Of a stretch of 58,540 bases of DNA, positions 1-58,540 are shown piece after piece. The DNA comes from Bacteroidia bacterium. Lineage in GTDB: Bacteria > Bacteroidota > Bacteroidia > Chitinophagales > BACL12. The first letter of the stretch is position 1; each line of letters opens with the position of its first letter. The stretch is taken from the NCBI GenBank assembly GCA_030432405.1, contig JAUIHG010000003.1:1-58540 (forward strand), in the 5' to 3' direction. The notes below the pieces were generated by a model. That model did not search any database. It worked only from the letters and a program-made list of their open reading frames with translations, and had not been told where the DNA came from. Both the position numbers and the translations under genes were made by a program.

Positions 1-1
1 C

Positions 2-646
2 CGGCGCGGCGTGAAAATCCTGGGCCTGATGGGCCTGGACCTTTTCCTCGATTTTGCCGTGACCATCGATCCGCTTCAGGATGCCCTGACCTTGCAGCGC
101 CTGGACGGCGAAGGCCTGGCCCTGGACCCCGATGGCCTGGACCACCGCAGCCCGCAAATGCAAACGGACATCAAAGTGCGGGACAACAGCGTTTTCCTGA
201 TGGGCCGCGTGGGCGGGAAAAAGGTCCAATTCATGCTCGACACCGGCGCGGAAATGAACGTGTTGGACAACGACAACCCCAGCAAGGTGCTGGACGCCAT
301 GCGCATTGAGCGGCGCATTCCCCTGCACGGATCGGCCGGCGGACAGACCGAAGCCCTGGCCGGGACCCTGCCGGAATTGGACCTTGGTGGGCGTATCTTC
401 CCGGGAGGCAAAACCATCATCACGGACCTGGACGGTCTGGGCAAAGCCGTCAGCGGCGGTGTGCAGGGCATGCTGGGGTATGCCTTTCTCTCCCAGGGTG
501 TGGTCCGTTTGAATTTCAAAAACAGCACGCTTTCCTGGTACACCTTTGTGGAAGGCCGGGGCCAGCAAGGTTGCGACGCCCCGTTGGTCAACGGCGGCAA
601 AGACTTCCCCCGACGACGCGCAAACGGCAACACCATTCCGGAATAG
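2..646 (+). CDS. Clan AA (retropepsin-like) aspartyl protease, 5'-truncated by the window edge
   Basis: FMLDTGA catalytic motif and GMLG motif; N-terminal ILGLMGLD looks like the end of a preceding protease domain; the frame is open to the window start. Confidence 0.8.
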   Translation, partial: RRGVKILGLMGLDLFLDFAVTIDPLQDALTLQRLDGEGLALDPDGLDHRSPQMQTDIKVRDNSVFLMGRVGGKKVQFMLDTGAEMNVLDNDNPSKVLDAMRIERRIPLHGSAGGQTEALAGTLPELDLGGRIFPGGKTIITDLDGLGKAVSGGVQGMLGYAFLSQGVVRLNFKNSTLSWYTFVEGRGQQGCDAPLVNGGKDFPRRRANGNTIPE

Positions 647-819
647 CACCACATCCTGGCAAACCCCATCCGCTTCACCGCGTATCCACCCTCATGTTTC
701 ACAGCATCCATACCTGTAGCACAGCAACAAGGCCTCTGCACGACCGGGTCCGGGCTGCATGCTGCACGGGCCCGGGCGCACGGGGCACACGCTTGGGTGC
801 ATGGGGCACAAGCCTGGCC

Positions 820-2331
820 ATGGCCCTGATGCTTGCGCTGTTGGTCGGCCTTCCGGCCACGACGGCCCATGCGCAAAGCAAACCGGAAGACGGCTGCTGT
901 GCCTTATACGTGCGGGACGGATACCTGCACCTGATTTTGGAACGATCGGTCCCGACCACCGTGCTCGACTCCGTTTTGACCGACCTGGGCTTCCGCAGCC
1001 TTCCCCACCTGGACTCCCTGGACGCGGCCAACAAAACCGCCACCGGGCCCAACCGCGAAGGCTGGGAATTCCTGAAGCGCAAGGGTGGAGGCAAGGAATA
1101 CGTGTTCCGCAAAAACCTGAGCTGGTCGGTCGGTACCTTCCCCTCCGACCCCCTGGTCATCCTGCCCGACATCGATTGGATGGAAATTGAAGGCCAGGCT
1201 GCCGGAATCGGCGAACCCTTTGGCGCCAACGACTTCAAACAGGTGACCGTTCGCCCGTTGGGCGATTGGCCCGCAAGGGCCGACCACAAGGAGCGCGGCC
1301 GTGTGCGCTTCCTGTTTCCTGACCGCCAGAACGCCAACCGGGTCATGCTGGCCGGCAGCTTCAACAGCTGGAGCACCACCGCCACGCCCATGCGGGCGAC
1401 CGACAGCGGCTGGGTGGTGGAGCTTGAACTGGCCCCCGCCCGCCACACGTATAAATTCATCGTCGACGGGCGTTGGCAAGAGGACCCCTACAACCGCAAC
1501 AAGGAATCCGATGGGCACGGTGGTTTCAACTCCGTGTTTTTCATGCCCAACCACCGCTTCACCCTGGGCGGACGCCAGGATGCACGCAAGGTCCACGTGG
1601 CCGGCAACTTCAACGGCTGGGAGCCCAAGGAGCTGGCCATGCGCAAGCATCCAACGGGCTGGTTCCTGGATGCGTGGTTCGCCGAAGGCACTTACAGCTA
1701 CAAATACGTGGTGGACAAGGACTGGATCCTGGACCCCGGCAACCCGGTTTCGCGCAGCGACGGCATGGGCAACCGCAACAGCTTTTTTGCCATCGCCGCC
1801 ACCACCTGGTTTGTGCTCGAAGGCTTTCCCAATGCCCGTTCCGTGGTGCTCAGCGGCAGTTTCAACGGCTGGAACGGGGCAGAACTGGCCATGGAGCGCC
1901 GGCCGGAAGGCTGGACCATCGGCCATGTGCTGCAGGCCGGCAACTACGGCTACAAGTTTGTGGTGGACGGACGCTGGATCACCGACCCGGCCAACCCCGT
2001 GACCTACGGCAAGGGCGAGGAACAAAACAGCCTCCACGTGGAGGACCCCAACCACCGTTTTCGCCTGCCGGCGAACGACAGCATCCAGACCGTGAGCCTG
2101 TCCGGCAGCTTCAACGACTGGATCGAACCGGGCTATGCCATGCGCCGCGACGCCAAGGGCTGGTACCTGGACCTGTACCTCGGCCTGGGCAAACACCGCT
2201 ACAAGTACATCATCAACGGCCAGTGGGTGCGTGACCCGACCAACCCCCAATGGGAAGAAAATGAGTATGGGACGGGCAACTCCGTGATCTGGAAAGAAGC
2301 GCTGGAGGCCCTGAAGGCCAAAACGCCCTGA
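820..2331 (+). CDS. Secreted protein with four tandem AMPK-beta-like glycogen-binding (CBM48-like) domains
   Basis: Four repeats of (A/S)G(S/N)FNxW...M...W...YK(F/Y)(I/V)(V/I)(D/N)xxWxxDP...NS; signal peptide MALMLALLVGLPATTAHAQ; start uncertain (694 is an alternative). Confidence 0.8.
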   Translation: MALMLALLVGLPATTAHAQSKPEDGCCALYVRDGYLHLILERSVPTTVLDSVLTDLGFRSLPHLDSLDAANKTATGPNREGWEFLKRKGGGKEYVFRKNLSWSVGTFPSDPLVILPDIDWMEIEGQAAGIGEPFGANDFKQVTVRPLGDWPARADHKERGRVRFLFPDRQNANRVMLAGSFNSWSTTATPMRATDSGWVVELELAPARHTYKFIVDGRWQEDPYNRNKESDGHGGFNSVFFMPNHRFTLGGRQDARKVHVAGNFNGWEPKELAMRKHPTGWFLDAWFAEGTYSYKYVVDKDWILDPGNPVSRSDGMGNRNSFFAIAATTWFVLEGFPNARSVVLSGSFNGWNGAELAMERRPEGWTIGHVLQAGNYGYKFVVDGRWITDPANPVTYGKGEEQNSLHVEDPNHRFRLPANDSIQTVSLSGSFNDWIEPGYAMRRDAKGWYLDLYLGLGKHRYKYIINGQWVRDPTNPQWEENEYGTGNSVIWKEALEALKAKTP

Positions 2332-2359
2332 GGCTCGCCGTAGGCCGTGCGGACGGCGC

Positions 2360-3796
2360 TTATTCGATGATCTCCTCCAGCAGACTGCGGTCCGGGTTGA
2401 GGGCGTAGAAGGTCTTGCGCTTCAATTTGCCACTCTTGGCCGCCAGCTGGTCGGCCATCTTGTCGATGGCCACCGTAGCCAGTACCGCCTGCACATACGC
2501 ATCGATCAAATCGTCGATGCCCAGGCCCAGCTTGTTGAAGTCCTTGCGGTCCATCAAAATGAGCCGCGCGATGTCGTAGTCCCACTCGTCGACCCCCTTT
2601 TTGACCGAGATGTTGGTCCCGAGGATGGGCCAGGTGGCCTGGTCTTTCTTCAAGCGGTCGGGCAGGGCTTCGGCCGCACGGCGGGAATACATGCCCAACG
2701 GGCGAAAGCCTTCCTCGGTGTAGTGGATCATCAGGCGCAGGTCCGACACGTAACTCCGGTCGTGTTTGTCCGGGAAGGTGCCCACGTGGTAGAGCTTGCC
2801 GGCTTCGGTCTGGGAGCTCCAATGGTGGTTGCCGATCAGGCTCTGGACGATGTATTTCTCGTAGCGGCCGTCCGTGGCCATGAAGGCATCCAGTTCCGCC
2901 TTGCTGGTGATCAGGTAAACGCCCTGACCGGCATTGCCGTAGGGGTTTTTGACCACCACGTGGCCGCCGAAGCGCTCGTACCAGAAGGGCACTTCGGCCT
3001 GTTCGATGTCCCACTGGGTGACCGGGGTGTGGATCTTCAGGCTGGATGGCCGCAATTCGGCGTTGAAGAAGTCGTAGGCCTTGGCGGCCAGCATTTTGTT
3101 GCGCCCCCCGGCCAGGCAGGTCAGAATGGGGTTGAAGACCTGGGTTTTGAGGCCTGAGGGCAACCGGTTCCAGGGATTCTGCGTCAGGTACCGGAAGGCA
3201 AAACGGATGGGATGCCAGGTGCCGGCATCGTCACGGACTTCCAGCACCCGGTCGTTGATGCGGACGTTCGGATCGCTTTCGGATTGCTTCCAGGTCACGC
3301 AGTGCACCGGTTCGCCGAAACGCTGGCTCAGCGCGAAGGCATAGCCCCGGGCCTCCATGGGGTTCTTGTCGTAGACCACCGCCAGGGCACCCGAAATCAG
3401 CCGCTTGCCCTTGAGAAAGGCCTGAATGCCGCCGTTCATCAACCGGCCATACCCGCCCCATTCGTCGTGTTCGTCCAAAAGCGGCGTGGACTTTTGGCCG
3501 GAGGGGCAGGAATTGGTTTCGATCAGCACCATCTGCCGCTTGCCTCCGGCGGTGGCCACGTGGATCAAATCGGCCCCGGACCAGAAAAACCAGCGCGGCC
3601 GGTAGTGGAGCATCGCCGACAGGCGCTCCGGATCAACGCTGGGGTTGAGGTGCTGGTAGCGGCGCGCAATGCGCGATACCGGCATGCGCATGAAGTGCTG
3701 CACCAGGGTGTTCATGGTGCTGTTGAGCACTTTGGGATACCAGTGCTGTTCAAACTGGAAGTCCGTGTGCTGGATGCGTTCGTACATGTTGGGCAA
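2360..3796 (-). CDS. Uncharacterised ATP-grasp-like ligase, probably circularly permuted
   Basis: N-terminal GADL...VLIETNSCPSG (ExN metal motif placed early), VVKNPYGNAGQGVY loop, YIVQ and DLRL motifs. Confidence 0.6.
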   Translation of the reverse strand: MPNMYERIQHTDFQFEQHWYPKVLNSTMNTLVQHFMRMPVSRIARRYQHLNPSVDPERLSAMLHYRPRWFFWSGADLIHVATAGGKRQMVLIETNSCPSGQKSTPLLDEHDEWGGYGRLMNGGIQAFLKGKRLISGALAVVYDKNPMEARGYAFALSQRFGEPVHCVTWKQSESDPNVRINDRVLEVRDDAGTWHPIRFAFRYLTQNPWNRLPSGLKTQVFNPILTCLAGGRNKMLAAKAYDFFNAELRPSSLKIHTPVTQWDIEQAEVPFWYERFGGHVVVKNPYGNAGQGVYLITSKAELDAFMATDGRYEKYIVQSLIGNHHWSSQTEAGKLYHVGTFPDKHDRSYVSDLRLMIHYTEEGFRPLGMYSRRAAEALPDRLKKDQATWPILGTNISVKKGVDEWDYDIARLILMDRKDFNKLGLGIDDLIDAYVQAVLATVAIDKMADQLAAKSGKLKRKTFYALNPDRSLLEEIIE

Positions 3797-3816
3797 ACTA
3801 AGGGGCCTGCGCCGGT

Positions 3817-4818
3817 TTAGACGAGGGGTTTGCCGGTATCCAGGCCCATGGGCCGGGGATCGTGGCCCAGGTGCAGGATGCGGCTGCCGGTCTGGTTGAT
3901 CGGGTTCACGCTTTTGCCGATCACAATGCCGCTGCGGGCAGCCTTGAAGGTTTTGACGGTCTGCCCGAAGATGTCTTTGACCACGGCGATGTCCATCCCC
4001 GCGGTGATCTGCTGGTTGAGTTCCGGCAGGACGCTGAGGATGCCGCCTTCGTCCGTAAAGGACCAGGAAGAAGAGCGGCAGAGCATGCTGACGTGCTGGT
4101 GGTTGTTCAGCTCCCCGTCCACCATGTTGAGGTCCACCAGCACGTTGAAGGCGCCCTGGACGCCCTGGTCGATGACGTCTTTTTGGAAAGTGGCCGGATC
4201 GCAGAGTTCCACGGTAATGGCCTTGATGCCTTGGCTCGCGGCGGTGCCGCGAAGGGTATAGTCGTCCGGCGGATCGTGCAAAATGATGTCGGCGCCCTGC
4301 AGGTGGGCCATGCGTGCGGTGGCCGCATCGCTCATTTCCGCACGGATGTAAAAGGAATTGATGCGGCCGGCGCTGGCCGTGTGCAAATCCAACAGGTAGT
4401 CGAAACGCGAAACAATCCGGTCCACCAAACGGTGGATATAGACCTCGCTTTGATTCCCGTTTGGCTTGCCTGGCGCAATGCGGTTGAGGTCAACTCCATC
4501 GTTGAAATAGCGCTGTTCGCGGATGACCGCGGGCACATTGGCGGCCAGCACACCGACCACGGTTCCGCGCAAATGCGCCACATCCAATTGCGAAAACAAC
4601 TTCTGGATGACCCGTATGCCGTTCAGCTCGTTGCCGTGCAAGGCGGCGGTCAGGCCCACCACGGGACCGTCCTCACTGCCGCGGGCCACCAGCATGGGAA
4701 TGCGGATGGGTTCGCCCAGGCCGTTGTTGGCCAGGTGCAGCCAGGCCCGGTGCAGGCCGTTGGGGGCGTATTCGTCCAGTTTGAGCCGGTGGACGTGCCG
4801 GCCGCGCAGTTCGAGCAT
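3817..4818 (-). CDS. Succinylglutamate desuccinylase/aspartoacylase (M14-like) amidohydrolase
   Basis: Zn motif HGNE, DLNR, DLH, catalytic VE and a C-terminal barrel-sandwich-like domain; start moved to MLELRG. Confidence 0.85.
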   Translation of the reverse strand: MLELRGRHVHRLKLDEYAPNGLHRAWLHLANNGLGEPIRIPMLVARGSEDGPVVGLTAALHGNELNGIRVIQKLFSQLDVAHLRGTVVGVLAANVPAVIREQRYFNDGVDLNRIAPGKPNGNQSEVYIHRLVDRIVSRFDYLLDLHTASAGRINSFYIRAEMSDAATARMAHLQGADIILHDPPDDYTLRGTAASQGIKAITVELCDPATFQKDVIDQGVQGAFNVLVDLNMVDGELNNHQHVSMLCRSSSWSFTDEGGILSVLPELNQQITAGMDIAVVKDIFGQTVKTFKAARSGIVIGKSVNPINQTGSRILHLGHDPRPMGLDTGKPLV

Positions 4819-4906
4819 GGGGCGTTTCGGTATGGCCCGCAAAAGTACATGCGGCGCCTTCGGCGAAGCCGCAATGGCCCGCCTTAAATCCGAATCAACA
4901 CCTTGC

Positions 4907-6751
4907 TCAGGGTCCGACCAGGATGCGCCGGGTCTGCACGGCATGCCCGCTTTGCAGGTGCAGGATATAGATCCCGCGCGGCAGGGCGGACAGGTCAAAG
5001 TGGAGGCTGTGTGCCTCCTTTCGGACGGGGACCATGGGGCGGTGGCCGTCGGGTTGGACCAGTTGGCCCGACCAGGGTGTTTCGCCGGTCCAGGCGACAT
5101 GCAGTTGCGTTTGTGCCGGGACCGGCCATACCCGAACGGCCAGCGGGTCCTTCGCCGTCCAGGCGCTGACCACTTCGGAAAAGCTGTGGTTGCCGTTGAG
5201 GTCCTCCTGCCGAAGCCGATAGTAGTTCAGGCCCGGCATCGGAGCCTGGTCCCAGTAGCGATACGCCGTGGTCTGGGTGCTGGTGCCTGCGCCGTCGACC
5301 CGGCCGAGCAGGGTCCAGGATTGTGCGTCGCGTGAGCGCTGGATGTCAAAAAAGCGGTTGTTGGTCTCGCTGGCCGTGGCCCAGTCCAGGCGGATGCGCG
5401 GACCCACGGCTTGCGCGGAAAAATGGAACAACTCCACCGGCAGGGGGGACGCCGACAGGCGAAGGCTGCCCATGGTGTAGTACCCATCGGCGCTGAGTGC
5501 CACATCGTTGAAATGGACCTGGTCGTCCACGATGGCATCCGCCACACCGGCCACGGTCCAGGCACCGGTGCGGTTGGCCCGGTACAGCAGCATGTAGTTC
5601 TGCACCGAATCCGGCAGCAGGTCGGAGCCCACCTCCCCAAAGTCCCAGGCCAAATCCACCGTGGCCGCTGTGCCAGCATCGGTAACGTCAATGTACCAAT
5701 CCCGTTGCCAGCGGCCTTCCAGGACAGTGTCGGCAACAATGTCCACGGTATTGGTACCGGAGGGCGTGCCGGAATGCCCGATCAGGACATGGTCTCCGGT
5801 TTCAAAGCCGGCGCTGCGGGTAACGGAAATGCCGCCGGAAAAGCCGGCGCTGTACACGTGGTAGGTTGAGCCTCCGATGGTGTCCATGCCCACCCCGATG
5901 ACATCGAGGTCGTAATTGCCCTTTGCCGTTTCGTCACCGCTGTAGAAATCGGTGCCTGGCAGGATGGCTATCCCATATCGGGCATTATAGGCATTGGAAA
6001 TCATGCGGCGTTCCAGGGGGTGCAGCACGCGGTTGTACTTGACCAATTCCGCCACCCGTCCATTGAGCCGCGTACCTCCGCCCTGGCCCGGTCCACCGAT
6101 GAAGCTGGTGTCTCGCCGGAACTCCGGGGTATAAAAGTAGTTGGCGTGCAGGCTGTCGTTGCGGAACAGCATGCCAGTTCCGGAGCCTCCGGTCGTGTCA
6201 AAGGTTGTGGCCAGCATCACCCAGGTATTGGCCGGGGTGGTGCTGGTGCCCACGTGCAGGCTTCCGCCTACGTAGTTCATGATGCGGGAAGCGTTGGAAA
6301 CGCTCGGTCCGCGATATCCGAACGTATTGCGGCCCCCGTGCTGGTGGATGACGTCCACATCGCTGCTGGGGGTGCTGACCTGAAACAGGGCCACGAAGGT
6401 CATGCCTTCGTTGCTGTTGCCGATGTAGTTTTCGATCCGCAGCTGTTGGCTGCCGTCAAAATCCAGGCAGGGCATGTTGTTGATGCCCGGGTCGCTGGCC
6501 ACGTATGTCGGGCGGTTGGCGCCGTTGGACAGCGCGCTGTCGCCCTGGCCGCTCATGTCCAGCCACATGGAAATCGATGCCCCGTTGGTGGTACTGGAGG
6601 TGCCGGAATCTGCCCGAAACCAGTGTTGGACACCAGAGCCAATGCCCCCCGGTCCCTGCTGGGCCTGCGCGGATTGCGGCCAGCACAGACCCGTGGTGAG
6701 CGCCCAAAGGGCGAACACACATGCTGTTGGTTGCTTCCAGAAATGACGCAT
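4907..6751 (-). CDS. T9SS type A sorting-domain protein with a LamG/ConA-like N-terminal domain
   Basis: Signal peptide; GPGG..WFRAD and GRVAELVKYNRVL LamG-like motifs; PLPVEL...WATASETNN...YYRLRQ...WPVPA...GIYIL C-terminus. Confidence 0.8.
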   Translation of the reverse strand: MRHFWKQPTACVFALWALTTGLCWPQSAQAQQGPGGIGSGVQHWFRADSGTSSTTNGASISMWLDMSGQGDSALSNGANRPTYVASDPGINNMPCLDFDGSQQLRIENYIGNSNEGMTFVALFQVSTPSSDVDVIHQHGGRNTFGYRGPSVSNASRIMNYVGGSLHVGTSTTPANTWVMLATTFDTTGGSGTGMLFRNDSLHANYFYTPEFRRDTSFIGGPGQGGGTRLNGRVAELVKYNRVLHPLERRMISNAYNARYGIAILPGTDFYSGDETAKGNYDLDVIGVGMDTIGGSTYHVYSAGFSGGISVTRSAGFETGDHVLIGHSGTPSGTNTVDIVADTVLEGRWQRDWYIDVTDAGTAATVDLAWDFGEVGSDLLPDSVQNYMLLYRANRTGAWTVAGVADAIVDDQVHFNDVALSADGYYTMGSLRLSASPLPVELFHFSAQAVGPRIRLDWATASETNNRFFDIQRSRDAQSWTLLGRVDGAGTSTQTTAYRYWDQAPMPGLNYYRLRQEDLNGNHSFSEVVSAWTAKDPLAVRVWPVPAQTQLHVAWTGETPWSGQLVQPDGHRPMVPVRKEAHSLHFDLSALPRGIYILHLQSGHAVQTRRILVGP

Positions 6752-6914
6752 ACGATGGCGGGCAGCCTCGGGGTGACGTGCCGTATCAGCGGCTTACGCC
6801 ATGTTTGTGGGCTAGTTGTGAATAGTGAAGCCCACAACAGGCTGGGCGACAAAGGCTTGTGAAAGTGTCCATTGCGCGACACCGTCTTGGGCCAGTCCTG
6901 CTCGTAAGGGCCCG

Positions 6915-6922
6915 TAGTTTTG
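6915..6922 (+). promoter_or_regulatory. Bacteroidota sigma-A -7 element
   Basis: TAGTTTTG matches TAnnTTTG, upstream of the FKBP ATG at 6940. Confidence 0.5.
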
Positions 6923-6939
6923 CCGCAACCGCCCGATCC

Positions 6940-7452
6940 ATGTTGCCATTGCCCGCCTTCCTGACTGCCAAAGCCCGCACCATCCGCTTCCATGCCGTGC
7001 CCTTGATGTTGACCGGCTTGCTGAGCGCCACGCTGCTGTTGCCCGCCTGCGAAAGCCAACAATCCAGGGAGGACGAAATGATGATCCTCGAGTTCATCGA
7101 TGCCAATGGCCTTTCGGCACAGGCAACGCCGGAAGGCGTCTATTACGCCATCGATGTGGAAGGCAGCGGTGTACGGCCCAGCTTGGCCGGCGCGGTGACG
7201 GTGCATTATGAAGGCAGCCTCCTGGACGGCACCATTTTCGACAGCAGCTACGACCGCGGCGCCCCTTCCACCTTCCCCCTGGCCAATGCCATCGCCGGAT
7301 GGCAGATCGGATTGCCGCAGTTCAGGGAAGGCGGCAGCGGCTGGTTGTTGATCCCCAGCGGGCTCGCCTACGGCGAAAACCCTCCGGCGGGATCGGTCAT
7401 TCCCGAGAATGCGGTGCTGGTCTTCCGCATCGAGTTGCTCGACGTGCTGTAG
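6940..7452 (+). CDS. FKBP-type peptidyl-prolyl isomerase (lipoprotein)
   Basis: VTVHYEGSLLDGTIFDSS, IAGW, LIPSGLAYG, LVFRIELL; lipobox LLPAC; start may be 7006. Confidence 0.92.
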   Translation: MLPLPAFLTAKARTIRFHAVPLMLTGLLSATLLLPACESQQSREDEMMILEFIDANGLSAQATPEGVYYAIDVEGSGVRPSLAGAVTVHYEGSLLDGTIFDSSYDRGAPSTFPLANAIAGWQIGLPQFREGGSGWLLIPSGLAYGENPPAGSVIPENAVLVFRIELLDVL

Positions 7453-7473
7453 CGCGGCTTCGCCGAAGGCGCT

Positions 7474-7899
7474 TCAGACCTTTTGGATGCATTCCGGCAT
7501 GTGCTGGAGGACAATCCTGGCCAGCATTTCTTCGGTGAGGGGCTTGGTGCAAAAGCCCGCCAGTGCCGGATGTTTTGTGCCCCGGTCCCGGTCGTCGGGA
7601 TTGATGCTGGTGGTCAGCATGACCACTTGGGGGCGTTCGTCTTTCCAGGGCAGTGCGTCCCAGGTCTCCAGGAAATCCCATCCGCTCATGCCCGGCATAT
7701 TGATGTCCAGAAAGATGAGATCGGGCAACGGCGCATTGGACTGAAGGCTTTGGCTCAACCAGGTCTGTGCCGCTTCCGCACTGCTGCATTCCTCAATGCG
7801 CCGCACCTTTCCGGAATCCTCCAGTATAATCCGGTGGAAATAGTTGGTCGGCTGGTCGTCATCCACAAGCAGCACAAAATCAACAGAAAAGCGCATCAT
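7474..7899 (-). CDS. Single-domain response regulator (receiver only)
   Basis: LLVDDD, LIFLDINMPGMSG, LTTS, KPL; ATGA overlap with the stop of the upstream kinase. Confidence 0.92.
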   Translation of the reverse strand: MMRFSVDFVLLVDDDQPTNYFHRIILEDSGKVRRIEECSSAEAAQTWLSQSLQSNAPLPDLIFLDINMPGMSGWDFLETWDALPWKDERPQVVMLTTSINPDDRDRGTKHPALAGFCTKPLTEEMLARIVLQHMPECIQKV

Positions 7900-9059
7900 G
7901 CTCTGGTCTTGGGTATGGATATCAAAAATGCAGCACCGGTTCCGTTGCGCGGCTCCACGCAACGTATGTTTCCGTTGTGCAGTTCAACGATCTTTTTGGC
8001 ATGAGCCAGACCGATGCCGATGCCGGGATAGGCTTCACGTCCGTGGAGGCGTTTGAACAGCTGGAAAACCTTCTCCCGGTACTCCGGCGCAATGCCAATC
8101 CCATTGTCTTCAATTCGAATTTCCCATTCTTTTTCGTTTTCCCTGGCCTGAATATGCACCTTGGTCGGCTGGCCATCATGGCCGAATTTCAGGGCATTGG
8201 TCATCAGGTTTTGGAACAAGGTGTATAGCTCCTTGGGGTAACCACTAATGGTCGGCAGGTGGCGGAAGGCCACGGTGGCCTGGTTATCGCGAATGGCCTC
8301 CTGAAGGTCCGCGCAAACGTCTTCCATGATGGCATTCAAATCCACCGATTCCACGTTGCTGTTGCGGCCCAGTCGGGAGTGCATCAACAGGCCGGAAATC
8401 AGTTCGCGCATGCGGCGCGAACTGTCATCCAGGTACTGAAGGGCCATCCGTTCGCGCTCGGGTTGTTCCGGATCAGCACCGCGTTGCAACAAACCGGTGT
8501 AATTGGTGATGGTCCGCAACGGTTCCTGCAGGTCGTGGGAAGCGATGTAGGCAAACTGTTCCAGTTCCCGGTTTTTGTGTTCGAGCTCCCGGGCCCGGGC
8601 TTCCAGGCTGTCCCTGGCCGAACGGAGTTCGCCTTCCAGGCGATCCCTTCTGCGCAACTCCTCGTTGAACTCCGCGGTGGTGCGCAACTGCACCGCTTTG
8701 GGAAAGAAGTGGAACAATCCGAACACGGTCATCCAGGAGACCACAGCGGTTCCAAAAAGCAGCAAGGCGCTCAGTCTGTAGGCCGGATAATAAAAAATGA
8801 TGGCGTCCACGAGGTGTGTGGCGCCACAGAAGAGGATAAAGCCGATAAAGAGCCAGAAAATCCTGGGCATCGGGATGTCGGGCTTGCGGACAACAAAGCG
8901 GAAGAGGAAGACGGGGATGATGAAATACGCCGCCCAGATGGCGATGTCCGAACCGATGTACAACCAGCCGTGAAAACTGCTCCATTCCCCGCAGTTCCAC
9001 CGCGCAGGCCACTCGGAAGGATCAAACAGGTGCCTAAAAAAATGGTATACCTGATCCAT
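7896..9059 (-). CDS. Sensor histidine kinase with an ETR1-like (ethylene receptor) three-helix N-terminal domain
   Basis: SDIAIWAAYFIIP...FILFCGATHL...TAVVS; H-box SHDLQEP; N-box NLMTNALKF; G boxes DNGIGI and GIGIGL. Confidence 0.88.
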   Translation of the reverse strand: MDQVYHFFRHLFDPSEWPARWNCGEWSSFHGWLYIGSDIAIWAAYFIIPVFLFRFVVRKPDIPMPRIFWLFIGFILFCGATHLVDAIIFYYPAYRLSALLLFGTAVVSWMTVFGLFHFFPKAVQLRTTAEFNEELRRRDRLEGELRSARDSLEARARELEHKNRELEQFAYIASHDLQEPLRTITNYTGLLQRGADPEQPERERMALQYLDDSSRRMRELISGLLMHSRLGRNSNVESVDLNAIMEDVCADLQEAIRDNQATVAFRHLPTISGYPKELYTLFQNLMTNALKFGHDGQPTKVHIQARENEKEWEIRIEDNGIGIAPEYREKVFQLFKRLHGREAYPGIGIGLAHAKKIVELHNGNIRCVEPRNGTGAAFLISIPKTRA

Positions 9060-9194
9060 GCGATCAAGTATACCATTAAAAGTTGCCCTCTATGGGCACC
9101 ATATGGGACAATGTTGGAACCGCGACATTCGCTACAGCCCCGGGAGGCTTAGCAGATTATCCCGCGGAATCCGCGCACAACCAGCCGGTTGCCC

Positions 9195-10013
9195 TTAGTT
9201 CTGCTGGTGCACGTGCACGTCCATCTGCGGGAAGGGGATGTTGAGGCCTTCCTTGGCAAAGGCTTCATAGACCTTGTGGTGCATGTCGAAGTAGATGCCC
9301 CAATAGTCGGAGCCTTTGGCCCAGACGCGCACCACGATGTTCACCGAGCTGTCGGCCAGTTCGGACAGCGCAATGAAGGGTTCGGCCGGATCGTTGATGA
9401 TGCGGCTGTCGGCCTTGATGAGGCCCATGAGCACCTCCCGCGCCTTGGTGTAGTCGTCGCCGTAGCCAATGCCAAACGTGAAGTCCACCCGGCGCTTTTC
9501 CTCGCGCGAGAAGTTGACCATCGGTCCCGTGCTCAGGGGGCCGTTGGGGATGATGATGGTCTTGTTGTCCGGTGTCTTGAGGATGGTATTGAAGATCTGG
9601 ATCTCGTTGACCGTTCCCATATAGCCTTGCGCCTCAATGAAGTGGCCCTTCTCAAAAGGCTTGAAGAGCAGCAGCATCACGCCTCCGGCGAAGTTGGACA
9701 GCGAACCGCTCAGCGCCATGCCCACCGCCAGGCCAATGGCACCAATGATGGCTACAAACGAGGTCATGGCCACGCCCAGCATGCTGAGTACGGTGATGAT
9801 CAACAGCACACGCAGCAGGGTGCCGGCCAGCCCGAGCAGGAAGGGCTTCAGGGTCGGGTCGGTTCCCCGGCGGTCCAGCATGGAGCTTAAGCCTCTTTTC
9901 AATCCACGAACGACCATGCCGCCGATAATCCATACCAAAATGGCCCCCAACAATTTGGGGCCGTATTCCAATCCGATCTCCTGCAGTTTAATAATGGCTT
10001 GTTCAGCGTTCAT
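9195..10013 (-). CDS. mscS: Small-conductance mechanosensitive channel
   Basis: GLAVGMALSGSLSNFAGG, KPFEKG, IIPNG, RRVD, IPFPQMDVH. Confidence 0.93.
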   Translation of the reverse strand: MNAEQAIIKLQEIGLEYGPKLLGAILVWIIGGMVVRGLKRGLSSMLDRRGTDPTLKPFLLGLAGTLLRVLLIITVLSMLGVAMTSFVAIIGAIGLAVGMALSGSLSNFAGGVMLLLFKPFEKGHFIEAQGYMGTVNEIQIFNTILKTPDNKTIIIPNGPLSTGPMVNFSREEKRRVDFTFGIGYGDDYTKAREVLMGLIKADSRIINDPAEPFIALSELADSSVNIVVRVWAKGSDYWGIYFDMHHKVYEAFAKEGLNIPFPQMDVHVHQQN

Positions 10014-10106
10014 GGTATCGTTTTTTTACGAATTTGAATGAGCGTTCGGGTGCAAACCTCGGTTATACAGACGGGAATAAGGAGGCTGGTCACCCAAAGG
10101 ATGCCG

Positions 10107-10114
10107 TATTTTTG
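10107..10114 (+). promoter_or_regulatory. Bacteroidota -7 promoter element
   Basis: TATTTTTG upstream of yebC. Confidence 0.5.
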
Positions 10115-10161
10115 GGCCGTTTTCCGCAAAACCCACCCTGAGCACCCACATTCAAACGTAT

Positions 10162-10872
10162 ATGGGAAGAGCATTTGAATACCGCCGCGCCGCCAAGGAA
10201 AAACGCTGGGACAAGATGTCCAAGGTGTTTCCCAAACTGGCCAAGGCCATCACCGTTGCCGCCAAGGAAAGCGGTCCGGACCCAGATGCCAATGCCAAGC
10301 TGCGCCTGGCCATCCAGAAGGCCAAGGCGGAGAACATGCCCAAGGACAACATTGAAAAAGCCATTGCGCGGGCTTCCGGCAAGGATGCCGAAGACATTGT
10401 AGAAATCAACTACGAGGGCAAAGGTCCCCACGGCGTGCTGGTTTTTGTGGAATGCGCCACGGACAACCCCACACGAACGGTGGCCAACGTCAAAAGCTAT
10501 TTCAACAAATCCGGTGGCGGCATGGTCCCCACCGGCAGTCTGGAGTTTTTGTTCGCCCGCAAGGCGGTTTTTGAATTTCAAATGCCCGAGGGGCAGTCCC
10601 GCGATGACGTGGAACTGGGCCTCATCGACGCGGAACTCGAGGAATTGGAAGAAAACGACGGCACCTATTATGCTTATGCGGATTATACCGCCTTCGGCAA
10701 GCTCGGCGAAGCCTTTGAGGCCCTGGGCATTGAGCCCAGTGATGCCAAATTGAAGCGCATCCCCACCTCACCGGTGTCCTTTTCCGATGAGCAACTCGAA
10801 GAAATTGAGAAGATGCTCGACAAAATGGAAGACGACGAGGACGTACAGGCGGTGTACACCAACATCGACTGA
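10162..10872 (+). CDS. yebC: YebC/PmpR family protein
   Basis: [57 protein letters not shown]. Confidence 0.95.
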
Positions 10873-11049
10873 GTCCTCTGCAACTCCCCTGCACGGTGCT
10901 GATCTATTGCCTTTGGTGACCCGCATCACGGCACGGGCATCCTGGAGCGGCGATACTTGTACCGTCAGACCAAGACGCCGGACGTCCATGCGGGACTGTG
11001 CGACCGCTGGCTGCGGCCTACCCGGTTTGGCGACCTCAATACTCAAGCC

Positions 11050-11364
11050 ATGGCAGCTCCCAAATTCAGCGACCTCGTTTCCAGCGACACCCCTACACTG
11101 GTTGATTTTTCCGCCGAATGGTGCGGCCCCTGCCGCATGTTGGGCCCCATCCTCGAACAGGTGAAGGCCTCCATGGGGGACCGCGTGCGCATCCTCAAAA
11201 TCGACGTAGACCGCAACGCCAAGCTGGCCGCTCATTTCCGGGTGCAAAGCGTACCCACCTTGATGATTTTCCGCAAGGGCGAGCTGCTTTGGCGGCAAAG
11301 CGGCGTAATGAATGCCAAACAACTGGAGCACGCCATCGAGTCGGTCCAAAAACAAGCCGCCTGA
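11050..11364 (+). CDS. trxA: Thioredoxin
   Basis: LVDFSAEWCGPC active site and SVPT cis-Pro loop. Confidence 0.93.
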   Translation: MAAPKFSDLVSSDTPTLVDFSAEWCGPCRMLGPILEQVKASMGDRVRILKIDVDRNAKLAAHFRVQSVPTLMIFRKGELLWRQSGVMNAKQLEHAIESVQKQAA

Positions 11365-11473
11365 ACGGCGAAGGCCGAACGGCGGCTTGCAGGCACCGGC
11401 AATTCAGGGAGGAAATTGACGGGCCGGGAGCATGAACGATACCGCACCAACGTTTCGGTGCGCATCGATGGCA

Positions 11474-12154
11474 TCAGTATTGGACTTCCGACCGGTTTCC
11501 GAGCACGATGCCTACAGAGGCAACAAATGCGCGGTACCGGGTATCGGGCGCAAACCCTGAACCTTCGTCGTATACGTCGGAAAAGCCGTGGACATAGCCC
11601 ACATCCAGGGCAATCAGGTCGATAATGTCCACACCTACACCGACGTCAAGAGCCGCGTTGCCATTCCGGAATGAAGGCGCTCTATAGGTTTGGTTGTCGT
11701 TGTCGGCCCAACCCAAAACAAAATCATAAGACGGACCGGCCATTAAACGGAGGGTCAATATTTCGGATTGGATGACATCCACACCTACTGCCAACCGCGT
11801 TTTCAAGGCATTGCGACCGATGTCTTCACGGTTGGTTGTTGGGCCATCGGACGACTTGTACAGCGTTTTGGCATTGGTGAACAACACGCCGGGTTGTACA
11901 TAAAATCGGCCGCCAATCCGGGCGTTCAATCCCGTTTGGAAACCCGCTTTGGCGTTGGTTTCCACACCGTCGCTGGGCGCTTGGTTCAATCGGAGTACGT
12001 GCAATCCGAATTGAGGCACCACATCAACACCAACCTGAGCTTTCAGGTTGGGAACACAGGCAAACATCAAAAAGAAAGCACCAAGCCATGCGGCTTTGCT
12101 TGGACGGCGCATATGGCGCGCCGGTCGGGGCTGAAGGGGATTATACGTTTTCAT
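11474..12154 (-). CDS. Outer-membrane beta-barrel (porin-family) protein
   Basis: Signal peptide ending KAQ; alternating beta-strand pattern; FYVQPG, GPSY and LDVGYVHG motifs; start may be slightly downstream. Confidence 0.7.
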   Translation of the reverse strand: MKTYNPLQPRPARHMRRPSKAAWLGAFFLMFACVPNLKAQVGVDVVPQFGLHVLRLNQAPSDGVETNAKAGFQTGLNARIGGRFYVQPGVLFTNAKTLYKSSDGPTTNREDIGRNALKTRLAVGVDVIQSEILTLRLMAGPSYDFVLGWADNDNQTYRAPSFRNGNAALDVGVGVDIIDLIALDVGYVHGFSDVYDEGSGFAPDTRYRAFVASVGIVLGNRSEVQY

Positions 12155-12229
12155 GCTTCAAAGGTCCCGCTCAGGTGCCATTAGGCCCTGTCCAAAGGGA
12201 AGGAGGAAGGGACGAAAACGGATTAAGCG

Positions 12230-13537
12230 CTAATCCTGCGCGGATTGAAAACGCAAGGTTTGACCTTCGCTGCGTGCGGCTTGTTGAACAGCTTCCATTT
12301 CCAGGTACGCTCCGGAACGCCAAATGGACCAACGCTTTCCGGCAAGGTCTGCCGCCAGGGTATAGCCGTTGCCAGGACAGGCCATTTTGGTGCTCATCAT
12401 GGCTTGGTCCACAACAACGCCTCCCGGCGAATGCCGCATCCTCCCGTTGAAGCGGTTGCAGCCGTCGCTGCCAAAGACGGCGACCCGCGTTTCATCAAGC
12501 TGCATGGTGGGCAACCCACGGGGATAATCGGCCGGGTCCAGCACAACACCGTTATGGGCATCCAACATCCAGGTCCCCAACCAGGCCGGATCCATGGGAA
12601 AACGGCCGCAGCCATGGTAAACCACCGAATCCAACCGGCTCCCGGGCACGCCGCGAAGCTCCACGGCATAGGGGTAAGGCGTTCCGGACATGGGATCCGA
12701 ACATGCTTGGGCGGTAAAGCGGATGTGCACGTTTTTGAGCCAATCCAACGATTGGGGCGTTGACGGCTGATCCGGTGCTTCGCCGGTTCCGCCGGCAGTC
12801 ATGGAAAACTCAAGCACCCAACTGCCGTTGGGCCCGGGTTCCAGTGGTCTGGGCGGCCCTTGCGCCTGCAGCCCTTCTGGTGTGCGGAAGGTCCACCCCT
12901 TGGTGGGGTGAAAGTCCAGGGCCCAAAAAGGCTCCTGGCCAAGCGCGTACGCGCGAATGCCCTCCGCCCATTTTTTGCGCGCCAGGTCGGAAGAATGGCT
13001 GTTGTTGTCGATCATGGGTGGAGCCGGTTTGGCCAGCAGGTGGTCCTGTTCCTCCAGGCGGTATGGACGGCCATCGCCATCCGAACGGATGGCAGCCTGG
13101 TGGTCCAGCCAAAGCAGGGCCTGCTCCTGCATGAGGAAGCGGCGCGGTTGGTTTTCCTGGGGATCCAGCAGCAAGGTGTCGCCCCGAAAAGCAAAAAAGC
13201 CTTCACTTTTGTTTTGGATTTGCCGATTGCCCGAGGGCTGCTCTGACCACAAGTAGCGGCCATCTTCGGCGAGCTGCAGTTGGACCTGTAGCCCAACGCC
13301 GTCCTGTGTTCCACCCGCACCCTGCGGCAGCGGACCGGCAAAGCGCCGGGCGGCCTCGGGGATCGGGCCGGATGACGTTGCGAGGGCAGCGCTTGGTCTT
13401 CCCGCTGTGGAGGCCTGCTTTTGCGGGTTTTCGCCGCAGGCGAAAAACAAAACCAAGACCAGGGCAGCAGTCACCTTTGGAACGATGCATCCGTTCTGAC
13501 CGGGCTTGATGGACGTAGGAAAGCAAAAGCCGTTCAT
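12230..13537 (-). CDS. Lipoprotein with NlpE-N-like, COG3650-like and META/HslJ domains
   Basis: Lipobox FFAC; GQEPFW...CSDPMSG..YPY...GCG; GSDGCNRFNG...STKMAC; ATGA overlap with the upstream gene. Confidence 0.75.
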   Translation of the reverse strand: MNGFCFPTSIKPGQNGCIVPKVTAALVLVLFFACGENPQKQASTAGRPSAALATSSGPIPEAARRFAGPLPQGAGGTQDGVGLQVQLQLAEDGRYLWSEQPSGNRQIQNKSEGFFAFRGDTLLLDPQENQPRRFLMQEQALLWLDHQAAIRSDGDGRPYRLEEQDHLLAKPAPPMIDNNSHSSDLARKKWAEGIRAYALGQEPFWALDFHPTKGWTFRTPEGLQAQGPPRPLEPGPNGSWVLEFSMTAGGTGEAPDQPSTPQSLDWLKNVHIRFTAQACSDPMSGTPYPYAVELRGVPGSRLDSVVYHGCGRFPMDPAWLGTWMLDAHNGVVLDPADYPRGLPTMQLDETRVAVFGSDGCNRFNGRMRHSPGGVVVDQAMMSTKMACPGNGYTLAADLAGKRWSIWRSGAYLEMEAVQQAARSEGQTLRFQSAQD

Positions 13538-14343
13538 GGTTTGTACCAGCACTTTTTTCCCTTTTTGAGTTCGATGGCCTCGCTGCGCACCGAAGCCTCC
13601 CGGGGAATGTAGCGCAAGATGCGCCCGTCCAGCATCCAGCGGTCGTCCACCAGGGCTGGAACGTAGAGGTCGGCAAATTCGAGGTGCAGGAACAGGCGCT
13701 TGCCCAGAAAGGCGCCAGCCAGTTCGGGATCATCGAGCACCACGTGAACCGGATCCATGCCCGGCACCACAAAGCGAAGGCTGCGGGTTTGTGCAGGAAT
13801 GTCCAGCGTTCCCCGTCCCCAGCGCAAAGCAGGTCCGGCGTCTGCCTGCACGCGCATGCCGCGCAATAGGGCAGGATCCGAAGCGCTGAGCTGCAAACGG
13901 AGCTTGCCTTCGGCAATTGAATTGGCTTTTGGTTCAGCTTCAGCTGCCGTCCGTGCCGCATCCGGAGCGGCTCCGGAAGACGGCGTTTCCGCGCCTTGCA
14001 CATCGGCCAGGACCCGGAAAAAGGGCCTGCGGTCCGTATTCAACACCAGGGTATCCCCGCGCTTTTGCCAGCCGCCGCTGAAGTCCCGATCGATGGTGCA
14101 ATTGCTGCTGGTCATGCGGAATCGCCCCCCCGCAGCATGCTTCCAGGCACCATCATGCGTCAATTTCAGGCAGATTTTTTCGACGGCATTGCGGGAAGCA
14201 AAACGGGTCTGCGTATCGGACGCTTCCTGCGCCAACAGACCTATGGGCAGCAGCAGCACACCCGCCAGACCAGTGACCCGCACAGTTCCAGCGCGCAGGC
14301 AGTCCATTACGCGCAGTTTCAGCCTACAGAACAGCTCAGCCAT
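13534..14343 (-). CDS. Hypothetical secreted protein
   Basis: Co-oriented ORF in a tight minus-strand run; hydrophobic segment ending LLAQ; start uncertain. Confidence 0.55.
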   Translation of the reverse strand: MAELFCRLKLRVMDCLRAGTVRVTGLAGVLLLPIGLLAQEASDTQTRFASRNAVEKICLKLTHDGAWKHAAGGRFRMTSSNCTIDRDFSGGWQKRGDTLVLNTDRRPFFRVLADVQGAETPSSGAAPDAARTAAEAEPKANSIAEGKLRLQLSASDPALLRGMRVQADAGPALRWGRGTLDIPAQTRSLRFVVPGMDPVHVVLDDPELAGAFLGKRLFLHLEFADLYVPALVDDRWMLDGRILRYIPREASVRSEAIELKKGKKCWYKP

Positions 14344-14371
14344 TGTGGCGGTAGTGTACGGAAACAGAAAT

Positions 14372-15115
14372 TCACCAAGGGGCTTTGGCGCCTGTTTGAC
14401 GAAGCCACTGCGTAAACGCACCCCCGGCATTTTTGGGCTCGGCTTTCCGTTCCTCTGTCGCCTGTTGCTGTGAAGCCCCTTCCTGCGCCGTGGATTCCGT
14501 GTAGCGCTTTGGCGGGCTTTCGCCCGAACGGGCATGATCAACGTGGCGCCTGCCGTTGGCGGACTTTTCCGCAGTGGTGTGGGAGGCATCCGAATCGCTT
14601 TTGCCTTCGTGCTTGCGCTTGGGTGCAGATTGGCCGAGCTCGTCTTCGGGCACATCGTCCCAGACGGCATCGGCCAACAAGCCGGTCCGGCGTTCATATG
14701 CCTTGATCAGCAGGGCCAGGGCGCGTTGCATATCGAAGGCATCCTGCAAACGCTCGTTGAGGGCGTGCAATTGTTGGTCCTTGGCTTGCAATTGGGCTTC
14801 CAACGTGCCCAGATAGCGTTCGGCCAGGTCCCAGGTGCGTTTTTCTGCCACGGCTGCACGGGCACTTTCGTCTTCTTGCCGGGCAGCATCCGGACCATCC
14901 TTTCCGCGGTTGTGGTCCTCCGGAGGGTCCTGGGCGCTCCTGTCCTCCTTCTTTTCGGTTTGCAGCCCTTCGGGCGAACCGCCTTCGCCGTCAGGCGCCC
15001 CGGAGTCCTTTGCAATAGGCGCGTAGACGGGAAACCCCACACCCTCCTCACGAATGGGAAAGGCATCGTCCTCCCAGCGCTTTTTCTCTTTCGATTTGTT
15101 TTTCTTTCCGCCCAT
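14372..15115 (-). CDS. Hypothetical disordered/coiled-coil protein
   Basis: Charged low-complexity sequence with coiled coil LEAQLQAKDQQLHALNERL; short gaps to both neighbours. Confidence 0.6.
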   Translation of the reverse strand: MGGKKNKSKEKKRWEDDAFPIREEGVGFPVYAPIAKDSGAPDGEGGSPEGLQTEKKEDRSAQDPPEDHNRGKDGPDAARQEDESARAAVAEKRTWDLAERYLGTLEAQLQAKDQQLHALNERLQDAFDMQRALALLIKAYERRTGLLADAVWDDVPEDELGQSAPKRKHEGKSDSDASHTTAEKSANGRRHVDHARSGESPPKRYTESTAQEGASQQQATEERKAEPKNAGGAFTQWLRQTGAKAPW

Positions 15116-15121
15116 AGACTG

Positions 15122-15697
15122 CTACAACAAAGCAAAACAAACGTTGAAGCTCCCTCCGGTAACACTGATCATGTCGCCAGTGTCAAAGCTCTCCATCTCG
15201 AAGGCAAAGCTGCCGTTGACGCGGCCATCCTGACAATTGCTGACCACCACCTGGCCTGTGCCGCCCGTTTGAAAGTACAGGTTCCCGTCGGGGTCCGTGT
15301 ATTCGGCCAGAAAGCCACTGCAGGCAAAGGGTACGGCGGGCACACAATAGTTGAGGGTGAAATTGCCGTAGTAGGGCTCTGGCGTGACGCAATCCACCGG
15401 ACCATCCGGCCGGAAGTCCTGAATGACGAGGCGAAACTGGGAACCATCGGAAGCAAAAGCATCCACAACGAGTTCCACAAAGGAAACTCCATTGATTGGA
15501 TCATTGACCAGGCTCAGGTAGTTGCCTACTTCTTCTGTATTGAAGGTGCCCCCGTCCAAAGCAAATGCTACCACGTTGTTGCAGCCCAAAAAACCGGAGC
15601 CGCGGCACCCGGACCACATGGCAGAGGCCAAAAGGAGTACGGGAAGCAGCAGGCGAAGCTTAAGGTCAGCCTGGCATAAACGGTTGCGCGCATGCAT
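15122..15697 (-). CDS. Hypothetical Cys-rich lipoprotein
   Basis: Lipobox-like WSGC; GSFAF...SVTGGSFNV beta-rich C-terminus; start overlaps the AraC stop. Confidence 0.65.
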   Translation of the reverse strand: MHARNRLCQADLKLRLLLPVLLLASAMWSGCRGSGFLGCNNVVAFALDGGTFNTEEVGNYLSLVNDPINGVSFVELVVDAFASDGSQFRLVIQDFRPDGPVDCVTPEPYYGNFTLNYCVPAVPFACSGFLAEYTDPDGNLYFQTGGTGQVVVSNCQDGRVNGSFAFEMESFDTGDMISVTGGSFNVCFALL

Positions 15698-16752
15698 CAG
15701 GAACGGGTCACCTGGGCTTCTGCCGCCGGGAGCGTGGTCCGCAGCTGTTGCCGGACTTCACTGGGGTGCATGCCAAAGCGCTGTTTGAAAATGCGGGCAA
15801 AATAGGAGCGGTTCTCGTAGCCCACGCGATACACGACTTCTCCAACCGGCATATCGTCCTGCAGCAGCATTTGATTGGCCCAGTCCAGGCGTTTGCCGGT
15901 GGTGTAGCGGTTGATGGTGGTATTGAAAACTTGTTTGAACCCGCGCTTGAGCTTGTTGACGTTTACGCCGACTTGCCGGGCAAGCTCGGGTATGGTGGGC
16001 GGATCCTCCAGTGCGCCATCAATTTTTTGTCGGGCAAGCAGGATGGCATCCAAATCCATGGGCTTGAGGTCCACCTTGCGCTTGTCCGGTGCAGTCTTGT
16101 CGAGGTATTGAAAGAACTGGAGGGTCAACAATTCCAGCGTCTTGGCCTCAATGAACGCATCCTCCAAACCCGGTTTGAACCGGTTGGCCAGCATTTGCGC
16201 CAAAACACGGCTGATGTGCACCCCGTAAGGCTTCTGGTAATAGAAGCTGTTGCGTTCTTCGCCGCCCCGGAACAATTGGCCGAGTCGGCGGGGCAATGCC
16301 TGGGACGTGCTTTCCAAATGGGCCTGGTAGCGCTTGCGTTCGATGGCCACCAAAACCCACTGCTGCTGGACCTCACCGGGCCAAACCAGATTGACTTCCG
16401 GACTGCCATAGGGCGCGTGGATGGCCACGTCGAGCTCATGCACGCTTTCAAACGTTTCCCGCTTGAACAGGCCTATTTGCATGTCGCCCTTGATCTGATA
16501 GGCAAACAGAATCGGCGTCTTTTCTTCCGTTTCCACCACCACATCAAGGGGTGCATGCAGGCGGCCCTTGAACAGGGTGGCATACAATCCGGCTTCAAAA
16601 CGGTAGGCTTTTATCCAACCTTTGCCGCGCGATGCGGGAATATCCAAGCGGTTGCGGTGTGGCTGTTCACCGGCTTTGATTCCCCACGCCTTGCGCAGAG
16701 CCCCAATCATGCCATTTTTATGAATGGCACGGATGCGTACTTGGGCAGTCAT
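15697..16752 (-). CDS. AraC family transcriptional regulator
   Basis: PTIPELARQVGVN..KLKRGFKQVF and VGYENRSYFARIFKQRFGMHP double HTH. Confidence 0.92.
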   Translation of the reverse strand: MTAQVRIRAIHKNGMIGALRKAWGIKAGEQPHRNRLDIPASRGKGWIKAYRFEAGLYATLFKGRLHAPLDVVVETEEKTPILFAYQIKGDMQIGLFKRETFESVHELDVAIHAPYGSPEVNLVWPGEVQQQWVLVAIERKRYQAHLESTSQALPRRLGQLFRGGEERNSFYYQKPYGVHISRVLAQMLANRFKPGLEDAFIEAKTLELLTLQFFQYLDKTAPDKRKVDLKPMDLDAILLARQKIDGALEDPPTIPELARQVGVNVNKLKRGFKQVFNTTINRYTTGKRLDWANQMLLQDDMPVGEVVYRVGYENRSYFARIFKQRFGMHPSEVRQQLRTTLPAAEAQVTRS

Positions 16753-16875
16753 GCTATAAAAAACGGAAACCCCGCGAAACCCGGCGGTCAAACATACGCG
16801 CAGCAGGCTTATCCGGCAGGCAATGCCTGCATTCAAACATGAAATAATGTCCGCAATGGGCCTGTGGAGCGTTCC

Positions 16876-17889
16876 TCAGGATCGGGATGAAGGACCGCCT
16901 TCGGCGAACAGCTCGTGCAGGGATTCGTCGATTTTCTCCCCTCCTTTGATACCAAAGTCCAATGTGCGGATGGGGAACGGAATCGTTATACCGTTTTCCT
17001 GGAAGCTGCGGTGGATGGCCACAACCGCTTCGTGTCGGGCTTGCAGGTAGTCGGAAGGCTCAAGACAGTCGTGCCCGAGCCAAAAGCGCACGGTAAAATC
17101 AACGCTGCTCGAGCCAAAGCCCTCATAAAAGACGGTGACTTCCCGTTCGTTGTTGCAAGCGGCCGACTTGACGATGGCCTGTTTGGCAATCTCTGCCGCG
17201 CGGGCCAGATCGTCGCCGTAGGATACGCCGCAACTGATGTCCACACGGCGTTCGCCGGTCACGGTATAATTGGTCAATGGATTTTCCACCACCATGCGGT
17301 TGGGAATAACCACCAGTTGGCCCTGAAAGGTTTTTACATGCAGCGTGCGCAACGTGATCTTCTGGATAATGCCGGTGATGCCGTTGGTCTCAATCATATC
17401 CCCGATGTTGTAGGGATTGCGCAGCGACATCAGGACACCGGCCAACAGGTTGGCCATGGAGTCCTGGAAAGCAAGACCAATGACCAGGCCGGCAATCCCT
17501 GCTCCGGCCAACATGGAACTGAGCGCCTTGTTGAGGTCCATGATGCCGAGCGCAAGAATCAGACCCAGAATGACCAGTATCACAGAACCGATATTGGCCA
17601 TCAGTTTGTTGACGGCTTGGTTGCTGCTGAAACGGCCACTCAGGCGCTCAATGCTGCGGTTGAGAAAACGGGAGGCAAAAACGGCCAGCATCAAGACGAC
17701 CAGAGCCAGCAGGGCATTGGGCAACATGTTGATGGCGGCGTCAAGCCATCCATCCAACTTGTCCCACATGCCCTGCCAGGCGTCCTGGACGTTGCCCACT
17801 TGCTCTGGGCCAGCTGCTGCAGCTCCATGGCCAGCAGTTACGGCACTATCGGCCGGGTTCAATAGGGGGTTTTGCATCGGAGGCACCAT
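16876..17889 (-). CDS. MscS family mechanosensitive channel (second paralogue)
   Basis: GAGIAGLVIGLAFQD, PYNIGD, VIPN, GVSYGDDL, IPFPIRTLD. Confidence 0.9.
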   Translation of the reverse strand: MVPPMQNPLLNPADSAVTAGHGAAAAGPEQVGNVQDAWQGMWDKLDGWLDAAINMLPNALLALVVLMLAVFASRFLNRSIERLSGRFSSNQAVNKLMANIGSVILVILGLILALGIMDLNKALSSMLAGAGIAGLVIGLAFQDSMANLLAGVLMSLRNPYNIGDMIETNGITGIIQKITLRTLHVKTFQGQLVVIPNRMVVENPLTNYTVTGERRVDISCGVSYGDDLARAAEIAKQAIVKSAACNNEREVTVFYEGFGSSSVDFTVRFWLGHDCLEPSDYLQARHEAVVAIHRSFQENGITIPFPIRTLDFGIKGGEKIDESLHELFAEGGPSSRS

Positions 17890-17921
17890 TCAGGTTGTCA
17901 ATAGGATCAGGCGCCGTGTGC

Positions 17922-18263
17922 TCAGCTTTGGGTCATATCGTCCCATTCGTCTTTCAGGGATTCCCACTGTTTTTTGGTTTCATCCGTGAAATTGTCCCAG
18001 CCATCTTCGGCCTTATGTTCGAGATCTTCCCATTCACGGGCCAAAGCGTTTTTCTCTGTATCGGTTTTTTCGCCCCATTGGCGAAATTCTCTTTCCATAT
18101 CGTCCATGGACTCGTTGAACGCTGCGCTGACATCGTCCATGGTTTCTTCCACGGATTCGGAGAGGTCATCGCTGGATTGCTGGTTGCTGGATTCAGCGCA
18201 GGAAATGGCCAAGGTCTGGGCGGAAAGGACGGCAACAAGGGCCGTTTTGAATACAATGTGCAT
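17922..18263 (-). CDS. Small acidic helical lipoprotein (LEA/stress-protein-like)
   Basis: Lipobox LAISC followed by amphipathic D/E/W-rich helical repeats. Confidence 0.6.
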   Translation of the reverse strand: MHIVFKTALVAVLSAQTLAISCAESSNQQSSDDLSESVEETMDDVSAAFNESMDDMEREFRQWGEKTDTEKNALAREWEDLEHKAEDGWDNFTDETKKQWESLKDEWDDMTQS

Positions 18264-18498
18264 AAGGCAGTTTTTAAGTGTTCGTTGCAATAGCGCAACG
18301 ACGAGCCCAAAGATCCCTAAAGGCCCTACCACACGGTATCCCTAAGCGCAGGACAAGGGTACCAAAAGGACCGTTTGATGTCCTCCGCAGGATGGCATCA
18401 CCAATTGGTACCAGCGCTCTGCTGAATCGCATCCTCTACTGTGCAGGTGCAGCCGATATTGCAACCATCACTTTCGAAGCATTCCAATTTTACCTACC

Positions 18499-19017
18499 AT
18501 GAACTATTTGAATTTATCAGAAGACAAACTCAAACGCATTGTCGATCAATTGAACCAGTTTCTCGCTGACCTTCATGTGCACTATCAAAACCTGCGCCAG
18601 GCTCATTGGTCCGTTGAAGGCCCCATGTTCTTCAGCCTGCACGAGGCTTACGAACAGGACTACAATGTAACCAAGGTTCAAATTGATGACGTGGCCGAAA
18701 GGATTCGCGCATTGCGCGAACACCCCATGAGCGCCTTCAGCCAATACCTTGAGCAAACGCAGCTTTCCGAAATGGAATACAACGTCAATCCATTTGTGCA
18801 TATGCGGACTTTACTAAATGACAAGCGCATCTTGATTGAAGATTTGCGCACGTTGATCGAAAAGGCACAAGACGCCGATGACGAAGGCACCATCGACATG
18901 GCAGGCAGCATGCTGGCCGGAATCGAAAAGCAATCCTGGATGTACCAGGCTTGGATCAATGAACAGGAAAGCATTCATAAAGCGCTCAACATGGCCATGC
19001 AGGAATCCAACAGCTGA
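18499..19017 (+). CDS. dps: DNA starvation/stationary-phase protection protein Dps
   Basis: HWSVEGPMFFSLHEAYE, IDDVAERIRAL ferroxidase residues, DEGTID, EKQSWM. Confidence 0.93.
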   Translation: MNYLNLSEDKLKRIVDQLNQFLADLHVHYQNLRQAHWSVEGPMFFSLHEAYEQDYNVTKVQIDDVAERIRALREHPMSAFSQYLEQTQLSEMEYNVNPFVHMRTLLNDKRILIEDLRTLIEKAQDADDEGTIDMAGSMLAGIEKQSWMYQAWINEQESIHKALNMAMQESNS

Positions 19018-19042
19018 TTCCAGCACACAACCAGTCTTTCAC

Positions 19043-19069
19043 AGCCGCTCCATCCGGGGCGGCTTTTTT
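19043..19069 (+). terminator. Rho-independent terminator after dps
   Basis: AGCCGCTCC-ATCC-GGGGCGGCT followed by a T-run. Confidence 0.8.
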
Positions 19070-19235
19070 GATTTTGGTCTGTTTGATTTTAATCATGCCA
19101 CAAAAATGCACGGCCGAGGACTATCCTGAATATGCGATTGTACGGGTTAGAACCACGCGGCTTCGGATTGGTCTTGAGAACAGAGGCCTGTGCAGCGATC
19201 TTTGGACCATCATTCAATCACGAAATATCGAATCA

Positions 19236-19556
19236 ATGTCTAAGTCCAGATCTTTTTTTCAGAGAAACAAGAGTGCTTTAATCACCCTCGGTGCCGGTTT
19301 GGGCATCGGTGCAGCCCTCGGCCTTTTGTATGCGCCGGAGAAAGGGAAAAAAACCCGTAAGCGCCTCCGCGATCAAACCAACGCCATGGCCGATCAGGCC
19401 AACGCCCTGGCTGCACAAGCCAAGGAAAGCACCGATGAATGGATGAACAAGATCAACGAGCAATTCAGCAACGGCAAAGACGAAGTCTCCGAGCTGAAAG
19501 CTCAAGTTCGCCGACTGGCCCGCAAGGTTGAACACGAAATGAGCGAAAACTCCTGA
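19236..19556 (+). CDS. YtxH domain-containing protein
   Basis: GLGIGAALGLLYAPEKGKKTRKRL signature. Confidence 0.9.
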   Translation: MSKSRSFFQRNKSALITLGAGLGIGAALGLLYAPEKGKKTRKRLRDQTNAMADQANALAAQAKESTDEWMNKINEQFSNGKDEVSELKAQVRRLARKVEHEMSENS

Positions 19557-19596
19557 TCCACCCTTTTCACCGGATTTAATCCTGTAAGACCAGCAG

Positions 19597-20049
19597 ATGT
19601 CTGTCAAACTCATTGAAAACGCCTTGGAGTGGCTGAAGCTTGAAGCCTTGCATTGGGTGAGCATGCGCTTGCCCAACCTGGCCATAGCTGGCGCCTCCTT
19701 ATACGCCGGACATCTGCTGGTCTTTTTACTGATCACCCTCGTGAGCGCATCCGCTACGGCTTACTATGCGCCCATATGGGCCGTTCCGCTGGTCATGTTG
19801 GCGGTCTGGCTGATCTTCTTTGCCGTGTTGTACCGCTTTCAACGCCAACTGGTCCTCCGTCCCATGGTGCGCCTGTTTTTAACGGGCGTCGGTGAAAAAC
19901 TGGAGGATGAGGATTTGCCCCAGAGTTTGGAAGGGCTTGAGCACAAAAAAGATCAAGTGCGCTTCCAAATGATGTCGGCGGCAGTATTCTACACTGCCGA
20001 ACAAGCTTTTCAGGCCAAATCCCAGTCCCCTGACAGCGGCGCAGCTTGA
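19597..20049 (+). CDS. Two-TM membrane protein (YqjE/holin-like partner of YtxH)
   Basis: Two hydrophobic helices, KLEALH N-terminal motif, position directly after ytxH; family call is inference. Confidence 0.55.
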   Translation: MSVKLIENALEWLKLEALHWVSMRLPNLAIAGASLYAGHLLVFLLITLVSASATAYYAPIWAVPLVMLAVWLIFFAVLYRFQRQLVLRPMVRLFLTGVGEKLEDEDLPQSLEGLEHKKDQVRFQMMSAAVFYTAEQAFQAKSQSPDSGAA

Positions 20050-20109
20050 TCCCTGCATTTTCACGGACGTCCCCATGGCTGTCCGTTATCCCCCAAAACC
20101 CCCTTTGTT

Positions 20110-20274
20110 ATGTTGAATTGGACCATATCCCTGTTGCTGATTGCCTTGATTGCCGGAATCCTCGGCTTCACGGGAATCGCTGGTGCTGCCGTTGGCATCG
20201 CCAAAATCATCTTCTTCATTTTTATCATCCTGTGGATCATCAGCCTGGTTGCTCGCAGCCTGCGATCCGCTTAA
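20110..20274 (+). CDS. DUF1328 family small membrane protein (54 aa, absent from the ORF track)
   Basis: Hand translation [54 protein letters not shown]. Confidence 0.9.
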
Positions 20275-20286
20275 ACCCCGCATATC

Positions 20287-20487
20287 GTGGATCCCAAATT
20301 GAAATCCAAAATTCGCGCCAACTGGAAAACTGTTTCCGGCGAGCTCAAGTCCCGCTATGGCGAGATGGTCAACGACGAAGACCTCAAACTGGAAGGGGAC
20401 ATTGAGCAGACCTTTGGCCGTCTTGAGAACAAGACCCGAAAATCCATTCAGCAATTGGAGCAGGAAGTGGAGCAGATTCTGCTCTGA
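20287..20487 (+). CDS. CsbD family stress protein
   Basis: ANWKTVSGELKSRYGEMVNDEDLKLEGDIEQTFGRLE. Confidence 0.85.
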   Translation: MDPKLKSKIRANWKTVSGELKSRYGEMVNDEDLKLEGDIEQTFGRLENKTRKSIQQLEQEVEQILL

Positions 20488-20514
20488 CCACTGCATCCAC
20501 AATACGCCCCCCTG

Positions 20515-20546
20515 AAAAGGCTGCCCTATCCGGCAGCCTTTTTTTT
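20515..20546 (+). terminator. Rho-independent terminator after the CsbD gene
   Basis: AAAAGGCTGCC-CTATCC-GGCAGCC followed by T8. Confidence 0.85.
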
Positions 20547-20618
20547 GGCAGAACCCGTTGGAAATCCGACACAACCTTGTCACATGCAACCCTTTTCTGT
20601 TTTTGACCGTATGAACGC

Positions 20619-21800
20619 ATGGTATTTCTTTCTTATATGCGCACATACACACTACTCAACCTGGGGCCCCTGGCCAGAAGCTATCCCTTAAAGCTTTTGG
20701 CCATCGCCTTCATCGGCATTCACTTGCCTTTGATGGGCGTGTTGATCTACACTGCTGGCCATGTGATGGAGCACGCCAACGCCATCATCAGTCTGACCAT
20801 TCTGTTCACGGCCATTTCCACAACGATCACCCTGTATCTGCTGCATGACCTGCTAACGCCTGTCCGCAAGCTGAACAAGACCATGCAGCACTTCCACGCA
20901 ACAGGAGAACTGCTGCAATTGCCTACCGGATTTTCGGATGAAGTGGGCAAGCTGATGACCAGCACACAGGAGGTGTTGCGCGACCGCAAGGCGATGGAGC
21001 TCGAGCGCCAACGTATGGTGCAGCGCCTGCGGGTACGGAATCAAAACCTGCGCGACCAGTTGCTGATTACCCGGAACCTGGAGTCCTTCGAGCACCTGGC
21101 CTCGCATGACCTGCAGGAACCGATCCGGGCTCTGTGCATTGAACTGCAATACCTCAAACGCCTTTCCGGCGAAACCCTTTCCCAGGAACAGCAGGCCATT
21201 TGGGACCGGCTCTACGCCTCCTGCGAAAAGCTCAAGAACAGCATATCGGGGCTGGTGGAACTGGCGGGCCTTAAAAAACACCCTACGCCCATCCAGGTGG
21301 ATCTGCCCACGCTTTGGAAAACAGCCTGGGAAGAACAGGGTATGGACAGTCCGGCGCCGACCATGCCGGAACTCCAGCGCGTGGAAGGATCTCCGCTCTT
21401 GCTGCAACGGCTGTTTTCCGAGTTGATTGACAATGCCCGCAAGTTTCGTTCGCCGAGCAGGCCTTTATGCATCAGCATACACGCCAAACAAGACCGCAAC
21501 AACGTCTACCTGTGGATCGGCGACAACGGCATGGGCTTCGATGTGCAATTCAAAAACCGGATTTTCGCCACGTTTGAAAAACTGGATGGCGCGCAAACGG
21601 AAGGGGTTGGCCTGGGCCTGACCGTTTGCCGGGAAATCGCGGTGTTGCACGGAGGTACCCTGACCGCGGATTCCGAACAAGGCAAGGGAAGCACCTTCCT
21701 GTTGCAGCTGCCCATTTTGCAGCAACGGGATGCGGACAAATCCTTGCGGATTCAGGAAGGAAGGCCGTTTGGTCAGCCAGGGTACAGCATCTCGGCGTAA
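20619..21800 (+). CDS. Membrane sensor histidine kinase (2 TM, HAMP-like linker) with no adjacent regulator
   Basis: ASHDLQEP, LIDNARKF, DNGMGF, GVGLGL, GKGSTF; DEVGKL HAMP-like motif. Confidence 0.88.
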   Translation: MVFLSYMRTYTLLNLGPLARSYPLKLLAIAFIGIHLPLMGVLIYTAGHVMEHANAIISLTILFTAISTTITLYLLHDLLTPVRKLNKTMQHFHATGELLQLPTGFSDEVGKLMTSTQEVLRDRKAMELERQRMVQRLRVRNQNLRDQLLITRNLESFEHLASHDLQEPIRALCIELQYLKRLSGETLSQEQQAIWDRLYASCEKLKNSISGLVELAGLKKHPTPIQVDLPTLWKTAWEEQGMDSPAPTMPELQRVEGSPLLLQRLFSELIDNARKFRSPSRPLCISIHAKQDRNNVYLWIGDNGMGFDVQFKNRIFATFEKLDGAQTEGVGLGLTVCREIAVLHGGTLTADSEQGKGSTFLLQLPILQQRDADKSLRIQEGRPFGQPGYSISA

Positions 21801-21805
21801 GTTTG
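21798..21805 (+). promoter_or_regulatory. Bacteroidota -7 promoter element for hflX
   Basis: TAAGTTTG, overlapping the kinase stop codon. Confidence 0.45.
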
Positions 21806-21830
21806 GTTGCTGCATCCCGCAGCCCGTACC

Positions 21831-23030
21831 ATGCCCAACGCCAAGTTTCAGGTCGACAATGCCCAGCAGCCGGAAAAGGCCGTGCTGGTTGGTCTCGTGA
21901 CCCGCGAACAGCGGGAGGAGGAGGTTATGGAGTACCTGGAGGAACTCGCCTTTCTGGCGAAAACCGCCGGTGCCCATACGCAGAAACGCTACTGGCAGAA
22001 GCTCGACATGCCGGATCAGCGGCATTATGTGGGCAAGGGCAAACTCGAAGAAATCACCGAGTACGTGCACGCGCATGACATCGACGTGGTGATTTTTGAC
22101 GACGAAATCAGCCCCTCCCAATTGCGCAACCTGGAACGGGCCCTCAAGGTCAAGGTGCTGGACCGCGCGATGCTGATCCTCGACATCTTCGCCCAACGGG
22201 CGCGCACCGTGCAGGCCAGAACCCAGGTGGAATTGGCCCAAACCAAATACATGCTCCCTCGCCTGCGCGGTTTGTGGACCCACCTGGACCGGGTCAAGGG
22301 GGGCATCGGCATGCGGGGCGCCGGGGAAAAGGAAATTGAAACCGACCGCCGGATTGCCCAGCAGCGCATCGCCCTGCTCAAGGAGCAGCTTTCCAAGATC
22401 GACCGGCAAAACGCCACACAGCGCAAAAACCGCGACGAACTGATCCGCGTAGCGCTGGTGGGGTATACCAACGTGGGCAAGAGCACGCTCATGCGCATCC
22501 TGGCCAAAAGCGATGCGTTTGCGGAAAACAAGCTTTTTGCCACCCTGGATACCACGGTGCGCAAGGTGGTCCTCGAACGCACGCCCTTTTTGCTCTCGGA
22601 TACGGTAGGCTTTATCCGCAAGCTGCCGCACGACCTGGTGGAGAGTTTCAAGTCCACCCTGGACGAGGTCCGCGAATCGGACATCCTGCTGCACGTCATC
22701 GACATTGCCCACCCGCGTTTTGAAGACCATATGGCCGTGGTGCAGAACACGCTGGAGGAACTCGACGCGGGCGACAAGCCAACGCTCCTGGTCTTCAACA
22801 AGATGGACCGCTACGAGGAGCTGCAGTTTGACCCCTATCTGCCAGAGGAGGAAAAACGCGGGCTATTGGAACAACTGGAACGTTCCTGGGCCAAACGCAG
22901 CGAGAACCACGCCGTATTTGTGGCCGCGGCCGAAAAGCGCAACATCGAGGGCTTGCGCGAGCGTTTGCACGAGATGGTCCAGGACGCGTACCGCGAACGC
23001 TACCCCTACCGGACCCGCGAATGGTCCTGA
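21831..23030 (+). CDS. hflX: GTPase HflX
   Basis: LILDIFAQRA, GAGEKEIETDRR, GYTNVGKST, LFATLDTT, DTVGFI, NKMD. Confidence 0.97.
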   Translation: MPNAKFQVDNAQQPEKAVLVGLVTREQREEEVMEYLEELAFLAKTAGAHTQKRYWQKLDMPDQRHYVGKGKLEEITEYVHAHDIDVVIFDDEISPSQLRNLERALKVKVLDRAMLILDIFAQRARTVQARTQVELAQTKYMLPRLRGLWTHLDRVKGGIGMRGAGEKEIETDRRIAQQRIALLKEQLSKIDRQNATQRKNRDELIRVALVGYTNVGKSTLMRILAKSDAFAENKLFATLDTTVRKVVLERTPFLLSDTVGFIRKLPHDLVESFKSTLDEVRESDILLHVIDIAHPRFEDHMAVVQNTLEELDAGDKPTLLVFNKMDRYEELQFDPYLPEEEKRGLLEQLERSWAKRSENHAVFVAAAEKRNIEGLRERLHEMVQDAYRERYPYRTREWS

Positions 23031-23144
23031 GGTGTACAGGATGCCTTTTTCAGAGCATAGGCATCTCTTTTCTTGGCTTTGGGCTGTTTGTTGGAAATAG
23101 TAGCTTTACTATTACTCCTTCACGCTACGACCCAAACCTCCTCC

Positions 23145-24767
23145 ATGGCCAATTCTAAGAACCTCTTCGCCAATTGGCGGCAAGACCTGCCCGCAGGGCT
23201 GGTGGTATTCCTGGTGGCCGTCCCGCTCTGCCTGGGCATTGCGCTGGCTTCGGGCGTACCGCTGTTTGCGGGGCTCATTGCCGGCATCGTCGGGGGCACG
23301 ATCGTGGCGGCCATCAGCGGTTCGCCGTTAGGCGTCAGTGGCCCCGCCGCCGGTCTGGTGGCCATCGTCCTGGTGGCCATTGAGAGCCTGGGCTATGAAA
23401 TGTTTCTGCTGGCCGTGGTGCTGGCGGGTGTGATGCAGTTTGTGCTCGGCCTCGCGCGGGCCGGCATCATTGCCTACTATTTCCCCTCGTCCGTGATCAA
23501 AGGCATGCTCTCGGGCATTGGTTTGATCATCATCCTCAAGCAGATTCCCCATGCGTTGGGCCATGACGAGGACTACGAAGGCGACCTCGACTTCCTGCAA
23601 CAGGACGGCGAAAACACCTTCACGGCATTCCTCAGCGCGCTGCAGCCCGGCTCCTGGACTACCGGAGCTGTGGTCATTTCTGCGGTCTGTCTGGCCATCC
23701 TCATTTTGTGGGAACAGCCGTTCATGAAGCGCGTTTCGTTGTTCAAGATCATCCAGGGCCCGTTGGTGGCGGTGATCGCCGGCGTGGTCATGCAATTGGT
23801 CTTTGCAGGTGGAAGCCTTGGCCTGAGCGGCGAACACCTGGTCACCCTGCCGGTGGCCGGTAGCTTCAACGATTTTCTGGGCCAGTTCACCATGCCGGAC
23901 TTCAGCGGATTTGCCAATGCACAGGTGTGGGTGACCGCCGCTACGCTGGCCCTGGTAGCGAGCATGGAAACCCTGCTCTGCGTGGAGGCCACCGACAAGC
24001 TGGACCCACACAAACGCCTTACCCCGACAAACCGCGAACTCCAAGCGCAGGGCGTGGGCAATATGGTCAGCGGCCTGATCGGCGGCCTGCCCGTCACCCA
24101 GGTGATCGTGCGCTCCTCGGCCAACATCCAGTCCGGTGGCCAGACCAAACTATCGGCCATTTTCCACGGCGTCCTTTTGCTGTTGAGCGTAGCCCTCATT
24201 CCGGGCATCCTCAACATGGTGCCGCTTGCCAGCCTGGCGGCCATCCTGCTGATGGTGGGCTACAAACTGGCCAAACCTTCGCTGTTCCGCGAACAGTTTG
24301 CCCACGGCTGGACGGTGTTCATTCCGTTTGTAGTCACCATCGTGGCCATCCTGGTCACGGACCTGCTGATCGGCATTGGCGTGGGCATGGCGGTGGCCAT
24401 TTTCTTCATCCTCCTGCGCCACTTCCGCACGCCGTTTTTCATCGATCAGGCCCTGGAAGGCGAGCAAACCGTGTTGACCATCACGTTTGCCGAAGACGTT
24501 TCCTTCCTCCACAAGGCAGGCTTGCTGACCACGCTCAAGCGCCTGCCCAACGGTTCCAAGGTGATCATCGACGGACACAATGCCCGGCGTATGGACGCCG
24601 ACATCCAGATCGTGATGGAAGAGTTCATGGAAACCGTGGAGGAGCGCAGCATCACCGTGGACCTGCAGGGTCTTGACCCAAAAACCATGTTGCCCGTTAC
24701 CCCTAGACCGGCACAAGTTCCCCCCTCCGCTCGTCCGGCGCATAAGGCGGCCGAAATGATGAAATAG
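23145..24767 (+). CDS. SulP family inorganic anion transporter
   Basis: DLPAGLVVFLVAVPLCLGIALASG, VSGPAAG, LPVTQVIVRSSAN. Confidence 0.93.
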   Translation: MANSKNLFANWRQDLPAGLVVFLVAVPLCLGIALASGVPLFAGLIAGIVGGTIVAAISGSPLGVSGPAAGLVAIVLVAIESLGYEMFLLAVVLAGVMQFVLGLARAGIIAYYFPSSVIKGMLSGIGLIIILKQIPHALGHDEDYEGDLDFLQQDGENTFTAFLSALQPGSWTTGAVVISAVCLAILILWEQPFMKRVSLFKIIQGPLVAVIAGVVMQLVFAGGSLGLSGEHLVTLPVAGSFNDFLGQFTMPDFSGFANAQVWVTAATLALVASMETLLCVEATDKLDPHKRLTPTNRELQAQGVGNMVSGLIGGLPVTQVIVRSSANIQSGGQTKLSAIFHGVLLLLSVALIPGILNMVPLASLAAILLMVGYKLAKPSLFREQFAHGWTVFIPFVVTIVAILVTDLLIGIGVGMAVAIFFILLRHFRTPFFIDQALEGEQTVLTITFAEDVSFLHKAGLLTTLKRLPNGSKVIIDGHNARRMDADIQIVMEEFMETVEERSITVDLQGLDPKTMLPVTPRPAQVPPSARPAHKAAEMMK

Positions 24768-24794
24768 CCGCCACCGCGCGCATAGGCATACCCC

Positions 24795-25541
24795 ATGAGC
24801 AAAAAAACCCCCGGCTCCCAGGATAGGCCAAGATTGCCCGAAGTGCCCAGTGCTTCCAGCATTTCGGTCAAAATCCACCTCAACGAAAGCCTGTTCCTTC
24901 GGGATCCGCAGGATTCCAAACTCGGCAGAAGCATTCTGCACGATGGTGCTGAACTCATCGACGAGCTCGGCTTCGAGGCCTTTACGTTCAAGAAGCTGGC
25001 CAAAAAAATGGGCTCCACCGAGGCGTCCATCTACCGCTATTTTGCCAACAAGCACCTCCTGCTGGTGTATCTGGCCTCCCTGTACTGGGCCTGGATCGAT
25101 TTTCGAATCCAAACCGAAACCGCGCACCTGCCGGAACCCAGTGACAAGATCCACAAGGTGATCGCCATTTTGATCCGCGCGGCCCAGCACCGCTCCGAAA
25201 TGGACCTGGTGGACATGAAGGTGCTTTACCGCATCGTGGTGGCGGAAAGCACCAAGGTCTACCACACCAAAACGGTGGACGAGGAAAACAAGTTGGGCCT
25301 GTTTTTGACCTACAAAGCGCTCTGCCGCCGGATAGCGGACATCCTGCTGTTGTACCGCTCGGATTACCCCTATCCGCGTACGCTGGCCAGCACCATGCTG
25401 GAGATGGCCAAAGACCAGGTCTACTTTGCCCAGCACCTGCCCCGTTTGACCGACATTCAACTCCAAGAGGGGAACCTCCAGCCTGTGGCCGACTGGCTGC
25501 AGCACCTGGTGTTCGGACAACTGGACAGTTTCAAAAGCTGA
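24795..25541 (+). CDS. TetR/AcrR family regulator
   Basis: GFEAFTFKKLAKKMGSTEASIYRYFANKH HTH. Confidence 0.9.
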   Translation: MSKKTPGSQDRPRLPEVPSASSISVKIHLNESLFLRDPQDSKLGRSILHDGAELIDELGFEAFTFKKLAKKMGSTEASIYRYFANKHLLLVYLASLYWAWIDFRIQTETAHLPEPSDKIHKVIAILIRAAQHRSEMDLVDMKVLYRIVVAESTKVYHTKTVDEENKLGLFLTYKALCRRIADILLLYRSDYPYPRTLASTMLEMAKDQVYFAQHLPRLTDIQLQEGNLQPVADWLQHLVFGQLDSFKS

Positions 25542-25568
25542 ACTGAATTTCGTCCTGACGGTATTTGA

Positions 25569-25576
25569 TACCTTTG
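25569..25576 (+). promoter_or_regulatory. Bacteroidota -7 promoter element
   Basis: TACCTTTG upstream of the YegP-family ATG. Confidence 0.5.
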
Positions 25577-25598
25577 GGCAAACCCAACCCGAAGCACC

Positions 25599-25928
25599 AT
25601 GCCTTTCGAACTGTACAAAAGCGATTCTTCCGGCAAATACCACTTTCGCCTCAAGGCCAAAAACGGTGAAATCATCTTGACGAGCCAAGGCTACGCCAAG
25701 AAGGCTTCCGCCGAAAACGGCATCGACTCGGTGGTGAAAAACGCCAGCGAAGACTCCTTTGAAGTCAAGACGGCCTCCGACGGCCGAGAGTACTTTGTGC
25801 TCAAAGCCACCAACGGACAAGTCATCGGCCAAAGCCAGATGTACAAGTCCCACTCGGGCTGCACCAACGGCGTGCAATCGGTCATCCGCAACGCCAAGGA
25901 AGGCGGCATCAAGGACCTGACCGAGTAA
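25599..25928 (+). CDS. yegP: YegP (DUF1508 x2) family protein
   Basis: Two repeats: FRLKAKNGEIILTSQGY and FVLKATNGQVIGQSQMY. Confidence 0.9.
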   Translation: MPFELYKSDSSGKYHFRLKAKNGEIILTSQGYAKKASAENGIDSVVKNASEDSFEVKTASDGREYFVLKATNGQVIGQSQMYKSHSGCTNGVQSVIRNAKEGGIKDLTE

Positions 25929-26173
25929 GGCCTCCAAAGGTCCGGGGCCGAAAACGGTCCCTTCCGGGAAGCAGCGCGGTCCATGGAAAACCGGTGCATA
26001 CCGGGTTCCGGCAGTGCAAGCTGCAGGTCCATCAAGGCTGCTTGCCCATCAACAGAAACGCATCCGGGCGGTTTCCCAATCAGGGAGACCGCCCGTCTTG
26101 TTGTTGTAAAACGCCGGGTCCGGGTTCGACCCCGTCTCGGGCTGGCCTTGCATGGCCTTGCGCCAAACCGAGT

Positions 26174-26203
26174 TGTGGTGTGGTGTGGTGCGGTGTGGTG
26201 CGC
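26174..26203. repeat. Pentamer tandem repeat (TGTGG/TGCGG), about 6 copies
   Basis: tgtgg tgtgg tgtgg tgcgg tgtgg tgcgc. Confidence 0.7.
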
Positions 26204-26292
26204 TTCGCGCGAACGCGCTGCCCGGCAACGGCGTTTTGTACCGCGCGTTCTGTTATACCGCGCGTTCCGCTATGGGAAACCCTGGATGGGGC

Positions 26293-27402
26293 TTATTCCC
26301 AGCCCATCGCCTGGCGCATCTTGGCGTGTATGGCCGTGTTCTCGTACATGCCGGCAAACAGCTCGGAAGAAGGGCCATACGCAAACACCGGTACCATGGT
26401 GGCCGTGTGCTTTTTGGTCGTGAAGGCGGTCTCAAAGGCAAACTCGTCCAGAATGCCCTTGTTGATGGCATAACCGCCCGTTTCGTGGTCCGCGGTGACC
26501 ACCACCAGGGTTTCGCCGTCCTGTTCCGCCCAATCCAGAATGGCGTTCAGGGTACGGTCAAAATCCAGCATCTCGTCCACGATCCAGTCGGAATCGTTGG
26601 CGTGTCCTCCCCAGTCGATTTGGGAGCCTTCCACCACGAGGAAAAAGGGCGCCTTGTTGGCTTCCAATTGCTCGATGGCCTTCATGCTGGCCGTGCGCAG
26701 GTAATCGAAAGGGCGTTGCTTGGCGCGCGGCGGTTCCACGCCGGGCAAGAGCACCATCTGGCGCGTCTTTTTCTGGATCCGCAAGTCGTCCAGTTTGGTG
26801 TGGACCCTGATCCCGCGCTCCGTCATTACCCGCACCAGATCCCGGCCATCCTGGCGGGCGTTGAATTGATCCAGGCCGTAGCCGATGGCCACATCCACCT
26901 GCGACAGTGCCAGGTCTTCGGCAATGGCCTCATAGTGGTTGCGGTCGTCGTCATGCGCATAAAAGCAAGCTGGCGTGGCATGGGTGATGGTGCTGGTGAC
27001 CGCCAGGCCCGTTTCATAGCCCTGCGCTTCGGCCTCTTCAAAGAGGGTTTGCAGGGGATTTTTGTTTTGGTCTACTGCGATGGCCCCGTTGTAGGTTTTT
27101 TCCCCGGTCGAAAAAGCCGTGGCACCCGCTGCTGAGTCGGTGATCAGGTCGTCGGCCGAATGCGTCTTCTGTACGCCCACGATCGGGAAGCGCTCAAAGA
27201 CGCTTTTGTTGTTGTTGGCGTAGTTGCCGGCCGTGATCTGGCTCAGGCCCATGCCGTCGCCCACCACAAAAATGACGTTGCGTACAGGCCGCTTGGGGTT
27301 GTGCACGGTTTCGGACAGGTATCCGGTACTGCTGCAGCCCGAGTGCAGGCTCGGCAGCAAAACGGCAACAGCGGTCAGGGCGAGGGTTCGGACAAAACGC
27401 AT
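26293..27402 (-). CDS. phoA: Alkaline phosphatase (PhoA family), probable lipoprotein
   Basis: GDGMG, TDSAAGATA, HATPA, VEGSQIDWGGH, TADHETGG; LHSGC lipobox. Confidence 0.92.
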   Translation of the reverse strand: MRFVRTLALTAVAVLLPSLHSGCSSTGYLSETVHNPKRPVRNVIFVVGDGMGLSQITAGNYANNNKSVFERFPIVGVQKTHSADDLITDSAAGATAFSTGEKTYNGAIAVDQNKNPLQTLFEEAEAQGYETGLAVTSTITHATPACFYAHDDDRNHYEAIAEDLALSQVDVAIGYGLDQFNARQDGRDLVRVMTERGIRVHTKLDDLRIQKKTRQMVLLPGVEPPRAKQRPFDYLRTASMKAIEQLEANKAPFFLVVEGSQIDWGGHANDSDWIVDEMLDFDRTLNAILDWAEQDGETLVVVTADHETGGYAINKGILDEFAFETAFTTKKHTATMVPVFAYGPSSELFAGMYENTAIHAKMRQAMGWE

Positions 27403-27565
27403 GGAAAGGGGTTGGCAGGTCGGGAAAACTATGGGCACAAAGATCCCAAGCCCGGTCCGCAAGCACCACCCCTTTTTGCCTTCCGGCGAAAAACTTCACA
27501 ATCCGGCAAGATTCCGGATTGGCCACCTGCAATGCATTCCACCGCGTGTCTGAACCCTGACGGCC

Positions 27566-28804
27566 TCAGAAATCGCCCTGGAAAATGAACACCGGCCAGC
27601 CGTCCGGACTGGTGGCCACCCCATTCTGGATGGGGCCATTGCCGGCGCCGGGAATGGCATTTTGAACCTCCACGCCTTCGGCCTGCAAGGCCTCAATGCG
27701 CTCCGGCGCATTGCTGGAGAAATAGGTCAGCGCGGGTTTGTCAAAATGGGTGCTCTGGTGCAGGCCCAGGTTGATGGCGCCATCGCTGACAATGCCCCAG
27801 GGGTAGGGAACGGTGTTGTCGCCAGTGCTTTTGTAACCGACCATGCCGTACCAGGCCTTGGCCGAGTCGTAGTGCGTTACCGGAATGGCGATTTCGCCGA
27901 AGGCGCCGAGCTTGCCTTCATTGCCCTTTTTCGGCATGGCATGCGGTATATCAAAAGCAATAAAACCCAAACCAAAAATGGAGTCCGGATCTACAAAAAT
28001 GGTGTTTGGCGCCGGGCTCGACAGTTCCATCATGGGGATGGCGCCGGCCGCTTTGGCCTGCTCGGCCCTTTTGCGTGCCGCTTTCTGCCCAAAAACGCTC
28101 ACACCGAAATAGGTCATGCCGTCCATGTTCAATTGCACATTGACCGCGCCATCACTGAGCAGCACCCAGGGCCATGGAGCGTTGTCCTGGGCCAGCATTT
28201 TAAAGCCGAGTTTCTTGTAAAAGGCCACGTTGGCGGCCAGGTCCTCTGTGCCTATGGAAATGTGGGCGTAGGTATTGCTGGCTTCCATGGCGTCGGCAGC
28301 AGCACCGGACTCCGGGATATAATCGTAGTTGTATTCGATCTGTTCGTCGCCTTCGCTGCCCTCCAGGCGCACATTGGAACCTCCGGGATCTATGGTGTAG
28401 GTGATGCGGGAGGGCAGGTCGTGCTCGGGATTCTCAAAAACAACGCGGCCATCGGACCATTCGGTGATGTCAAAATCCACGGCTTCCTGACCCTGGACCT
28501 GAACGGTGTATACCCATTGCCCGTCCACGCGGTGCACCTCGAAAGTTTCAAAAAGGCGTTCGCCTTCCGAAAGGCGGGCAACGGCTTTGCCCGAATACCC
28601 TTCCCCGTTTTCGGCCATCTCCCAGGTCTCGTAGAGGTTCATTTGCGGGATGTGCCAGGTGCCCAGCAGAAAATCGAGTTCAGGCTTTTCCTGGGCCTTG
28701 CTTTGGCCAAAGGCAAAAAGCAAAAACGCAAAAGAAGCCGCGGCGAGCATCCGGGTGTTCAGTACCCGCAATGCATTTGCAAGGGATTTGGTCGTGGTGC
28801 GCAT
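27566..28804 (-). CDS. Secreted DUF6265-like domain fused to VOC/glyoxalase-like domains
   Basis: LDFLLGTW...YETW...VFENPEHDLPSRITY, followed by HISIGTEDL..FYKKLGF and GEIAIPV..LGLHQ. Confidence 0.65.
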   Translation of the reverse strand: MRTTTKSLANALRVLNTRMLAAASFAFLLFAFGQSKAQEKPELDFLLGTWHIPQMNLYETWEMAENGEGYSGKAVARLSEGERLFETFEVHRVDGQWVYTVQVQGQEAVDFDITEWSDGRVVFENPEHDLPSRITYTIDPGGSNVRLEGSEGDEQIEYNYDYIPESGAAADAMEASNTYAHISIGTEDLAANVAFYKKLGFKMLAQDNAPWPWVLLSDGAVNVQLNMDGMTYFGVSVFGQKAARKRAEQAKAAGAIPMMELSSPAPNTIFVDPDSIFGLGFIAFDIPHAMPKKGNEGKLGAFGEIAIPVTHYDSAKAWYGMVGYKSTGDNTVPYPWGIVSDGAINLGLHQSTHFDKPALTYFSSNAPERIEALQAEGVEVQNAIPGAGNGPIQNGVATSPDGWPVFIFQGDF

Positions 28805-29005
28805 GAAGTGTGTTCTGTAGGGTGTGTTTGGGCTTGGCGTCCGCAGTGCAGCGCTCGATGGAGTACGATATGGGCATTCGGACGCGGTGGGCCTGTGAAG
28901 ATGCGGCAGGCTTGGGGGATATCAAATGCCGGAATTCGGGGATCTGCGCGTCAAAACAGCAGATGGGCCCCCAAACCGAAGCTTGGGTAGGCATCCCTAG
29001 ACCAC

Positions 29006-29062
29006 AAAAAAACCGCCCGCTGCTCCGATCCCACGCAATGCGCAACCGGAACAACGGGCGGT
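29006..29062 (-). terminator. Rho-independent terminator after the YceI gene
   Basis: ACCGCCCG...CGGGCGGT stem with a T7 run on the minus strand. Confidence 0.6.
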
Positions 29063-29091
29063 AATGCCTTTATATAAGGTGGCTCGCAAGG

Positions 29092-29685
29092 TCAGCCCGG
29101 GAGCATGACCAATTTGACCTGCAGGTCGAAATCGTCGTAAATGGTCTTGTCGCCCAGGTTCGAGAAGAAGCTGCCCGAGCCGTAGCGGATGTCGTAATCC
29201 GTGCGGTCCAGGGTGATGTCGGCCGTGGCCATGCCGCCTTTCTGGTCCACATTGGCCAAAAAGCGGACCTCACGGGTTTTGCCTTTGATGGTGGCCTCGC
29301 CGGTGATCTTGTAGTCGCCGGGCGTGCCACGTGGTGCCACCTCGGTGATGCGAAACAGGGCCGAAGGATAGTTGGCCACGCCGAAGAAGTCGTCGGATTC
29401 CAGGTGGCCCTTCAGTTTGTCGGCCGTACCGCCCGTCAGGTCGGTGACCACAATGGTGGTCATATCAATTTCGAAATAGCCACCAGTGAGGGCACCATCA
29501 GCGAATTCCAATTTGCCGCTTTTCAGCAGGATGGTGCCTTCGTGTGCCCCGGTCACTTTGCGGCCCTTCCAGACGATCTGGCTTTGGGTCAGGTCCACTT
29601 GGGCCGTGGTGGCTTGGGGCTGCACAAAGGCAGAAGCCAGAAGAAAGGTGGCCGTAGCCAGCAGGGGGAGAATGATGCGTTTCAT
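29092..29685 (-). CDS. YceI family protein
   Basis: WKGRKVTGAHEG, KLKGHLESDDFFGV, DRTDYDIRYGS. Confidence 0.92.
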   Translation of the reverse strand: MKRIILPLLATATFLLASAFVQPQATTAQVDLTQSQIVWKGRKVTGAHEGTILLKSGKLEFADGALTGGYFEIDMTTIVVTDLTGGTADKLKGHLESDDFFGVANYPSALFRITEVAPRGTPGDYKITGEATIKGKTREVRFLANVDQKGGMATADITLDRTDYDIRYGSGSFFSNLGDKTIYDDFDLQVKLVMLPG

Positions 29686-29745
29686 GGGGATCAGGGGGTA
29701 ACGTTTGGGGTAGGAGAGGGTGTTCCGGACGCGTGGTCCGGTGGT

Positions 29746-29766
29746 GTTTTCGCCTCCGGCGAAAAC
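29746..29766. repeat. Dispersed palindrome (REP-like), copy with the longest stem
   Basis: GTTTTCGCC-TCC-GGCGAAAAC between the MarR and YceI genes; related copies elsewhere in the window. Confidence 0.65.
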
Positions 29767-29789
29767 AGGAACCGTTCGGTAGCGCAGCA

Positions 29790-30284
29790 TCAGGAACTGC
29801 AGCGCAGGCGGTCCAGCAGGGTATTCAGGGTTTCGGCGTCAGCCTCGGTGATGCCATCGGCCATGCCGACAAAGTTTTTTTCACGCCGATCAAGGTCCTC
29901 CATCAACTGAAGGCCTTCATCGGAAATGCTGATGTCCACCAGGCGCTTGTCTGAAGGGCACGTGCGGCGCTTTACCAGTCCTTTCTTGTGCAAGCGGTCC
30001 ACCAGGCGGGAGGTGTCGGACATACGGTCCAGCATCCGGGAGCGGATAATGGATGTCGAAATCGGTTCTCTGGCTCCGCGCAGGATGCGCAGAACGTTGT
30101 ATTGCTGCACGGTGATGCCGTAGGGTTCCATGCGCTCCCGCATGCGTTCCAGATGCCATCCGTAGGTGAACATCAGGTTGACCAAAGCCCGGTGCCGCTG
30201 CGAGGTAAAGGGTTTGGTTTGCCCGATTTCCTCTTCGATGGTGCGCAGTTTGCGGGCGCGGTAGGTTGGGGGTGTTTCGGACAT
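29790..30284 (-). CDS. MarR family regulator
   Basis: QQYNVLRILRG, SDTSRLVDRL, DKRLVDISISDEG. Confidence 0.92.
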   Translation of the reverse strand: MSETPPTYRARKLRTIEEEIGQTKPFTSQRHRALVNLMFTYGWHLERMRERMEPYGITVQQYNVLRILRGAREPISTSIIRSRMLDRMSDTSRLVDRLHKKGLVKRRTCPSDKRLVDISISDEGLQLMEDLDRREKNFVGMADGITEADAETLNTLLDRLRCSS

Positions 30285-30320
30285 GGCGTTGAGGGTGTGT
30301 GCTTGGTGGATCAGCGCCAC

Positions 30321-30346
30321 AACTTCAATGTTGCAACATCAAAGTT
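30321..30346. promoter_or_regulatory. Putative MarR operator
   Basis: AACTT-CA-ATGTTGCAACAT-CA-AAGTT imperfect 26-bp palindrome about 40 bp upstream of marR. Confidence 0.55.
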
Positions 30347-30569
30347 ATAACACGGAATTGAATTGCGCCATACCAGCGCAAAATTTTCTGCCAAGGCAAC
30401 ATCGTGCCTTGGGGCTTTTACCGGGGCCGGAACTGTCCTGGCCGCCTGCACCAAACCGTTTGCGGCGTGCTGCAAACGGCGCACGATCAACTCCCCACGG
30501 CAAAGACCTACGCGACAAAAGATAGTGCAGCAAAGGCTTTAGGCCCTCCTGCGGAATACTGCGTAAGGG

Positions 30570-32843
30570 TCAGGCCAACTCCACCAGGATGGGCGAGGCC
30601 TTGGTATCGGCTTCCCGCAACCACCCGGCATGCAGCCGGACCAGGCGGCCCGAAACGGCCACGATGTCCTTGGTTTCCAGCACCCAATGAAAAAACAGAC
30701 TGGCCGTTCGGTCGCTCTTTTTGTGCAGCTGAAGGCTGCTGGCATGCGTGGAAATGAGCTGATCCAGCAGCGTCAACAGCCGGATGCGCTCCAGGCTGCA
30801 ACGCTCCACCATCGCCGGTTCCAGACCCGAGCGGCCCAGCCGCAGGGCTTCGGCATGGGAGCGCAGGAACTGTTGCAATTCCACACCATAGGCCTGCAAG
30901 GCCTCCATCTGCACCTTGGTAAAAGGCGGCAACAGGTTGGCCACATGCTGCTCGGCCTGGCGCAACAAACTGAAGGTGCTTACCAGCAGGTCCTGGCGCA
31001 GATCGTGGTCCAGGATGCGGCCCTTGCCCAGACCGGGAATCCGCTGAATGCCAATGTCCTGGGCCAGGCGTTGGGGCAGGGTGTCCAACTGCCGTTCGTT
31101 GCGGTCCAGGCGGTCGCCGAAGGCGAGCCGGAGCTTGCGCAAACGGCGGTGGTCCTCCAATTGCATGGCGTCCAGGGCCACCTGCAGGGCATCGGCCACC
31201 GCTTCCAACAACTCCGCAAGGTCGGATGCGCTTTGGGTACGGGGATCGACCACAAACTCGGCTCCCTGCAGGTCGTCGGCCTTGATGGCCGCCTCCTTTG
31301 TGCTCCGGCGCCTGTGCAGGCGAAAGGTGTGCACCAGCGTGGCTACAGCCACCAACGCCAGCACCACTACGGCCGGATTGCCCAAACTGCGGATCAGCAG
31401 GGCAAACAGGCCGGCCACCGTAAAGGCCACCGCAGCGGTGAGGAACCAGCCGCCGATCACGGAAAGCACCCCACTGACACGGAACACCGCGCTTTCACGC
31501 CCCCAGGCGCGGTCGGCCAGGGAAGTGCCCATGGCCACCATGAAGGAGACGTACGTGGTGGACAGCGGCAGTTTCATGTTGGTGGCCACTGCAATAAGCA
31601 CCGATGCCGTGGTCAGGTTGACCGAGGCCCGGACCAGGTCAAAGGCCGGGGGATTGGACACGGGCGGTGCCGGCACAAATCGCGCTTCCACACTGCGGGC
31701 CAGCGCGCCGGGCACCACGCCGCCAAAAAGCCGGGCGCTGTTGTGGGCCATGCGCACCACGCCCCGCGCAATCCAGTTGCCATGGAAACGCTCGGCCCCT
31801 GCGTCGGCGCGGGCCAGATTGACCTCGGTGTCCGTGACGCTTCGCGCTTTGCGCGACGTCCAAAGGGTCACGGCCATGATGGCCCCCGCCAACAAAAGGA
31901 TGAGGGTATTGGCCTTGTAAGGCTGGGCCAAAACGTCCATCATGAACTGATCGGCCGGCAGGCCGGAACCGTTCCAGGCGCGGAAGGACTCCATGCCCGC
32001 CAGCGGAACGCCGATGAAGTTGACCAGGTCGTTGCCGGCAAAAGCCATGGCCAGGGCGAAAGTGCCGGCCAGGACAATGGTGTGCAAAAGGGAAACCCGC
32101 AGCGCCGAAAGGATGCCGGCCAGCAAGGTCATAGCGCCCCAAACGCCCCCCAGCACCATCCAGGTGTGGTCCTGGGTCCAGCCGCGGAAATCGTCCGATA
32201 CAAAGGAGGCGCCTTTGAGGCCCTTGATCAGCAGGAAATAAGCAATGGCCGCCAGGGCAATGCCCGACCAGAGGATGTGAACGACCCGTCCGGTTTTGCC
32301 GTAGCGGAAGGTGAACAGCAAGCGGGCCACAAACATGACGATGGCCCCCACGGTGAAGGCCACGCCAACGCTCAGGAAGATGCCGCCGATGATCTCGCCG
32401 GCTTTGGCGCTGTTGATGAACTCCGGCAGCAGGGTCCAGGATTCACCGGAGGCGGTCAGGCGGAACAGGGCCACAGCCACGGCAGCCCCGAGCAGTTCAA
32501 AGACGATGCTGACCGTGGTGGAGGTCGGCAATCCGTAGGTGTTGAACAGGTCCAGCAGCAGGATGTCCGTCAGCATCACGGCCAAAAAAATGGCCATGAC
32601 CTCCGCGTAGCTGAAGGCCTCTGGATTGAAAATGCCCTTTCGGGCCACTTCCATCAGGCCGCTGGCGAAGGTGGCCCCGAACAGGATGCCCAGCGAGGCC
32701 ACGATCATGATCGTCCGGCGCGATGCCACGCGCGAGCCGATGGCGGAATTCAGGAAATTGACCGCATCGTTGCTGACGCCCACCACCAGATCGGAGGCGG
32801 CGAGCAGGAACAGCAAGACAACGGCCGCAAGCGCAAATTCCAT
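30570..32843 (-). CDS. PiT family inorganic phosphate transporter (long Bacteroidota type)
   Basis: VGVSNDAVNF and FAGNDLVNF signatures, GLPTSTT, LPLSTTYV; soluble helical C-terminal domain. Confidence 0.9.
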   Translation of the reverse strand: MEFALAAVVLLFLLAASDLVVGVSNDAVNFLNSAIGSRVASRRTIMIVASLGILFGATFASGLMEVARKGIFNPEAFSYAEVMAIFLAVMLTDILLLDLFNTYGLPTSTTVSIVFELLGAAVAVALFRLTASGESWTLLPEFINSAKAGEIIGGIFLSVGVAFTVGAIVMFVARLLFTFRYGKTGRVVHILWSGIALAAIAYFLLIKGLKGASFVSDDFRGWTQDHTWMVLGGVWGAMTLLAGILSALRVSLLHTIVLAGTFALAMAFAGNDLVNFIGVPLAGMESFRAWNGSGLPADQFMMDVLAQPYKANTLILLLAGAIMAVTLWTSRKARSVTDTEVNLARADAGAERFHGNWIARGVVRMAHNSARLFGGVVPGALARSVEARFVPAPPVSNPPAFDLVRASVNLTTASVLIAVATNMKLPLSTTYVSFMVAMGTSLADRAWGRESAVFRVSGVLSVIGGWFLTAAVAFTVAGLFALLIRSLGNPAVVVLALVAVATLVHTFRLHRRRSTKEAAIKADDLQGAEFVVDPRTQSASDLAELLEAVADALQVALDAMQLEDHRRLRKLRLAFGDRLDRNERQLDTLPQRLAQDIGIQRIPGLGKGRILDHDLRQDLLVSTFSLLRQAEQHVANLLPPFTKVQMEALQAYGVELQQFLRSHAEALRLGRSGLEPAMVERCSLERIRLLTLLDQLISTHASSLQLHKKSDRTASLFFHWVLETKDIVAVSGRLVRLHAGWLREADTKASPILVELA

Positions 32844-33080
32844 AGGATGAGACGGGCGAAAGAACCCCAAAGATCGGCAATGCACCCCGCCCTGCCGCGT
32901 TTCCTACATTAAGCGAATGTTTCCTTTTGGCCGGCCCGACCTGCGTCCATTCGCGGCGAAACGGCGCTTTGGGCATCCGTCGCGTACCGGATGGGCCTAT
33001 CTTTAAAAGCCTATCCTCCAAAGCCTTCTCCCCTGCGGCACGTTTGGTCCGGTGCCGTGTATGGGAAAGGCCGATTCCAC

Positions 33081-36000
33081 ATGGCAACTCCTCCTCCGTA
33101 TCCCCTGTTGCTCCGCAAGCTGGAAGAGTTCCGGCGGCGCTACTACCTGGATCAATTGATCCGTGGGGCGTTGCTGGCCACCGGCAGCCTGCTGGCGGCC
33201 TACCTGCTGCTCAGCCTGCTGGAATACCGCTTCTATTTTCCGCCGCTGGTGCGCAGCATCCTGCTCTACGCCAGCCTTGCTGCCGGGATGGTGGCCGTGG
33301 GCGCTCTGGTGCTGCGGCCCCTGCTGCGTTACCTGAAGCTCGGCCCGCGCATGACCGATGACCAGGCCGCCCGCCTGATCGGAGCGCACTTCCCTGAGGT
33401 CAAGGACCGGCTGTTGAACATCCTGCAGCTCAAGCGGCAGACGGGCGATGCCGGGACCGGAGACGGTGCAGCCCTCGTGGAGGCCTCCATCAACCAGAAA
33501 ATCGAAGGCATGCGGACGCTGTCCTTCGGCCATGCCGTGGACTTGAAGGCCAACCGCCGCTACCTCCCCTGGGCCCTGCCGCCGCTGCTGGTGCTGCTTT
33601 TTGTGCTGGTGGCCGCGCCGAGCGTGTTGCAGGAAAGCAACGCGCGATTGTTGCGGCCGGGCCAATATTTTGAGCGCGAAGCGCCCTTCCGTTTTGAGCT
33701 GCTGAACCCAAGCCTGGAGGCCGAGCAATACGCGGATTTCAGCCTTGAATTGCAAACCGATGGCCGCGCGCTGCCCGAAAACGCGTTTGTGGTGCTCGGG
33801 GACGGCAGCCGCTTCCGCATGCGGCCGGAAGGTGGCGGGCGTTTTGCCCATACCTTCCACCAGGTGGCCGAGGACCAGGACTTCCGTTTTGAGGCCGCCG
33901 GCTTCCGCAGTGCCCCCTACACCCTGCGCGTGCTGCCGGTCCCCAGCCTGACGGACCTCGAATTGCGGCTGGACTACCCGCGCTATACCGGGCGGCCGGA
34001 TGAAGTGCTTCGCCAAACAGGCGATGCCACCGTGCCCGAAGGCACGCGCGTAACCTGGATCCTGCATACCGCAAACGGGGAAGACGTCGGGCTCGCCTTC
34101 GGCGACAGCGTACTCAAAGCGGATCGCCGCGGGAGCGGCGAATTCCACCTGAGCCGTACGCTCTACGAGGACATGGCCTACAAGGTGGGGGTGGCCAACG
34201 AACGGGTCCGTGGCCGCGACAGCCTGGCCTACCGGATCGGCGTAACGCCGGACCGCCATCCGCGCATCCGCGTGGAACAGGTGGTGGATTCGACCAATCA
34301 GAAGTTTTTGTTTTTCCTCGGCGAGGCCTCCGACGATTACGGCCTGCGCAATTTGAATTTCCATTGGACCTGGAGCCGGCCCAACGCCTCCGGCGAATAC
34401 ACCACCCTGGAAAAGGAAATCGAACCGATAGGCCTGGACCGCAGCCGTGCGCTGTCCGTCTTCAACCACTCCTGGAACCTGGCCGAGAAGGCCCTACAGC
34501 CCGGCGACCGGGTGACCTATCATTTTCAGGTTTGGGACAACGACGCCATCAATGGCGCCAAGTCCGCGCGCACACCGGCCATGACTTTTGAGCTGCCCGG
34601 CCGCGATGCCTTCGAGAAAAAGGAGGCCGAGCGCAACACCAAAATCAAAGACAAACTCGCGGAGACCCTTGAGGAAATCGACGAGGTGCAGGAGGAGATC
34701 GACCGCCTGCGCGACAAACTGGTCCAGCAAAAAGACCTGGATTGGCAGGACCGCCAAAGCCTCCAACAGCTGATGCAACAGCAAAAGGAGGTGGCGCAGC
34801 AAGTGGAGGAAATCCGCGAGGAATTCAAAGAAAACCTGTCGCAACAAAGCGACTACAAGCAATACGACGAGGAGCTGGTCCGCAAGCAGCAGCAGCTCCA
34901 GCAGATGTTCGAGGAAGTCGTGCCCGACGAACTCAAACAAATGATGGACGAGCTCGAGCAACTGCTCGAACAGCTCGGCAAGGAAGAGGGCCTGCAGGAA
35001 CTCGAAGAAATGGCGCTCAACGAGGAGCAGCTGGAAAATGAATTGGACCGGATGCTGGAGCTCTTCAAGCAGCTGGAACTCGAACAAACCATGCAGGACG
35101 CCATCGACCAGCTGGAAGAGCTGGCCGAAGAACAGGAAGCCCTGGCCGAGGAAAGCCTGCAGGAGGAGGATGGGTCGGAAGAGGAAGAGGACGCAGGAGA
35201 GGACGATGCATCCGGAGAAGATGACGCCTCCGGCGAGGACGAATCCTCCGGCGAGGAAAATGAGCAAAACGACGGCCCGGAAGACAACAGCAGCCCTTCC
35301 GAAAAACAGGAGCGCATCAACGAGCGCTTCGAGCAGATCCGCGAGGAGATGGAGCGTATGGAGCAGCTCAACCAAGAGCTCAGCGAACCCAACGCCCTGC
35401 CGGACACCAAGGAACAACAGGAACAGCTGGAAGAAGGCCTGCAGGAAAGCCTCGAACAGCTCCAGGAAAGCGAACAGTCCCAACAGCAGGGCAAGCAGAA
35501 ACAGGGCCAGAAGCAACAGCAACAGGCCGGCCAACAGCAGCAGCAGAACGCCGAACAGATGCAGGAAATGGCCGATGCCCTCTCCTCCTCCCTGTCCGGC
35601 ATGCAGCAGGAGCAGCAAACGGAAGACCTCCAGGCCTTGCGCCAGCTGCTGGACAACCTCATCAAACTATCCTTCGATCAGGAGGGCCTGATGGACGAGC
35701 TGGCCGAAGTACCCACCGGCAATCCGCGCTATGTGGAACTGGTCCAGGAGCAATTCCGCCTGCAAGAGGACGCCGAAATGGTCGAGGATTCGCTCCTGGC
35801 CCTGGCCAACCGGGTTTTCGAGATCTCGACCTTCGTGACCCGTGAATTGGCGGACATGAACCGCCATATGGGCGCGAGCATCGAACAGCTCGCCGAGCGC
35901 CGTGTGGCGAACGGCCGCACCGAACAGCAGTACGTCATGACCAGCCTCAACAACCTGGCCCTGATGCTGGATGAGGTCATGGATCAGATGATGCAGCAGA

Positions 36001-36599
36001 TGGCCAACCAGATGCCCGGCAACCAGATGTGCCAGAAACCGGGGCAGGGAAAACCCGGTCAGCAGCAATCGCCCAAAATGGGCGACCTGCAGCAACAGCT
36101 CAACCAGCAGCTGCAGCAGCTCAAGGATGGGCAAAAGCCGGGCCAGCGCAATCCCCTGGGTGCCAAGCAGTTTGCCCAAATGGCGGCCAAACAGGCGGCC
36201 ATCCGCCAGGCGCTGGAGCAGATGGCTCAGCAGATGCAGGGCACCGGTGAGGTCGGCGAGGAAGGCGATATGGCCAAGGAGCTGCGCGAGATTGCCGACG
36301 CGATGGAACGCACCGAGGAGGAGCTGGTCAACAAGGTCTTCGAGAACAGCACGCTCATGCGGCAGCAGCAGATCCTCACCCGCCTGCTGGAGGCGGAGAA
36401 GGCCATGCGCGAGCGCGAATGGGACAACAAACGCGAGAGCCGGACGGCTGAATCGGTTACACCGGAGCTTCCGCCTTCGATGGAGGAGTACCTCAAAAAG
36501 AGACAGTCCGAACTGGACCTGTTTAAAACGGTTCCGGCCGACCTGAAACCCTACTACCGAGAACTAGTAGAACAATACTTGAACCGATTGCCCAATTGA
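33081..36599 (+). CDS. DUF4175-family large membrane-anchored coiled-coil protein
   Basis: Three N-terminal TMs, HFPEVKDRLLN, ASDDYGL, VWDND, Q/E-rich coiled coil, RQQQILTRLLEAEKA. Confidence 0.8.
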   Translation: MATPPPYPLLLRKLEEFRRRYYLDQLIRGALLATGSLLAAYLLLSLLEYRFYFPPLVRSILLYASLAAGMVAVGALVLRPLLRYLKLGPRMTDDQAARLIGAHFPEVKDRLLNILQLKRQTGDAGTGDGAALVEASINQKIEGMRTLSFGHAVDLKANRRYLPWALPPLLVLLFVLVAAPSVLQESNARLLRPGQYFEREAPFRFELLNPSLEAEQYADFSLELQTDGRALPENAFVVLGDGSRFRMRPEGGGRFAHTFHQVAEDQDFRFEAAGFRSAPYTLRVLPVPSLTDLELRLDYPRYTGRPDEVLRQTGDATVPEGTRVTWILHTANGEDVGLAFGDSVLKADRRGSGEFHLSRTLYEDMAYKVGVANERVRGRDSLAYRIGVTPDRHPRIRVEQVVDSTNQKFLFFLGEASDDYGLRNLNFHWTWSRPNASGEYTTLEKEIEPIGLDRSRALSVFNHSWNLAEKALQPGDRVTYHFQVWDNDAINGAKSARTPAMTFELPGRDAFEKKEAERNTKIKDKLAETLEEIDEVQEEIDRLRDKLVQQKDLDWQDRQSLQQLMQQQKEVAQQVEEIREEFKENLSQQSDYKQYDEELVRKQQQLQQMFEEVVPDELKQMMDELEQLLEQLGKEEGLQELEEMALNEEQLENELDRMLELFKQLELEQTMQDAIDQLEELAEEQEALAEESLQEEDGSEEEEDAGEDDASGEDDASGEDESSGEENEQNDGPEDNSSPSEKQERINERFEQIREEMERMEQLNQELSEPNALPDTKEQQEQLEEGLQESLEQLQESEQSQQQGKQKQGQKQQQQAGQQQQQNAEQMQEMADALSSSLSGMQQEQQTEDLQALRQLLDNLIKLSFDQEGLMDELAEVPTGNPRYVELVQEQFRLQEDAEMVEDSLLALANRVFEISTFVTRELADMNRHMGASIEQLAERRVANGRTEQQYVMTSLNNLALMLDEVMDQMMQQMANQMPGNQMCQKPGQGKPGQQQSPKMGDLQQQLNQQLQQLKDGQKPGQRNPLGAKQFAQMAAKQAAIRQALEQMAQQMQGTGEVGEEGDMAKELREIADAMERTEEELVNKVFENSTLMRQQQILTRLLEAEKAMREREWDNKRESRTAESVTPELPPSMEEYLKKRQSELDLFKTVPADLKPYYRELVEQYLNRLPN

Positions 36600-36664
36600 C
36601 GGCCAGCATAGGGGAATGGTCCGGTTTTGAAGGGATTCCGCCCGGATAGGCCGCTTCCAGCCGC

Positions 36665-36685
36665 TTTCGCCTCCGGCGAAGACCC
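36665..36685. repeat. Dispersed palindrome copy
   Basis: TTTCGCCTCCGGCGAAGACCC, identical to 39269-39289. Confidence 0.65.
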
Positions 36686-36843
36686 CCAACGAAAGCCCTC
36701 AAAAAAGGTTACGGTTGCACCGAAAAAAATGCCCGCCCCCTTTCCACAAGCCCTCAGCATGGACTTTTGCACATGGGTGGAAGGCCTTAGATTCGGCATC
36801 GCGTTAGAACGACCACTCACAGCACTCGAACACGGAACCTTAC

Positions 36844-37254
36844 ATGATCACTGCTTTGAACCATCACGAATTAGCCCTCCAAAGCGTTGCCCAGGAAATC
36901 GTCCACGTGGAACCCTTCGTGGACACGATTTGCCGCGAACTGAACATTCAAGACGAATTGTTCGGCAACATCCTGGTTGCCCTGACCGAAGCGGTCAACA
37001 ACGGCATCCACCACGGCAATGCGCTGGACCCCGACAAGAAGGTCGAGGTGGAAGCCCTTGTCGATGGCCATGTCCTGACCTTTGTCATCAAGGACGAAGG
37101 CCCCGGTTTTGACTACAACAACCTGCCCGACCCCACCCTGCCGGAAAACCTCGAAAAGCCTTCAGGCCGTGGGGTTTTCTTGATGAGCCAGCTCTCCGAC
37201 TTGATCATCTTCAGCGACAACGGCGCCACGGTCGAGATGCAGTTCCGCATCTGA
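36844..37254 (+). CDS. RsbW-like anti-sigma factor / ATP-binding protein
   Basis: ALTEAVNNGIHHGN, IKDEGPGFD, SGRGVFLM. Confidence 0.9.
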   Translation: MITALNHHELALQSVAQEIVHVEPFVDTICRELNIQDELFGNILVALTEAVNNGIHHGNALDPDKKVEVEALVDGHVLTFVIKDEGPGFDYNNLPDPTLPENLEKPSGRGVFLMSQLSDLIIFSDNGATVEMQFRI

Positions 37255-37325
37255 GCGGCTCTTTCAGCGCTTCGTTCCGTGTTCGCCGGCCGTCCAGGCC
37301 GGCCCAATCTTTTCACTTCAGCTTC

Positions 37326-37363
37326 CAAAAGCGTACGGTCCTGCCCGTGCGCTTTTGCTTTTT
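37326..37363 (+). terminator. Rho-independent terminator after the anti-sigma gene
   Basis: CAAAAGCGTACGG/CCGTGCGCTTTTG stem followed by a T-run. Confidence 0.65.
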
Positions 37364-37367
37364 CGGG

Positions 37368-37397
37368 CCTAGTGTACTGTAACAGAAGTACACTAGG
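37368..37397. repeat. Perfect 11-bp inverted repeat, possibly an IS-end remnant
   Basis: CCTAGTGTACT-GTAACAGA-AGTACACTAGG. Confidence 0.55.
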
Positions 37398-37409
37398 GGT
37401 CAGCAGGCT

Positions 37410-39206
37410 TTAGCGGCCAACGAGCAGCACCTGGTGGCGCCCACCCTGCCGCAGCACATAGCTGCCGGCAGGCCAGCCGGCAACATCGATGCTGGCCTGG
37501 CCAAGGCTATTGGGCAGGCCGTGGTGCAGCGTTTGTCCTAGCAGATTCTCAATTTGGAACGATTGTTCCAAAACAAGGCCTTCGATGTTCATGGATGTGG
37601 CGGCCGGCACCGGGAAAGCGCGCATGGTCGAGGTGTGTTCGCCGGCCAGGCGCGGACCGGGCCAAAAGAAGGTGGCCGTAGCGCTGAAGGGAGAACGCAG
37701 GCTGTAATCCGGGGAGCAAGCTGCAATGACCTGCCACTGATAGGTCCCTGCGGAAAGTGCACCTGCAGGCGCCAACGCACTTGGTGCAGGACCGGCCGGG
37801 ACCACACCCGGGAGAAAACGCCATGAGCTTCCGCCCAGCGGGCGACCGCGGACGCGGTATCCCACCGCATCCGGCAGCGGGTTCCAGGACATGGTCACAC
37901 CACCCGGGCCGTTGAGCGCCAGCAAACCGTCCGGTGCATCGGCACATGGCGCGCTGGTGCTGCAGTCGGTAAAGGCCCATCCGGTATTGCCACCCAGGTC
38001 GGTGCTGGAGGCTCCTGCCTCATAGCTGCCCGGTCCGGACACCCCGAAATTCTGGAAGGTCACCATATCGGTGCACACGTCAACAGCACCCAGGGTCAGG
38101 CGTACATCAAAATTGAACGGCGTCTTGACCACCACCCCATCGGCCAGCTCAAGGGTTTGGATGTGCAGGCTGTCGGAGCCAAACCTATAGTCGCGCACCA
38201 CCAGACGCTCCACGACCACACCGGGGTTGAAGACCACCTCGTTGATGGTATCGCCCATCAGGGCGAAGGCGGTAAAGGTGTCCGCCTCGAACACCACACG
38301 GTTCAGCTTCCCGTCGCGGACCTGAACCTGCTCCTCGTTGGGATCGGTACCGCCGTCCCGGTAACGCACAAACAAGGTGCTGGTGCCGGGGTCCAGACCG
38401 GCGGCGGACAGGCTGAACGTGGTAAAAAAGCGGTCGCAATGGATCTGCGCATTGCCGAGGTATCCATTGCCCTCAAACTCGAAGGTGTTGGTGTACACCG
38501 TAGCCCCATCCAGGTTGAACCAGCCCCCGAGCAGGATGGATGGCCCCATAAAGGCACCGTCAACGATGTTGATCACGCTGCCGGCGGCTCCGACCAAAAT
38601 GCTGTCCAGATCCAGGCTCCGGGTCATGTAAACATCGGGGGTCGTCAGGTTGTGGCCCTGCAAATCCAGACGAGCTCCAATGCACTCAAGGCCTTGTATG
38701 GTGGTCAGGTCGTCCTGCAGGGTGACGATGGAGGCATTGTTGGCGCTGAAGGTTTGCAACGGGTTGCCGCCGGTGCGCAGGCGGTTTTGCCCTCCCCGGA
38801 ACTGCAACAGAAGCTCTGTGAAATCCATGCCCGGCTGCGCCAGGAAATCGCCTCCGACAATCTGGATGCCCGTAAACAAACCGCCGCCGATGCGGAACGG
38901 CAGCGGACAGGACCCCGATACCTCCAGGTGCCCGATCTGGCGGGTCGACAGCAGGGTAATGCCGGTCCCTCCCCCGTTGACCGTATTGAGGTTCAGGTAT
39001 ACCGTATCGGTCAGCGAAGGCACGCCCACCGGAATCCAATTGGATGCGGTATTCCAGGTGCCGGCCTCTCCGCCAACCCAGGTGAAGGCGTCGGCCTTCA
39101 GCGCTGTGCTCCAAACCAACGCGAACACGAGGAGAAGCGCTTGGACAAATTGTAGGTTGCGGAAGGGGAGCGCACGGCGGGATGTGGTGCAGAAAGGTGT
39201 GTTCAT
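37410..39206 (-). CDS. T9SS-secreted beta-rich protein with an FN3-like domain
   Basis: Signal peptide; TWVGG..WNTASNW..GVP start; GGNTGW; FN3-like SWNP..YRVR..YQWQV; AFPVPA...GSYVL CTD. Confidence 0.75.
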   Translation of the reverse strand: MNTPFCTTSRRALPFRNLQFVQALLLVFALVWSTALKADAFTWVGGEAGTWNTASNWIPVGVPSLTDTVYLNLNTVNGGGTGITLLSTRQIGHLEVSGSCPLPFRIGGGLFTGIQIVGGDFLAQPGMDFTELLLQFRGGQNRLRTGGNPLQTFSANNASIVTLQDDLTTIQGLECIGARLDLQGHNLTTPDVYMTRSLDLDSILVGAAGSVINIVDGAFMGPSILLGGWFNLDGATVYTNTFEFEGNGYLGNAQIHCDRFFTTFSLSAAGLDPGTSTLFVRYRDGGTDPNEEQVQVRDGKLNRVVFEADTFTAFALMGDTINEVVFNPGVVVERLVVRDYRFGSDSLHIQTLELADGVVVKTPFNFDVRLTLGAVDVCTDMVTFQNFGVSGPGSYEAGASSTDLGGNTGWAFTDCSTSAPCADAPDGLLALNGPGGVTMSWNPLPDAVGYRVRGRPLGGSSWRFLPGVVPAGPAPSALAPAGALSAGTYQWQVIAACSPDYSLRSPFSATATFFWPGPRLAGEHTSTMRAFPVPAATSMNIEGLVLEQSFQIENLLGQTLHHGLPNSLGQASIDVAGWPAGSYVLRQGGRHQVLLVGR

Positions 39207-39268
39207 AGGGAGGGCTTTGTGGGATGCTGCAGGACGCCGGGGATGGGAAGCGGCAGGTTGACGTGGGG

Positions 39269-39289
39269 TTTCGCCTCCGGCGAAGACCC
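39269..39289. repeat. Dispersed palindrome copy
   Basis: TTTCGCCTCCGGCGAAGACCC in the divergent intergenic region before ybeY. Confidence 0.65.
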
Positions 39290-39363
39290 ATTCGAGGCCT
39301 GGATTACGCAGGACGCTGCCGATTAAAGTACCGCCAGACCAATCGATATCCGAAATTTGCCGC

Positions 39364-39870
39364 ATGGCTCCCCTTGATGCACACGAGGCTTCGGATGCCG
39401 GGGCGTTCCGGGATTCGGACCCTGAAGCAACCCCGATCCACTTTTTTGAAGAGGATATTGCGTTTGAGGTACCCAAGCCGGACCTGGTGCGGCAATGGGT
39501 GCTCGACACGGCCGCTCACGAAGGCTTTGAGGTGGAGAGCTTGAATTTCATTTTCTGCAGCGATGCCCATTTGCTGGGCATCAACCAGCAATATCTGGAG
39601 CACGACACCTTCACGGACATCATCACCTTCCCCTACCACGAGGAGGAACAGCGGATTCAGGGCGATGTGTTCATCAGCGTCGAGCGGGTGCGCGAAAACG
39701 CGGAGGCTTTTGGGGTGCCTTTTAGCCACGAGCTGCACCGTGTGATCATCCACGGAGTCTTGCACCTTTCGGGCTACGTGGACGGGACGGAGGCCGACAA
39801 GGCCTTCATGCGCAAAAAGGAGGACTTCTACCTGGACCGACGGAGCCGGGAATTGTCCACTGGGGCCTGA
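39364..39870 (+). CDS. ybeY: rRNA maturation RNase YbeY
   Basis: TDIITF, GDVFIS, HRVIIHGVLHLSGY. Confidence 0.95.
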   Translation: MAPLDAHEASDAGAFRDSDPEATPIHFFEEDIAFEVPKPDLVRQWVLDTAAHEGFEVESLNFIFCSDAHLLGINQQYLEHDTFTDIITFPYHEEEQRIQGDVFISVERVRENAEAFGVPFSHELHRVIIHGVLHLSGYVDGTEADKAFMRKKEDFYLDRRSRELSTGA

Positions 39871-39921
39871 GCCTGTGCTCGGCGCATGCCCTTGGATCGA
39901 CTTCCGCCCCATCACCGGCCA

Positions 39922-40167
39922 TGTTTCACGTGGAACCACTTTCTAGCGGATGCTGCAGCGGCATTGCGGTGTTCCACGTGGAACATGGTGGCTCGGAGGG
40001 CAATGGGGCGCTTGCTCCAAGGCCTGGCCACAGCGTGTCTGATGGGATGTTTCACGTGAAACATCACGTTTCCATGGTACACCCCATCACCGGGACCCTA
40101 GCACAAGTTCCACGCGGAATAAACTTGCCGTGCTTAAGGCGCACGTATACATGTTCCACGTGGAACA
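39922..40167. other. parS: Cluster of parS chromosome-partition sites
   Basis: TGTTTCACGTGGAACC 39922-39937; TGTTCCACGTGGAACA 39970-39985; TGTTTCACGTGAAACA 40048-40063; degenerate AGTTCCACGCGGAATA 40106-40121; TGTTCCACGTGGAACA 40152-40167; these match the ParB consensus TGTTNCACGTGAAACA. Confidence 0.92.
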
Positions 40168-40261
40168 ATGGACCAAGAGCCCCCACCTACACGAATGCTT
40201 TCGCCTGCAGGCGAAAACAAAACGCTGCACACACGAGCACCCGGATGGCGCCCGGTACCTG

Positions 40262-40269
40262 TAGTTTTG
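40262..40269 (+). promoter_or_regulatory. Bacteroidota -7 promoter element for mnmG
   Basis: TAGTTTTG, 4 nt before the GTG start. Confidence 0.5.
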
Positions 40270-40273
40270 CGGC

Positions 40274-42136
40274 GTGTTCCCCAAATACGACGTCATTGTA
40301 GTAGGAGCCGGCCATGCTGGATGTGAAGCAGCAGCGGCTGCAGCAAACCTGGGTTCCAGCACCCTGCTGGTTACCATGAACATGCAGACCATCGCACAGA
40401 TGAGCTGCAATCCCGCCATGGGGGGCGTTGCCAAAGGCCAAATCGTACGGGAAATCGATGCGCTCGGGGGCTATTCCGGTATCGTGACCGACCGCACGAT
40501 GATCCAATTCCGCATGCTCAACCGGTCCAAAGGCCCAGCCATGTGGAGTCCACGGGCCCAAAGCGACCGCATGCTCTTCGCGGCCGAATGGCGGCGCATG
40601 CTCGAAAACACGCCCCACCTGGACTTCTGGCAGGAAATGGTGACGGGACTTTGGATCGAGCATGACCAGCTAAAAGGGGTTGAGACTAGCCTGGGACTTA
40701 AAATCCCGGGCAAAACCGTGGTGCTCACCAACGGAACCTTCCTGAACGGCACCATCCACGTAGGCCTCAAACAGTTTGGTGGAGGCCGTATGGGCGAGCG
40801 CGCGGCCACTGGCCTTACCGCACAACTGGAGGGACTCGGCTTTGCGTCCGGGCGCATGAAAACAGGCACACCACCCCGGGTGGACGGCCGTTCCCTGCAC
40901 TTTGACCGCATGGAAGAACAGCCCGGAGACCTTGATGTTGAAGGCTTCAGCTACCTCGAGAAGGCCAAACTGCAGCGCCAACGGCCCTGCCATATCGCAT
41001 ACACCAATCCAGGAGTACACGAGATCCTCGCCGGAGCATTTGACCAAAGCCCCATGTTTACCGGGCGTATTCAGGCTCAGGGACCGCGCTATTGTCCTTC
41101 CATCGAAGACAAGATTGACCGTTTTGCCGACCGGGACCGCCATCAGCTCTTTGTCGAGCCCGAAGGCTGGGATACCGTGGAGTATTACATTAACGGCTTT
41201 TCAACGAGCCTTCCGGAATCGGTGCAGTTCGAAGCGCTGCGTCAGGTACCCGGCTTTGAGGATGTCCGCTTCTTCCGTCCGGGTTACGCCATTGAATACG
41301 ATTACTTCCCTCCTACCCAGCTCCGCTATACCCTGGAAACCAAACTGGTGGAAGGCTTGTACTTTGCCGGTCAGATCAACGGTACCACAGGCTACGAAGA
41401 AGCCGGCAGTCAGGGCTTGATGGCGGGCATCAACGCACACCTAAAAGCCGCCAACGCAACACCTTTTGTCCTGGGCCGCAACGAGGCCTATATCGGCGTA
41501 TTGATCGACGACCTGATCCACAAAGGCACCGAGGAGCCCTACCGCATGTTCACGTCAAGGGCCGAATTCCGCTTGCTGCTGCGTCAGGACAACGCTGACT
41601 TGCGCTTGACGCCCAAAGCGCATGCGCTTGGTCTTGCATCCGATGCACGGATGGAAAGGGCCGAACGCAAAGCCCAGGCTACCGCAGCCATATCCAGCTA
41701 TATGGAGACCCATTCGGCAGCGCCGGAGGCCATCAACCCGATGCTGGAAGCGCAGGGGACTTCGCCGGTTCGCCAAAAGACACGCTTGAACCTACTGTTG
41801 GCGCGCCCCCAGCTGCATATGCCAGACCTGGCCGAAGCCCTGCCGGAACTGGCACAAATGCTGGCGGAGCATTCGCCGGAGGCGGCACAACAAGCGGAGA
41901 TCGGGATCAAGTATGCCGGCTACCTGGAAAAGGAACAGGAACAGGTGGAGAAGATGCAGCGTCTGGAAAGAGTACCCATCCCCAAGGGGTTCAACTACCT
42001 TGAATTGACATCGCTGTCCAGCGAATCCAGAGAGAAACTAAGTGCTCTTCAACCGGAAAACATTGGCCAGGCCAGCCGCATCTCCGGCGTATCCCCTTCG
42101 GATGTGTCCGTTTTGATGGTCTACCTGGGCCGCTAA
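40274..42136 (+). CDS. mnmG: tRNA uridine-5-carboxymethylaminomethyl modification enzyme MnmG (GidA)
   Basis: GAGHAGCEAA, MSCNPAMGG, KTGTPPR, GPRYCPSIEDK, GQINGTTGYEEA, YRMFTSRAE. Confidence 0.98.
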   Translation: MFPKYDVIVVGAGHAGCEAAAAAANLGSSTLLVTMNMQTIAQMSCNPAMGGVAKGQIVREIDALGGYSGIVTDRTMIQFRMLNRSKGPAMWSPRAQSDRMLFAAEWRRMLENTPHLDFWQEMVTGLWIEHDQLKGVETSLGLKIPGKTVVLTNGTFLNGTIHVGLKQFGGGRMGERAATGLTAQLEGLGFASGRMKTGTPPRVDGRSLHFDRMEEQPGDLDVEGFSYLEKAKLQRQRPCHIAYTNPGVHEILAGAFDQSPMFTGRIQAQGPRYCPSIEDKIDRFADRDRHQLFVEPEGWDTVEYYINGFSTSLPESVQFEALRQVPGFEDVRFFRPGYAIEYDYFPPTQLRYTLETKLVEGLYFAGQINGTTGYEEAGSQGLMAGINAHLKAANATPFVLGRNEAYIGVLIDDLIHKGTEEPYRMFTSRAEFRLLLRQDNADLRLTPKAHALGLASDARMERAERKAQATAAISSYMETHSAAPEAINPMLEAQGTSPVRQKTRLNLLLARPQLHMPDLAEALPELAQMLAEHSPEAAQQAEIGIKYAGYLEKEQEQVEKMQRLERVPIPKGFNYLELTSLSSESREKLSALQPENIGQASRISGVSPSDVSVLMVYLGR

Positions 42137-42148
42137 ACTTCCCTGAAC

Positions 42149-43843
42149 ATGCCCGAAGCGGCTTTCCAACAACGCTGCCTTCAAAAGGCCAGAACGGTCC
42201 TGTGGCTCACGCTTGTGGTGTTGATGGGGGCCTGTGCGGAAATCGCTACCCCAACGGGAGGACCAAAAGATACCGAGGGCCCTACCGTACTAGAACAAAG
42301 GCCCGCCCAGGCAGCCGTCAATGTAGAGCCCGACAAGATCGTGGTGACCTACAACGAATTCATCACCATAAAGGATGCGTTCAACCAGGTGCTGATCAGC
42401 CCGCCTCTGGCGAACGATCCCGAATACATCGTGCGCGGCAGACGCCTGGAAATACGCCTTTTCGACACCCTCCAAAAAAACCGGACCTACCGTTTCTATC
42501 TCGGGGAAGCCGTGCGCGATCTCAACGAATCCAACGTGGTCCAGCAACAAGAAATCGTCTTCAGCACAGGTCCAACCATTGACTCGCTCACCCTGAAAGG
42601 CAGCATCCAGGACGCCTTTGATGCATCTGCAGCAGAAGGCATGATGGTTCTCCTGCATGCAGGCGTAGACCTGAATGTCCTTCGGGACCAGCCTCCGACA
42701 TACGCTACCCGGACCGACAAGAATGGGGCCTTTGCCTTCACCTATCTGGCGCACGGCACCTACACCTTATCGGCATTGGAAGACGCCAACTTCAACTACC
42801 GCTACGACTTGCCCAACGAGCGGATCGCTTTCCGGACCGAAGTCCTCAAACTGCGTTCCGATACGGTACTGGAGGAAGCCCTGCTCCGATTTGAAGCAGA
42901 CCAGGGCGAAGGCCAATTGATCAAAGCACGCTCGCCCCTACCCGGGCAAATCAACGCGACCTTCAACGGCATCGCCGATACCGCCACGGTGGAATGGACT
43001 CCAGCGCCCATCCACGTACTCTGGAATCCGCGAAAGGATTCGGTCAAAGCCTGGTTCGCCCGCCGCGACCTGGATTCGGTATTGCTCCGCCAAAGCTTAC
43101 CCGATACGCTGGTGGAACGCTACGTGGCCATGAAAACAGCCTCCGGCTCTGCCGGCGAAGACGCCCCTCCCCCGCTGCGCATAAACACCAACCTTTCGCC
43201 GAAGGCGGGAGGCAAGGGGGCGGAAGCCACACAGGAATGGATTCAGGAGCTCAATGCACCATTGATGCTGCGTTTTAACCGTCCCGTGGTCGATTGGGAT
43301 ACCAGCCGCATAACGCTTATCGCAGACAGTTCAGGTGCCACACATCCCTACCGCTTTGCATGGGTCAACGGTCCGCGTACCGTGGCGCATATGACCACCA
43401 CCTGGCCGGAAGCCACTACCATGCGCTGGACCGTTTTGCCCGGTGCATTTACCGGATTGTGGGAAACAACCAACGACAGCCTCCAGCGCTTGTTCAACAC
43501 CAAAAGCAAAGACGCTTACGGGGCCATGGAATGGACCATACGGGGCGACACCAGCAGCCTGTACCTGCTGGAGTTGCTCAACAGCCAGGATGTGGTGGTC
43601 AACCGAACACGCTGCCTGGGATCCTGCACCTGGAACCTGGACCGCATTGCGGCCGGCAGTTATCGGATGCGCGCCATCGTGGACCGCAACCAAAATGGCC
43701 GTTGGGATCCCGGTGCACTGGAAACGCGCCGTCAGCCGGAACCCGTCCGCTACCATGGCGAAACCCTATCCTTGAGAGCCAATTGGACGTTGGAAAATAT
43801 ATGGGATATAAACAATGTTCAAAAGGCTGATAATCAACCTTAA
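42149..43843 (+). CDS. Ig-like (Big_5) domain lipoprotein
   Basis: Lipobox MGAC, PTGGPKDTEGP, FSTGPTIDSL, DRNQNGRWDPG..RQPE..LRANW. Confidence 0.82.
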   Translation: MPEAAFQQRCLQKARTVLWLTLVVLMGACAEIATPTGGPKDTEGPTVLEQRPAQAAVNVEPDKIVVTYNEFITIKDAFNQVLISPPLANDPEYIVRGRRLEIRLFDTLQKNRTYRFYLGEAVRDLNESNVVQQQEIVFSTGPTIDSLTLKGSIQDAFDASAAEGMMVLLHAGVDLNVLRDQPPTYATRTDKNGAFAFTYLAHGTYTLSALEDANFNYRYDLPNERIAFRTEVLKLRSDTVLEEALLRFEADQGEGQLIKARSPLPGQINATFNGIADTATVEWTPAPIHVLWNPRKDSVKAWFARRDLDSVLLRQSLPDTLVERYVAMKTASGSAGEDAPPPLRINTNLSPKAGGKGAEATQEWIQELNAPLMLRFNRPVVDWDTSRITLIADSSGATHPYRFAWVNGPRTVAHMTTTWPEATTMRWTVLPGAFTGLWETTNDSLQRLFNTKSKDAYGAMEWTIRGDTSSLYLLELLNSQDVVVNRTRCLGSCTWNLDRIAAGSYRMRAIVDRNQNGRWDPGALETRRQPEPVRYHGETLSLRANWTLENIWDINNVQKADNQP

Positions 43844-44094
43844 AACAAGGGCCTTCAGATGGCCGCCTTCCTACGAACGCACAACCCCCGACACCATGGA
43901 CGCGCCAAACGCCAAAACGGCTTAAACGGCCGCTAAGAGCCCCTCAGCGCATTTGGGCTTGATGCACACACTATACGGCATACGATTTCCACACCCAGCC
44001 CACAGTGTGCATTTGGAAATAGCAAAGCACTCCAAACGGAGCAACTCACATACGAAAGAATTGGCGCCGATGACCAGCCCCCTTCGACGCATGC

Positions 44095-44499
44095 CTAGAA
44101 CGGCAGATCGTCGTCGTAGGGCTGATCGCCTCCGGCAGGCGGCGCATCGTCCATACTGGGGAAACCGGGATCGGCATCAACGCCTTCGCCGGTAGGCGCG
44201 GCACCACCACCGGCTGCTTCCAAACGCCATGCCTGCAGATTGGTGAAGTAGCTCACCCGGCCGTCGCGCTCCCAGCGCTTGCCCTTGATGTCAAAGTTGA
44301 CCTTGACCTCCTGGCCGACCTGGAATTGATCCAACACGTCAACCTTGTCTTGAATGAGCTGAAACTTGATGGGGTCAAAAAACTGACGGCCATTGCGCTC
44401 TTCCTGCAATTCCACTACAAACTCGCGTTTGCGGAAGGTTGGCGTAGGCTGTTCGGTATCGAAGACTTCAATCAGTTTACCGGTCAATTCGTAGCTCAT
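44095..44499 (-). CDS. DUF3127 domain protein (OB-fold, SSB-like tail)
   Basis: ELTGKL, FRKREFVV, IKFQL.QDK, FTNLQAWRLE, C-terminal DDDLPF. Confidence 0.85.
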   Translation of the reverse strand: MSYELTGKLIEVFDTEQPTPTFRKREFVVELQEERNGRQFFDPIKFQLIQDKVDVLDQFQVGQEVKVNFDIKGKRWERDGRVSYFTNLQAWRLEAAGGGAAPTGEGVDADPGFPSMDDAPPAGGDQPYDDDLPF

Positions 44500-44692
44500 G
44501 GCAAAGGGGATCGCAAGGTCTGCGGAAGGTCCAAAAATGCGCACGCCCATCCACGGCAAGCGGCACACGCGAGCAACAGTAGATTGGGGGAAATGCGGCG
44601 TCAAAGATACGGGATCGCAGGCCCTGTGAAGCCTGAACCAAACCCGTGTTGCCGCATACATCCCCATTCAATACGCTGCATGCCCTGTAGCG

Positions 44693-44700
44693 TAGTTTTG
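44693..44700 (+). promoter_or_regulatory. Bacteroidota -7 promoter element for purKE
   Basis: TAGTTTTG, 6 nt before the purK ATG. Confidence 0.5.
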
Positions 44701-44706
44701 CCGCAC

Positions 44707-45858
44707 ATGGAGCAATCACCGCATTCCGCCACCGCGCACATCGGCATCATCGGTGGCGGACAATTGGCCCGCATGATGGCCGTCAGTGCCCGGCGGCTTG
44801 GCTGTGCGGTGAGCATCCTGGATCCAGACCCGGATGCCCCAGCAATGGCCCTGGCCGACCGGCACATTGAAGCGAGCTACTTCGACGCCCAGGCCATTCG
44901 AAATCTGGTCAGAAGCACCGACGCGTGTACGGTGGACCTGGAAAACGTGGACAGCGCCGCTTTGCTGGAATTGCAAAAAGAAGGGCACCGCATCGTCCCG
45001 GAACCCGCCCTCCTTTCCATCATTCAGGACAAACGCAAACAAAAAAAAGCGTTCCGCGAAAAGGGCATTCCCACGGCGGAATTTGCCGATATGCCAGAGC
45101 CAGTGCCCGAGGCTTTTGCCGCCTTTGGCTACCCCCTTGTGCACAAAGCCGGCAAGGGCGGCTACGACGGCAAAGGCGTATCCATCCTCCACTCCGAGAC
45201 AGACTGGGACAAGCATCTGAAAGTAGCCGGACTTGTGGAACGAATGGTCCAATACGAGAAAGAACTGGCCGTTCTGGTGGCACGCAGCAGCGATGGAACC
45301 TGTGCTGTCTACGATCCGGTAGAAATGGTTTTTTTACCAGAAGCCAACGTATTGGATTTGCTTTTGGCACCGGCACGCATTGAAGAAGCCCTGACCAAAA
45401 AAGCACAACAGGTGGCTGTGCATGCCATAGAAGCGTTGGATGGAGTTGGCCTGTTTGGCGTTGAATTGTTTTTGTGCGCTGACGGCCAAATCCTGGTCAA
45501 CGAGATAGCACCGCGGACGCACAATTCCGGCCACCACACTATTGAAGCCTGCGATACAGACCAATTCGAGCAGCACATCCGCGCGGTACTCGGATTGCCC
45601 CTGGGCAGCACCAAACTGCTTTGCCCCGCCGCACTGGTCAACCTGCTGGGCGCTGATGCCGGCAGCGGAAAACCCAAAGTCTTCGGCCTGGCAGAAGCCT
45701 TGGCCATACCCGGCGTGCATGTACACCTCTACGGAAAGCGCATGACCAAACCCTTCCGCAAAATGGGACACGCCACAGCTCTGGCGGCCACACAGGAAGA
45801 AGCCATGGAAAAAGCACGCAAAGCACGCAACCTATTGCGCATTCTACCTGCGGAATAA
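44707..45858 (+). CDS. purK: N5-CAIR synthase
   Basis: IGIIGGGQLARM, GGYDGKGV, NEIAPRTHNSGH, HLYGK..KPFRKMGH. Confidence 0.96.
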   Translation: MEQSPHSATAHIGIIGGGQLARMMAVSARRLGCAVSILDPDPDAPAMALADRHIEASYFDAQAIRNLVRSTDACTVDLENVDSAALLELQKEGHRIVPEPALLSIIQDKRKQKKAFREKGIPTAEFADMPEPVPEAFAAFGYPLVHKAGKGGYDGKGVSILHSETDWDKHLKVAGLVERMVQYEKELAVLVARSSDGTCAVYDPVEMVFLPEANVLDLLLAPARIEEALTKKAQQVAVHAIEALDGVGLFGVELFLCADGQILVNEIAPRTHNSGHHTIEACDTDQFEQHIRAVLGLPLGSTKLLCPAALVNLLGADAGSGKPKVFGLAEALAIPGVHVHLYGKRMTKPFRKMGHATALAATQEEAMEKARKARNLLRILPAE

Positions 45859-45921
45859 ACCAGCATCAAAACGCCACACCGCCCCGGAAGCAAACGCTCG
45901 ACACCCCAACAATCCAGGTAC

Positions 45922-46422
45922 ATGTCCACTCCAACCCCTTCGCCCCTAGTGGGCGTCATCATGGGCAGCGATTCCGACTGGCCCGTCATGAAAGCCGCCA
46001 CGGAGATGCTCGAGCAATTCGGGATCCCGTATGAAAAATCCGTGGTCTCCGCGCACCGCACGCCCAAACGCCTGTACGACTACGCAGCCTGTGCACGGGG
46101 TCGCGGCATTCGCGTGATCATTGCCGGTGCCGGAGGCGCTGCGCATTTGCCCGGAATGGTCGCCGCCATAACACCCTTGCCGGTCATCGGGGTACCGGTC
46201 AAAAGCAGCGCCCTTTCGGGCGAAGACTCCCTGCTTTCCATTGTGCAGATGCCCCGCGGTGTACCCGTTGCCACCGTAGCCATCAACGGCGCTCAAAACG
46301 CGGGCATTCTTGCCGCACAAATGATCGGCATCCAGCAAGAAGCCATTTTGCAGAAGGTCGCTGACTACAAAAAAAACCTGGAACAACAGGTATTGGCCAA
46401 ATCAGTCCAACTTGGAACATAA
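45922..46422 (+). CDS. purE: N5-CAIR mutase
   Basis: [34 protein letters not shown]. Confidence 0.97.
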
Positions 46423-46499
46423 ACGACCAACATTGACGTATTGCCGGCACGTGAACACAGTCCAACGCCCAGCTTGGCGTAAATTGCCGGTCCACTCAC

Positions 46500-47003
46500 A
46501 TGCATCACCAAACCGCTTGGTTGGTGGATATCGGTTATGTCGTTAAGGTAGGTAGCAAGCGTTTTAAACTCGATTACACCGTCACCGCCAACTGGTTGTC
46601 GGATCGATATGGTCCCACAGCCACTTTTTTGTTCAATGGGTACGATCGGGAACTTGGCATCCCCGATGGCCTGCACAAATTCTACGACGCCATGCGCGCC
46701 GAAGGAATGAAGGTTTGCCTTCATCCCATGTCGGGCAGTCCCTACGGACGGGACCATCGACAGCGCCGCGTGGACGTGGATATGGCAGCCCATCTGGTCT
46801 GGCAATCCTTTCTTCCGGAAGTGGGCCAAATCGTGATCACCACTGGTGATCAGGATTTCCGGCCCGCCGTAGACATCGCCAGAGAGCAGGCCAACAAGCA
46901 CATCGTCTTGTTGAGCTATGCCCAGGACGTGTCCGCGGACCTCATTTCAGGGGTTCACGAACACCTCCGGCTGGACGATTTCCAGGAGCTGCTCGCCCGT
47001 TGA
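46500..47003 (+). CDS. NYN/LabA (PIN-like) domain protein
   Basis: WLVD, QRRVDVDMA, TGDQDFRP acidic motifs, SADL. Confidence 0.75.
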   Translation: MHHQTAWLVDIGYVVKVGSKRFKLDYTVTANWLSDRYGPTATFLFNGYDRELGIPDGLHKFYDAMRAEGMKVCLHPMSGSPYGRDHRQRRVDVDMAAHLVWQSFLPEVGQIVITTGDQDFRPAVDIAREQANKHIVLLSYAQDVSADLISGVHEHLRLDDFQELLAR

Positions 47004-47219
47004 ACCAGTCCCCTTAGGGGGTTTTTGATCGGTGCCCAGTGCATCAAGGGAGTGCTATGCCCTACCGCTTCTACCCATATTGACGGGTGGTACAGGCCCT
47101 TTTGCCCAAACCTTAACGTTTCGAAGACGTTTGTGACGGCTTTCGGCATCCATTTTGATACCAGGCCGTATACAACGAACGTTTCATGCACGCCCCGCAC
47201 CGGGCCAAAAACCATTCCT

Positions 47220-47870
47220 ATGAACAGATTCCTTGCCGCGGCCCTTGTAGCCGCCATGATTGCCGCCTGGTCCCCGCATAGCGCCCAGGCACAGGTGTTT
47301 ACGTTCGGCCCAAAGGCCGGCTTCACCTTCACCCAGTTTAACATCGACGAATCCAGCCTGGATCCCAGTGTGGACATCAACGACCTTCCGGACGGAAATA
47401 AGGTCGGCGTCACCGCGGGCGCTTTTTTCCAGGTGAACGTCGGCTTCCTGAACCTCCAGCCCGAAATCCTTTTCACGCAACAGACCAGCCAGTTGGCTTT
47501 CTCCGATATTTCGGTGTCGGACATCCAAAAAGTCCGCTTCAACCAACTGGACATCCCCCTGTTGGTGGGGCTGAACTTCGGGAAAGTGGTTCGCCTGCAG
47601 GCGGGTCCGGTCATGAACTACGTGCTGGATGTAGGTACGGAGCCGGGCGCTGGCAACTTGATCCAGGCAGCCGTCAACGACTTCGACAACCGTTCCTGGT
47701 CCTATCAGGTGGGCGGGGGCCTTGACCTCGGCCGACTTGCCCTGGACGTGCGCTATGGATCCACTTTCGGCAAACGCCAGGTCGGATTTGATGTGGATGG
47801 CACGACCGTCCCGATACGGGTAGGCCGTCAAGGCTGGACCGTTACCGCGGGCATCATGCTGCTGAAATAG
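47220..47870 (+). CDS. Outer-membrane beta-barrel (porin-family) protein
   Basis: Signal peptide ending AQAQ, FGPKAG, LQPEILF, LDIPLLVG, RLQAGP, LDVRY. Confidence 0.85.
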   Translation: MNRFLAAALVAAMIAAWSPHSAQAQVFTFGPKAGFTFTQFNIDESSLDPSVDINDLPDGNKVGVTAGAFFQVNVGFLNLQPEILFTQQTSQLAFSDISVSDIQKVRFNQLDIPLLVGLNFGKVVRLQAGPVMNYVLDVGTEPGAGNLIQAAVNDFDNRSWSYQVGGGLDLGRLALDVRYGSTFGKRQVGFDVDGTTVPIRVGRQGWTVTAGIMLLK

Positions 47871-48054
47871 CCACCTCAACGCCGCTCCCACAAAACGCCC
47901 CCGGTATTATGCCTACGGGCGCACAACGGCCCCGGGGAGGCCTTCGCCTACCGGCGAAAACACCCCTTTCCTGCATCTGGAATGGCGTGGCTCCGTGCCG
48001 CGCAGCAAGCCAGCACCCTGCATGGGCAAACCGCTGTACTGCTTGCGCAAAAAC

Positions 48055-48088
48055 AAAAAAAGGGATCGCGGTGCGGCGATCCCTTTTT
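48055..48088. terminator. Bidirectional Rho-independent terminator
   Basis: A7-GGGATCGC-GGTGCG-GCGATCCC-T5 between convergent genes. Confidence 0.8.
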
Positions 48089-48181
48089 CTATTGGCGTTT
48101 CCCAATGGTGGGATTCGGAATAATTTGGAACGTTCGGTACAAATAAAAGGCACCCATCCCCTTTCAGGCCTTCCCGGTGGT

Positions 48182-49879
48182 CTATTGAATGATCACCTTT
48201 CGCGTATAGGCTTGGTTGCCTTGCTCAATGACCAGGTAATACACGCCTTTCGGCTCACCCAGGGCATCCACCTTGAGCGTATTGGTTCCTGCCTGGGCGG
48301 TGAAATCCGAATCAAAAACCTGGCGTCCTGCCCCGTCAAAGAGGCGCACCATGACCGGTCCATCTTCGTTCAGGTCAAACGACAAATCAAATTGACCGTT
48401 GTTCGGATTGGGCTGGAACCGGACCATATCCAATTCCAGGTCCGTGCCCTCGGCCAGCGGCGGATTGGCATTGGCACGCAATTGGTCCATGTCCGATGCG
48501 CTGGGCACATCCATGGTGATGAAAACGGCCACGCGGCGCACCACCCGTGTATTGTTGTTGTCCAGGTCCTCCCCGCCAAACAGGATTTCCATGTCCTCCA
48601 TCTCCCGGAGGCGCTGGAGGTCCTGCAGCAGGTCTTCGGATAGGTGTTCGCCTTCCAGGATCACTTCTTCTTCGATCATCTGCTCCATGTCCCGCAGCGC
48701 GTTCTGCAAACCCTCGTTGAAGCGCAACCGCTCTGCCCCGTGATGCTTGGCCTGCATGGTGCCTGTAGCCACGCCCCGCTCGCCTTCTCGCAGGTAGTCC
48801 ACGCTCAGCGGACTGCCGACCTGCAGGGTACCGATGGCTTCCTTGAGCGCGGACGTACTGCCGGTGGGGATGCCGTTGATGGCCGTGACCACATCGCCTT
48901 CCATCAGACCCAGGGCTTCGGCGGTGGTACCGGACACCGTGCCGCTGATGCGTACACCCCGGTCGGTTTCCTCATCGAGGTAGACCCCCAGAAACGGCTT
49001 GTTCACGCCGGCTATGGACGCCTGTTTGTCCAGGAACATCTCCATGTCCTGAAGGTCCACGTCTCCGTCCCATTCAAACTCGAAGCGGCCATCGTCGCCG
49101 ATCCAGTGCAGTTCCTGCTTCTCCATGGGTTCGCCCAGCGTAGCGGGGACATCCATGGTACGGCCGTCACGGCGCACCTGCAGGGTCACCTCGTCGCCGG
49201 GCGCATAGCCGGCGAGCGCTTCCCGGATGCCGTACGCACCATCAAAGGCGTTGCCGTCCATGCCGAGAATGACATCGTCTTCCTGCAGACCGGCCGCTGC
49301 AGCACCCGTTTCCGGAATCACGCCCGTCACGCGGGCAGCATGGCCCTCGACCAGCTCCTCAACATCAAAATAGACGCCCAAAAAGGCCCGCGGAGCACTG
49401 TCTTCCAGCTCGCTGCGGTAGACCCGCACGCGTTGCTGCAGCTCCTGTAGGTCTTCAAACAGGCCGCTGAGGTCCGGGACCAATTCGTTGAGTTCCAGGC
49501 GGAAGCTTTCTCCATCGCCGCGCTGCGTGCGGTTGATGATGATCTCCACGTCTTCGCCTTCGGACATGCCGTCCAGGTCCAAATCGGCGTCAATGTCCAT
49601 TTCACGGAGGCGCTTGAGCAGGGCTTCAAGGCCATCGCCGTCCAGGTCTTCGGCGCTCCATTGGATGACCGTGTCGATGCGGAGTTCCTCGCCGCCTTCC
49701 TCGACGTTGATCTGCAATTGGATGCTGCCTTGCGCCTGCAGGGCGCCTCCGGCGATCGCCGACCCGAAAAGCAGCGCGGTCAGCAGCAGGCCCAGGCCCT
49801 TCCAGGGGGCGCTCAAGGCGGCTTGCGGAGCGGCCGGGACAGCGCCGGCGGCCTTCCGTTGGTGAATCAAAGAGTTCAT
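48182..49879 (-). CDS. Two-PDZ-domain protein with a T9SS C-terminal domain
   Basis: Two FLGV...AxxxGLxExDV PDZ units; FQPNPNNGQF...KGVYYLVIEQ...KVIIQ CTD; signal peptide. Confidence 0.82.
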   Translation of the reverse strand: MNSLIHQRKAAGAVPAAPQAALSAPWKGLGLLLTALLFGSAIAGGALQAQGSIQLQINVEEGGEELRIDTVIQWSAEDLDGDGLEALLKRLREMDIDADLDLDGMSEGEDVEIIINRTQRGDGESFRLELNELVPDLSGLFEDLQELQQRVRVYRSELEDSAPRAFLGVYFDVEELVEGHAARVTGVIPETGAAAAGLQEDDVILGMDGNAFDGAYGIREALAGYAPGDEVTLQVRRDGRTMDVPATLGEPMEKQELHWIGDDGRFEFEWDGDVDLQDMEMFLDKQASIAGVNKPFLGVYLDEETDRGVRISGTVSGTTAEALGLMEGDVVTAINGIPTGSTSALKEAIGTLQVGSPLSVDYLREGERGVATGTMQAKHHGAERLRFNEGLQNALRDMEQMIEEEVILEGEHLSEDLLQDLQRLREMEDMEILFGGEDLDNNNTRVVRRVAVFITMDVPSASDMDQLRANANPPLAEGTDLELDMVRFQPNPNNGQFDLSFDLNEDGPVMVRLFDGAGRQVFDSDFTAQAGTNTLKVDALGEPKGVYYLVIEQGNQAYTRKVIIQ

Positions 49880-50055
49880 GGTGAATGCGGTTGCGCGCAG
49901 TATGGCGCGGATAAAACGATGCGTACCACCAAATGTACGGGGCCACCCCAGCCGCCTATGCAAACAGCGCGTTAAAGCATGAAGGGGCTGCGTTAAAAGA
50001 TGTTAAGGGCTTGATCAACAAGCCCTAAGCACCATCAAAATGCCCTTCCGAAGCG

Positions 50056-50985
50056 TCATTTTGCCGTGGAGTCGAGCCGTTCAAACACCAGCGCCAGGCG
50101 GCTCCCGTCCGGGGCCAGGGCCATGCGGTCAAAGGCCCCGAGGTTCCAATCCTCCGGCAAGAGCTTAAGGGCTTCACAGGCAAAATGCCAACGCCGATCC
50201 CCGGCCGGGTCAAAGATGTACAGCCGCCCCTTGGCGCCCATCCAGATGCGGCCGCGGTCGTCCAGGACAAAGTCGTGCGGGCCCTCGGGCTGCAGGGTGG
50301 GAGCCAGGTCTTCGCCCGTACGGGCGAGGGGGTCAAACACGCGGATGGCGTTGCGCTCCAGGTCTACGTAAGCCAGTTTGCCCTCCCGCGTGGTCTGTAG
50401 GCAACGCCCGATCCGCGCGGCCACCACATCCAGGCGCTGCTTGCCGCTGTGGCCCACCTGCAGGGTATGCCGCCCGGCCTCGCCGAGGATGAAACAGGCC
50501 ACCTGCGCGTCGGGCAGCCAGGTATAATAGCCCACCGGCTCCACGCCGCTCATCACAGGGCGCTGTTTGCGGCCGTCCGGGCGCAAGCGCCAGATGCGCT
50601 GGGCGGAATCCGGCAGTTCCACGCGCACCACCGAAAGGTATTCGCCGTCCGGCATCACCCGCGGGCTGTATTCGGACTCCGGGCTGTGGAGCACCGTGGC
50701 CGTATCCCCATCGGCCAGGCGGTAGCGGCGGATGTCGGTTTGTTCGCCTCCGGCGAACGCCACGCCCGCCGTGTAGTACAACATGCTGCCGTCCGGGCTG
50801 AAGGCCGGCTGGTTGTCGTAAGCCGCCCGGTCGGTGACCCGCAACGGACCGCTGAGGCTGGGCCGGTCCTGGGCACCGTCCTGCACGTTGAACAGCACGA
50901 TGTCGCGTTGGGGGAGGCTTTGAGCGGCCAGGCCCGTGTCCGGCGGCCGTACCAGCATGGTCAGCAAAAGCGGCAGGAAGGGCAT
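50056..50985 (-). CDS. TolB-like (PD40) beta-propeller protein
   Basis: YDNQPAFSPDG, ESEYSPRVMPDG, VGYYTW, RMALAPDGSRLALV; start moved to MPFLPLL. Confidence 0.8.
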   Translation of the reverse strand: MPFLPLLLTMLVRPPDTGLAAQSLPQRDIVLFNVQDGAQDRPSLSGPLRVTDRAAYDNQPAFSPDGSMLYYTAGVAFAGGEQTDIRRYRLADGDTATVLHSPESEYSPRVMPDGEYLSVVRVELPDSAQRIWRLRPDGRKQRPVMSGVEPVGYYTWLPDAQVACFILGEAGRHTLQVGHSGKQRLDVVAARIGRCLQTTREGKLAYVDLERNAIRVFDPLARTGEDLAPTLQPEGPHDFVLDDRGRIWMGAKGRLYIFDPAGDRRWHFACEALKLLPEDWNLGAFDRMALAPDGSRLALVFERLDSTAK

Positions 50986-51222
50986 GCCACCACCGAACCG
51001 CAGGCCAGTTGATGTGTTTTGAAACGGGCCCTTGCCCAATTGGCTTAGCTTGTCCTCCATGCCGGAATGCGTGCGGGGTTTGCGGTGGATGCCCATGTCT
51101 GGATTCCACGCAAGCTTACGCAATGCACGAATTTCGTTGCGCCAGCGCGAAGGCATCTGTGGCCTAACGCCGGCACGCACGGCCGCAGAGCATCCCACTT
51201 CCGCCCGGTCCCGAACCCCACC

Positions 51223-53166
51223 ATGGCCTACCGCTCCACCCGCCACGCCTTGCTCGATCTCGAGCACAACGGCATGCTCCGCCGCATCGCCGAACCGGTG
51301 GACCCCCACCTGGAGATGGCGGCCATCCATCGGCGTGTTTTCCGCGCTGGCGGTCCGGCGCTGTGGTTTGAACAGGTCAAGGGCAGCCGCTTCCCGGCGG
51401 CCTCCAACCTCTTTGGCACCATGGAGCGCTGCCGATTCCTGTTCCGCGACACCCTGCCGGCGGTGCAGAAACTCGTGGCCCTGAAGGGCGATCCGGCCGC
51501 GGCCCTCAAGGATCCCTTTTCCGTGCCGGGTACGGCGCTCAACGCCCTCAAAGCCCTGCCCCGCAAAGTCAGGAGCGGTCCGGTTTGCGCGGGCCAGTGC
51601 CGGGTTTCGGAGCTGCCGCAGATCGTGGGTTCGCCGGATGACGGCGGACCGTTTGTGACCCTGCCCCAGGTCTACACGGAGCATCCGGACAAAGCGGGAC
51701 CGATGGGGGCCAACCTGGGCATGTACCGCATCCAGCTCGGTGGCAACGCCTACGTGCAAGACCGCGAAATCGGACTGCATTACCAGATCCACCGCGGCAT
51801 CGGCGTGCACCAGCAGTCCTGGCAGGAGCGGGGAGAGGCCATGAAGGTCAGCGTTTTTGTGGGCGGTCCGCCGGCCCATAGCCTGGCGGCCGTCATGCCC
51901 CTGCCCGAAGGCCTGAGCGAACTAACCTTTGGTGGCGTTTTGGGCGGACGCCGCTGGCGCTACACCTACCGAAACGGCTATGCCCTGTCCACCGACGCGG
52001 ACTTTGTGCTAACCGGAACGGTCGTTCCGGATGTGCTCAAGCCCGAGGGGCCTTTCGGCGACCACCTGGGCTATTACAGCCTGGCCCACGATTTTCCCGT
52101 CCTGCGCGTGGAGCAGGTTTGGCACCGTACCGACGCCATCTGGCCCTTTACGGTGGTGGGCCGGCCGCCGCAAGAAGATTCCGCCTTCGGCGAACTCATC
52201 CACGAAATGACTGGCCAGGCCGTGCGCGACGAACTGCCCGGCATCCACGGGGTGCACGCGGTGGACGCCGCCGGGGTGCATCCCCTGCTCTTTGCCGTGG
52301 GCAGCGAACGCTACACGCCCTACGCCGGTACCGCGCAGCCCCTGGAATTGCTCACCCAGGCCCACCACATCCTGGGCACCGGCCAGCTTTCCCTGGCCAA
52401 ATACCTGTTCATCGCCGCCGCCGGGGACCGACCGCCGGAGCTGCACCAGGAAGGCGCTTTTGTGCAGCACTGCCTGGAACGCATCGACCCCGCCCGGGAC
52501 CTGCACTTCCAGACCCAGACCTCCATCGACACGCTCGATTACAGCGGCACGGGCCTGAACACGGGTTCCAAGCTGGTGTTGGCCGCGCTCGGTGCGCCGC
52601 GCCGTCAGCTGCTGGACCGCTTGCCGGAACAAGCCGGCCTGTCGCCCCTGCCCACGGACGGGGTTGCGGGCCGTTATGCCCTGGCCATGCCCGGGGTGCT
52701 GTGCGCGTCCGGTGCGCCCTTCCGCAACTACGCCCAGGCGGAAACAGAGATCGCTCGTTGGACGGCCGCGCTGGAGGGGCATCCCGCCTGCGGTCCGGAG
52801 CAGCGGTTCGCCGGAGGCGAAACACAAGCCCCGGGCGGCCGTTCCACAACGGCCGGTCCAGGGAACGCCACGGCTGGGCAACAGACGCCGCGCATCGCGC
52901 TGATCGTGCTCTGCGACGATGCCGAATTTGCCGCCGCCAGCCTGCACAATTGGCTCTGGGTCACCTTCACGCGCTCCAACCCTTCGCACGACGTGTACGG
53001 CGTGCAGGCCTTCACCAAACACAAGCACTGGGGCTGCCGCGGCAGCCTGGTCATCGACGCGCGCATCAAACCCTTCCACGCGCCACCGGTGGAGGACGAC
53101 CAGGAGGTGGAGCGCCGGATCGACCGGTTCTTCGCCAAAGGCGGAGCTTTGGAAGGTCTGGAATGA
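51223..53166 (+). CDS. UbiD family (prFMN-dependent) decarboxylase
   Basis: DGGPFVTLP, NLGMYR, EGPFGDHLGYYS, VGRPPQED, DTLDYSG. Confidence 0.92.
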   Translation: MAYRSTRHALLDLEHNGMLRRIAEPVDPHLEMAAIHRRVFRAGGPALWFEQVKGSRFPAASNLFGTMERCRFLFRDTLPAVQKLVALKGDPAAALKDPFSVPGTALNALKALPRKVRSGPVCAGQCRVSELPQIVGSPDDGGPFVTLPQVYTEHPDKAGPMGANLGMYRIQLGGNAYVQDREIGLHYQIHRGIGVHQQSWQERGEAMKVSVFVGGPPAHSLAAVMPLPEGLSELTFGGVLGGRRWRYTYRNGYALSTDADFVLTGTVVPDVLKPEGPFGDHLGYYSLAHDFPVLRVEQVWHRTDAIWPFTVVGRPPQEDSAFGELIHEMTGQAVRDELPGIHGVHAVDAAGVHPLLFAVGSERYTPYAGTAQPLELLTQAHHILGTGQLSLAKYLFIAAAGDRPPELHQEGAFVQHCLERIDPARDLHFQTQTSIDTLDYSGTGLNTGSKLVLAALGAPRRQLLDRLPEQAGLSPLPTDGVAGRYALAMPGVLCASGAPFRNYAQAETEIARWTAALEGHPACGPEQRFAGGETQAPGGRSTTAGPGNATAGQQTPRIALIVLCDDAEFAAASLHNWLWVTFTRSNPSHDVYGVQAFTKHKHWGCRGSLVIDARIKPFHAPPVEDDQEVERRIDRFFAKGGALEGLE

Positions 53167-53194
53167 ATCCGGACACCGCCCGTACCCCACTGCC

Positions 53195-54115
53195 ATGAAA
53201 TTTCTGCGTACCCCGGAGGCGCGTTTTGCCGACCTGCCCGACTACCCCTTTGCGCCGCACTACACGGAAGTGCTCGGCGGGCGCATGCACCACATCGACG
53301 CGGGTCCGGCCACGGCAGACCCGATTGTTTGCCTGCACGGCGAACCCTCCTGGAGCTACCTCTACCGCCATTTTGTGCCGGTGTTGGCCCGGGAAAACCG
53401 GGTGCTGTGTCCGGATTTATTCGGTTTTGGGAAATCGGACAAACCCAGCCGGATTGGGGACTACACCTTTCGTTTTCATTTTGAAGCCCTGCAGGCCTGG
53501 TTCAACGAGCTGGCGCTCGAACGCGTGACGCTGGTGGTGCAGGACTGGGGCGGACTGCTCGGCTTGTCCGTTTTGGGGGCGGAACCGGAGCGCTTTGCGC
53601 GGGTGGTCATCATGAACACCTTTTTGCCCACCGGGGACCGGCCCATGCCAGCGGCCTTCAAGGTATGGAAAGCCTTTGCGCTGCATTCGCCGGTGTTCAC
53701 GATTTCCCGGGTCATCCGCATGGGCACCGCCCGGGCGATGGACCCGGCGGTGGTGAAGGCCTATGATGCGCCGTTTCCGGCGAAGCGCTTCAAGGCCGGT
53801 GCCCGCGCCTTCCCGGCCATTGTGCCCGCCGCTGCGGAGGACCCGGGGGTGGTGGAAATGCAACAGGCCCGCGACGTGCTCAGCCGCTGGACCAAACCCA
53901 GCCTGGTGCTGTGGTCCGACAAGGACCCCATCATGCGCGGGGCCGACCGCTGGTTCAACAGCCACATCCCCAGCCGCAAGGATGCGCCGGTGGAGACCAT
54001 CCGCAACGCCGGGCATTTCCTGCAGGAAGATGCCGGGCCGGAAATTGCCGAACGCATCCGGCGCTTTGTGAACGAGCATCCCATGCACGGCAAACACACC
54101 CACAGCCATGCATGA
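53195..54115 (+). CDS. Haloalkane dehalogenase family alpha/beta hydrolase
   Basis: LRTPEARFADLPDYPF, HGEPSWSYLYR, nucleophile QDWGG, AGHFLQED. Confidence 0.9.
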   Translation: MKFLRTPEARFADLPDYPFAPHYTEVLGGRMHHIDAGPATADPIVCLHGEPSWSYLYRHFVPVLARENRVLCPDLFGFGKSDKPSRIGDYTFRFHFEALQAWFNELALERVTLVVQDWGGLLGLSVLGAEPERFARVVIMNTFLPTGDRPMPAAFKVWKAFALHSPVFTISRVIRMGTARAMDPAVVKAYDAPFPAKRFKAGARAFPAIVPAAAEDPGVVEMQQARDVLSRWTKPSLVLWSDKDPIMRGADRWFNSHIPSRKDAPVETIRNAGHFLQEDAGPEIAERIRRFVNEHPMHGKHTHSHA

Positions 54116-54131
54116 GCCGGGTGCTGGACGG

Positions 54132-54159
54132 ATGGCGGATGGCGAATGGCGAATGGCGG
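54132..54159. repeat. Heptamer tandem repeat ATGGCG(G/A) x4
   Basis: atggcgg atggcga atggcga atggcgg. Confidence 0.7.
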
Positions 54160-54232
54160 AGCTTAACGCCTCTTAACGCTTCCGCGCAACGTGCATGCCT
54201 ACCTTAGATGGCCCCTCTGCCACCTCCCCTAT

Positions 54233-57007
54233 ATGTTGCGCGCATTTGCCGTTTTGATCCTGGTCCTGGCCAGTGGACTGTTCTCCGGGCCCCTCCGTGC
54301 CGCCACGGGTTTGTGGACGCAAGCCGACAGCTCCGGCGTAGTGCCCGACAGCATCTACAGGCCCCGCAACCTGAAAGCCGTCCGTGCGGACGAAGCGCCC
54401 AGCATCGACGGATTCCTGAATGAGGCGGTTTGGGCCACGGCACCAGTGGCCCAGCGCTTCACCACCGCCAGACCCGACCCAGGGCAGCGCCCCTACCTGC
54501 CCTCGGAAATACGGGTGCTCTACGACGACAACGCGCTTTACATCGGCGCCCACCTGATCGACCCCAATCCCGACAGCATCCAGGTCACCCTCACCGAGCG
54601 CGACGACGAAGGCAATGCGGATTGGTTCGGCATAGTCCTGTGCCCCTACCAGGATGGCCAGAACGGCGTGGCTTTTTTACTGACGGCCGCCGGCGTGCAG
54701 ATCGACGACAAATGGACCGGCAACAACAGCGACCGGAATTTTGACGCCGTTTGGAATTCCGCCGTCCGTGTCGGCGAAGACGGCTGGTATGCCGAAGTGG
54801 AAATCCCTTATGGCGCCATCCGATTCCCAACGGCGGCCAGCCAGGACTGGGGCATCAACTTTGTCCGCAGCATCCGTCGCATCCGTGAGGAAAGTTGGTG
54901 GACGCCCTTGAACGTGGCCGAACAGGGCATTCTACAACAGGTGGGGACCTTGAACGGCCTGCAGAACATCCGTTCGCCGTTCAGGCTTTCCCTGACCCCC
55001 TACCTTTCCGGGATTGTGGAGGTGCGCAACGACCCGCGCACCAAAACGGTGGGCACGGCCTGGGATGTGAACGGCGGCATGGACCTGAAATACGGCATCA
55101 ACGACGCCTTCACCCTGGACATGACCCTGGTACCGGATTTCAACCAGGTGCGCTTTGACAACCAGGTGCTCAACCTGGGGCCCTTTGAGGTGCGCTTCAA
55201 CGAAAACCGGCTCTTTTTCACCGAAGGCACAGAGCTGTTCAACAAACAGGGCCTCTTTTATTCGCGGCGCGTGGGTGGTGTGCCGGTGAACATCGATGCG
55301 GCAGAAGAAAGCCTCGCCGAAGGCGAAAGCATCCTCCGCAATCCGGTGGAGGCCCGCTTGTTCAATGCCAGCAAGGTCAGCGGCCGCACAGACGGCGGAC
55401 TGGGCATTGGCGTATTCAACGCCATTTCCGGCCGTACGGAAGCCATCATTGAACAGGAAAACGGCAGCACGCGCAGCGTGGAAACCGGCCCATTGACCAA
55501 TTATTCGGTTTTGGTATTGGACCAAAACCTGGGGCGTCCCAATTCTTTTTTGAATTTCACCAATACCAACGTGTGGCGTTCGGGGGGCTATGCGGACGCC
55601 AACGTCAGCGGGCTTTCGTTCCAATTGCGGGACAACAAGAACAGGTACCAGGTGCGCAGCAGCGGCACGCTTTCACAGCGCTACAGCAACGGATTGATGG
55701 AACCGGACCTCGGCCATGCGGCCGGTTTGGTGTTCAACAAAGTGTCCGGTCGCTTTCAGGGCGAGTTGGGCTATTGGGAAGAAAGCGACACCTACGACCC
55801 CAACGACCTGGGCTTTTTGTTCAACAACAACACCCGGGATCTTTTTGCCACCGTAGAATACAACCGCTACGAGCCGCGGGGAAAGACCAATCAGCTGTAC
55901 CACTTTTTCAATGTAGTGTACAGCCGCATTTACCAACCCAATGCATTCTTCAATTTCGGATTGTACGGAGAAGCCACCCAAATCTGGAAAAACTTCTTTG
56001 CCAACGGCACCTGGATAAGCGTGGAACCGATTGTGACCTACGATTGGTTTGAGCCCCGTCAGCGCGGCCGCTTTTTGCGCTACCCGGTCAATGCCACCAC
56101 CGGGGCCTGGATCTCCTCGGATTACCGCAAAGCCTGGGCCATCGACGCGCGCAGCGACCTGCGTTGGTTTGACGACCGCTTCACGGATACGGACGGCATG
56201 GAACGTGGTCGATACAATTTCAACTATTGGATCTCACCGCGCTGGCGCGCGAACGACAAACTCCTGCTGATTGCCGGATTTGGCCGCTATCAGTCCCGTG
56301 GCGATCTGGGTTGGGTCAATGCCCTGGAAAACGAGGACGGTCCCAACACCATCATCATGGGCCGCCGCGACGTCATCACCACCGAAACCGAACTGCGCGC
56401 CAACTACATTTTCACCAACCGCATGTTCCTCACCTTCCGCATGCGGCACTACTGGTCCAAGGCCAACTACATCGACTTCCATGCCTTGAAAGACGACGGC
56501 TGGCTCGACCCTACCGAATACGACGGCATGGACCCCGAGGACGGCTCCCAGCACAACGTCAACTTCAACGCGTTCACCATCGACGCGCAGTTCACCTGGC
56601 GCTTTGCGCCGGGCTCAGACCTGATTGTGGTGTGGAAGGACGGCATTTTTGCTTCCGACAACCAGCCGGCCAGCAGCTACTTCGAAAACCTGGAACGAAC
56701 GTTCCAATCCGAGCAGGTCAACAACCTGTCCGTACGGGTGGTCTGGTACCTGGACTACGTGTTGTACCGCCGTTGGCGCGAACGCCGGTCCGACCGCCGC
56801 GCCGGAAGGGATACCGGTCAGGCCTCAGGGCTGGGGGCTGGCCAAAACAGCTTTATGGGACTGCCCGGATCGCGCCGTCCCTATCGGCGCACTGCCACCT
56901 GGCCGCAGCACCGCGGCGGTGGCCCCCATCAAAGTGCAGGGGCCCATTCCGCATTTGGAACAGGCCCCTGGATGGGTATGGGCCCAAACGCACAGGCCGA
57001 TTGGTAG
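54233..57007 (+). CDS. CBM9-like / DUF5916 outer-membrane protein
   Basis: PSIDGFLNEAVW, VLYDDNALYIG, WYAEVEIP, LDMTLVPDFNQV, ENRLFFTEG, FYSRRVG, WRFAPGS. Confidence 0.85.
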   Translation: MLRAFAVLILVLASGLFSGPLRAATGLWTQADSSGVVPDSIYRPRNLKAVRADEAPSIDGFLNEAVWATAPVAQRFTTARPDPGQRPYLPSEIRVLYDDNALYIGAHLIDPNPDSIQVTLTERDDEGNADWFGIVLCPYQDGQNGVAFLLTAAGVQIDDKWTGNNSDRNFDAVWNSAVRVGEDGWYAEVEIPYGAIRFPTAASQDWGINFVRSIRRIREESWWTPLNVAEQGILQQVGTLNGLQNIRSPFRLSLTPYLSGIVEVRNDPRTKTVGTAWDVNGGMDLKYGINDAFTLDMTLVPDFNQVRFDNQVLNLGPFEVRFNENRLFFTEGTELFNKQGLFYSRRVGGVPVNIDAAEESLAEGESILRNPVEARLFNASKVSGRTDGGLGIGVFNAISGRTEAIIEQENGSTRSVETGPLTNYSVLVLDQNLGRPNSFLNFTNTNVWRSGGYADANVSGLSFQLRDNKNRYQVRSSGTLSQRYSNGLMEPDLGHAAGLVFNKVSGRFQGELGYWEESDTYDPNDLGFLFNNNTRDLFATVEYNRYEPRGKTNQLYHFFNVVYSRIYQPNAFFNFGLYGEATQIWKNFFANGTWISVEPIVTYDWFEPRQRGRFLRYPVNATTGAWISSDYRKAWAIDARSDLRWFDDRFTDTDGMERGRYNFNYWISPRWRANDKLLLIAGFGRYQSRGDLGWVNALENEDGPNTIIMGRRDVITTETELRANYIFTNRMFLTFRMRHYWSKANYIDFHALKDDGWLDPTEYDGMDPEDGSQHNVNFNAFTIDAQFTWRFAPGSDLIVVWKDGIFASDNQPASSYFENLERTFQSEQVNNLSVRVVWYLDYVLYRRWRERRSDRRAGRDTGQASGLGAGQNSFMGLPGSRRPYRRTATWPQHRGGGPHQSAGAHSAFGTGPWMGMGPNAQADW

Positions 57008-57071
57008 ATGCAGCCAGAGCGAAGGGCTTGGGTTTGTTTTCGCTTTTGGCGGATGCCAAAAGCAGACGCAT

Positions 57072-57674
57072 TTAACGCATGGAAGGCGGCAGAATCACTT
57101 TGTCAATGACGTGAACCACACCGTTTTTGGCCATCACATCGGCCATGATGACCCGGGCGCTGTTGACTTTCACGCCATTGTCGTATTTGGTGATTTCGAG
57201 GGTCTCGCCCTGCACTGTTTTGGGCGTCATGCCGTCCTTGACTTTGGCGGCGGGGTAAGAGCCGGAAAGCACATGATAGGTCAGCACCGCGGCCAACTTT
57301 TCTTTGTTTTCCGGTTTGAGCAGCATCTCAAGGGTGCCTTCGGGCAGGGCTTCAAACGCTTTGTTGGTGGGAGCAAAGACGGTGAAGGGGCCTTTGCCTT
57401 TCAGGGTCTGTACCAATCCGGCGGCTTTCACGGCCGTCACCAGCGTGCTTAACTCATCGGTGGACACGGCCAGTTCCACCAGGTCCTGATCGCCGGCAGG
57501 CGTTTCCACAGGGGCAATGGTTCCGGCATCGCTGCTGGCGGTGGCGGATCCGAAATCCGTGTTGTTGTTGGTTTCTTGATTTTGGGCATTTGCACTGCCG
57601 CCGCATTGGGCGTTTACCGAACCCATCGAAAACAGGGCAAGGATCAGGGCAAAGGGGAAGAATCGCTTGTTCAT
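57072..57674 (-). CDS. Fasciclin (FAS1) domain protein
   Basis: STLVTAVKAAGL, GPFTVFAPTNKAF, LTYHV, NGVVHVIDKVILP. Confidence 0.94.
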   Translation of the reverse strand: MNKRFFPFALILALFSMGSVNAQCGGSANAQNQETNNNTDFGSATASSDAGTIAPVETPAGDQDLVELAVSTDELSTLVTAVKAAGLVQTLKGKGPFTVFAPTNKAFEALPEGTLEMLLKPENKEKLAAVLTYHVLSGSYPAAKVKDGMTPKTVQGETLEITKYDNGVKVNSARVIMADVMAKNGVVHVIDKVILPPSMR

Positions 57675-57858
57675 AAGGTAGGGGGTATGGGGGATGGATT
57701 CCAGCCAGATTGGAAACGGATCACGCCTAATTGCGGTGTTTTCCGCCCATCTGCCATGGAGAAATGCGCCTCAGCATGGACACGAAACAGCAAGGCGTCC
57801 AATATGTTGACGACCCACCCTTTTTTGCCCCTTCTTTAACGCGCCATTAACGGAAGCC

Positions 57859-58539
57859 TCAGGCCAGGTAGCCTCCGTCAGCGGCATAGGTGCCGCCTGT
57901 GCAGTAGGCCGCAGCGTCCGAGGCCAGGAACAGTGCCAGCGCGGCCACCTCTTCCGGTGTGCCCATGCGGCCGAGCGGCAGTGGGCCGGTAATGCCTTTG
58001 AGGATTTTCTCATTGCTCCACAAGGCCTTGCTGAATTCGGTTTTGATCAGGCCGGGGCAAATGGTATTGACGCGGATGCCCACCGGACCCCACTCCTTGG
58101 CCATGACCTTGCCCAGGCTGATGAGGGCGGCCTTGCTGACGCTGTACAGGCCAAGCATGGGCTCGGGACTGACGCCACCCACGCTGGCCACATTGATGAT
58201 CGAGCCACCGCCGCGTTCCCGCATCCTGGGTTGAAGCGCCCTGGCCAGGGCGAAGGGGCCCTTCACGTTCACCGCCATGATCTTGTCAAAAGCACCTTCG
58301 TCTGCGTCGAGCAGAGGGCCGAAAATGGGGTTCGTGGCTGCGTTATTGACCAAAATGTCTACCCGCGGGTGCGCTGCCAGCACCTCGCCGATGAAGCGGC
58401 GCACAGCGGCCCGATCGCTGAAATCACACGCGTAGGGCGTGAAACTGCGACCCGTGGCGGTGACCGCGTGCGCGACGTGACTATCGGCAGTCAATTTGGT
58501 CGAGACTCCGATGATATCCGCGCCGGCCTCCGCCAGCGC
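57859..58539 (-). CDS. SDR family oxidoreductase, 5'-truncated and possibly chimeric
   Basis: DILVNNA, YSVSK catalytic motif, ICPGLIKT, PLGRMG; the frame is open to the window end. Confidence 0.85.
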   Translation of the reverse strand, partial: ALAEAGADIIGVSTKLTADSHVAHAVTATGRSFTPYACDFSDRAAVRRFIGEVLAAHPRVDILVNNAATNPIFGPLLDADEGAFDKIMAVNVKGPFALARALQPRMRERGGGSIINVASVGGVSPEPMLGLYSVSKAALISLGKVMAKEWGPVGIRVNTICPGLIKTEFSKALWSNEKILKGITGPLPLGRMGTPEEVAALALFLASDAAAYCTGGTYAADGGYLA

Positions 58540-58540
58540 C

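Follow-up and report, generated by a model that had tools for sequence, protein, structure and literature searches.

A two-gene ETR1_N sensor kinase and receiver system in a Bacteroidota genome, with leucine at the position of ETR1 Lys91

Described members of the ethylene-receptor family differ in build, and SynEtr1 (Slr1212) of Synechocystis is a larger multi-sensor protein. Bacterial ethylene receptors are recorded as proven only in one cyanobacterium and one proteobacterium (PMC11819568), in agreement with a preceding sequence-only reading of this DNA, which held that the characterised bacterial receptors are cyanobacterial and proteobacterial. The same paper reports that residues 1-130 of AzoEtr1 bind 14C-ethylene saturably, and that AzoEtr1 retains the seven ETR1 binding residues discussed below. 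In Arabidopsis, ETR1 and ERS1 carry a GAF domain after the membrane domain and keep Lys91, and ETR1 also has a fused receiver (PMC10266040); the role of Asp25 in ETR1 is treated in PMC10266040 and PMC11971883. A further point of comparison is provided by Cph1 and the bacteriophytochrome kinases with their Rcp-type single-domain regulators, whose input is a PAS-GAF-PHY photosensory module.

Here, we describe a sensor histidine kinase gene and a response-regulator gene that overlaps it, located in a 58,540-nucleotide stretch of a Bacteroidota genome (the window; Table 1). Sequence comparison suggests that the pair is a two-component system whose sensor probably depends on Cu and responds to ethylene or some comparable small ligand, with binding that would be weakened or faster.

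Domain layout of the kinase and its paired receiver

We first consider the sensor. Pfam places ETR1_N (PF25487) at kinase residues 30-125 with 104.8 bits (E = 2.9e-30, profile positions 2-97 of 97), compared with a curated cut-off of 27 bits, and this full-length match upholds the earlier assignment to the ETR1-type ethylene-binding domain family. An independent six-frame genome scan recovered the domain at 8685-8972 on the minus strand with 108.4 bits, and found no second copy in the 3.98-Mb, 83%-complete assembly. The match is far beyond chance, and by this homology the sensor is truly related to the ethylene receptor of plants. Residues 37-83, as quoted in the sequence-only reading, are identical to the translation of ORF 7896-9059 (minus strand), and its TAVVS motif corresponds to kinase residues 104-108. 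Neither GAF nor PAS was detected in the kinase by Pfam at E <= 0.01, and the linker (residues 126-165) contains no Pfam sensory domain, consistent with the minimal architecture proposed from the letters, in which the binding domain leads straight onto HisKA/HATPase. The H, N, G1 and G2 motifs are all intact, and His175 is invariant in the alignment (A1). The kinase N-terminus agrees with the clade consensus: cap residues W17, P18, R20, W21, C23, G24, W26 and F29 are invariant in 16/16 same-architecture kinases, and Cys23 and His30 are retained in 148 and 136, respectively, of 150 cluster representatives (the best 150 of 6191 clusters).

The structure model of the kinase is moderately confident (mean pLDDT 69.3). 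It has a short helix at residues 2-12 of the cap, followed by three membrane helices in the sensor (29-58, 65-88 and 94-124), and the sensor shows three hydropathy peaks, centred near residues 42-49, 71-81 and 105-110. A single continuous helix spans residues 128-194 and runs into the H-box. A phmmer search of residues 1-135 against the PDB returned chance matches only (best E 0.12). For the catalytic domain, the closest solved chains are 8f71 and then the bacteriophytochrome kinases 8sgk and 8avv (E about 1e-29).

The two genes share the sequence ATGA, with the kinase ending GCA TGA and the receiver starting ATG ATG CGC, and reading this overlap places the receiver gene at 7474-7899 on the minus strand. 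The 4-base overlap, together with Response_reg as the only domain, bears out the proposal of a translationally coupled single-domain receiver. Its D-D-D/D/T/K set is intact (Asp13-15, Asp65, Thr96/97, Lys119), and its closest solved chains include the phytochrome-associated regulators 8avv and 1k66. Together with the kinase core, the receiver resembles phytochrome-type kinase/regulator pairs, and homologues of this kinase are labelled 'sensor kinase Cph1' in database sources; unlike those kinases, this one has no PAS-GAF-PHY module, its input being the membrane ETR1_N domain. A kinase and receiver are likewise paired in 7 of the 22 other loci with enough downstream sequence, and from this recurrence and the overlap we infer phosphotransfer from the kinase to the receiver.

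Comparison with a second strain (97.8% identical, from another study) yielded 30 synonymous and 4 non-synonymous differences in the kinase (dN/dS 0.036), of which 11 and 3, respectively, fall in the binding-domain part (dN/dS 0.068). The kinase gene is under strong purifying selection. The receiver differs by 3 synonymous and 0 non-synonymous changes. Compared with relatives, the best-conserved part of the kinase is the binding domain; against P0002, for instance, it reaches 73%, and the catalytic domain 41%.

Table 1. Features of the kinase-receiver locus, in window coordinates.
Feature	Position	Strand	Basis or remark
Single-domain response regulator, 141 aa	7474..7899	-	ATG overlaps kinase TGA by 4 bases; Response_reg is the sole Pfam family
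Sensor histidine kinase gene	7896..9059	-	ORF, 387 aa plus stop; Pfam ETR1_N + HisKA + HATPase_c
HATPase_c catalytic domain, residues 275-385; N box 284, G1 318, G2 346	7905..8237	-	Pfam and motifs
HisKA dimerisation / phospho-acceptor domain, residues 166-231, with His175	8367..8564	-	Pfam
Helical linker (signalling helix), residues 126-165, from helix 3 to the kinase	8565..8684	-	Model
ETR1_N ethylene-binding-type domain, residues 30-125, three membrane helices	8685..8972	-	Pfam and genome scan
Codon CTT, Leu101 in helix 3, at the ETR1 Lys91 / AzoEtr1 Lys position	8757..8759	-	Alignment
Codons Cys78-His82 (C-G-A-T-H) in helix 2, predicted Cu(I) ligands equivalent to ETR1 Cys65/His69	8814..8828	-	
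Codon of Asp38 in helix 1 (ETR1 Asp25 position)	8946..8948	-	Translation and alignment
N-terminal cap, residues 1-29, preceding the Pfam domain; clade-specific conserved motif including Cys23	8973..9059	-	Alignment
Strong RNA hairpin, 15-16 bp stem, kinase start codon in the loop, then a U run	9041..9077	-	Terminator-like site

A conserved pocket with leucine at the Lys91 position

AzoEtr1 was located in plasmid p1 of A. brasilense Sp7, where it was recognised by the agreement of its first eight residues with the published cloning primer. Its residues 27-122 cover the same ETR1_N profile span (132 bits), which puts it in the same register as the present kinase. Alignment with Azospirillum Etr1, suggested as a check in the sequence-only reading, needs no gap anywhere in helices 1-3; over residues 30-125 the two proteins are 38% identical, and they have the seven residues in common. 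Both proteins continue from ETR1_N to HisKA/HATPase, and in both loci a response-regulator gene lies directly downstream. The differences are a PAS domain between sensor and kinase in AzoEtr1 (525 aa), which this kinase lacks; Lys at the Lys91 site, where this kinase has Leu; the usual bacterial N-terminal motif, here replaced by a clade-specific variant; and a proteobacterial host with proven ethylene binding. With Arabidopsis ETR1/ERS1, the kinase shares the Pfam sensor family, the Asp/Cys/Thr/His arrangement, the seven-residue spacing and a kinase-type output domain; unlike them, it is GAF-less and carries Leu instead of Lys91, and its receiver is encoded separately. Helices 2 and 3 are probably joined by a loop 3 residues shorter than in ETR1.

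The claim that all seven ETR1 binding residues are conserved was substantiated: D38, Y45, I48, P49, I75, C78 and H82 align without gaps to identical residues of AzoEtr1, at the same spacings from D (Y +7, I +10, P +11, I +37, C +40, H +44). The published residue numbers of ETR1 differ by the same amounts, so that the proposed constant +13 offset to ETR1 is supported by an indirect check, via AzoEtr1 and those numbers. Tyr32, Ile35, Pro36 and Ile62 of ETR1 were reportedly found by Wang et al. in 2006 to be required for ethylene binding. Among the best 150 of 6191 clusters, Cys and His are each present in 150/150, Tyr, Pro and the second Ile in 149/150 each, and the first Ile in 146/150. Cys78 and His82, the predicted Cu(I) ligands by comparison with known receptors, align to the AzoEtr1 Cys and His and both lie, one helical turn apart, inside model helix 65-88 (helix 2), in line with the placement in TM2 that the earlier proposal depended on.

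The helix-3 basic residue that bridges to Asp is absent, with Leu101 in its place. This residue is genuine, being shared by the second strain and by a 59%-identical relative. P0001 and P0002 have Leu at this position. A Lys or Arg occupies the site in 127 of the best 150 cluster representatives (of 6191) and a non-basic residue in 23/150, and in 17 of these 23 the Asp has changed to Asn or Ser (Fisher p 9e-18 across the 150 representatives, uncorrected for relatedness). The combination seen here, Asp kept with a non-basic residue, occurs in only 6/150 representatives, and inspection of the alignment by eye revealed no compensating basic residue specific to the Leu variants.

In PMC10266040, the Asp-Lys bridge of ETR1 is held necessary for tight binding and for signal passage to helix 3; K91R, K91M and K91A leave 63%, about 6% and about 1% of ethylene binding, respectively, with copper binding unchanged, and K91M holds neither the on nor the off state well. 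Since ETR1 retains about 1-6% of its ethylene binding once Lys91 is made non-polar, high-affinity ethylene sensing by this kinase cannot be assumed, and judged on the ETR1 data alone the kinase would be a poor ethylene receptor. The sequence-only reading had mentioned Leu at the K91 position as a caveat; the residue itself is confirmed as L101, but that weight was too low, as K91M and K91A make it central to the interpretation.

Proposed mechanism and alternative readings

The sequence establishes what the domain is, which residues are conserved, that the catalytic and phospho-acceptor motifs are intact, how the operon is built and that it is under purifying selection; we infer which ligand is bound, that copper is loaded, in which direction the kinase is regulated and what the output is. 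The steps would run as follows. Cys78 and His82 of helix 2, oriented by Asp38 of helix 1, would hold Cu(I) within the membrane, and a small double-bond ligand on Cu(I), most likely ethylene, would shift helix 3. Because helix 3 extends into the kinase as a single long helix, this shift would alter autophosphorylation at His175, from which phosphate would pass to Asp65 of the co-translated stand-alone receiver. As the receiver is without a DNA-binding or enzymatic domain, its output would have to be the binding of another protein. With Leu in place of the bridging Lys91, copper binding is expected to be intact, ligand binding much weaker or faster-releasing than in ETR1, and kinase coupling altered. 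Taken as a whole, a two-gene ETR1_N two-component system with the steps as proposed is our best explanation, to which we would give an even chance.

Two readings, both unlikely, retain the Cu(I) site but change what it reports. In one of these, the domain reports copper itself, such that kinase output follows Cu(I) loading of Cys78/His82 and the protein senses membrane copper supply or redox state. Such a role would fit the invariance of Cys and His among the best 150 of 6191 clusters, where the Asp and Lys sites vary, and the independence of ETR1 copper binding from Lys91 (PMC10266040), by which the copper site should be intact and the ethylene function doubtful. However, Tyr, both Ile and Pro, ethylene residues not known as copper ligands, are equally conserved; the window contains no copper efflux or chaperone gene; and every characterised family member senses ethylene (PMC11819568).

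In the other, the Cu(I) site senses a different ligand (another alkene, carbon monoxide, nitric oxide or an isocyanide), and loss of the basic residue retunes selectivity, with no weakened ethylene response. As a matter of general chemistry, Cu(I) binds alkenes, carbon monoxide, nitric oxide and isocyanides. The 23 of 150 representatives with a non-basic Lys91 site, 17 of them with Asp changed to Asn or Ser, suggest a maintained alternative state, and the near-identical pair P0121 (Arg) and P0122 (Leu) is split at this very site. Against this, the rest of the pocket is unchanged, and we know of no ETR1_N family member that uses another ligand physiologically.

That the sensor no longer gates the kinase, leaving a constitutive or otherwise-regulated membrane-anchored enzyme whose N-terminal domain serves for anchoring and dimerisation only, is very unlikely: the poorly held states of ETR1 K91M (PMC10266040) and the lack of conserved genomic context would fit, but purifying selection acts on the binding domain, no other part of the protein is as well conserved against relatives, and all seven pocket residues are kept, which a mere anchor would not need.

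Genomic setting, distribution and significance

The Bacteroidota host assumed in the sequence-only reading is supported by a Por_Secre_tail domain in 48182-49963 (40.4 bits, cut-off 27) and by MnmG, whose best named matches (68-76% identity) are Bacteroidetes/Flavobacteriales MAGs, Haliscomenobacter, Flavilitoribacter and Lewinellaceae. The neighbours of the pair (an MscS channel, FKBP, YebC and thioredoxin) give no functional clue. Only one same-genus genome has the pair, in a different neighbourhood: for 15 other genes of the window, no homologue was found in the 9 kb flanking that copy on each side. On the suggestion in the sequence-only reading that the system may sense algal or plant partners, the sole habitat hint is the presence of the DNA in 'biofloc metagenome' runs, and no RNA dataset is among the listed runs that contain it. 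A sigma-70-type promoter scan of 7300-10200, a type of scan that is uninformative for Bacteroidota, returned 0 sites. Around the kinase start, the fold of 9025-9100 (minus strand) reaches -35.2 kcal/mol (z -7.0; 0/200 shuffles as stable); the hairpin was rejected as a conserved regulator, no comparable hairpin being present at the start of 6 relatives. Antisense ORFs at 8259-9152, 7483-8004 and 7409-7744 (plus strand) have no Pfam match and were treated as high-GC shadows.

The domain itself is widespread. As a seed it yields 6191 clusters at 50% identity, of which 557 match this kinase at E <= 1e-30, and every one of the top 150 from the exhaustive search is a close relative. The best 120 database matches all have PF25487+HisKA+HATPase, with named Bacteroidota among them; homologues with this architecture carry names from Niastella, Fibrella and Chitinophagaceae, and longer Bacteroidota relatives include GAF and PAS. 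A word-based search for longer homologues gave 26 matches, bacterial proteins only. The related-locus scan was dominated by the generic kinase motif and covered the sensor in 5/79 loci (L032, L033, L034, L106 and L062). A survey across Bacteroidota, a check that had been suggested, found the domain in 20 of 400 other sampled genomes (about 1 in 20 sampled species), which is not rare. Given a curated Pfam family of this size and the named homologues, the rarity in Bacteroidota implied by the sequence-only reading does not hold, and the gene is an ordinary, already catalogued family member. Among the 15 listed of 4,074 matching papers, our literature search found no work linking ethylene receptors with Bacteroidota; one of the 15 mentions both, in passing. 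A further search likewise gave none.

Plant roots, algae and aquatic aggregates are all heavily colonised by Bacteroidota, so that ethylene would extend further as a signal between kingdoms if the phylum had a working receptor. The short sensor-kinase fusion would also be a simple system for biochemistry. More tentatively, and with our own expectation leaning against it, Leu at the Lys91 site may be the sign of a natural class of ETR1-type sensors that has been maintained after losing the Asp-Lys bridge, either low-affinity, fast-release receptors that follow fluctuating ethylene in water or aggregates, or sensors whose ligand is now a different copper-binding gas. As a natural variant, Leu101 is directly relevant to the published Asp25-Lys91 bridge model and, if such a bridge-less class is real, its members would allow the present structural model of ethylene perception to be tested in nature.

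Domain architecture and the coupled receiver

The kinase carries an ETR1_N domain that spans profile positions 2–97 of 97 (E 2.9e-30; cut-off 27), followed by HisKA and HATPase_c, and a Pfam search returned neither GAF nor PAS. The sequence-only reading had described an ETR1-type sensor joined to HisKA/HATPase without a GAF domain, with a stop codon overlapping the start of a single-domain receiver, and both descriptions were confirmed: the kinase gene ends in GCA TGA, the ATG of the receiver gene has TG in common with that stop, and Response_reg stands alone in the receiver. NCBIfam gave sub-threshold kinase-core matches only, and the three overlapping plus-strand ORFs were without a Pfam match. 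A six-frame scan covered the assembly in full (3.98 Mb, 420 contigs, 83% complete), and ETR1_N turned up once in it, at 8685–8972.

Features of the kinase locus and its neighbours
Feature	Position	Strand	Evidence
Sensor kinase ORF, 387 aa	7896–9059	-	translation
ETR1_N (PF25487, "Ethylene receptor 1-like, N-terminal domain")	kinase residues 30–125	-	Pfam, 104.8 bits
HisKA	kinase residues 166–231	-	Pfam
HATPase_c	kinase residues 275–385	-	Pfam
N-terminal cap, kinase residues 1–29	8973–9059	-	
Response regulator, 141 aa	7474–7899	-	Response_reg, sole Pfam family
RNA hairpin	9041–9077	-	
MscS-type channel, upstream of kinase	9195–10013	-	Pfam
FKBP isomerase, downstream, convergent	6859–7452	opposite to kinase	Pfam
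NlpE N-terminal domain + META domain protein, 3 kb from kinase	12230–13552	-	Pfam
Second MscS-type channel	16876–17889	-	Pfam

The kinase has His175 as well as its N, G1 and G2 boxes, and no signalling residue is missing from the receiver either (Asp13-15, Asp65, Thr96/97 and Lys119). Among solved chains, the kinase core was closest to 8f71, then to 8sgk and 8avv, which are bacteriophytochrome kinases (E about 1e-29), and the receiver matched 3ilh, 6xvu and 4xlt first, followed by phytochrome-associated regulators, 8avv and 1k66 among them. Counting loci with at least 300 bases of downstream sequence, a receiver-like ORF lies directly downstream on the same strand in 8/23 sensor-kinase loci, this one included (five of the eight confirmed by Pfam); pairing is thus frequent but not universal. 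Because the receiver lacks an output domain, its target cannot be read from sequence.

Ethylene-binding residues and the Lys91 site

As the standard for the binding residues we used the Azospirillum brasilense receptor AzoEtr1, an experimentally proven bacterial receptor, in place of Arabidopsis ETR1. A tblastn search with kinase residues 1–135 matched 19 plasmid records, seven of them from Azospirillum, and we took the ORF L005:2977-4554 on A. brasilense Sp7 plasmid p1, which is followed by a receiver gene, as AzoEtr1 since its first eight residues are those encoded by the published cloning primer. PMC11819568 reports saturable 14C-ethylene binding by residues 1–130 of AzoEtr1, in which the seven residues that ETR1 requires are conserved. 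In a MAFFT alignment the two proteins run without gaps from helix 1 to helix 3, both span ETR1_N positions 2–97 with 96 residues, and all seven residues coincide (D38, Y45, I48, P49, I75, C78 and H82 in the kinase, with TAVVS at T104–S108). Counted from the Asp, the spacings (+7, +10, +11, +37, +40 and +44) match those that follow from the ETR1 numbering, an indirect check that agrees with the register proposed by the sequence-only reading. That reading would have been refuted had Cys and His fallen outside the second helix; an AlphaFold2 model built from 16 homologues (mean pLDDT 69.3) predicts helices at 29–58, 65–88 and 94–124, with Cys78 and His82 in the second, which does not refute it. 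Its caveat, a Leu in place of ETR1 Lys91, was correct, as the helix-3 Lys of AzoEtr1 aligns with Leu101 (codon CTT). In the same model, one predicted helix (128–194) runs from the membrane to the phospho-acceptor His175.

The N-terminal cap is clade-specific and replaces a motif found in AzoEtr1, cyanobacterial and some Bacteroidota copies. All 16 of 16 aligned kinases carry its Trp, Pro, Arg, Trp, Cys, Gly and Trp unchanged, and the Cys is common to both N-terminal versions (148 of the best 150 cluster representatives).

Leu101 is not an assembly error. Leu also occupies the site in two database relatives, P0001 (99% identical, four amino-acid differences, from other contigs) and P0002 (59% identical), and codon 101 is untouched in a second strain that differs at 39 of 1801 bases in contigs from two runs of another study (97.8% identical over 7400–9200; depths 73 and 53). 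PMC10266040 reports that ETR1 Asp25 bonds to His69 and Lys91, and that copper binding stays normal in K91R, K91M and K91A, with ethylene binding at 63%, about 6% and about 1% of wild type, respectively; K91M also holds the on and off states poorly. Affinity falls about 100-fold in ETR1 Asp25Asn (PMC11971883). Going by the ETR1 data, both tight binding and the passing on of the signal depend on the helix-3 basic residue.

We tallied the Lys91 site in three samples, none unbiased. Word-based searches for near relatives gave Arg 134, Lys 3, Leu 8 and Gln 1 (146 proteins); genome surveys gave Lys 20, Arg 5 and Leu 2 (27 domains); and the best 150 of 6191 50%-cluster representatives gave Arg 74, Lys 53, Leu 20, Phe 2 and Tyr 1. 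In this last sample, the 127 representatives with a basic residue all have Asp or Glu at the Asp site, and Asn or Ser occurs there in 17, all among the 23 non-basic ones and all with Leu at the Lys91 site (Fisher p 9e-18, uncorrected for relatedness). This co-variation fits the Asp25–Lys91 coevolution that PMC10266040 has published. The natural "bridge-less" class, with a non-basic residue at the site, is sizeable, at 23 of the best 150 representatives (the 150 being P0267–P0412 and others); our kinase falls in the smaller group that combines Asp with a non-basic residue (6 of 150). Near-identical pairs are split at the site (Arg in P0121, Leu in P0122), so changes recur.

Against the second strain, the kinase shows 30 synonymous and 4 non-synonymous differences (dN/dS 0.036), its first 135 residues 11 and 3 (dN/dS 0.068), and the receiver 3 and 0. 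More distant relatives also conserve the sensor best (for P0002, 73% in the sensor and 41% in the catalytic domain). Given the low dN/dS and this conservation, the sensor is maintained by selection despite the missing basic residue.

Distribution of the family

At E <= 1e-3, an exhaustive HMMER search with residues 1–135 matched 6191 cluster representatives; a threshold of 1e-10 left 2634 of them, and one of 1e-30 left 557. Lengths among the best 150 run from 148 to 1444 aa. The best 120 matches to the full-length kinase all combine PF25487, HisKA and HATPase, and are either about 375–392 aa, like this kinase, or about 505–520 aa with an inserted PAS; their sources include Niastella vici, N. 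yeongjuensis, N. caeni, Pseudobacter, Paraflavitalea, Aridibaculum, Fibrella, Fibrivirga and Chitinophagaceae MAGs. Longer relatives carry PAS in addition, 16 of the 26 with GAF as well. Full-length relatives at 37–41% identity come from an Acidobacteria MAG (L034) and Bacteroidota MAGs (L032, L033 and L106; Segetibacter, Cytophagaceae), so the short architecture extends beyond a single phylum.

With even sampling, ETR1_N scored above cut-off in 20/400 other Bacteroidota genomes, 13 of them from one family, and in 12/180 sampled genera, the window's own genome counted. Close to home the distribution is patchy: 1/4 other genomes of the genus, 0/20 of the family (one weak match) and 1/16 of the order. 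The same-genus copy (L003/L111, genome G003) is 46% identical in the kinase and 37% in the receiver, and shares no other gene with the window within 9 kb on either side; its locus has 38% GC, its surrounding 18 kb 45% and the window 59%. The unrelated neighbourhood and deviant GC hint that this pair may have been acquired separately. The MscS neighbour, too, reaches no more than 48% identity in its best same-genus match, which makes the "genus" a deep one.

Genome G122 holds tandem ETR1_N genes. The first (L010:1414-2091) encodes 225 aa, a sensor with a partial HisKA; in the second (L010:2209-3288) Phe replaces the copper-ligand His, so that its product probably cannot bind copper.

Genomic setting and relation to known receptors

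The genes surrounding the kinase in the window offered no regulon clue; farther neighbours are a T9SS-tailed Laminin_G protein, YebC, a thioredoxin, an outer-membrane barrel, an AraC regulator and a Dps-like ferritin. NlpE has been linked in E. coli to copper and surface sensing; the proximity of the NlpE/META gene is probably coincidence. Of the two MscS-type channel genes, which fall within 9 kb, one is the immediate upstream neighbour of the kinase. Plant ethylene receptors are reported to be calcium-permeable in a 2025 preprint (10.1101/2025.10.20.683334).

The RNA hairpin has a 15–16 bp stem, its loop contains the kinase ATG, and a U run follows (-35.2 kcal/mol, z -7.0); a comparable hairpin was not found at the kinase start of six relatives. 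Most simply, it is probably the MscS terminator overlapping the kinase start, but it could also hide the start codon. The stretch 7400–9200 is present in runs from three studies labelled "biofloc metagenome" or "metagenome", one of which may be where the window came from; this is no more than a hint at habitat.

Every sequence feature of the ETR1_N family is present save the helix-3 basic residue, and by sequence the kinase belongs to this ethylene-binding family and would work like its members. Having no GAF, it is not a plant-type receptor, and it differs from AzoEtr1 in lacking PAS and in its N-terminal motif. The literature searched places ethylene receptors in cyanobacteria and proteobacteria, to which PMC11819568 adds "other bacterial phyla". 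No paper in it tied them to Bacteroidota; surveys beyond it (Lacey & Binder 2016, Carlew et al. 2019, Papon & Binder 2019 and the PMC10266040 supplement) may list some. The finding would not surprise a specialist, and its interest is moderate: it adds a natural Lys91-site variant from Bacteroidota.
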